A model generated the notes under the pieces. That model searched no databases. It was not told where the DNA came from and saw only the letters and a program-made list of their open reading frames with translations. From a virus (Duplodnaviria > Caudoviricetes), in the IMG/VR virus record IMGVR_UViG_3300011334_000293, positions 1 through 33,774 of that record: DNA of 33,774 bases, one strand, 5' to 3'. This document shows, piece by piece, positions 1 to 33,774 of the stretch (positions within the stretch are counted from its first letter, which is position 1; each line of letters opens with the position of its first letter). The translations under genes and the position numbers were made by a program.

Positions 1-834
1 ATTTTAGCCGAGGAAACGGATAATGAGCAGACCGGTGGAGGGACTGGCAAGGGAATTTTTGTGAAGGCACTTTCGTATATCTTAAACACAGTTCGGGTTG
101 ATGGTAAGAACTTTAAGCTTGACAAATCATTTGCATTCCAAAGGGTAGACCTTGATACTCGCATTTTGGCTATTGAAGATACGCGTAGGAACGTGGATTT
201 TGAGGGTTTTTACTCGATTATCACCGAGGGTGTAACTGTGGAGAAGAAGAACAAAGATGAGTTGTTTATCCCTTACGCGGATTCACCAAAGGTGATGTTT
301 ACCACTAATTACACTATTCCGAACTCTGGAAATCATGCAAAAAGAAGGCAACGAGTGTTGGAATTTGCACCAACATTTTCGTCAACCTACACACCGGAGG
401 ACTTATTTGGACATAAATTGTTTGATGATTGGGACTTACATGAGTGGAATAGGTTTTATAATTTGTTGTTTATGTGTGTTTCTGGGTATTTGGGGAATGG
501 GTTAAAAGTGATGGAGAAGTCTGAATCTTTAATTAGAAAGCAGATAAAAGTGCAGTTTGGAGATGAGTTTTTTGACTTTATTGTTGGGTTGGATTATGAT
601 GGGCAAGTTATAAAATTGGAGCAATTGTATAACGATTTCTTGGGTATGAGCGGTTTTGACAAGAAGGAATATAGCAATAAAAAGTTCGTAAAAGCAATTG
701 AAGAATCGTGTACCCTTTTGAAAATCGCGTACCTAAATAAGCGAGAAAAGTCATCTGGGGGCAAAAAAGTGTATCGGTTTTTTGGGGACGAGGGTAAAAA
801 ACGTGAATTTGAGCAAAATGGGTACGCGATTTAG
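1..834 (+). CDS. Primase-helicase C-terminal part (SF3/D5-like helicase), 5'-truncated
   Basis: Frame 1 is open from base 1: ILAEETDNEQTGGGTGKGIFVKAL (Walker A), ILAIED (Walker B-like), KVMFTTN (motif C), RRQRVLEF. The track's start at 61 is an artefact of truncation. Confidence 0.88.
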   Translation: MLAEETDNEQTGGGTGKGIFVKALSYILNTVRVDGKNFKLDKSFAFQRVDLDTRILAIEDTRRNVDFEGFYSIITEGVTVEKKNKDELFIPYADSPKVMFTTNYTIPNSGNHAKRRQRVLEFAPTFSSTYTPEDLFGHKLFDDWDLHEWNRFYNLLFMCVSGYLGNGLKVMEKSESLIRKQIKVQFGDEFFDFIVGLDYDGQVIKLEQLYNDFLGMSGFDKKEYSNKKFVKAIEESCTLLKIAYLNKREKSSGGKKVYRFFGDEGKKREFEQNGYAI

Positions 835-1018
835 GGGTTGGGTACGCGATAGGTACGCGATTGGGTACGCGATTTTTTTTCGTAACTCATTGATTATCAA
901 GGGGGGTACTCGATTTACACGATTTTACCCTTATAAATAGGTGGTCGTGTGTTTTTTTTTGGTTTTTGTATATACCAGAAAAGAAAGGAAACGATGAAAA
1001 ATGATAAAATCGTGTACC
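704..1018. repeat. Iteron-like GGTAC(G/A/T)CGAT repeats, candidate replication origin
   Basis: Direct GGTACGCGAT at 821, 841, 852 and 864; GGTACTCGAT at 905; inverted copies AATCGTGTACC 704-714, AATCGCGTACC 723-733 and AATCGTGTACC 1008-1018. Confidence 0.75.
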
Positions 1019-1172
1019 GGCCATTTTTTTTTTAAAAAAAGATTTTTGTTGGTTTTAGGGATTTTTGTTGGTTTTGTGGATTTGAGGCCCAGGATCTCCT
1101 AAAACGATTTAGTTAACTGTTTACTAAAACCATTTAGTAAAACCATTTAGTAAACCAAATAAATAAAATTAT

Positions 1173-1583
1173 ATGTTGTACGCATCTGAGCAGTTGTTAG
1201 AGATAGTTAGTCAGGTAACCGGAATATCTCAAAGTGATATTATAAGTAGTTCAAGGAATAGGAGTGTATGTCTGGCTAAGCAGCTTTATGCTCACTTTTT
1301 AAGGCATAAGTTCAATTTATTGCTAAAACAGATCTCAATGATTATGAAAAATGATCATACAACTGTAATTCATAGTATAAGAGTTATTGAAAATATGATA
1401 TGGATAAAGGATGATAAGACTTTAAGTTATATAAAAGGAATAAATGATTGCCTGACGAATTTAGAGTCATCAAATTTAAGCCGTAAGTTAAAAGTTAATG
1501 TTCCTATTGGATGCGATTTAGAAGGTCTAAAAAAGGCTATAATTGAGGATTATGGGTGTAGCATTGAATTTATTTATGAGTAG
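1173..1583 (+). CDS. DnaA domain IV (C-terminal HTH)-like DNA-binding protein
   Basis: SSSRNRSVCLAKQ...LKQISMIMKNDHTTVIHSIR matches the DnaA domain IV signature (R..I...RQ ... DHTTVIH). No AAA+ domain. Confidence 0.8.
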   Translation: MLYASEQLLEIVSQVTGISQSDIISSSRNRSVCLAKQLYAHFLRHKFNLLLKQISMIMKNDHTTVIHSIRVIENMIWIKDDKTLSYIKGINDCLTNLESSNLSRKLKVNVPIGCDLEGLKKAIIEDYGCSIEFIYE

Positions 1584-1871
1584 TGTTTTAAATACAAGGT
1601 TAACCATAGGTTTATAAATGAATAAAGTGGTTTGCATTTATAAAAAAGTGCTTCTTATATATAGATACACATTATTAGATTTTTATTCGTAGTTCTGAAA
1701 AAAAAATTATTTTTTTTGTGAGGTCGGAAAAAAATATTTTTTGGTTTTTGGAACTTTAAAAAAAATTTTTTGGACTTTTTGTAGAATATAGGTCAAAATT
1801 TTTTTTTTAAAAAAAGATTTTTGTCGGTCTGAGGGCGATTTTAGGTCAAAAAGTGAAAAAATGGCTAAAAT

Positions 1872-1917
1872 TTTAGTAAAACGTTTTAGTAAAACGTTTA
1901 GTAAAACGTTTTAGTAG
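1872..1917. repeat. Tandem TTTAGTAAAACG repeats
   Basis: Three full copies plus a partial copy; the same core occurs at 1120-1154 in direct and inverted form. Confidence 0.85.
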
Positions 1918-2049
1918 ATGTTAAGCTGATGTTAAGTAAGGATATCGTTTAAAGCGATTTAGATGGGCAAAAATGGCTTTAAATTAGTTGTTTGATATGT
2001 TTGTATTGATAATTAATTGATGGGCTTAAATGGGCTTAAAATGGGTTTG

Positions 2050-2372
2050 GGTAACCGGATGGCATCCAATGCTTAACCAGGTAACCGGATGGCATCCAAT
2101 GCTTAACCAGGTAACCGGATGGCATCCAATGCTTAACCAGGTAACCGGATGGCATCCAATGCTTAACCAGGTAACCGGATGGCATCCAATGCTTAACCAG
2201 GTAACCGGATGGCATCCAATGCTTAACCAGGTAACCGGATGGCATCCAATGCTTAACCAGGTAACCGGATGGCATCCAATGCTTAACCAGGTAACCGGAT
2301 GGCATACAATGCTTAACCAGGTAACCGGATGGCATACAATGCTTAACCAGGTAACCGGATGGCATACAATGC
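2050..2372. repeat. 30-bp tandem repeat array, about 10.8 copies
   Basis: Unit GGTAACCGGATGGCATCCAATGCTTAACCA x8, then a C>A variant (GGCATACAAT) x2 plus a partial unit. No spacers. Confidence 0.97.
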
Positions 2373-2397
2373 AATAATTTAACAATCCTATTTAAAC

Positions 2398-2426
2398 AAA
2401 AAAAACAGGCCTTTAATTGGCCTGTT
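2398..2426 (-). terminator. Rho-independent terminator ending the minus-strand operon
   Basis: AACAGGCC-TTTAATT-GGCCTGTT stem-loop with an A-run on + (U-tract on -), just downstream of ORF 2450-2644. Confidence 0.75.
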
Positions 2427-2449
2427 AATTAGTTTAGTTTAGTTATTAT

Positions 2450-2644
2450 TTAAATCCGCTCAAAATTTGCACAGTCTAAATAACATTGATCGCATATAAT
2501 TACTTTGTCTTTATCCTGTCCATTTGAAACATAATCAAAATAACATGATGTTTTACCGCATTTACAAATAGTTTCACCGGTTTTTAAGTGAGGTCGGTTT
2601 AGGATTTCTTCGTTTGCGTCTAAATTTGTTGTGTAATAAGTCAT
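2450..2644 (-). CDS. Small Cys-rich (Zn-ribbon-like) hypothetical protein
   Basis: 64 aa with CKCG and CDQC; starts 2 nt after the stop of the upstream ORF and is followed by a terminator. Confidence 0.65.
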   Translation of the reverse strand: MTYYTTNLDANEEILNRPHLKTGETICKCGKTSCYFDYVSNGQDKDKVIICDQCYLDCANFERI

Positions 2645-2646
2645 AA

Positions 2647-2823
2647 TTAAGCTTTTTTAAATTGTTCCTTTAAAATTTCGATAAACATTTTTCTACATTC
2701 AGGTATTGAATAAAATAAAAATTCGTGTTTATAATAGAGATCACCTGAAGGGTAGTAATATCTAAAAACTGTACAACCTTTGCTAAATTTTTCGTATGTA
2801 ATTAAATGTTTCTGAATTTTCAT
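2647..2823 (-). CDS. Hypothetical protein, 58 aa (not in ORF track)
   Basis: Translates to MKIQKHLITYEKFSKGCTVFRYYYPSGDLYYKHEFLFYSIPECRKMFIEILKEQFKKA, with an A-rich leader and tight spacing to the next ORF. Confidence 0.6.
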   Translation of the reverse strand: MKIQKHLITYEKFSKGCTVFRYYYPSGDLYYKHEFLFYSIPECRKMFIEILKEQFKKA

Positions 2824-2861
2824 AATTTTGTTTTTTTATAAGTTATCTTTTAACATTCCTG

Positions 2862-2890
2862 AAAAATACCCTAATAAAATAATTAGGGTA
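2862..2890 (-). terminator. Stem-loop/terminator after the Gp88-like gene
   Basis: TACCCTAAT-AAAATA-ATTAGGGTA with an adjacent A5 on +. Confidence 0.55.
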
Positions 2891-2945
2891 ATTAAAATTA
2901 TTGTTTTGTGTTTTGTGTAAAACTGGAAAATATCTTTTTTCATTG

Positions 2946-3677
2946 TTATTTATTTATATCAATTACAAAACCGGTTAAATCTTTTTTTGCTTTGCCCTTT
3001 GCCTTTAATCCTACTATCACGTTTTTTTCGTCGTAGTATCTTAAATCGCTTTCATCTCCGTTAATTACTTTATATCCTTTATATGTTAGTGGTAATTCGT
3101 TTTTAAACACTATAGCTACATTACCGCCATTTTTTAAAACGTCTAAAACGTTTGAATCGTTAATTTCTGAACGTGAAAACGTTATTTTATAGTTAGTATT
3201 TAAATATTTTGATACAATTTTAGGATTTTTTGTGTAATCGTAAAACTTCAAATTTCTATTATAAAAGTCATCTAAAAAATTAATACCTGAATACCTTTCT
3301 ATTAATGCTAAATGATCTATATCTGAAGTACCATTTAAGCGAATAGCAATGTCGATATTTTGCTTTATTGCTTTATCGTGTATTTTGAGTAATTCATTGG
3401 CTAATTGAATGTAAAATTTAGGTCTATCCTCTTTAAAAATTAATGTTTTATTTAATCTTGCAAGTTGTACACTATTGAATTGGCCATGGCCAGAAGTATT
3501 TAAACATCCTAAAATGCAACCCGGAGAAGCATAAGGGCAAATATTTATACCGGATAAATTAGAGGGTGCAAGGTAAAGGATGTACGTTTTAATCGCATTT
3601 TTAGATGTTTTAGCATTGGTCTTGCCGTCGCTGAGTAGGTTTTTAACTGCTTTGTAATTTGATGTAGCTTGTAACAT
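2946..3677 (-). CDS. Gp88-family (radical-SAM-like, Fe-S) phage protein
   Basis: CPYASPGCILGC cysteine cluster plus RLNGTSD, FYDYTK, ITFSRSE, NGDESDLR and VGLKAKG motifs, recalled from Gp88-like phage proteins. Confidence 0.7.
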   Translation of the reverse strand: MLQATSNYKAVKNLLSDGKTNAKTSKNAIKTYILYLAPSNLSGINICPYASPGCILGCLNTSGHGQFNSVQLARLNKTLIFKEDRPKFYIQLANELLKIHDKAIKQNIDIAIRLNGTSDIDHLALIERYSGINFLDDFYNRNLKFYDYTKNPKIVSKYLNTNYKITFSRSEINDSNVLDVLKNGGNVAIVFKNELPLTYKGYKVINGDESDLRYYDEKNVIVGLKAKGKAKKDLTGFVIDINK

Positions 3678-3700
3678 GGTAATTAATTTTAAATTGTTGG

Positions 3701-3793
3701 TTATTTGGTTGAATTAAGTAAAAATAAAAAGATAGGCAAAAGGATTGAAACGATTGAAACATAAATTGATAAAGAGATAATAAAATTTTTCAT
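3701..3793 (-). CDS. 30-aa hydrophobic peptide, copy 2
   Basis: MKNFIISLSIYVSIVSILLPIFLFLLNSTK; paralog of 3829-3921 (23/30 identical, several synonymous changes). Confidence 0.75.
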   Translation of the reverse strand: MKNFIISLSIYVSIVSILLPIFLFLLNSTK

Positions 3794-3828
3794 GTTGTTT
3801 TGTTTTTTTGGTTATAAAAAATGTTTAA

Positions 3829-3921
3829 TTATTTTGTATTGTTTAGTAAAAAGATGAAAACAGGTAATAACATTGAAACGATTGAAACATAAATTGAAGC
3901 TGCGATAAGAAAATTTTTCAT
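3829..3921 (-). CDS. 30-aa hydrophobic peptide, copy 1
   Basis: MKNFLIAASIYVSIVSMLLPVFIFLLNNTK; first ORF after the TATATTTG promoter box, A-rich leader. Confidence 0.75.
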   Translation of the reverse strand: MKNFLIAASIYVSIVSMLLPVFIFLLNNTK

Positions 3922-3954
3922 GATGTTGTTTTTTGTTTGTTTGTAATTGTTTCA

Positions 3955-3962
3955 CAAATATA
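3955..3962 (-). promoter_or_regulatory. Bacteroidetes-type -7 box for the minus-strand operon
   Basis: TATATTTG (TAnnTTTG) on the minus strand, 33 nt upstream of the first ATG. Confidence 0.6.
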
Positions 3963-4095
3963 TAAACTTAAGTTTAATATTACCTAATAAAAATAAAGAA
4001 AAGTTAAAGATTTAGTATTTATTCAATCAATTTGGTATTAATTAGAAAAATATTAACATTCAATGTGAATTGATATAAACTATTAAATAGTGTTA

Positions 4096-4103
4096 TAACT
4101 TTG
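4096..4103 (+). promoter_or_regulatory. Bacteroidetes-type -7 box, divergent promoter
   Basis: TAACTTTG 12 nt upstream of ATG 4116. Confidence 0.55.
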
Positions 4104-4115
4104 CTAATTGATGTT

Positions 4116-4316
4116 ATGAATAAAAGAGGTTACTATATAAAGAAAAGTAAGGTAGATCAATCTTTGTTTTTATTCATAGAATTGAACGATTTCATAAGGT
4201 ATATAAAGGATAATGTAAAGGATGATCGTAATAACTGGCTTAAGTTTAGAATCTTTGAGAGAGAGAAACAAAGCGATCAATTCAGCCATGATATGCAATT
4301 GATTAACGATAAGTAA
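4116..4316 (+). CDS. Hypothetical protein, 66 aa
   Basis: MNKRGYYIKK...; ATG 4116 preferred because the track's TTG 4101 lies in the promoter box. Confidence 0.6.
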   Translation: MNKRGYYIKKSKVDQSLFLFIELNDFIRYIKDNVKDDRNNWLKFRIFEREKQSDQFSHDMQLINDK

Positions 4317-4354
4317 AGTAATACATATATATATGTACATAAACAAGCTTAAAC

Positions 4355-4666
4355 ATGTCTGAGAATAATCAAAGAATATCAAGGAAAACAGGAAAGCCGG
4401 TTACTACTGTAGGCGGTGCGCGTCCTGGTGCCGGACGAAAAAAGAGAATGGAAGAACACGAAATCATGGAGCGCCTCAGCCCATTGCATGATATAGCTAT
4501 TAATGCATTGGCTAACGGCCTTGAAAAAAATGACATGAAGGCCGTGGATATATATTTTAGATATGCCTATGGTTTGCCGACCCAAAGGATTGAAAATAAG
4601 ATTGAAGGCAATTTAAACTCCGTTAGCGTTGAAGTTATTAAACCGGAATTAAGCAAAGTTGCTTAA
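4355..4666 (+). CDS. terS: Putative terminase small subunit
   Basis: GGARPGAGRK motif, helical body, 103 aa, upstream of terL. Confidence 0.6.
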   Translation: MSENNQRISRKTGKPVTTVGGARPGAGRKKRMEEHEIMERLSPLHDIAINALANGLEKNDMKAVDIYFRYAYGLPTQRIENKIEGNLNSVSVEVIKPELSKVA

Positions 4667-5063
4667 CTGGCTATCATGTCATGATGTCAACCAAACAAAG
4701 CATACTACTATGCTATACCTATTTAACATAATATCGGTTATAAGATATTTTCACGCTGAATAGGTCGACAAATGGCAAAATAGACTGACATATTACGTTT
4801 TTTTGTAATATGTTAAATAGGTGAATCACCTACTTTGCAAAAGGGATAGGGGGGAACTTAGAGAAAACCGATTTTGCCAGGGCGGGGGGCACTCCCCATT
4901 TATGATACCTCCAAAACGGACATAAACTTATGTTTAACCTTATTAAAGCAGCAATTAAAGCAAACCATCATTTTCTCGCACTTTTCTGCTTTAATATAAA
5001 CCACCCCCACTTTTACCCATACTTTTCAACTTCAATTCGTAACTTCGATTTTTAAAATTTTCT

Positions 5064-7022
5064 ATGGACGCAAAACTCCAAACAAACAAGGTCTACGAAA
5101 TCCTTGCTGACTCCGATAAAAGAATTACTGTTATGCAGGGCGGCTCAAGATCGGGCAAGACGTACAACATCCTTATTTGGTTCATCGTAAAGCTTCTCCA
5201 AGAAACGGGCATGACGCTCACAATCGTCCGGCAATCGCTTCCATCTATAAAAGGTACAGTCCTTCGTGACTTTATTGACATTCTCGTCAAACTAAACATC
5301 TATTCTGAGGACAATCACAACAAAACTGACCAGATTTATTCGCTAAATGGCAATATCATCGAGTTTGTGAGTGCTGATCAACCTCAAAAAATACGTGGAC
5401 GCGCAAGAAACTATCTTTTCTGCAATGAGGCTAATGAACTCTCTTATGAGGCTTGGATGCAGCTAATTATGCGTACTGAGGGCAAAATAGTGATAGACTA
5501 CAATCCTTCTGACGTTTCATCATGGATTTATGATAATGTTATACCGAGAGATGACTCAGATTTCCATATCACAACTTTTATGGACAATCCATTCCTTCCA
5601 AAAGAGTTGATTGACGAACTTACCCGTTTGAAGGACGCAGATCCTAACTACTGGCAGATTTATGGCTTGGGTGAACGAGGACTCTCACAAGACTTGATTT
5701 ACACGCACTACCGCACAACCGAGAATATGCCGGAGGATGGCCAAGGTGAAACAGTCTATGGGTTGGACTTCGGGTTCAATGTACCATCTGCAATGTGCAA
5801 GGTTGTGTTCTACGATGGTGTGGCTTATGTGCAAGAATTACTTTACGAAACAAGGTTGACCACTAATGACCTTATTGAAAGGGTAAAAACACTTGGTTTA
5901 TCACAAATGGATGAGATTTATTGTGATGCTGCTGAGCCGAAAACCATCGAGGAACTTGTTAGAAATGGCTTCAATGCTAAACCTGCAAATAAGGATGTGA
6001 CTGAGGGAATTAGGTGTGTAAAAGGCACTCCATTGACGATTCATCAAGAATCACTAAATTTGCTAAAGGAACTTAAGAATTATCGGTGGAAAACGGATAG
6101 GAATGGCAATAAGCTTGACCAACCGGTAAAATTTGGAGACCATATCTGTTTTATTGGTGAAACTTTAGTTCGGACTGCGGAAGGTGTTAAAAGAATTGAT
6201 GAAATAACTGATAAGGATTTTGTTTTGACTTCTGATGGATTTAGAAAAGTAAATGAACTCTATGATAACGGAGTGCATCTTGTGGAAAAGTATTTGATGC
6301 AGTTCGATACGTTTGAAGTAATTTTGATTTGTACTCCAAATCATTTAATTAAAACAAACAAAGGATGGACAGAGATTTCGAAATTACAATCGGGGATGAC
6401 AATTTACCTAAACAATTTTACAAAGGAAAGTCATTTAAGCTTCAGTCAGGAGAAAGATACTTTAACAATGGAAGAGATAAAATGCACTGGTTTGTTTGGG
6501 AATGTGAGCGAGGAATTAGACCAAAAGGATTCCACATCCATCATAAAGATGGAAACACATGGAACAATCACATTGACAACCTTGAACTCGTTGAAGCCAA
6601 CAAGCACTTATCAATACATATCAAACAAAGAATCGAACAGAATCCAGAATGGTATGCAGATTTTAGAAAAAAAGGAATTGCAGCAGCACCAGAATGGCAT
6701 AAAAGTGAAGCAGGACTTAAGTGGCATAGTGAACACGCAAAAAGATGTAACTTTGGAAAATTCGAACACGTTCAAGCAAAATGCTTACAATGTGGAAAAG
6801 AATATACCAAAAAATCACAACACGCAAAGTTCTGCCATCAAAACTGCAAAGCTAAAGCACTTAGGTGTAGAAGGAAGTTGGAAGGAAAGAGTTTATGACT
6901 TAAACGTGGAAGAGATGCACGAGTACTTTGCAAATGGTGTACTTGTCCATAATTGTGACGCTTTGAGGTACGGAATATATAGTAAATTAACAATCCCTTC
7001 GGTAACTTGGGGAGTAATATAA
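5064..7022 (+). CDS. terL: Terminase large subunit (PBSX/SPP1-like) containing an intein
   Basis: QGGSRSGKT Walker A, KIRG, FCNEANE Walker B, DYNP, GLDFG nuclease motif. DHI|CDALRY is restored by intein excision (383 aa spliced). Confidence 0.96.
   Translation: MDAKLQTNKVYEILADSDKRITVMQGGSRSGKTYNILIWFIVKLLQETGMTLTIVRQSLPSIKGTVLRDFIDILVKLNIYSEDNHNKTDQIYSLNGNIIEFVSADQPQKIRGRARNYLFCNEANELSYEAWMQLIMRTEGKIVIDYNPSDVSSWIYDNVIPRDDSDFHITTFMDNPFLPKELIDELTRLKDADPNYWQIYGLGERGLSQDLIYTHYRTTENMPEDGQGETVYGLDFGFNVPSAMCKVVFYDGVAYVQELLYETRLTTNDLIERVKTLGLSQMDEIYCDAAEPKTIEELVRNGFNAKPANKDVTEGIRCVKGTPLTIHQESLNLLKELKNYRWKTDRNGNKLDQPVKFGDHICFIGETLVRTAEGVKRIDEITDKDFVLTSDGFRKVNELYDNGVHLVEKYLMQFDTFEVILICTPNHLIKTNKGWTEISKLQSGMTIYLNNFTKESHLSFSQEKDTLTMEEIKCTGLFGNVSEELDQKDSTSIIKMETHGTITLTTLNSLKPTSTYQYISNKESNRIQNGMQILEKKELQQHQNGIKVKQDLSGIVNTQKDVTLENSNTFKQNAYNVEKNIPKNHNTQSSAIKTAKLKHLGVEGSWKERVYDLNVEEMHEYFANGVLVHNCDALRYGIYSKLTIPSVTWGVI
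6293..6326 (+). promoter_or_regulatory. Candidate internal promoter for the nested HNH gene
   Basis: TTTG (6293-6296), 22 nt, TAATTTTG (6319-6326), ending 38 nt upstream of ATG 6365. Confidence 0.4.
6365..6898 (+). CDS. HNH homing endonuclease nested out of frame inside the intein
   Basis: MHWFVWE...PKGFHIHHKDGNTWNNHIDNLELV...H (HNH_3-type) and a C-terminal CLQCGKEY...FCHQNC zinc finger; frame offset +2 relative to terL. Confidence 0.9.
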   Translation: MDRDFEITIGDDNLPKQFYKGKSFKLQSGERYFNNGRDKMHWFVWECERGIRPKGFHIHHKDGNTWNNHIDNLELVEANKHLSIHIKQRIEQNPEWYADFRKKGIAAAPEWHKSEAGLKWHSEHAKRCNFGKFEHVQAKCLQCGKEYTKKSQHAKFCHQNCKAKALRCRRKLEGKSL

Positions 7023-7029
7023 ATAGAAA

Positions 7030-8502
7030 ATGGGTTTATTCGACATATTTAGTAAAAAAGGTCTTAATCCAAATGTGCAATTTAACCAAGAACTCCGTTA
7101 TCTAAATGGTGCAGTCCTTCAGAACTACCAAAGTGGTGCGTATGTCAATGAGGGGTATCTTGGGAATGCTGATGTTTATGCTATTGTGAGCTTCCTTGCG
7201 CGTAAATGCGCTTCCATTCCTTGGTACGTTTACCGGCTTAATGATACAGAGAAGGGGCGAACTTCATTAATGAAATACAAGCAACTCTCTAAAGGTATAG
7301 CCAACAAAGGTGCATTCGAGAGAGCCATCATCGAGAGGAAAAATGCTTATTCGGAAAATATTGTGATGGGCAGTCCACTTGCTAATCTCCTCGAAAATCC
7401 AAACAAAAACCAATCTCAAGACCAATTCTTTGAGAATCTTTTTGGATATCGCTTCCTAAGCGGTGAAGGTGACATTTATGGCAATGATGGCAATTTGGGT
7501 GGAAAATTCCTTGAGCTAAATGTTTTACCTACTCATTTCCTTGATATTTATGCAGACCCAAACGATTTGTATAATGTCCTTGGTTATAAGCTTATGGTTG
7601 GCCAAGGCATTGACCTACCGAAGGATAAAGTGATGATGTGGAAAACATGGAACCCTGATTTCAATGCAACCACTCGTTCCCACATGAGAGGTGTTTCTCC
7701 AATGAGGGCATCATACTCTACCCTCCGGATGAGCAACAATGCTGCCGACGCTTCGGCCATGATGGCCCAGAATGGAGGAGCAAAGGGAGCGATTACCCCA
7801 AAGCCAATTGGTTCAAATGTTGCTACGTTCACCGTTGAACAAGCAAACATGATAAAAAGGGCGGTCAATGAGGACATGAACGGAATTGACAACAAGGGAA
7901 GGATAAATGTCCTGCAAACTCCTTGGGACTATCTTAATTTTGGTTTGTCATCTGTTGACATGGACTTGGTTAAGACGATGCAGATGTCAATGCACCAATG
8001 GTGCAGGGTATTTGGTTTACCGGCAGTAATTTTTGATACCGATACATCAAGCTACAACAACTACCAAAATGCGATGAGGGACTTAATGACTAACACAGTC
8101 ATCCCAACTTGTGCATCGCTTCGTGATGAGCTTAATAAGTGGCTTGTACCACGTTTTGGAGAAAATGTGTATATTGACTTTGATATTACGGCACTTCCGG
8201 AGATGCAGCAAGATATGGAGCGTATGTCGCGCATACTTCGTGATGCTAATTGGTTGACTTATGACGAGAAGCGAGTGGCAATGAATTACGAGGAGTTGGG
8301 TGGTGCTTATGCTACATCTTACGTATCAAATGGTCTGATTCCAATCGACCAAGTATTAATGGACTTAACTATGACTGATGGACAAAATGATAACATCGAC
8401 AACAACGGATCAGGAAATATGGACGATAGTGATGACGAGATTCCCGAAGATACCAACGGAGCGAACGTGCCGAACGGAGCAGAGGATGAGAATGGAAGTT
8501 AG
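7030..8502 (+). CDS. Portal protein (HK97 family)
   Basis: Follows terL; VYAIVSFLARKCASIPW, LLENPN, GVSP, VFGLP, SYNN and LTYDEKR motifs. Confidence 0.93.
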   Translation: MGLFDIFSKKGLNPNVQFNQELRYLNGAVLQNYQSGAYVNEGYLGNADVYAIVSFLARKCASIPWYVYRLNDTEKGRTSLMKYKQLSKGIANKGAFERAIIERKNAYSENIVMGSPLANLLENPNKNQSQDQFFENLFGYRFLSGEGDIYGNDGNLGGKFLELNVLPTHFLDIYADPNDLYNVLGYKLMVGQGIDLPKDKVMMWKTWNPDFNATTRSHMRGVSPMRASYSTLRMSNNAADASAMMAQNGGAKGAITPKPIGSNVATFTVEQANMIKRAVNEDMNGIDNKGRINVLQTPWDYLNFGLSSVDMDLVKTMQMSMHQWCRVFGLPAVIFDTDTSSYNNYQNAMRDLMTNTVIPTCASLRDELNKWLVPRFGENVYIDFDITALPEMQQDMERMSRILRDANWLTYDEKRVAMNYEELGGAYATSYVSNGLIPIDQVLMDLTMTDGQNDNIDNNGSGNMDDSDDEIPEDTNGANVPNGAEDENGS

Positions 8503-8528
8503 GTTTAGCTACAAAAAAAGACTTGAAG

Positions 8529-9356
8529 ATGAACGCGAAGCAGCAACGAGAATATTGGACGAAAGTGGAGCGACTTCGCAACCAACTTGATGTAAAGTAT
8601 AGTTCTTTGTTTAATGAGATAATTAAAAAAGAGTTAACGCAATTCGTTAATGATATTAAGAAATTTGGGCCAGAGGGAGCGTTAAGCCAAATGGGTGCTT
8701 ATGCCTGGAGTGAAAGCATGATGAAGGTCATGGAGAAGCTTTATAAAGAGTCGGCAATCCTATTTGGAAATGCCGTATATAGGGCAGTTGGAGTCATGAA
8801 TAAAAAAGGTGATACATTTGGGTTAAATAACGAGTGGATTGCGGAGGTTATTAGCTTTTTGGTTCAGTATGGATTTACACTTGTTTCGAATATTACTCAG
8901 ACTACTAAAGCAAAGCTTCAAGAAATTGTGGCAATGGGAATACAAGAAGGAAAAAGTATAGATCAAATAACTAAGGACATCATGAGTGATGAAACTACCG
9001 GTTATAGTGTGATGAGGGCAAAAAGGATAGCGAGAACGGAGGTGATGAGGTCAAGTAATTATGCTTCGATGATTGGTGCAGACAAGCATCCATTTGAGGT
9101 TGATAAGATATGGATAAGTGCGAGGGATAAAAGGACGAGAAGGATTCCAAAAGATAATTATGACCATTTTAATATGAATGGTCAAAAAGTGGGATGGGCG
9201 GATGACTTTACATCTACGGGTAAGAAAGGAGATTTAGTGTTGGCAGGATTTCCAGGTGATCCGACCACACCGGCAGGGTTCTCCATAAATTGTAGGTGTG
9301 CAGTTGGATTTGAAGCAAGAAGGGACGCAAATGGTAAATTAATAAAAAAGAAATAA
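8529..9356 (+). CDS. Minor head protein (Mu gpF / SPP1 gp7-like)
   Basis: RAKRIARTE, KIWISARDKRTR..H and INCRC motifs; ATG 8529 preferred as start. Confidence 0.88.
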   Translation: MNAKQQREYWTKVERLRNQLDVKYSSLFNEIIKKELTQFVNDIKKFGPEGALSQMGAYAWSESMMKVMEKLYKESAILFGNAVYRAVGVMNKKGDTFGLNNEWIAEVISFLVQYGFTLVSNITQTTKAKLQEIVAMGIQEGKSIDQITKDIMSDETTGYSVMRAKRIARTEVMRSSNYASMIGADKHPFEVDKIWISARDKRTRRIPKDNYDHFNMNGQKVGWADDFTSTGKKGDLVLAGFPGDPTTPAGFSINCRCAVGFEARRDANGKLIKKK

Positions 9357-9361
9357 GATAG

Positions 9362-10534
9362 ATGCCAATAAATAGATGCGATAACGGGAAATATCAGATT
9401 GGGAAAGGAGAATGTATGTACGAGAGTCGCGATTCTGCCCAAAGAGCATTTGTTGCGTATTTAGCATCTCATCCAGAGGAAGCAGATAAGCTGAGAGAAG
9501 AAAGCAAGAAGGCTGCCGACATGAATAAGGTTAGTTTTGATTTTGATGATACCATTGAGCTTGAAAGATATCAAAACATAGCAATAAAGTTAAAAGATGA
9601 GGGAAAAACGATTTATATTATTACAAGAAGGCAAGATTCCCAAAGTAAGTCTGTTTACGAGGCTGCAGATAAGATTGGTATTCCTCATTCAAGAGTGTAT
9701 TTTACCAATGGTAAGATGAAATGGGAAACTGTTAAAAGACTTGGAATTGGAATTCATTATGATAACAATCCTGATGAAATTAGACTTATAAACGAAAATA
9801 CTGACGCAAAAGGTAGATTAATAAATCAAAAAAGTATGATATACAATTATAAGTCATTAGATTGTGAATTTAAAGATGTTGACGCAAAAAAAGGAATTGT
9901 TACGGGTTACTTTTCTGCATTCGGTATGGTTGACTCTGATGGCGACATAATGATGCCAGGAGCATTTAAGCGTTCCATCAATGATTGGGGGCCAGATGGC
10001 AAAGGCAGGATTAAGCATTTGTTAAACCACAACCCTGCGCAACCATTAGGTAAACCTATTGTGTTAAAGGAAGATTCTTATGGATTGTATTATGAATCTT
10101 TAGTCGGTACACATACTTTAGGCAAAGATTTTATAAAAATGGTGGAATCTGGACTAATTAAAGAGCATTCCATAGGATTTCGTACCTTGCAGGAGCAAAA
10201 GAGTGAATTGGGTAATGAGTTGAGGGATGTGATGCTTTTTGAGGGATCAAGTTTGACTGCATGGGGGGCAAATGAGAACACTCCATTAATTGGAATGAAG
10301 TCTTTGAAAAGTGTAGAAACTATGCAAGAGGAAATTAGAGCATTCGATAAGTTTATCAGAAATTCAGACGCATCTGACGAAATGATTGACTTATGTCTTA
10401 TAAAGGTTAAACAGTTAGCACAAGCTATTGAACAAATGAGTAGCACGAAGGTAGTTGAGCCAACACCAGAGCAGCCAAAAGTTGATGATAGAGTGTTTGC
10501 AAAATCGCTTATATCAATTTTAAACAAGTATTAA
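9362..10534 (+). CDS. HK97-family prohead protease with an N-terminal HAD-like domain
   Basis: C-half: GYFSAFGMVDSDGD, GAF, LLNHN, HSIGF, EGSSLTAWGAN. N-half: SFDFDDT, IITRR, HYDNN (HAD motifs). Confidence 0.88.
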   Translation: MPINRCDNGKYQIGKGECMYESRDSAQRAFVAYLASHPEEADKLREESKKAADMNKVSFDFDDTIELERYQNIAIKLKDEGKTIYIITRRQDSQSKSVYEAADKIGIPHSRVYFTNGKMKWETVKRLGIGIHYDNNPDEIRLINENTDAKGRLINQKSMIYNYKSLDCEFKDVDAKKGIVTGYFSAFGMVDSDGDIMMPGAFKRSINDWGPDGKGRIKHLLNHNPAQPLGKPIVLKEDSYGLYYESLVGTHTLGKDFIKMVESGLIKEHSIGFRTLQEQKSELGNELRDVMLFEGSSLTAWGANENTPLIGMKSLKSVETMQEEIRAFDKFIRNSDASDEMIDLCLIKVKQLAQAIEQMSSTKVVEPTPEQPKVDDRVFAKSLISILNKY

Positions 10535-10545
10535 ATTAAAGTAAA

Positions 10546-11715
10546 ATGGAAGAATTAAAAAAATTCGAAGCTGCCCTCGAATCAAAAATGGCAGAGCAAA
10601 AAGCCGAAGTTGCTTCTATCAATGAGAAAGCACAAAAAAACTTCGATAGCAAAGTTGAAGGTATCAACGAAAGCCTTTTGAAAACCAACAAGAGCATCGA
10701 AGAAGCTCGTGCCGAGGTTTTGGAAGCAAAGGCTGCTTTCGGTCGCTTACAAGCTAACACCGAGAAGAAAGTTGCTACATCTTATGCTGAGCAGATTTTC
10801 AATATCAAAAATGAGATTGGAACTGCTATTGAAAAGGGATGGAATGACATTAAGGCTGCTGCAAGAACAAATGGTAAGGGTTTCTCTTACGAAATGGACA
10901 TGAAAGCAGTTGGTGTAATGACAATCGGTAACAACCTTACTGGTTCTGTTTACACTTCTTATGTTGACAATGCCTTTTTAAGGTCTTATGTTAACCCACA
11001 CTTGCGTTCAGTTTTCAACATCATCCCAGTTTCTACCGGTTCGGTTTCTTTCCCAAGAGGTAACACTCCGGTTGGCGAAGGTTCTTTCGGTAAGCAAACT
11101 GAAGGTAATGCTAAACCTCAAGTTGATTACGATGTAACAGTGGTAAACACTGCGTTGTCTTTCATCGCAGGTTACGCTAAAGTTTCTCGTCAAATGATTG
11201 ATGACTTGCCTTTCCTTCAAGCTTATCTTCAACAGTCATTGATTGAAGATTTCCAAAGAGCAGAAGACACTTACTATCTTAACGCAATCGCTTCAAGTGC
11301 AACCGCAGGTTCATCTTCTGGTGCAAACACTGCTGAGAAGTTCATTGATTACGTTGCTCAGTTGGGTGCTTTGAACTGGAACGCAAACCTTTCTTTGACA
11401 ACTCATGCAGGTTGGGCGAATTTGTTAAAAACTAAACCTGCTGATTACTCAGTACCTGGTGGAATGGTTATCGACAACAATGGTAACGTAAGAATCCTTG
11501 GTATTCCAGTTATCCCTCATTCTCTTGTTACTGCATCTAAGATTTATGTTATGGACACTACTAAGTTTGCCATTGCACAACAATCTGGATTGAGTGTTCG
11601 TAGCACAGAGTTTGATCAAGATGACTTTATCAAGAACTTGATTACTTTCCGTTGCGAAGCACGTTGCGAATTGTTACAATTCCAACCAACTGCTGCTATC
11701 TACGGAGCAATATAG
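10546..11715 (+). CDS. Major capsid protein (HK97 fold, coiled-coil delta domain)
   Basis: Follows the protease; N-terminal coiled coil, EGNAKP, KVSRQMIDD, ILGIPV, FIKNLITFRCEAR; strongly biased codon usage. Confidence 0.95.
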   Translation: MEELKKFEAALESKMAEQKAEVASINEKAQKNFDSKVEGINESLLKTNKSIEEARAEVLEAKAAFGRLQANTEKKVATSYAEQIFNIKNEIGTAIEKGWNDIKAAARTNGKGFSYEMDMKAVGVMTIGNNLTGSVYTSYVDNAFLRSYVNPHLRSVFNIIPVSTGSVSFPRGNTPVGEGSFGKQTEGNAKPQVDYDVTVVNTALSFIAGYAKVSRQMIDDLPFLQAYLQQSLIEDFQRAEDTYYLNAIASSATAGSSSGANTAEKFIDYVAQLGALNWNANLSLTTHAGWANLLKTKPADYSVPGGMVIDNNGNVRILGIPVIPHSLVTASKIYVMDTTKFAIAQQSGLSVRSTEFDQDDFIKNLITFRCEARCELLQFQPTAAIYGAI

Positions 11716-11733
11716 TTTTAAACGCACAAGAAA

Positions 11734-11761
11734 AAGAAGGGTGAAATTCCCTTCTTCTTTT
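11734..11761 (+). terminator. Terminator after the capsid gene
   Basis: AAGAAGGG-TGAAATT-CCCTTCTT followed by CTTTT. Confidence 0.75.
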
Positions 11762-11763
11762 AT

Positions 11764-12273
11764 ATGCCATATTCGTACGGATATTTTAAGTTAGAGGTTG
11801 AGTATCACATCCAAAAGAACATACCAAGGGATGCAAAAATATTAGATGTTGGTGCAGGTTGTGGGACTTATGGACTCATGCTTAAGCCACATTACCCTAA
11901 TTTGGATGCCATTGAGATATGGGATAAGTATATTGAAGAATTTAAGTTAAGGGACATTTATAGAACAGTTTATAACGAGGATGTTTTAGATTTTCGATTT
12001 GGCAATTACGATTATGTGATTTTTGGGGATATTATTGAACATTTGTCTTTTGAGGATGCTGACGCATTGCTAAGTATGTTGTTTCAAAAAGATATTAAAT
12101 GTCTTGTCGCAGTTCCCTACCAAATGAAACAAGGTGAAGTAAATGGTAACATTTGGGAAGAACATAAGCAAGATGACTTGACTCACGATTTGTTTATTAA
12201 GCGATATCCATATTTTGCACTTTTGTATAGGAATGATAAGTATGGATATTACGTTAACTATGACTTTATATGA
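11764..12273 (+). CDS. Class I SAM-dependent methyltransferase
   Basis: ILDVGAGCG motif I, DAIEI, YDYVIFGDIIEHL. Confidence 0.88.
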   Translation: MPYSYGYFKLEVEYHIQKNIPRDAKILDVGAGCGTYGLMLKPHYPNLDAIEIWDKYIEEFKLRDIYRTVYNEDVLDFRFGNYDYVIFGDIIEHLSFEDADALLSMLFQKDIKCLVAVPYQMKQGEVNGNIWEEHKQDDLTHDLFIKRYPYFALLYRNDKYGYYVNYDFI

Positions 12274-13241
12274 ACATTGTACTTTCTATTCACCTTTACC
12301 CTCCGGAGCATAACTGCGGAGCAGAGATGATGATTCACCGGATAGCAAAACACTTGCAATCTAAAGGTCATCACATAAGAGTTCTTTTACATCAGGCCAA
12401 TCACTACAAAATAACCAATAACTATGTTTATGATGGAATAGATGTATTCCCTCCTAACCCAAATGTTATTGAAAACTTATTTAATTGGAGTCATGCAGTT
12501 TTTACTCACCTCGATTATACGAGATGGAGTATAGCAATGGCTGCAACAAAAAGAAAGCCATTATTCCACTTGATCCACAATAGCCATAAATATCCGGAGA
12601 TAGTTCAAGCTGAAAAGAATCAACACATTATTTATAATTCAGAGTGGTTAAAAGATACATTGCAATATGAATTTGATAATTTTACTTTAACTCCTCCTAT
12701 AAATACATCAGACTTTAGCTCAACCAAAAATTCGCATTCGAACGAATATATTACTCTGATTAACTTAAATGATAACAAGGGTGGTAAGATATTTGAAGAG
12801 ATAGCCATGGCATTGCCTAATAAGCGTTTTTTAGGCGTAATAGGAAGCTATGACGAGCAAAACATACCAAAGCTTCCAAACGTAAAAGTAGTGCCTAATT
12901 CGCCTAAGATTAAGTCTGTGTACGAGCAGACAAGAATACTGTTGATGCCATCAAAATATGAATCATGGGGTATGACTGCAACCGAGGCAATGAGTTATGG
13001 CATACCGGTTATTTGTACTGAAACTGAAGGACTAAAAGAAAATTGTAGCAATGCAGGAATTTATATTAAAAATAGGGCAGATGTTAAAGAATGGATTGAT
13101 GCCATTTTCAAGCTTGAGAAGGCAGCATCGTATAATGCCCAAAGCGAAAAAGTTAGAAAAAGAGCAATGGAATTGGGGGGAGAAGAGAATTTGGACAAGT
13201 TCGAATACTGGGTGCGAGAAATGGTACATAAATACAATTAA
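12270..13241 (+). CDS. GT-B glycosyltransferase (GT4-like)
   Basis: YPPEHNCGAE N-terminus; LLMPSKYESWGMTATEAMSYGIPVI (EX7E motif). Confidence 0.9.
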   Translation: MNIVLSIHLYPPEHNCGAEMMIHRIAKHLQSKGHHIRVLLHQANHYKITNNYVYDGIDVFPPNPNVIENLFNWSHAVFTHLDYTRWSIAMAATKRKPLFHLIHNSHKYPEIVQAEKNQHIIYNSEWLKDTLQYEFDNFTLTPPINTSDFSSTKNSHSNEYITLINLNDNKGGKIFEEIAMALPNKRFLGVIGSYDEQNIPKLPNVKVVPNSPKIKSVYEQTRILLMPSKYESWGMTATEAMSYGIPVICTETEGLKENCSNAGIYIKNRADVKEWIDAIFKLEKAASYNAQSEKVRKRAMELGGEENLDKFEYWVREMVHKYN

Positions 13242-13243
13242 AG

Positions 13244-13807
13244 ATGTCTATAATAATAAATAGTGTTCAAATCGTTTCTGATGCAGTTGTAGAGCCTGTA
13301 AGTCTTACTGATGCCAAGACATGGATGCGTATTGACTACAATACTGATGACAACCTAATTGGCGATTTAATTGCATCTGCAAGAAAGCATATTGAGAAAT
13401 TAAGTGGGGTAAGTTTTGTCAACAAACTAATTACCTCAAACTTCACTATTGCCGGTACAACTCAAGATGTTTGGATAATAGATTTACCTTACTCGCCATT
13501 GCTTTGCGTAAATGAGCTTAAGTATAAAAGTGGTTTTAATACTTATGATATTTTTGTAAAAAATACCGAATACGAGCAAATTGGTGGAAAGTTATGGCTT
13601 TACACTCCAGGTACTTACAACTGCACCTACCAAGCCGGTTACGGATCAGTTCCGGCTGATATTAAGTCAGACATTCTTACTCTCGTTGCTTGGTCTTATG
13701 ACAATACCGGCAAGAAGTTTACCGGTGATGCCAATAACAACAACAATAATAAGTTTCCTTTTTGGGATGGCCTAAACTACCATCAATACAAAAAAGTTGT
13801 GATATGA
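13244..13807 (+). CDS. Head-tail connector/adaptor (gp6/gp15-like)
   Basis: EPVSLTDAKTWMRID...LIASARKHIE...YQAGYGSVPADIK. Confidence 0.88.
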   Translation: MSIIINSVQIVSDAVVEPVSLTDAKTWMRIDYNTDDNLIGDLIASARKHIEKLSGVSFVNKLITSNFTIAGTTQDVWIIDLPYSPLLCVNELKYKSGFNTYDIFVKNTEYEQIGGKLWLYTPGTYNCTYQAGYGSVPADIKSDILTLVAWSYDNTGKKFTGDANNNNNNKFPFWDGLNYHQYKKVVI

Positions 13808-14253
13808 GTAAGCCGTTGAGCGTAAAAGTAAATGATACTTATTTCAATAAGGCTTTAAATAAACTTAAGGCTTTAGAGAATGACTTTGCAACTGAGGTGG
13901 ATGATGAGATGACTGCATCAGCTTTGGATATTGTAACTTTAGCCAAAAAGAATGCTCCAGTTGATACCGGTAGGATGAGAGGAGCGATAACTTCAAATAA
14001 GTTATCTTTGCTTAGACATGAGGTTAGGGTAAATACAAATTATGCTGCTTATGTGGAATTTGGTACTGGAGGCAAGTATAAAGTTTATGAAGGTAATTTG
14101 ACTAATGAGTGGAAGAATATTGCAGCAACACATTATGTAAATGGGAAAGGCACTACAAGACCTCAACCATTTTTATACCCTGCGGTAAAAGTGGTGTTAA
14201 AGAAGCTGAAGGATAAATTTAAAGTTAGATTAAAAGCATTATTAAAAAAGTAG
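13804..14253 (+). CDS. HK97 gp10-like neck/tail completion protein
   Basis: APVDTGRMR, YAAYVEFGT, PQPFLYPA; ATG 13804 overlaps the upstream stop (ATGA). Confidence 0.88.
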   Translation: MSKPLSVKVNDTYFNKALNKLKALENDFATEVDDEMTASALDIVTLAKKNAPVDTGRMRGAITSNKLSLLRHEVRVNTNYAAYVEFGTGGKYKVYEGNLTNEWKNIAATHYVNGKGTTRPQPFLYPAVKVVLKKLKDKFKVRLKALLKK

Positions 14254-14685
14254 ATGTTAGACTGCGCAAATAATATTAGAGAGTGTTACATGAACATACT
14301 TGATGGCAATGTTGTTTATAATGGCAATATTATCAAAGTGTATGGACAAACTCCTTTTAACACACCTCCTAATACATACATAATGCTCGGAAGCATTACC
14401 GAGGCTGCTGACAATAACAATCAGCTATTTATTACCGATGCAGACATTGACATTAACATAATTACTGAGCAATATAGAAGGCCAGACTTAAGTGTTGTAG
14501 ATGCCATCTCGTCTTTGGTATTGAACTTAATAATACCATTTACTGGGGTTTTAGATGTTGGTGATGATGATTTCCAAATTTTTCCATTATCTCGCATAAG
14601 TTCACGATATTTGCCATTAGAAAATGGGGATGTATATATTTCAAGAAAAATTTTAACAATCAATAATTCAGTAATTCAAAAATAA
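14254..14685 (+). CDS. Tail terminator-like protein
   Basis: Position between gp10 and the tail tube gene; 143 aa, VYGQTP..P..YI pattern. Confidence 0.7.
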   Translation: MLDCANNIRECYMNILDGNVVYNGNIIKVYGQTPFNTPPNTYIMLGSITEAADNNNQLFITDADIDINIITEQYRRPDLSVVDAISSLVLNLIIPFTGVLDVGDDDFQIFPLSRISSRYLPLENGDVYISRKILTINNSVIQK

Positions 14686-14691
14686 AGAAAA

Positions 14692-15123
14692 ATGGGACAA
14701 ATTTTAGGCGCATTGCAAAATATCGAGATTGATGTAACTAACGCATCAACTTATAAAACTCTCGTTTGTTTGGCTTCTTCTTCAGTTAACTCAAGTGCTG
14801 ACACCGCTTCAGATGCAACAAATTGTGGAATCCTTACCTCAGTTGGTGATTTTTCTATAACAGTTGATTTTGATGCAGTATGCGAAGCTTTACCGCAGGT
14901 TACACAAGTTACTTATAAGGATTTGCTTATTGCAATGTCAAGCAAATCTTTAGTTCAAGTAAGGGTTCAAAGTCCAAATGTTTTGGGATCATCTACCGGA
15001 ACTGCTTACTATCACCAATTTAGTGCGTATGTCAACTCGTTGACTATCACCCAAGCAACTAATGAATTTGTAAAATTCAGCGGTAGCTTTACTTCTGCAA
15101 GTATCATTGACATAACTGTTTAA
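14692..15123 (+). CDS. Major tail (tube) protein
   Basis: 143 aa, beta-rich, upstream of the chaperone and tape measure genes; ends AYVNSLT...VKFSGSF. Confidence 0.8.
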   Translation: MGQILGALQNIEIDVTNASTYKTLVCLASSSVNSSADTASDATNCGILTSVGDFSITVDFDAVCEALPQVTQVTYKDLLIAMSSKSLVQVRVQSPNVLGSSTGTAYYHQFSAYVNSLTITQATNEFVKFSGSFTSASIIDITV

Positions 15124-15127
15124 TTAT

Positions 15128-15493
15128 ATGAACTATACTACGATTGAGATAAATGGTCAGAAACTCGGACTTAAATTTGGAATGGCATCATTCCGTTACC
15201 TGCAAGGCAAATTCGTAAATGGGATTGCTTTTGAAGGCGATAACCTAAATGAAATTGGAATAGCACACATTCTTTATAGTGGTTACTACAATAACTGCGT
15301 TATAAAGGATGTTGTGCCATCATTAACTTTCGAATCATTTGTTGATTTTATTGAATTAAATCTAAACAATGAGGAAGTTCTTGAGAAAATTAAGGACATA
15401 ATGAGCATTTGGGCATCAAGTGACTTTGTTAAGCAGACGCAAGTAGTCAAGGCTGATGAGCCAAAAAAAAAGACTACTCGTGGGAAGAAATAG
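15128..15493 (+). CDS. Tail assembly chaperone (gpG-like)
   Basis: Position before the tape measure gene; ends with slippery A AAA AAG. Confidence 0.8.
   Translation: MNYTTIEINGQKLGLKFGMASFRYLQGKFVNGIAFEGDNLNEIGIAHILYSGYYNNCVIKDVVPSLTFESFVDFIELNLNNEEVLEKIKDIMSIWASSDFVKQTQVVKADEPKKKTTRGKK
15463..15472 (+). other. Programmed -1 frameshift site (G/GT type)
   Basis: CCA AAA AAA AAG; the -1 frame reads DYSWEEIESFAFGELMLLPND... without a stop into ORF 15517-15768. Confidence 0.85.
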
Positions 15494-15768
15494 AGTCGTT
15501 TGCCTTCGGTGAGTTAATGTTGCTTCCAAATGATTTTTATGCAATGAGTCCAAGGCATTTATCTCTAATGCTTAAAGGACATCAAGATAAGAAGGTAGAT
15601 ACTTACAAGCAGACAAGAATGCTTATGTTTACGATGGTGCGGTTGATGGGTGATCCTAAAACCGCACCAAAAACACCAGAACAACTTTGGGAGCTACCTG
15701 GCGATGAAGAAAATTCAAATGTGTTGAGTGATGATGAGATAAAGGAAATATTTAAAAGATTATCATAA
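15472..15768 (+). CDS. Tail assembly chaperone frameshift extension (gpT-like)
   Basis: Open -1 frame from the slippery site; PNDFYAMSP motif. Confidence 0.75.
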   Translation, partial: DYSWEEIESFAFGELMLLPNDFYAMSPRHLSLMLKGHQDKKVDTYKQTRMLMFTMVRLMGDPKTAPKTPEQLWELPGDEENSNVLSDDEIKEIFKRLS

Positions 15769-17597
15769 TGGCAGATGCTTTAATATTTGAGTTTGGTGCG
15801 AAAGTAGATGAGTTTAATGCAGCTATTTCAGATGTTATAAAAGAAGTTAAAGACCTTAAAACAATACTTACTTCTACTGCATCTGAAGTTCCAAAATTAA
15901 ATGATCAAATATCTTCATTAGAAACAAATTTAACAAAAACAAAAAACACTGCAACTCCTACTGCAACCGCTTTTACAAAAGTAGAGGATAGTGCGAAAGG
16001 GGCAAGAATAGCATTAACAAATGTTAGTCAAATTGCTCAAGACTTACCATTTGGATTTATTGGTATTCAAAATAATATTCCAGGTCTTGTTCAATCATTT
16101 GGCAAACTTGCCGGTGAGTCAGGTGGCGCAGTAGCAGCACTTAAAGCAATGGGCGGTGCATTGATTGGCCCAGCAGGTATATTTCTTGCATTTAGTGTTG
16201 TGACTGCTGCAACAACTGGCTTAATTACAAAATATGGTTCTTTAGGTGCTGCATTGGAAGCATTAATAGGCAAAACAAACCTATTAGCAAAAGCACAAAA
16301 AGATTTTAATAAAGAGTTATCTCAATCAGTTGGCTCAACTGCAACTGAATCATTAGAAATAGGAATTTTAACAAAGACCTTATTAGACTTAGACAAACCA
16401 CTTAAGGATAGACAAGCTGCTTACGTAGAACTTAAAAAGATTAGTCCGGATGTACTTGCAGGAATTTCTGCTGAAAGCATCGCTACCGGTAAGTACACAG
16501 ATTTGCTTTTAGGCAATGTTACTGCAATTCAATCATTGATATTTTTAAAAGCAAAAGAGGCTGCGTTAAGCACATTAATCAATAAGAATGTTGCAGAACA
16601 AACTGCATTAGAGTTAGAAAGACCTGCATTAATTGCTAAATTGACTGCTGCCCAAAATGCTAACACAATAGCAAGGCAGAAAGGATTTGATGCAACTAAG
16701 ACATTTGGTACAATAATAGACCAAGAAGCACTTGCTTTACAATCAGCACAAGAAGCTTATGCAGCAAACGTAAAAGCATTTAATAACCTTATTCCGGCTT
16801 ACAAAGAGTTTGAAAAGACATTAATACCAACTGTAAATGGTATTGCTGCTATTGATTTAAGAACAAAGCAGTTAACTGAAAGTCTTAAAGAGCAAGAAAA
16901 AGTAATAAAAGCTCCAAAAGCAAAAGCAGCTAAAGAAAAAAAGGGATTAGATATTCTTGATCTTGAAAGAAAAGCAAGGATTGCTGCACAAAAACTTCAA
17001 GAACAAGCTGATAAAAATAGATTAAGGTTTTTAAATGAACAGTTAAAAGCAGAGCAAAAGTTAACAAAGGAGTTTTTTAATCAGCAAGATGCAATCATGA
17101 ACGCTGATGCAAAAGCGTTTACTAAACAAAATCTTGGTTCATTTGGTTTTTTAGATATTGAACTTATACAAGAAAACTTAAATAATGCAAAAATGGCTTT
17201 CTTTAAAGCCTATGAAGATTTAAATTCAATATTTTTTCAGCCATTACAATCATTGTTTGACACTTTAATAACTACAGGTGTTTTAAATTTTCAAGCTTTT
17301 GGAGATGCAGTTTTAAAAACACTTAGTCAAATTGCATCTAAAATTATAACTTCCGGCATTTTAAAACTTTTAGCAAGTTTAGTTACTGGCGGTGCAGCCG
17401 GAGTTGCAAGTGCAGGACTTGCAGCAGTTGGAACACAAGGTTTAGCTGCTTTTTTGGGTGGTGGTGGAACTGCCAACTTTGGAGGAGTTCAAGGTGGTGG
17501 AATGGGGATGAGTGGAAGCGTTAATTTAACTTTGAGGGGAACAGACTTAGTGGGTGCAATAAATAGAACAAACACACAAATTTCAAGAGTTGGCTGA
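15768..17597 (+). CDS. Tape measure protein (609 aa)
   Basis: Ala/Leu/Lys-rich helical protein; QDLPFGFIGIQNNI motif; Gly-rich C-terminus with LRGTDL. Confidence 0.9.
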   Translation: MADALIFEFGAKVDEFNAAISDVIKEVKDLKTILTSTASEVPKLNDQISSLETNLTKTKNTATPTATAFTKVEDSAKGARIALTNVSQIAQDLPFGFIGIQNNIPGLVQSFGKLAGESGGAVAALKAMGGALIGPAGIFLAFSVVTAATTGLITKYGSLGAALEALIGKTNLLAKAQKDFNKELSQSVGSTATESLEIGILTKTLLDLDKPLKDRQAAYVELKKISPDVLAGISAESIATGKYTDLLLGNVTAIQSLIFLKAKEAALSTLINKNVAEQTALELERPALIAKLTAAQNANTIARQKGFDATKTFGTIIDQEALALQSAQEAYAANVKAFNNLIPAYKEFEKTLIPTVNGIAAIDLRTKQLTESLKEQEKVIKAPKAKAAKEKKGLDILDLERKARIAAQKLQEQADKNRLRFLNEQLKAEQKLTKEFFNQQDAIMNADAKAFTKQNLGSFGFLDIELIQENLNNAKMAFFKAYEDLNSIFFQPLQSLFDTLITTGVLNFQAFGDAVLKTLSQIASKIITSGILKLLASLVTGGAAGVASAGLAAVGTQGLAAFLGGGGTANFGGVQGGGMGMSGSVNLTLRGTDLVGAINRTNTQISRVG

Positions 17598-20004
17598 GAA
17601 ATATAGAATAGAATTTAAGTCAAGGGAAAACCAGGACTGCATTGTCAGATTTGACTTTGCAGGATATAGTGGCAGCTCTACTACGTTAATAGGAGCTGAC
17701 AGACCTTTTGTTCTTGGTGAATTTAATACTGATGAGAATTGGTTTAAGTCAACAAGACCACTTGAAGCTACCATTAACATCGTTACAAATCTAAGCGGTG
17801 TGGCAATGGAGAACTTTTTGGTTGATGATGATGCCGGTATCACAGTTTACTTTGATTTTGGCACTTGGGGGAATTATTGGATTGGGTGGGTGTTGCAAGA
17901 CAACTTCCAAGAGGTCTGGCAAGACACATATCATGTATTGACAATAAAAGCATCTGATGGGATAGGCAAGTTGGCCGATGTTCCATTTACGGATAATAGT
18001 GGCAATGAATTGATAGGTACTTTTACTCCTTATCAGTTCATCCAGTATGCGATGTACAAGACTCCTCAAACTTTTATTAATTCAAGGATTATCAACAACT
18101 TGTTTAATACATCAATGACAAGTGGCGCAACTTATATGCCACTTGACCAATGTTATTTGGATGCAAAGACATTTCAAAAACAAGTTGATGTTTATGATGA
18201 CTCACTAACTGTTCTCAATAAAATAAATACTGCATTTAATCAAACTGTTTTCTTCTATAAAAATAGATGGCACATTGTTAGATTGGAGGAGTTATATGCT
18301 TCAACACTTATCAACCTTGTTGGATTTACAAATAGTTTAGCCGGAAGAACATCATTTACTAAAAGGTATGATGCCGAGGTTTCTGCTACAAGCTCTATCA
18401 AGCAGATTTCTGCTGAGATGCTTAGATACATAGTAAGAAAAACAAAGAAAGATACAATTACATTTAACTACAATCAGTTCAATGAGGTGTTGTGTAATGA
18501 GTCATTCTCAAGGGGTGCATTGACATCTTCTTCTTCCTCATTGATACAATATCAATTAAACCAATGGCTAAGAGAGTTTGGGTTAATTGGAAGTCCAACA
18601 AATGCTTCAACCGGCTTTGGAAGAAATGAAGAATATGATACAAATGGGCAGCTAACGGATAATTATGCTTATTGCGATTCTCAATTAAGTAGTTTGTGTT
18701 GGCTCAGATCATGTAGTGTAAATATTTTAGCAAAAGAGAAATTTACTTTAACTTTTGAGCATAAATATCAAGTTGGTTTTTCTGGTACTGCGGTTCAAGG
18801 TGTAGCTATTGTTATGCTTTATGGAACTACAAATAATTACACATTAGACGACGATGGTTCATGGAATTTATCAAATGCATCATGGACTACCAACATAAAG
18901 CAGTTGCAAATTTACTACAATGGCACAACTGGATTAATTCCTACTGATTATCAAACATTAAATATAAATGCAGCTCCGTTCCCAGAAAATGGGTATATAA
19001 ATTTACTTTTACTTGCTCCGGACTCATCTTTGGCCGGAACAAATAGCAAGAGATTTAATAGTCTTAAGGTTGACATAATCAATCCATTCAATGGGTACAA
19101 TAGCAAGTCAATCACCGGCATTCAATCCATTTACATTAAGCCATTAGATATTCGCAATGAGTTTGAGGATGAGATATTTGCTGATGATGCTTTTAGTAGG
19201 ATTTATAAAGGCACTTTATTAGAGTCAGACCAAATTACTCCAACTGCTCCAACTTGGTTTAGGCAAAGATTTAATAGTGAGTCATTTGGCTTTAGAAGGC
19301 AAAATGATACTGCGCATTGGGAACATAATAGGTTTAATCGCAATAAGATAGATTGCAACTTTTACGGATTGACATGGGACGATGCCGGTACTACCGAGCC
19401 TATTGGTTTGATAAACACAATAGTATTTCCGGACGATGATCCTCAAAAAGTTTATGGCATTTTAAACTTAAAGGAAATTGACTTTAGCAATAGCACATGG
19501 AGTGCTACACTTATTGAGTTGTTTGATGAGGATAAAGACCAGGATGGCGGTACAATTACTAAGTACCTTGATGTAAATGCCACTACCGGTACGTTTAACT
19601 CTCTTGTTTATGCAAAATTAACTATTGTAACTCCTGCTGACTTTACACTAAATAGTAATTTAGATCAGCTTACTTACAATGGATTAGCTTCGATAACGAT
19701 TCCAATTACTGCGATATTAAATGGATTTATAAATTCTAATTCATCAAGTCCGGTAACAATAACACTAAGGAAAAATACTACAATTATTGCTACTTCAACA
19801 ATTACTGTACCTTCAAATCCTTTTCCATTTAGCGCAAACTTAAATGTGGCAAGTGTAACAATTGCTCCAGGTGATTTGTTGTTTATTCAATACTCTGCAA
19901 ACATTACTCAAATTCTTATAAATGGAGGAGGAATTGATTTGAACTATAATGTGACTACTCCATTTACCTACAATACTTATAAAGATAAATTTATATACGG
20001 ATAA
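17590..20004 (+). CDS. Tail tip/baseplate hub-like structural protein
   Basis: 804 aa directly after the tape measure gene, beta-rich, TTG start overlapping its end. Confidence 0.7.
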   Translation: MAEKYRIEFKSRENQDCIVRFDFAGYSGSSTTLIGADRPFVLGEFNTDENWFKSTRPLEATINIVTNLSGVAMENFLVDDDAGITVYFDFGTWGNYWIGWVLQDNFQEVWQDTYHVLTIKASDGIGKLADVPFTDNSGNELIGTFTPYQFIQYAMYKTPQTFINSRIINNLFNTSMTSGATYMPLDQCYLDAKTFQKQVDVYDDSLTVLNKINTAFNQTVFFYKNRWHIVRLEELYASTLINLVGFTNSLAGRTSFTKRYDAEVSATSSIKQISAEMLRYIVRKTKKDTITFNYNQFNEVLCNESFSRGALTSSSSSLIQYQLNQWLREFGLIGSPTNASTGFGRNEEYDTNGQLTDNYAYCDSQLSSLCWLRSCSVNILAKEKFTLTFEHKYQVGFSGTAVQGVAIVMLYGTTNNYTLDDDGSWNLSNASWTTNIKQLQIYYNGTTGLIPTDYQTLNINAAPFPENGYINLLLLAPDSSLAGTNSKRFNSLKVDIINPFNGYNSKSITGIQSIYIKPLDIRNEFEDEIFADDAFSRIYKGTLLESDQITPTAPTWFRQRFNSESFGFRRQNDTAHWEHNRFNRNKIDCNFYGLTWDDAGTTEPIGLINTIVFPDDDPQKVYGILNLKEIDFSNSTWSATLIELFDEDKDQDGGTITKYLDVNATTGTFNSLVYAKLTIVTPADFTLNSNLDQLTYNGLASITIPITAILNGFINSNSSSPVTITLRKNTTIIATSTITVPSNPFPFSANLNVASVTIAPGDLLFIQYSANITQILINGGGIDLNYNVTTPFTYNTYKDKFIYG

Positions 20005-20006
20005 TT

Positions 20007-20627
20007 ATGGCAGATGCAGTAAAAACAGAGGGGTTAGTTTTGGCTATTAATGATGGTACTAATATCTATCCATTTGCTTGTGCAAAAAATGCCACGCTAA
20101 CAATTACGAGCGATTTCTTGGAACTTGCGCCCAAGACTAACGCAATGTATAGAGAATTTATCCCAAATAGAAAAGGATTTACTTTAAGTGGTACCGGACT
20201 AATAAAATTGGATCAGGCAATAAAACAAGCATTTGGTTTCTTCAATGACTTTATTTTGGGCAATGATGTATCTTATACTGCGTATATTGACATTATTGAT
20301 GACCAAAATAATTATAAAGCATACGAAATGTTGTGCTTTATCACCGAGTTAAGTCTTGAGTCGGCATTTGGATCAAACCCATCATATTCTTTCAGCCTTC
20401 AAGGAACTGGCCCATTAACTCAGATAACCGAGAATGATACTTTGACTGTTACAAGTGGGAAGATTACCGGAAGAAACCCTGCTACATATAGACTTGTTGC
20501 GGTAGGTTACGGAGGAGTATGGTTTTATAATTATGTTGTAACTTCGCCAAGTGCCGGAGTGTATGAAATCATCATGGGTACTTCGCTCAATGGCACTTCA
20601 GTAAAAGCAATCTATAAAACTTTATAA
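20007..20627 (+). CDS. Second tail-tube-fold protein
   Basis: FACAKNATLTITSDFLE..PKT...YREFIPNRKGFTLSGTGL and FITELSL...SYSFSLQGTG resemble TP901-1-type tube proteins. Confidence 0.6.
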   Translation: MADAVKTEGLVLAINDGTNIYPFACAKNATLTITSDFLELAPKTNAMYREFIPNRKGFTLSGTGLIKLDQAIKQAFGFFNDFILGNDVSYTAYIDIIDDQNNYKAYEMLCFITELSLESAFGSNPSYSFSLQGTGPLTQITENDTLTVTSGKITGRNPATYRLVAVGYGGVWFYNYVVTSPSAGVYEIIMGTSLNGTSVKAIYKTL

Positions 20628-20628
20628 A

Positions 20629-20967
20629 ATGGTAAGTGAACATAACATAAGACCGATAAGAAGAGGTGATACATTTATCTGGCCATTGGAATTTTATGAA
20701 GATGAGTGCGAAGAAATACCGGTTGATGTAAGCAATTATGTTTTTAAGCTACAAGCTAAAAATGCTGCCGGTGTTGTTCAGTTTACATGGAACAATTCAG
20801 ACTTTTTGTCTTTGGCAATAAATAAAAGGACTGTGACTCTTTCCTCCCTTACAACTGTTGATTATGTTGTGGGCGAGTATATTTATGATTTACAAGTAAG
20901 TACCTTAACTGGTATTTATACTTGGATGCAAGGTTATATATATGTTGAACAACAAATAACAAGCTGA
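20629..20967 (+). CDS. Baseplate upper protein (BppU N-terminal)-like Ig-fold protein
   Basis: IRRGDTF...YIYDLQV...QG pattern. Confidence 0.65.
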   Translation: MVSEHNIRPIRRGDTFIWPLEFYEDECEEIPVDVSNYVFKLQAKNAAGVVQFTWNNSDFLSLAINKRTVTLSSLTTVDYVVGEYIYDLQVSTLTGIYTWMQGYIYVEQQITS

Positions 20968-23183
20968 TGATTATCAAAGTAAATTATAGTGTTACTGATA
21001 TTTACATGAGTACATCGGTATCTCCGGTTTATGTGAAAGTAGTGTATAGTGGCAATGCTGCCGTTGCAGGAGTGTGGGGAACAATTACCGGCACATTATC
21101 ATCTCAAACTGATTTACAAAATGCTTTAAATGCTAAAGTCCCAACATCTCGCATCCTTACCATCAACGGGGTTTCATTTGACCTATCAGCTAATAGAGCA
21201 TGGACATTAGGCACAGTAACCTCAGTAGGCTTATCAATGCCAAATGCTTTTGGTGTTGCAAATAGTCCTATAACTTCAAGCGGAACATTGGCAGTTACTG
21301 CTTTGGGAACTGCATCTCAATACATTCGTGGGGATGGAGCACTCGCAACATTCCCAGGTACTGCAAGCGGTGGTAGTGCTGTATCATATTACTTGAATGG
21401 CGGTACTTCTGCATCGGTTGCAACATATTTTCAAATGTCCAAAACTGCGGTATTGGGTGCTGCTGCTGATTTTAACTTGGTTGGAAATGGATTGATTGCG
21501 CAATTCTTAACCGATGTTGCAGATCCAAATAGGCTTGAAATCCCCGCTGGGAATTGGAATTTCGAATTATATTTTAACATTTCATCTAGCGGTGGGAATA
21601 CTGCATTTTACGTAGAACTACTTAAATATAACGGCAGTACATTTACTTCGATTGCATCAAGTGTTGGAACGCCTGAAACAATTACGGGAGGGACATTAAT
21701 AGACCTCTATTTGACATCATTGGCAATTCCTCAGACTACTTTACTTGCTAGTGATAGGCTCGCCTTAAGAGTTTACATTGTCAGTAATAGTGGTGGCAGG
21801 ACAGTTACACTTCATACACAAAATGGGCATTTATGCGAAATTATCACAAATTTTGCAGGTGGTGTTTCAGCCTTAAACGGAATTACTGCAAACACGCAAT
21901 ACTTCGCAACTGGAACAAGTGGAACAAATTTCGGTATTGTCTCAAGTGGTGATACGCATACATTCAATCTACCAACTGCATCAGCAACAAATAGAGGTGC
22001 TTTGAGTTCTGCGGATTGGACTACATTTAATTCTAAAGTTCCAACCTCACGCACACTTACTATTAATGGTACTACGTTTGATTTGTCGGCTGATAGGTCA
22101 TGGACAATAGCAGCAGGAATAACGGGCAGCGGTGTTGCAAATCAGTTGACCTATTGGAATGGTACGGGTAGTGTTACGGGGAGTAGTGCGTTAACTTATG
22201 TTGATTCTACGGGTGCATTTGCATTGAGTAAAAGTCAAAATAATCCTACTGCAATTAATATAACCAATGCTACAAGTGGAACAAGTGGAAGGGCAGGTAT
22301 TTCGTTGATTAGTAATACTGCAAGCGGACAATTTACACTACAAAAATATTCTACTTTACACACTGCTTATAAAATAAATCTTGCAACGGATGCGATTCTT
22401 TACAACGATACTGCTGGTGACATTTCCATACTTAATGATTTTTCAACAGGTAAAATAAAGTTTGCTTCGGGTGGCTCATCAACTGCTCAAATGACCTTAA
22501 CCGCAGCAGGGCGATTATTGTTGGGAACAACGACTGAATCAACGTATATACTTGATGTCAACGGAACTGCAAGGGTGAGTGGGGGGGTAACAATAACTGA
22601 AGGAATCAACACATTAAAGTCAGTTGGTGCATTTAATATAAATTATAATGTATCACAAGCATTTGCAATTTGGTACGGAGCAACTGCTGCTTTAGCAATA
22701 GGTCAAAATACTGTTGATGGTGTAGGAATAACTCAAGTTAGCGGAACAACGTATGCCTTACACTCAAAAGGCATTAGCAAAATATCATCTTTAATTCTTG
22801 ATAATTCAAATAACATATACCCTGCATCGGGTACATTAAACCTTAATTTTCCTAACCCAAATGATGCGTATATTTATGGTGGTAGTACAATAAGATTGGC
22901 AGTTTTTAATACTAGTGGTAACGTAGGTGTAGGTAATTCAAATACTGATATAGCATCAGCAATACTTCACGCATCCTCCACCACCAAAGGCTTCCTACCT
23001 CCTCGAATGACCGCTGCCGAGCGTAGTGCCATATCTGCTGCAACGGGGTTAATTGTGTATCAAACTGATGGGACTGAGGGACTATACGAAAAAACATCAA
23101 GTGCGTGGAGAATTATAAATGGTGGTGGAGGTGGCTCAGTTGATGAATTACAAGTTGCATTAATTTCACAAGTTTACGGATAA
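20967..23183 (+). CDS. Tail fibre protein
   Basis: G/S/T-rich; WGTITGTLSSQTDLQNAL, duplicated VPTSR.LTING..FDLSA.R.WT, KGFLPPRMT motif. Confidence 0.85.
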   Translation: MIIKVNYSVTDIYMSTSVSPVYVKVVYSGNAAVAGVWGTITGTLSSQTDLQNALNAKVPTSRILTINGVSFDLSANRAWTLGTVTSVGLSMPNAFGVANSPITSSGTLAVTALGTASQYIRGDGALATFPGTASGGSAVSYYLNGGTSASVATYFQMSKTAVLGAAADFNLVGNGLIAQFLTDVADPNRLEIPAGNWNFELYFNISSSGGNTAFYVELLKYNGSTFTSIASSVGTPETITGGTLIDLYLTSLAIPQTTLLASDRLALRVYIVSNSGGRTVTLHTQNGHLCEIITNFAGGVSALNGITANTQYFATGTSGTNFGIVSSGDTHTFNLPTASATNRGALSSADWTTFNSKVPTSRTLTINGTTFDLSADRSWTIAAGITGSGVANQLTYWNGTGSVTGSSALTYVDSTGAFALSKSQNNPTAINITNATSGTSGRAGISLISNTASGQFTLQKYSTLHTAYKINLATDAILYNDTAGDISILNDFSTGKIKFASGGSSTAQMTLTAAGRLLLGTTTESTYILDVNGTARVSGGVTITEGINTLKSVGAFNINYNVSQAFAIWYGATAALAIGQNTVDGVGITQVSGTTYALHSKGISKISSLILDNSNNIYPASGTLNLNFPNPNDAYIYGGSTIRLAVFNTSGNVGVGNSNTDIASAILHASSTTKGFLPPRMTAAERSAISAATGLIVYQTDGTEGLYEKTSSAWRIINGGGGGSVDELQVALISQVYG

Positions 23184-23199
23184 AATTAAAATATAAAAT

Positions 23200-23559
23200 A
23201 TGCCAATATCAAAAACATTATTAAGTGGTTCAACGGGTGGAATGCCTATAAAAGTTGTAGCAACTGCAACAACAGGAACAACGATTCACGCAACTGGAAT
23301 AAGTGCAAGTATTATTGATGAGGTATGGTTGTATGCAACAAACACAAGTACAGCATCAGTTAACCTGACTATTGAATTTGGTTCTACAACTGCTCCAGAC
23401 CAAAATATAATTCTTGCCATTCCTTCCAAAAGTGGATTAAGTATTTGTGTTGCAGGATTAACACTTGTCGGAACTGGTGCTGCTGCAAGAACAATCACTG
23501 CTTTTGCTTCAATAGCAAGTGCTATTAATATTGTTGGATATGTAAATAGGATTTCATAA
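23200..23559 (+). CDS. Small fibre-associated structural protein
   Basis: 119 aa, beta-rich; DEVWLYA motif; follows the fibre gene. Confidence 0.65.
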   Translation: MPISKTLLSGSTGGMPIKVVATATTGTTIHATGISASIIDEVWLYATNTSTASVNLTIEFGSTTAPDQNIILAIPSKSGLSICVAGLTLVGTGAAARTITAFASIASAINIVGYVNRIS

Positions 23560-24389
23560 TGAGTAGGTTTGATTTAAGAACAAGAAGTGGTCAAATTTCT
23601 GCAATAATTCAAGGACAAAGTGCATCATCATTTGATGCAGATGCAGAAGCATATTTTTTTAGGGTAGAAAGTGCTGGGGGGACATTGACTACAACTGAAA
23701 AAAATGCAGTTAATAATTTAGTATTAAGTTTGAAATCAAATGGAATTTGGACATTGATGTTAGCCATTTACCCAATGGTAGGTGCATCTGCTGCTGCTTG
23801 TGCGCAGAACTTAAAAAGTACATCATATACTGGAACTTTTACAAGTGGATGGACATTTGCATCAAACGGAGTAACACCAAATGGAACATCGGCATATATG
23901 AATACTGGACTTAATCCTGTTGCCGAAGGATTAACAAGTGGGAATTCTCACATGGCTTATTATGCAAGAACTGTTGCTACGGTTGCTGATCGCGCAGAAA
24001 TGGGAAATTTTGGCACTGGAGGTTTTTTACTACAAAGCATAACAAATAGTAGTTCGAATAGATTTTTTTTTACATTTGCATTAGCAGCAACAAGGTCGGT
24101 AGCAACTGCACCAATCGGATTAATGAGTGGTAGCGCAATCGCAAATACTCGTAGAGATTTATATCTTAATGGAATTAGTGTAGCAAATAATATATCAACT
24201 GATACCGCAAGTTTAGGTAATTATAATGTTTTTATTGGTGCAGCTAATTCAAACAATGCTGGTATTGTATTTCCAACAAATAGTCAATGTGCTTTTGCTT
24301 CAATAGGCAATGGATTAAGTTCTATACAAATGGCAAATTTATATACATCAGTTCAAGCATTTCAAACAAGTTTATCACGTAACGTATGA
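23559..24389 (+). CDS. Lectin/LamG-like virion protein, candidate receptor-binding protein
   Basis: DADAEAY...LKSNGIW...AIYP.VG N-terminus and a beta-sandwich-like body with LYLNG. Confidence 0.6.
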   Translation: MSRFDLRTRSGQISAIIQGQSASSFDADAEAYFFRVESAGGTLTTTEKNAVNNLVLSLKSNGIWTLMLAIYPMVGASAAACAQNLKSTSYTGTFTSGWTFASNGVTPNGTSAYMNTGLNPVAEGLTSGNSHMAYYARTVATVADRAEMGNFGTGGFLLQSITNSSSNRFFFTFALAATRSVATAPIGLMSGSAIANTRRDLYLNGISVANNISTDTASLGNYNVFIGAANSNNAGIVFPTNSQCAFASIGNGLSSIQMANLYTSVQAFQTSLSRNV

Positions 24390-24610
24390 TAGGATATATT
24401 TTAACATTAGAACAAAAAGATACAATTCAAGGGCAACAATATGCACCTTATCAAGATTTTAATTGCGTACAAGATATTAATGATGTATGGTTTACATTTC
24501 TTACCGATGATGATAAGCGTGCAATAATTGGAAGCCAATATGAATGGTTATTATCTTGTCCACAAGGCGAATATATTGCTCCTCCACCACCATTTAAAAA
24601 AACTTTATAA
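24386..24610 (+). CDS. Hypothetical fibre-associated protein
   Basis: 74 aa, ATGA overlap with the upstream gene. Confidence 0.7.
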   Translation: MIGYILTLEQKDTIQGQQYAPYQDFNCVQDINDVWFTFLTDDDKRAIIGSQYEWLLSCPQGEYIAPPPPFKKTL

Positions 24611-24612
24611 AT

Positions 24613-24888
24613 ATGAAACAAATCGAACCAGTCCAAATTTGGACAAACGGAGTTAGCAAGACTGCGGAGTTTTTAAACGCAAATGGCATTAACCTAACAT
24701 TGGGAGTATCTGAAAAGTTTGAATGGCTATTATATACCAAAGTAACTGATGCAGAAGGTAACGAATCGGCAGGAGAATGTATCGCAAATGGTAATTTAAC
24801 AATGGAAGGAGCATACTACCAAGCATGGCAACAAGATTCTTTTGCTTGGGAATGGGTTGCAAGTCAACTTAACTTAGTAATTTTGTAA
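24613..24888 (+). CDS. Hypothetical fibre-associated protein
   Basis: 91 aa, tight operon spacing. Confidence 0.7.
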   Translation: MKQIEPVQIWTNGVSKTAEFLNANGINLTLGVSEKFEWLLYTKVTDAEGNESAGECIANGNLTMEGAYYQAWQQDSFAWEWVASQLNLVIL

Positions 24889-24898
24889 AAAACACAAT

Positions 24899-25039
24899 AT
24901 GACTTTAATCGAATTGAAAAGTATGGCTTATGATTGCCTTGCAAACATCGAACATTTGCAAAAGAAGTTACAAGAAATCAACCAAGCAATCGCAGAGAAA
25001 ATAAAAGAAGAACAATCAACAACTGATGTCAATGGATAG
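24899..25039 (+). CDS. Small coiled-coil protein, 46 aa (not in ORF track)
   Basis: MTLIELKSMAYDCLANIEHLQKKLQEINQAIAEKIKEEQSTTDVNG fills the gap in the operon. Confidence 0.65.
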   Translation: MTLIELKSMAYDCLANIEHLQKKLQEINQAIAEKIKEEQSTTDVNG

Positions 25040-25247
25040 TATACAATTCATTCTTGATAGGCTTGAAGCCATTGATAAGAAATTCGATGATAAATTGGAT
25101 GCGATATTAATCCAAACAACCAAAACGAATGGCAGGGTTTCCTCACTTGAAGATTGGCGAAAACATATCTATAAAATAGTTTGGTCGATTGTGGGTATCA
25201 TAGCAACTATCATCGGTTTTTACATTGAGAAACAAATAAATAAATAA
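25026..25247 (+). CDS. Coiled-coil plus single-TM lysis-region protein (holin/XhlA-like)
   Basis: TNGRVSSLEDWR followed by hydrophobic IVWSIVGIIATIIGFYI. Confidence 0.6.
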   Translation: MSMDSIQFILDRLEAIDKKFDDKLDAILIQTTKTNGRVSSLEDWRKHIYKIVWSIVGIIATIIGFYIEKQINK

Positions 25248-25248
25248 T

Positions 25249-25482
25249 ATGAACTTTTCAGGATTTTTCAGTTTGAACTTAAGAGATGCTTTGAATGGCT
25301 TTTTAATTGCGTTTTTGACTGCGTTTTTAACTGCGGTATCTTCTGCTTTAAGTAGTGGTAGTTTGCCATTGTTATCTGATTTGAAAACCTTTGCACTGAT
25401 TGGAATTACTGCTGGGGTGAGTTACATCACGAAGAACTTACTTACCAATAACGAAGGTGAACTTTTGAAAAAAGATGCGTAA
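25249..25482 (+). CDS. Putative holin (two TM segments)
   Basis: 77 aa, two hydrophobic stretches, charged C-terminus, in the lysis cluster. Confidence 0.65.
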   Translation: MNFSGFFSLNLRDALNGFLIAFLTAFLTAVSSALSSGSLPLLSDLKTFALIGITAGVSYITKNLLTNNEGELLKKDA

Positions 25483-25915
25483 ACTTTTACTCATAATTAT
25501 TTTGTTCGGATGCAATCCAGTTAAGCAAGTTCTTAGGAATCCTGAGAAGTTCAACCAGGTTGCTGCTGAGGTTGTCCGCAGAGGGATGTGCGCGAATGAT
25601 ACATTGTTGATTGTGAAGTCTGATACCATAGTAATGGTTGACTCGCTGATTGAGGTCTACTCAGATACCACGATTATAAATGATACTGCGTACATTACCC
25701 TGTGGAATAATCGAAATTTCTTTAAGACATTTACTATACATGATACACTTCGCTCAGTCATTGTAGATAATGCTCGTGTTAGCTTATTACAAGCTGATTT
25801 AGACATGATTACTAAGCAGTCAGGAGAATATAAGCAGAACGCAACAAAGCGTTTATATTGGTTTATTATTGCTTGTGCGGTAATTCTATTTTTAATACTT
25901 TATAAGATTAAATGA
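25475..25915 (+). CDS. Lipoprotein with C-terminal TM, putative unimolecular spanin
   Basis: MRKLLLIIILFG-C lipobox; C-terminal LYWFIIACAVILFLILY-KIK. Confidence 0.65.
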   Translation: MRKLLLIIILFGCNPVKQVLRNPEKFNQVAAEVVRRGMCANDTLLIVKSDTIVMVDSLIEVYSDTTIINDTAYITLWNNRNFFKTFTIHDTLRSVIVDNARVSLLQADLDMITKQSGEYKQNATKRLYWFIIACAVILFLILYKIK

Positions 25916-26385
25916 AGGACGCAATTACATTAGAACGAATTAAATTACTGCATCCTAAGTTAAAGGCAGAAGTTATGGAGATTTACGATGAAATTTGCGA
26001 AGCCTTGAAAGGTCGAGCAATATGTAGATTTACGCATACACTAAGGACATTTGCTGAGCAGGATGCTTTGTTCAAAAAAGTGCCAAAGGTAACTAATAGT
26101 CGCGGTGGGTTCAGCTACCATAATTATGGATTGGCAATTGACATCGTTTTGATTGTTGATGGCAAGACTGCATCGTGGGACATTAAGACTGATTTTGATG
26201 TGGATGGTAAAAGTGATTGGATGGAAGTTGTTGAAATCTTCAAACAATACGGATGGGAATGGGGCGGAAATTGGAAATTCTATGATGCACCACATTTCCA
26301 AAAAGCATTCGGAAAATCAGTTCGGGAGTTGTTGGCATTGCACCAGGCAGGGAAGGTTGATGAGCATGGGTTTGTAAAAATGTAA
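25912..26385 (+). CDS. Endolysin, M15-family L-Ala-D-Glu peptidase
   Basis: RTFAEQ, SYHNYGLAID, WGGNW..YDAPHFQ. Confidence 0.92.
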   Translation: MKDAITLERIKLLHPKLKAEVMEIYDEICEALKGRAICRFTHTLRTFAEQDALFKKVPKVTNSRGGFSYHNYGLAIDIVLIVDGKTASWDIKTDFDVDGKSDWMEVVEIFKQYGWEWGGNWKFYDAPHFQKAFGKSVRELLALHQAGKVDEHGFVKM

Positions 26386-26414
26386 TTGTTGTTTATTTAT
26401 AGTGTTTTTAGGTT

Positions 26415-26445
26415 ATCCCTGGTGTGTTTACATCGGGGATTTTTT
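26415..26445 (+). terminator. Terminator ending the late operon
   Basis: ATCCCTGGTGT-GTTT-ACATCGGGGAT followed by T5. Confidence 0.85.
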
Positions 26446-26471
26446 ATTTTATAAAATAAACTTTACAAATA

Positions 26472-26504
26472 TTTGTTTAATTAAATAATTTAATTGTACA
26501 TTTG
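26472..26504 (+). promoter_or_regulatory. Bacteroidetes sigma-type promoter for early/replication genes
   Basis: TTTG (26472-26475), 21 nt, TACATTTG (26497-26504); matches the -33/-7 consensus. Confidence 0.8.
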
Positions 26505-26526
26505 TTGAAACAAATAACAACATACA

Positions 26527-26709
26527 ATGGAAGAACAAAAACCTTTAGACCTTCGAGCGATGCGCAAGGAACGAAAACTCAGCCAAGAGAAGTTGGCTTT
26601 TCTTACAGGCATCTCAACTGTCAGCATCAACAAGTCAGAAATGACTGGCAACATGAATCTCAAGACATATTTTAAAATACTAAACGCTCTTAAAACTTAC
26701 AAGCCATGA
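26527..26709 (+). CDS. XRE/Cro-like HTH regulator
   Basis: LRAMRKERKLSQEKLAFLTGIS. Confidence 0.85.
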   Translation: MEEQKPLDLRAMRKERKLSQEKLAFLTGISTVSINKSEMTGNMNLKTYFKILNALKTYKP

Positions 26710-27032
26710 TCTACTTTTTAGCAACAATGTTAGCACTCGCATTTTGGGCATTTTGTGATGTAGTTAATGACGAGATAACTAAAAAAGAAGTTAGCAAAAA
26801 AAGAAAGTTTGCAATTCCTCCTCAGTTTTGGGACGATTTCAATAGAGCAATATTTTTTATTGATAGAATGGGGATGAGCGAAATCAATAAATGCCAATAC
26901 ATGATTGATGACATTATTTTTAAGTATCACGAGTGCTTAGATTACAAGACATTTACCGAAAAGATTGGAATGCTGATATCAAGGTTTGAAAGCAAGAAGA
27001 AAAGTTTTTTATTAAATACACACTTAAACTAA
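26706..27032 (+). CDS. Hypothetical protein with N-terminal hydrophobic segment
   Basis: 108 aa, ATGA overlap. Confidence 0.65.
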   Translation: MIYFLATMLALAFWAFCDVVNDEITKKEVSKKRKFAIPPQFWDDFNRAIFFIDRMGMSEINKCQYMIDDIIFKYHECLDYKTFTEKIGMLISRFESKKKSFLLNTHLN

Positions 27033-27037
27033 GAAAA

Positions 27038-27628
27038 ATGGGACTAAATCAAAGTCAAGGCGAATCGTTAGTTTTTTTAGCCATTGCTAATGGCAAGATT
27101 GTTAGACAGTTCAAAGAAAAAACTGAGAAATCAGTATCAAGGACAAACAAAATGGGCAGAGAAGTCCATGAGGAATTCTATGACTCGCTCACCGGCATCC
27201 TTAAAGATGTAACCACAAAGGAGTCTGAGTACGGCAAATTTTGGGTTGTTAAGATGGAAAGCGAAGGTGTTTTGTACCAAATTGAGATGAATTACTCCGG
27301 TGGTTACGCTGCAAGTTTTCTCAAGACAATTCCTAATGCCGATCTCAACAAGGAATTTACCCTCACACCAAAACTCACCATTGAAGGTGATAAAAAAAAA
27401 TCGGTGATTTTCCTCAACCAAATGCAGAAAGGCTTAAAATGGTTCTTCACTCGCGACAATCCGAATGGTATGCCAGAGTTAGCAAAAATCAAGGTCAAAG
27501 GCAAAGATACATGGGACGATAGCGACCGAATGGAGTTTCTTGAGAACTATGTTAAAAGCAATATTTTGCCTAAATTAAACAATAAATCATCTCAAGTCCA
27601 AGAGGACGAAGATGAAACCCCATTCTAA
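27038..27628 (+). CDS. Putative ssDNA-binding/annealing protein
   Basis: 196 aa ending in acidic EDEDETPF, located in the replication module. Confidence 0.6.
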   Translation: MGLNQSQGESLVFLAIANGKIVRQFKEKTEKSVSRTNKMGREVHEEFYDSLTGILKDVTTKESEYGKFWVVKMESEGVLYQIEMNYSGGYAASFLKTIPNADLNKEFTLTPKLTIEGDKKKSVIFLNQMQKGLKWFFTRDNPNGMPELAKIKVKGKDTWDDSDRMEFLENYVKSNILPKLNNKSSQVQEDEDETPF

Positions 27629-27649
27629 AGTTGGTATTTTGGTTATTCC

Positions 27650-27677
27650 GGAGGGTGTTTCTACATCCTCCTCTTTT
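27650..27677 (+). terminator. Terminator-like hairpin
   Basis: GGAGGGTGT-TTCT-ACATCCTCC followed by TCTTTT; same GGTGT-N4-ACATC core as the 26415 terminator. Confidence 0.7.
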
Positions 27678-27681
27678 AAAA

Positions 27682-27758
27682 GGTCGGAAGGCGTAATGAG
27701 GAATGGTTCCAAGTCCCGTAAAAAGGTTGCTTTACCGGTTCGATTCCGGCTCCTGCCA
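27682..27758 (+). ncRNA. Degenerate tRNA-like element
   Basis: Acceptor GGTCGGA/TCCTGCC+A (one mismatch), T-arm CCGG-TTCGATT-CCGG, GGCGTAATG D-like start; no clear anticodon arm. Confidence 0.55.
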
Positions 27759-27844
27759 CAAATGTGTTGGTCCCTTGAGAAAGGAGTCTGCTGAAGAGAG
27801 TGTAGGCTCTACAACACAGAGGACTTCTCATCCTCAATTTTTTC

Positions 27845-27955
27845 AGTCTGGTGGCGGAATACGGAAGACGCACACGTTAGGTCTAATTAGACACGCTTGA
27901 AACATAGCTCCGTGGTTGTAGAATTACAATGTGGGGTCATTACCCACCCAGACTA
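27845..27955 (+). ncRNA. Leu-type tRNA-like element with expanded anticodon arm
   Basis: Perfect acceptor AGTCTGG/CCAGACT+A, D-arm TGGCGGAATACGGAAGACGC, CACG/CGTG stem around 34 nt, variable hairpin TTGTA/TACAA, T-stem GTGGG/CCCAC with non-canonical loop GTCATTA. Confidence 0.65.
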
Positions 27956-27988
27956 CTGATTTTTTAACTTTAATTAAACCTTCAAACA

Positions 27989-28744
27989 ATGAAGAAATTT
28001 AACTTAGACTTGGTCAAAGGACGTATTGAGTTCCTTGACAATCGTTTTTACTCAACAAATGATGGTGGATTTGTACCATCGGTTACCACAATTTTGGAAG
28101 CATATCCTAAAGATGCTTCCTACTTCAAATGGCTTAAGGATGTTGGCTCGGATGCCGACTCAATTCGTGATGAAGCAGGTCGCAGAGGCTCGGTAGTGCA
28201 TGAACTTACCGAGAAATATGACTGCGGTGAAGAGTGTACATTTATCAATTTACATGGCAATCCTCAGTTCAAAATGAATGAGTGGTCAATGTTTGAGCGT
28301 TATGTTGAGTTTGTCAACCTGCATCAACCAAAGAACTATGCAATGGAGCTACACATGGCATCGGCATCACTCGGATTTGCCGGTACACTTGATCGCGTTA
28401 TTGAGATGAATGGCAAGACAATGCTAATTGACATCAAGACCTCCAACTCAATTTACCCATCTTATTGGTTGCAGTTGGCAGCTTACCATCAACTTTTGAT
28501 GCAATATGATACTAATACTGGCATTGATGCGGTTGGAATCTTATGGCTAAATGCTAAAACACGCACTATGGGCAAAAATGGGGCGATTCAAGGCGTTGGA
28601 TGGCAGCTTGTGACAAAAGATATGGACGAACTAAAGCAAGACTGGGAGCTATTCCAATCAACGCATAAGCTATGGTTGGCACTTAACGCTGACATCAAGC
28701 CAAAACAATTATCTTACCAATTAACACATAAACGCAATGGTTGA
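27989..28744 (+). CDS. PD-(D/E)XK exonuclease (Cas4/RecB-like)
   Basis: PSVTTIL, RGSVVH, AGTLD...LIDIKTS, QLAAY. Confidence 0.88.
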   Translation: MKKFNLDLVKGRIEFLDNRFYSTNDGGFVPSVTTILEAYPKDASYFKWLKDVGSDADSIRDEAGRRGSVVHELTEKYDCGEECTFINLHGNPQFKMNEWSMFERYVEFVNLHQPKNYAMELHMASASLGFAGTLDRVIEMNGKTMLIDIKTSNSIYPSYWLQLAAYHQLLMQYDTNTGIDAVGILWLNAKTRTMGKNGAIQGVGWQLVTKDMDELKQDWELFQSTHKLWLALNADIKPKQLSYQLTHKRNG

Positions 28745-28949
28745 TGATGAAATTGTAAACGAGGTTATTAAAAACTTCGAGAAAAGGTCTATTATAGGTT
28801 ATTTAAAGTATGGCAAAACTTTGGAAAGAAATGATTTAACTTATGAGCAATGGGTTAACCATTTGCAGGAGGAGCTTATGGATGCGATTTTATATTTGCA
28901 AAAAATTAAACATGAAATTAAGAGATTACCAGATAACAATAAAAGATAA
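28737..28949 (+). CDS. Small all-alpha protein (NTP-pyrophosphatase/MazG-like motif)
   Basis: GYLKYGKTL...HLQEELMDAILY. Confidence 0.6.
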   Translation: MVDDEIVNEVIKNFEKRSIIGYLKYGKTLERNDLTYEQWVNHLQEELMDAILYLQKIKHEIKRLPDNNKR

Positions 28950-30150
28950 GGCTCTTAAGATGCTTAGAACTCACTCCATTGCCTACCTGGCGATGGAGGT
29001 GAGGACTGGCAAGACTTTGACTGCCATCGCTACTGCATATTGCTACGGAGCTAAGAAGGTGTTGTTTGTTACTAAAAAGAAGGCCATTACCGATATTATC
29101 CAACAAGCTTATCAGATGGGTTATGAGCTTGATATTAAGGTCATCAACTACGAACAACTCCAAAACGAGAAAGCCATTTACGACTTTATTATTGCTGATG
29201 AGGCTCATGGCTTGGGAGCGTTCCCAAAACCTGCAAAAAGAGCAACTGAGCTTAAGAGGATTGCGAAAGGAATGCCGATTATCTTTTTGAGTGGCACTCC
29301 AACCCCAGAGTCTTATTCTCAGCTATTCCATCAGCTTTGGTGCAGCTCGTTTAGTCCCTTTAGGCATTATAGTGGATTTTATAAATGGGCGAATGATTAC
29401 GTAAGATTACGCAAGAAGTACATATTTAACAGAGCAATTAATGACTACTCAGATGCCGACATCACTAAAATCAAACCAATTATGGAGCAATTAATGATAT
29501 CATTTACACAAGAAGAGGCGGGGTTCGAGTCCTTTGTCCAAGAAGAGATCCACTACGTAATGATGGAGAACTCGACCTATAAGTTTGCAGATAAAATGAA
29601 AAAAGATAAGATAGCTAAAAATGCAGATGGCGAGATTGTGATGGGCGATACTGCGGTAAAGCTCATGAGCAAATTACACCAGATATATAGTGGGACAGTC
29701 ATAGTAGATGAGCCTGAACGTATCGCCAAAGTATTTGATGAAAGGAAGGCAGAATTTATCAAGGATAAGTTTGCAGGTCAGAAGATAGCCATCTATTATA
29801 AGTTCATAGCTGAATATTATGCCATTTTAAGGCTATTTGGAGATAGGTTGGTTGATGATGCAAATAAGTTCAATGAAGGCGGTAATGAGCTTGTATTTGT
29901 TTCTCAAATAGCATCTGGAAGGGAAGGTGTTAACCTATCAAGTGCTGATGCCTTGATATTTTACAACATTGACTTCTCGGCGGTTAGTTATTGGCAAAGT
30001 AGAGCAAGGATTCAGACCAAGGATAGGGAGAAGGAAAGCAAGATACATTGGATATTTGCCCATAACGGCATCGAGGATAAGATTTACAAAGCAGTTATGG
30101 AGAAAAAAGATTACACTTTACAACATTTCAAACGAGATTATGGGATTTAG
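28912..30150 (+). CDS. SF2 (SNF2-like) helicase
   Basis: MKLRDYQ Q-motif (start 28912), RTGKT, DEAH, LSGTP, GVNL, QSRARI. Confidence 0.92.
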   Translation: MKLRDYQITIKDKALKMLRTHSIAYLAMEVRTGKTLTAIATAYCYGAKKVLFVTKKKAITDIIQQAYQMGYELDIKVINYEQLQNEKAIYDFIIADEAHGLGAFPKPAKRATELKRIAKGMPIIFLSGTPTPESYSQLFHQLWCSSFSPFRHYSGFYKWANDYVRLRKKYIFNRAINDYSDADITKIKPIMEQLMISFTQEEAGFESFVQEEIHYVMMENSTYKFADKMKKDKIAKNADGEIVMGDTAVKLMSKLHQIYSGTVIVDEPERIAKVFDERKAEFIKDKFAGQKIAIYYKFIAEYYAILRLFGDRLVDDANKFNEGGNELVFVSQIASGREGVNLSSADALIFYNIDFSAVSYWQSRARIQTKDREKESKIHWIFAHNGIEDKIYKAVMEKKDYTLQHFKRDYGI

Positions 30151-30370
30151 GACGAATTTAGTGAGGCTTAGGATGGAGCGTAATTTAACACAAAAGCAGA
30201 TGGCTGAGTCGATTGGGGTTAGGGTTCAAGCCTTCCAAGCCTATGAACATGGCAGATCCCACCCTAATTTTAAGGTTCTGCAATGTATTTTTGATATTTA
30301 CAACATTAAAGACGTTTATAATTTCATGTTTTATGAATATAATAAAGGAAAGTTTGTTAATTATAGTTAA
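30140..30370 (+). CDS. XRE-family HTH protein
   Basis: LVRLRMERNLTQKQMAESIGV...YEHGRSHP; ATG 30140. Confidence 0.85.
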   Translation: MGFRTNLVRLRMERNLTQKQMAESIGVRVQAFQAYEHGRSHPNFKVLQCIFDIYNIKDVYNFMFYEYNKGKFVNYS

Positions 30371-30491
30371 ATTAATTTATTTAATCTTGATTTGTGTGCC
30401 AATTACAATTTTGTTACTTATTTTTATCAACCTATTACACATTTTTAAAAAAACAACACAATGGATTTCAAAACAACAAAAGCTGAAGTAA
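30333..30491 (+). CDS. Small membrane protein
   Basis: MNIIKESLLIIVKLIYLILICVPITILLLIFINLL...; fills the gap between genes. Confidence 0.45.
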   Translation: MNIIKESLLIIVKLIYLILICVPITILLLIFINLLHIFKKTTQWISKQQKLK

Positions 30492-30877
30492 CCCTGCAAC
30501 ACCTTAATTACGCACTCGGTCTTAAGTCAGATGTAGATGTATTTACTAAGATTTCTTCTCTGAATGTTACTTGGAATGTGAAAATTTCACATAAAGAGTG
30601 GGGAATTAAGAGTATTGATGTCACAATAGATAAGTTTTATCTTGAAATTGAGTGGGAGATATACAAAGAAGATTTGGACGATTACCAAAAGACACAATTA
30701 ATGTGCAAGTCTGATATGTTTCATACTGTTTCTGAAACGAGTCAATATTTCATCGGAGTTTATAAGATTTTCGGTAATATGTTCAACATTGTTGAGAACC
30801 TTGAGGTAAATGGCGGAATCTTAGAGATTGAAGAGGTGTTTATTGACTTTATGGATAATGAAATACATATTTTATGA
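30461..30877 (+). CDS. Hypothetical protein
   Basis: 138 aa, A-rich leader, ATGA overlap with the next gene. Confidence 0.7.
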   Translation: MDFKTTKAEVTLQHLNYALGLKSDVDVFTKISSLNVTWNVKISHKEWGIKSIDVTIDKFYLEIEWEIYKEDLDDYQKTQLMCKSDMFHTVSETSQYFIGVYKIFGNMFNIVENLEVNGGILEIEEVFIDFMDNEIHIL

Positions 30878-31491
30878 GAATATTAGAATTATTTGCCGGT
30901 AGTAGGTCTATAGGCAAGGAAGCTGAGATGTTAGGAATGGAAGTATTTTCATCAGATATAAATCAATTTGATGGTATTAATTATGCAGTCAATATATTAG
31001 AATTTGATTATTCTAAAGTACCATTTGTTCCAGATATAATTTGGGCATCACCTCCATGTACTGGATTTAGTGTAGCTGCCATTGGACATCATTGGACTGG
31101 AGGAAAAGAAGCTTACATACCAAAAACAGAAACTGCAAAACTTGGTATAGAAATAGTTAAAAAGACTTTGGAAATTATAGATTATTACAAACCTAAGTAC
31201 TGGTTTATGGAAAATCCTCGTGGAGTTTTGCGTAAGTTAAACGTGGTTCAAGGTTTAAAAATACATTCTGTTACTTATTGCCAGTATGGAGATGAAAGAA
31301 TGAAGCCAACAGATATTTGGACTAATAGTAATGTATGGATTCCTCGTAAAATGTGTAAAAATGGAGATTCTTGCCATGTTGCAGCACCAAGAGGATCTAA
31401 AACTGGAACTCAAGGCAGAGCAAATGCTTTTGAAAGAAGTAAAATACCGGCAGAGCTTTGTCAGGAAATATTAAAAAGTTGTATATGTTAG
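30874..31491 (+). CDS. Compact DNA (cytosine-5)-methyltransferase
   Basis: ELFAGS (motif I), WASPPC (IV), ENP (VI); only 205 aa. Confidence 0.85.
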   Translation: MRILELFAGSRSIGKEAEMLGMEVFSSDINQFDGINYAVNILEFDYSKVPFVPDIIWASPPCTGFSVAAIGHHWTGGKEAYIPKTETAKLGIEIVKKTLEIIDYYKPKYWFMENPRGVLRKLNVVQGLKIHSVTYCQYGDERMKPTDIWTNSNVWIPRKMCKNGDSCHVAAPRGSKTGTQGRANAFERSKIPAELCQEILKSCIC

Positions 31492-31748
31492 AATCCCAAA
31501 TCCAAGCCAAAATCACACAGAAACTTAAAAATCATGGATGGTTCGTAACAAAGCTCATCCAAACATCTACCAATGGCATACCAGATTTGATGGCGATTAA
31601 GGACGGGAGGGTGATATTTTTAGAAGTAAAGCAGCCTGGAAAGAAGGCATCACCACTACAAGACCATCAGATAGAAGGATTAAATAGATGTGGAGTAGAA
31701 GCAAGAGTGGTTAGTAGTGTTGAAGATATTGAGATATATTGTAAATAA
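31485..31748 (+). CDS. VRR-NUC domain nuclease
   Basis: MLESQIQ, GIPDL, FLEVK.PG, SPLQ. Confidence 0.9.
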   Translation: MLESQIQAKITQKLKNHGWFVTKLIQTSTNGIPDLMAIKDGRVIFLEVKQPGKKASPLQDHQIEGLNRCGVEARVVSSVEDIEIYCK

Positions 31749-31764
31749 CCTATAAACAAAACAA

Positions 31765-32112
31765 ATGAGAAGTAGCGTAGTACAAGCAATTCAGCACGTT
31801 AAGATTGCTGATGAATTTATGAATGACTTTATCCGGTCAGCACCCACAACACGAGGCGCGGTAATATTTGCGCAGTATTCTCGCAAATTAAGGTGGATAT
31901 TAAATGACATTATTACCTATCCACATTTTGACGATGAAGTACGCAAAGGCATTAAAGTTGAGATTGAGTCGGATGCTTTTAGCGTTGGAGCAATTAAGGA
32001 TTTAATACCATTACTCAACCCAGAGCAAAGGGAGATGATTGAGGATTTGATTGAGGATATTTTGAAAGGAAAGACGATTGAGGTAAGTATTAAAGACAAT
32101 AAAGAACAATAA
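31765..32112 (+). CDS. Hypothetical protein
   Basis: 115 aa, A-rich leader. Confidence 0.7.
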   Translation: MRSSVVQAIQHVKIADEFMNDFIRSAPTTRGAVIFAQYSRKLRWILNDIITYPHFDDEVRKGIKVEIESDAFSVGAIKDLIPLLNPEQREMIEDLIEDILKGKTIEVSIKDNKEQ

Positions 32113-32113
32113 C

Positions 32114-32368
32114 ATGGCACAATTACCAAAAGAGAAAGCACAAGAATTAGTTACTAAGTATGGTAATATTAATGTAACAACATTAGGATGTGGATTGGAA
32201 AATGGTAATCCATGCATTTCTCAAAACTTAATGTTTTAAAAAGATGCAAAAAAATGTGCAATAATTGCAGTAGATGAGATTTTAGATTCAAGACCTTCTA
32301 TCACAGACAGTCAAATAGAATATCAAAATTATTGGCAACAAGTAAAAGAAGAAATAAACAATTTATAA
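32114..32368 (+). pseudogene. Small phage gene interrupted by one in-frame TAA
   Basis: MAQLPKEKAQELVTKY...QNLMF*KDAKKCAIIAVDEIL...YWQQVKEEINNL; stop at 32237-32239, with both halves in the same frame. Confidence 0.7.
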
Positions 32369-32370
32369 CA

Positions 32371-32601
32371 ATGGCACAACAAACATCGGTAGAATGGTAT
32401 GCAGAACAATTAGAAATATACGAAGAAAAAGCATTAATTAGAGAAATAACAATAATGCAATTAAATACTAAAAAGCAAGAACTAATCAAACAAGCTAAAG
32501 AAAATCACAAAGAAGAAATTGTTCATGCTAGAATGATAGGAGATTATTTATGTGATACTATAAATGCAGAAAATTATTACAACCAAACCTTTAACCAATG
32601 A
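32371..32601 (+). CDS. Hypothetical protein (QTSVEW...QAKE family)
   Basis: MAQQTSVEW...AENYYNQTF; ATG 32371 preferred. Confidence 0.7.
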   Translation: MAQQTSVEWYAEQLEIYEEKALIREITIMQLNTKKQELIKQAKENHKEEIVHARMIGDYLCDTINAENYYNQTFNQ

Positions 32602-32849
32602 CACAAGAAAAATTAGAAAGATGCAATATAGTTGCAAATGAAATTAAGAAAATTAAAGCTTATTTAGAATCTATAAAATGGATGTTAAATGATGCAGTAT
32701 TAGAAAGACCTATAAATATTACATTTAGTGGTTGTAGTCATCATGAATTAAAAGCTCCTGATACACTTTTTAAAACCATTGGTAGATTACTTTACAATGA
32801 GTATCAACAAAAGTTACTGCATTTAGAAAAGGAATTTTGGAATCTTTAA
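32598..32849 (+). CDS. Hypothetical protein
   Basis: 83 aa, ATGA overlap, ends LEKEFWNL. Confidence 0.65.
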   Translation: MTQEKLERCNIVANEIKKIKAYLESIKWMLNDAVLERPINITFSGCSHHELKAPDTLFKTIGRLLYNEYQQKLLHLEKEFWNL

Positions 32850-32857
32850 TTATTAAC

Positions 32858-33774
32858 ATGAATTACTTAGAACTCGGAATAAATGCAATTGCGGTAGATA
32901 GCTTTAAAAGAGCCATCTTTCCTTGGAAGATCTACCAAACAGAAAGGGTGAAGGTGGCCGAACTTGAGAGGCAGATGGCTGATAGCCGGACGAAAGGGGT
33001 GGCGATAATATGCGGATCGGTAAGTGGTAATCTTGAGGTGATTGACATTGATACAAAATATCAAACCTACGAGCTTTGGGACGCTATTAGAAAGCGTATT
33101 AGTGATGAGTTATATGCTAAGTTGCACGTTGTTAGGACTCGAAATAATGGCTACCATTTAGCTTATAGATGTGAGTGCATAGATGGCAATGCGAAGTTAG
33201 CAACAAGACCTGCAACAAAGGAGGAGCTTGAGCGCACACCGGCAGTAAAGACTTATTGCATTATTGAAACTCGTGGTGAGGGCGGATATGTAGTAGCTCC
33301 TCCAACGGATGGGTATGTGTTGGTGCAGAAAGGTATAAATGTGCTTGATGTGGAGGAAAGGGAAGAGTTGATGTCTATCATGAGGTCTTTTAACGAAGTG
33401 ATGGAGGAGGCAGTCATCGAAGCTCATGACCGGCCATCGGTGAAGGAGTATGGCTTATCACCATTTGATGATTACAATCGTAGAGGGGATATTGAGCTAT
33501 TACTTTCTAGACATGGGTGGAAGCGTACCGGTGATAACTCTGAAAGAATATGGTTCTTGCGCCCAGGAGGTGACTCTAAGGCCAAGAATAGTGGATCATG
33601 GAATAAGGACATGAGTTTGTTCAGCGTTTTTAGCACTAACACACCATTTATTGTTGGTAAAGGCTACAAATTGGTTGCGGTGTTTTGCATCTTGGAGTGT
33701 GGAGGAGATTTCAAGGAGTGCGCCAAAAGGTTGTTGGACATGGGATATGGTGAACGAAAGTCATCACATGGGGG
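32858..33774 (+). CDS. Bifunctional primase/polymerase (prim-pol) N-terminus, 3'-truncated
   Basis: Not in the track because it runs off the end: MNYLELGINAIAV...GSVSGNLEVIDID...RTRNNGYHL...ETRGEGGYVVAPPT. Confidence 0.9.
   Translation, partial: MNYLELGINAIAVDSFKRAIFPWKIYQTERVKVAELERQMADSRTKGVAIICGSVSGNLEVIDIDTKYQTYELWDAIRKRISDELYAKLHVVRTRNNGYHLAYRCECIDGNAKLATRPATKEELERTPAVKTYCIIETRGEGGYVVAPPTDGYVLVQKGINVLDVEEREELMSIMRSFNEVMEEAVIEAHDRPSVKEYGLSPFDDYNRRGDIELLLSRHGWKRTGDNSERIWFLRPGGDSKAKNSGSWNKDMSLFSVFSTNTPFIVGKGYKLVAVFCILECGGDFKECAKRLLDMGYGERKSSHG

What the first reader, a model, noticed from the sequence alone, without database searches (positions are those of the whole stretch)
6147..6953. 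Dual-coding intein: homing endonuclease encoded in a different frame from the splicing domain
Seen: terL carries a complete intein (blocks A, B, F, G, +1 Cys) inserted in the nuclease motif DHI|CDALRY. The ~177 in-frame residues between blocks B and F are S/T/N/K/Q-rich filler with no endonuclease motif. The +2 frame (6365-6898) encodes an intact HNH endonuclease with a zinc finger. Both frames are stop-free over 534 nt of AT-rich DNA; a rough composition estimate puts the chance of this at about 1e-6. Known: canonical inteins carry the endonuclease in frame. I recall out-of-frame cases being reported in actinobacteriophages, but I do not know of them in Bacteroidetes phages. Inference: a free-standing HNH gene invaded a mini-intein, is translated separately, and uses protein splicing to remove its shadow peptide from the essential terminase.
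Basis: partly seen in the sequence, partly recalled or inferred. Interest (0 to 1): 0.88.

Follow-up and report, generated by a model that had tools for sequence, protein, structure and literature searches.

The report
Intein hiding a self-regulating nuclease gene
This phage's DNA-packaging gene carries an intein (a protein insert predicted to cut itself out) whose DNA also spells, in a second reading frame, a complete nuclease gene that likely has its own promoter, likely spreads the insert to insert-free phages, and likely switches itself off at built-in copies of its predicted target.

Summary
Confirmed. terL (5064-7022) holds a contiguous class-1 intein (6147-6953). An intact HNH_3/Cys4 ORF (6365-6898) lies in frame +2. 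The chance of the open intein frame is about 1e-3, not 1e-6. Homologs settle it: 98 of 143 related loci are nested out of frame, none in frame. pN/pS is 0.36-0.48 in the HNH frame and 1.0-1.1 in the intein frame. 79 of 80 close terL alleles lack the intein.

The layout is known (Gosselin 2025, Phillips 2026), and this scan noted it in at least 24 other genomes.

New here: the N-terminal splicing region also carries a conserved start codon, a Bacteroidetes-type promoter box, and two inverted copies of the terL D-A-L-R-Y codons that follow the insertion site. That pattern occurs three times in the window (chance 0.11). Such copies recur in three frames and in non-coding DNA across the family and are absent from control inteins, which points to an I-TevI-like operator and names the likely target. 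The same HNH family also occurs free-standing, between split-intein halves, fused in frame, and probably in an intron at this motif. Splicing, expression, cleavage and repression are untested.

The parts
5064..7022 (+). terL, large terminase precursor, 652 aa (N-extein 5064-6146, C-extein 6954-7019)
   Evidence: Terminase_3 E 9e-23; phrog_2
6147..6953 (+). Contiguous class-1 intein, 269 aa, inserted at H-I|C-D of the C-terminal H-x-x-D-A-L-R-Y motif
6147..6419 (+). N-terminal Hint part (residues 1-91, blocks A and B); also carries the target copies, promoter box and HNH start
6265..6279 (-). Inverted copy of the terL target codons (reads D-A-L-R-Y on the minus strand); likely second operator site
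   Evidence: 7-nt core kept in 23 of 27 and 25 of 39 held-out loci, full score in only 6 of 27 and 5 of 39
6293..6296 (+). Possible -33 box TTTG (22 nt from the -7 box; weak)
   Evidence: consensus from PMC6847099
6296..6310 (+). Forward copy of the terL target codons (D-A-V-R-Y in frame +2, upstream of a stop, so not translated); likely operator
6319..6326 (+). Bacteroidetes-type -7 promoter box TAnnTTTG, 46 nt before the HNH start
   Evidence: same position in 19 of 27 and 21 of 47 held-out loci
6365..6898 (+). HNH_3 endonuclease with C-terminal Cys4 zinc finger, 177 aa, frame +2 relative to the intein; ATG made from the block-B Trp codon, stop from block-F Tyr-Asp
6420..6830 (+). Low-confidence shadow linker of the intein frame (residues 92-228)
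   Evidence: pLDDT <50; pN/pS about 1
6831..6953 (+). C-terminal Hint part (residues 229-269, blocks F and G); first 22 codons overlap the HNH end
6954..6983 (+). C-extein stretch foreign to the closest intein-free alleles (likely co-conversion tract), supplying +1 Cys and holding the D-A-L-R-Y codons (6957-6971), the predicted recognition site
   Evidence: 16-20 of 30 nt identical to four close alleles here, 30 of 30 in the next 30 nt for three of them

Best explanation
This is a composite selfish element: a contiguous intein in the terminase gene whose DNA also encodes, in frame +2, an intact HNH nuclease that is likely made as a separate protein from its own promoter, is predicted to cut intein-free terL alleles near the D-A-L-R-Y codons, and likely represses its own promoter by binding copies of that sequence. 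Steps: (1) Shown: both frames are open and the intein has all class-1 residues. Inferred: splicing removes the 269 residues, shadow linker included, and yields a 383-aa terminase. (2) Inferred from conserved signals: a short transcript starts just after the -7 box at 6319-6326 and the HNH is translated from the ATG at 6365, with no frameshift. (3) Inferred: the nuclease binds the D-x-x-R-Y codons and cuts on the upstream side, so an intein inserted just before them leaves the binding site but separates it from the cut site; repair copies the intein plus about 20-30 nt of flank, including +1 Cys. (4) Inferred by analogy to I-TevI: the copies at 6296-6310 and 6265-6279 are bound but not cut, and block the promoter. 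(5) Inferred origin: the HNH began as a free-standing gene behind terL and was captured, with its promoter and target copy, by inteins at that motif more than once.
For: Architecture: 92 of 143 loci nested +2, 6 nested +1, none in frame; after removing near-copies 71 and 5 of 114; 77 of 87 further loci with an intein N-part nested +2. Stops: nested +2 genes have 0 intein-frame stops where 310 are expected (zero by construction of the class, but the median single-gene chance is 3e-3); the null is calibrated, with 1338 vs 1218 in the third frame and 110 vs 96 in intein-free genes. Selection: pN/pS HNH frame 0.48 (351 pairs) and 0.36 (27 close pairs), intein frame 1.02 and 1.12; of 31 alleles in four related runs, 12 are silent in the HNH frame, 4 in the intein frame, none makes an intein-frame stop. 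Start: the codon before Trp ends in A in 27 of 27 across six different codons (background 0.45 and 0.83); ATG within 10 codons of the last stop in 68 of 76; A at -13 in 27 of 27 and -12 in 25 of 27. Promoter and target copy at synonymous sites: TCG 14/15 (background 10%), TTC 20/22 (32%), GAT 21/21 (62%), GTA 14/17 (33%), TTG 21/25 (22%); AAC 25/27 (46%), GGA 22/27 (31%). A matrix from 74 terL target 15-mers scores above the 99th percentile of 429 control windows in 23/27, 22/49, 6/6, 12/18, 3/9 and 1/1 loci of the six groups, against 0-2.8% of shuffles; 0 of 8 other inteins (DNA) and 0 of 26 other intein segments (protein) carry the motif; several free-standing genes have a second, non-coding copy. 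Held-out loci: motif in 35 of 58. Mobility: 79 of 80 close terL alleles are intein-free and their +1 residue is Cys in only 5; bounded foreign tract; splicing domain 60-61% identical where exteins are 24-26%; a related contig differs at 21 of 621 sites over the HNH part but 159 of 2099 overall. Multiple capture: AU test rejects one clade for the +2 genes (p 0.015).
Against: No experiment and no expression data. The -33 box is weak (22-nt spacer) and TAnnTTTG occurs 27 times on the + strand of the window. The target copy is not universal: below threshold in 27 of 49 other +2 loci and 6 of 9 split loci, strict motif missing in 23 of 58 held-out loci, -7 box missing in 26 of 47. Two mini-inteins that lost the HNH still keep the copy (L335, L346). 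Of the 120 composite-motif hits fetched, 23 are upstream of this HNH, 40 were classed as the end of a long terL-like ORF, 52 were other and 5 too short. Some 'free' hits are terL's own site (L026). Conserved counts are not independent (shared ancestry). The tree is short (156 columns), mostly weakly supported and unrooted. A few homologs look decayed (L110 HNH open only 102 aa; L016 has no ATG). Lower divergence over the HNH part could partly reflect double constraint. Structural support for the nuclease family is modest (I-HmuI: E 6e-5 by profile, Foldseek E 0.02, Z 6.0). 10 of 76 nested inteins were not placed at a D-x-x-R-Y motif.
Confidence: 0.72

Rival explanations
1. Dual coding, separate expression and homing are real, but the target copies are only a fossil: a piece of a terL 3' end captured together with the HNH gene, or an RNA stem, with no repressor role.
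For: In the window's clade the copy and the -7 box lie in the same register as a terL tail; one terL clade produces the same composite motif from its own coding sequence. L130 shows a duplicated terL end around a free-standing HNH. The two inverted copies can pair as RNA. Derived mini-inteins keep the copy.
Against: Synonymous sites are otherwise near saturation (pS 0.57 in the N-part) yet the copy is held. It recurs in three frames, at different distances, in non-coding DNA and on both strands, next to host-appropriate promoter boxes. The RNA stem is weak (z -1.75; 12 of 200 shuffles as good) and most lineages have one copy only.
Confidence: 0.17
2. The HNH is made by a programmed -1 ribosomal frameshift from the intein frame, as a TerL-N/IntN-HNH fusion, not by internal initiation.
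For: Frame +2 equals -1. Natural IntN-HNH fusions exist in the family (P0036-P0038).
Against: A canonical slippery heptamer in the usable window is present in 5 of 76 loci and not in this one; the HNH frame opens only 4 codons before its ATG. A frameshift does not explain the conserved ATG, A-rich leader, Shine-Dalgarno-like sites in 15 of 76 loci, or promoter box.
Confidence: 0.04
3. The HNH is a packaging helper of the terminase (like the small HNH proteins beside terminase genes in cos phages, recalled) that happens to lie inside the intein, not a homing nuclease.
For: The family is almost always inside or beside terL.
Against: 79 of 80 close relatives have neither the intein nor room for the gene between terL and portal (gap 4-7 nt in 77). 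The foreign flank tract and the extein/intein mismatch point to mobility.
Confidence: 0.04
4. An ordinary in-frame HNH intein broken by two compensating frameshifts, or an assembly error.
For: One complete in-frame TerL intein with this HNH family exists (P0039).
Against: The HNH has its own conserved start and stop; the layout is shared by 76 distinct loci; contigs from other studies show no indel; P0039's N-part resembles the split-intein lineage, not this one (by eye).
Confidence: 0.01

Closest known systems
Actinobacteriophage non-canonical inteins with an endonuclease VII-like HEN in frame 3 (Gosselin, Arsenault, Gogarten; bioRxiv 10.1101/2025.01.02.630785; abstract, passages, sections 8 and 15 read)
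   Same: Contiguous phage intein, HEN in the same-sense third frame, unstructured in-frame middle, proposed origin by invasion of a free-standing HEN; TerL is among the hosts of their non-canonical inteins.
   Different: Nuclease family here is HNH_3 plus Cys4 finger; hosts span several phyla; the main text has no occurrence of 'promoter' or 'operator'. Their supplements were closed, so overlap with their list (for example TJE1, an actinobacterial phage) could not be checked.
Cyanobacterial dnaX intein with +2 LAGLIDADG HEN (Phillips, DeSimone, Gogarten; bioRxiv 10.64898/2026.09.14.751524; abstract and passages read)
   Same: +2 ORF, frame-dependent selection, coexisting intein-free, mini and full alleles.
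   Different: Chromosomal gene, LAGLIDADG nuclease; no promoter or operator mentioned.
I-TevI operator and autorepression in phage T4 (reviewed in PMC2988022; passages read)
   Same: A copy of the homing site overlaps the endonuclease's own promoter.
   Different: I-TevI is a GIY-YIG enzyme in a group I intron and was tested. Here the copies are written over the codons of an intein splicing domain, come as an inverted pair, and are untested.
Fractured genes: split inteins with a free-standing endonuclease between the halves (Dassa et al. 2009, PMC2677866; passages read)
   Same: Relatives of this HNH sit between split-intein halves at the same terL motif (L027 phage CL2, L093-L096, L115, L120, L124).
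   Different: The window's intein is contiguous. Their model lists split, in-frame, free-standing and intron outcomes; the passages read do not include the out-of-frame contiguous outcome, which is the commonest in my (search-biased) set.
ShiLan out-of-frame HNH insertion in a phage methylase (Arsenault et al. 2025, PMC11855218; abstract and section 4.3 read)
   Same: Hidden HNH in another frame of a stop-free insertion.
   Different: ShiLan has no splicing domain; here a full intein removes the shadow peptide.
I-HmuI HNH homing endonuclease (PDB 1u3e)
   Same: Best solved relative by profile and by fold, over the N-terminal half.
   Different: Match is weak and covers residues 1-91 only; the C-terminal half here is two helices and a Cys4 finger.
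Mycobacteriophage TerL inteins (Kelley et al. 2016, PMC5050341; passages read)
   Same: Same host protein; those inteins were shown to splice and, for two, to cut intein-free alleles.
   Different: All seven of their sites are in the ATPase domain; this one is 22 residues from the C-terminus, in the nuclease domain.

Membership tests
Class-1 cis-splicing intein | C1, block-B TxxH, block-F Asp, terminal His-Asn, +1 Cys/Ser/Thr in one ORF | tested here: met
Class-1 cis-splicing intein | Hint fold | tested here: met
   (38 matches at E<=0.001; those listed are intein or Hint structures)
Class-1 cis-splicing intein | Protein splicing occurs | not testable with these tools
   inferred from motifs and from TerL being essential (established knowledge)
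Canonical homing intein | Endonuclease in frame between blocks B and F | tested here: not met
Out-of-frame HEN inteins (Gosselin 2025; Phillips 2026) | Contiguous intein ORF with an intact HEN in another frame and an unstructured in-frame middle | tested here: met
Out-of-frame HEN inteins (Gosselin 2025; Phillips 2026) | Purifying selection in the HEN frame; patchy distribution | tested here: met
Out-of-frame HEN inteins (Gosselin 2025; Phillips 2026) | Nuclease of the described types (endonuclease VII-like, LAGLIDADG, VSR-like) | tested here: not met
   Pfam gives HNH_3 only at E<=0.1; all ten PHROG matches are HNH or intron-like endonuclease. So it works like them but is not one of the described families.
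HNH homing endonuclease (I-HmuI-like) | Intact H-N-H catalytic motif | tested here: met
   H59, H60, N68, N72, H81 invariant in 36 sequences
HNH homing endonuclease (I-HmuI-like) | Overall fold like I-HmuI | tested here: inconclusive
   Z 6.0, rmsd 4.1, 79 aligned; Foldseek E 0.02
HNH homing endonuclease (I-HmuI-like) | Cleaves the element-free allele | not testable with these tools
   indirect only:
I-TevI-type autorepression operator | Target-like sequence overlapping the endonuclease promoter | tested here: met
   (promoter itself predicted from consensus)
I-TevI-type autorepression operator | Binding without cleavage, and repression | not testable with these tools
   no assay possible
Fractured gene / split intein (Dassa 2009) | Intein halves in separate ORFs | tested here: not met
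   window ORF is contiguous; met by relatives such as L027
ShiLan-type insertion | No self-splicing domain | tested here: not met

The most novel reading that the evidence does not exclude
A complete self-regulating gene (promoter, inverted operator pair copied from its own target, leader, start codon, nuclease ORF) is written over an intein, so one stretch of DNA encodes a folded splicing domain and a control region at once. One HNH family aimed at the terL D-A-L-R-Y codons has been captured repeatedly, in two different frames, and survives today in free-standing, intron, split-intein, nested and in-frame forms: a living series for how mobile inteins arise, with the target already named by the operator.
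Probability: 0.55. Interest if true: 0.8.

Novelty: new variant of a known kind. Interest (0 to 1): 0.62.

Why it matters
Out-of-frame inteins were called rare and are missed by annotation: four GenBank phage records with this layout list only the terminase. This family shows the layout in at least 76 distinct phage and prophage loci from several phyla. It also answers, at the level of sequence, how a hidden nuclease could be expressed and kept in check, which the papers read leave open. Because the operator copy predicts the recognition sequence, and free-standing, split, nested and in-frame forms share one site, the old question whether splicing domain and endonuclease arose separately and merged ('collaborative homing', PMC2988022; 'splicing first', Gosselin section 15) becomes directly testable with a few purified proteins and short DNA substrates.

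Tried and rejected
Folded filler: no Pfam or PDB match, pLDDT <50. Frameshift signal: no slippery heptamer here; the start region folds no better than shuffles (z 0.58). Sigma-70 promoter scan of 6100-7100: 3 sites, 3.1 expected, as expected for a non-sigma-70 host. Expression: no RNA holder listed. Direct intein-free twin in the four runs laid first: no joint skipping 6147-6953; one loose end reads like an intein-free relative. Rfam found no group I intron in L032 or six other loci, so that call rests on motifs seen by eye. RNA stem of the two inverted copies: z -1.75, not convincing. AU test for the +1 group did not finish. Wide fold search gave no match above Z 6; the C-terminal half was not folded alone. 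Host: terL relatives among annotated phages are under 36% identical, so Bacteroidetes rests on 0 of 32 genes with a Shine-Dalgarno-like site, A-rich leaders and the promoter box. No tRNA genes. Literature searches for this family or for an operator in a dual-coding intein found nothing beyond the papers named: (open-licence PMC and bioRxiv only). PMC12613952 and PMC11878797 were seen as search listings only.
Full report
Observation. The window is a 33.8-kb phage record, estimated 97% complete, with terminase, portal, protease and capsid genes in order. terL (5064-7022, 652 aa) holds a 269-aa intein at 6147-6953 between DHI and CDALRY. A 177-aa ORF at 6365-6898 in frame +2 matches HNH_3 (E 7e-11) while the in-frame middle matches nothing at E<=0.001. 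AlphaFold builds a confident Hint domain from residues 1-91 and 229-269 and nothing confident from 92-228; the HNH model is confident (pLDDT 89) and its best solved relative is I-HmuI, weakly. So the shadow linker is about 137 aa, and about 40 codons encode folded protein in both frames. Given the HNH sequence and local codon usage, 5.1 intein-frame stops are expected and P(none) is 1.2e-3. A contig from another study spans the region with no indel in the intein.

Family. HNH searches gave 143 loci, the window included, with an HNH profile score of 70 or more; weaker loci were dropped. 92 are nested +2 in a contiguous intein, 6 nested +1, 13 split or broken, 21 without intein, 11 partial, none in frame. 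After removing near-copies and short matches: 71, 5, 8, 19 and 11 of 114. [quoted passage not shown] These proportions reflect the search patterns and are not frequencies in nature. GenBank records phiCDHM19, LS06-2018-MD07, TJE1 and Highwayman have the nested layout with the HNH unannotated. In 66 of 76 distinct nested loci the intein sits within a few codons of the D-x-x-R-Y motif, at several different positions. A protein search for longer forms found one complete in-frame intein and three IntN-HNH fusions. Free-standing relatives lie between terL and portal, antisense there or before terS. Phage CL2 has the split form. EauM-23 probably has it in a group I intron at the same motif (Rfam negative).

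Selection. In the 27 distinct members of the window's clade, uncorrected pN/pS over the overlap is 0.48 (all 351 pairs) and 0.36 (27 close pairs) in the HNH frame, and 1.02 and 1.12 in the intein frame; the N-part gives 0.54 and 0.38, the C-end 0.22 and 0.11. In the last 29 overlap codons third-position change drops from 0.35 to 0.24, as expected where both frames matter. Of the 40 allele rows shown (4 more not shown) I used the 31 inside the ORF, leaving out four from one short divergent contig and five outside the ORF: 12 are silent in the HNH frame, 4 in the intein frame, none makes an intein-frame stop. The stop model is calibrated on controls (1338 seen vs 1218 expected in the third frame; 110 vs 96 in intein-free genes). 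It also explains the frame bias: about 4 stops per gene are expected in the frame used by the +2 class and about 17 in the other, and two GC-rich free-standing genes already have one alternative frame open (L033, L035).

Mobility. 79 of the 80 closest terL alleles (85-96% identity) lack the intein, and only 5 of them have Cys at +1. Against the nearest alleles the first 30 nt after the intein match at 16-20 of 30 and the next 30 at 30 of 30 in three of four, the pattern of a short co-conversion tract. Splicing domains 60-61% identical sit in exteins 24-26% identical. Related contigs differ about 9% in terL but about 3% over the HNH part; double constraint may contribute.

Separate expression. 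The ATG is made from the last base of one codon and the block-B Trp codon; that base is A in 27 of 27 members across six codons, and the ATG is present in 44 of 47 held-out loci with that Trp. Across all 76 nested loci an ATG lies within 10 codons of the last stop in 68; a slippery heptamer is present in 5, not here. Leaders are A-rich at -12 and -13, as in Flavobacterium (PMC6847099, passages). TAnnTTTG, the Bacteroidetes -7 box, lies 46 nt upstream in 19 of 27 and 21 of 47, at synonymous sites that depart strongly from codon usage. The -33 box is weak.

Target copies. The pattern of the D-A-L-R-Y codons occurs three times in the whole window against 0.11 expected: at the terL site after the intein (6957-6971), forward at 6296-6310 and inverted at 6265-6279. 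A D-x-[LIVMFA]-R-Y coding pattern lies near the HNH start in 18 of 27, 14 of 53, 6 of 6, 6 of 18, 2 of 9 and 0 of 1 loci of the six groups, against 10 of 3725 background windows, in three different frames. A matrix built from 74 terL sites gives 23/27, 22/49, 6/6, 12/18, 3/9 and 1/1, with shuffles at 0-2.8%; other inteins show 0 of 8 and 0 of 26; several free-standing genes carry a second copy in non-coding DNA next to a promoter-like box. Held-out loci show it in 35 of 58. The inverted copy keeps its 7-nt core in 23 of 27 and 25 of 39 but scores fully in only 6 of 27 and 5 of 39. Against: it is missing in many loci, two derived mini-inteins keep it, and an unbiased scan returned 23 of 120 hits upstream of this HNH, none in an intein without it, and the rest at terL's own site or elsewhere. 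A DNA motif that copies the insertion-site sequence and overlaps the nuclease's promoter is the arrangement shown for I-TevI (PMC2988022, passages). I infer an operator; binding is untested.

Origin. On the HNH tree the architectures are interleaved; starred branches force at least 3 changes for the +2 class (70 rows, a subsample of 118) and an AU test rejects one clade (p 0.015). The copy's position and frame differ between lineages. Repeated capture of a free-standing, terL-targeting gene is the simplest reading, but the tree is unrooted and losses also occur.

Comparison. The layout is known from actinophages (endonuclease VII-like, frame 3) and cyanobacterial dnaX (LAGLIDADG, +2); hidden HNH genes without splicing and split-intein forms are known too. 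This element works like those but has a different nuclease, a nuclease-domain site unlike the ATPase sites, and a predicted control region that neither preprint's main text mentions (their supplements were closed and may list overlapping members). Searches found no paper on this family. This scan recorded the dual-coding layout in at least 24 other genomes and operator-like copies for split-intein and free-standing nucleases; one word search for the combination returned nothing.

Verdict. Real, selected and most likely mobile; a new variant of a known kind. Interest 0.62.

Noticed in passing
L032:2302-3209 (Exiguobacterium phage vB_EauM-23): Probable unannotated group I intron in the same terL motif carrying this HNH family; core-like motifs at 2402 and 3136, U and G at the ends, and the 3' piece reads DATRY. 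Rfam gives no hit.
   Followed up: partly
L011, L012, L080, L091, L092, L103, L104: HNH nested in the other frame (+1), where 12-17 stops are expected and none is seen; two well-supported groups on the tree.
   Followed up: partly
L335, L346, L356, L358: Mini-inteins (129-141 aa) at the same motif. L335 and L346 keep the target copy and ATG, so they look derived by HNH loss; L356 and L358 lack the forward copy.
   Followed up: partly
L130:2905-3742: Free-standing HNH flanked by two copies of the terL 3' end, one before and one after, with one alternative frame open across it.
   Followed up: partly
L030 (phage phiCD119 record), about 1743-1920: Same element as phiCDHM19 but the terL and HNH frames are broken in this record; decay or sequencing error.
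   Followed up: no
L133, L140, L141, L155, L363, L366: Nested HNH inteins whose flanks differ from the D-x-x-R-Y motif, suggesting other insertion sites.
   Followed up: no
L009, L010, L017, L018, L023, L084: HNH proteins of 255-273 aa with what looks like a duplicated, degenerate N-terminal HNH-like unit, still fully nested.
   Followed up: no
L038, L110, L140: A second intein elsewhere in these loci; in L038 it follows the terL Walker A sequence.
   Followed up: no
window 2946-3677 (-): GP88-family gene (PF17338, E 4.5e-37) on the opposite strand ahead of the packaging genes.
   Followed up: no
L374, L375, L379 and others: A terL clade whose own C-terminal codons spell the target followed by a TAnnTTTG box in the same spacing as the window's cassette.
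   Followed up: partly
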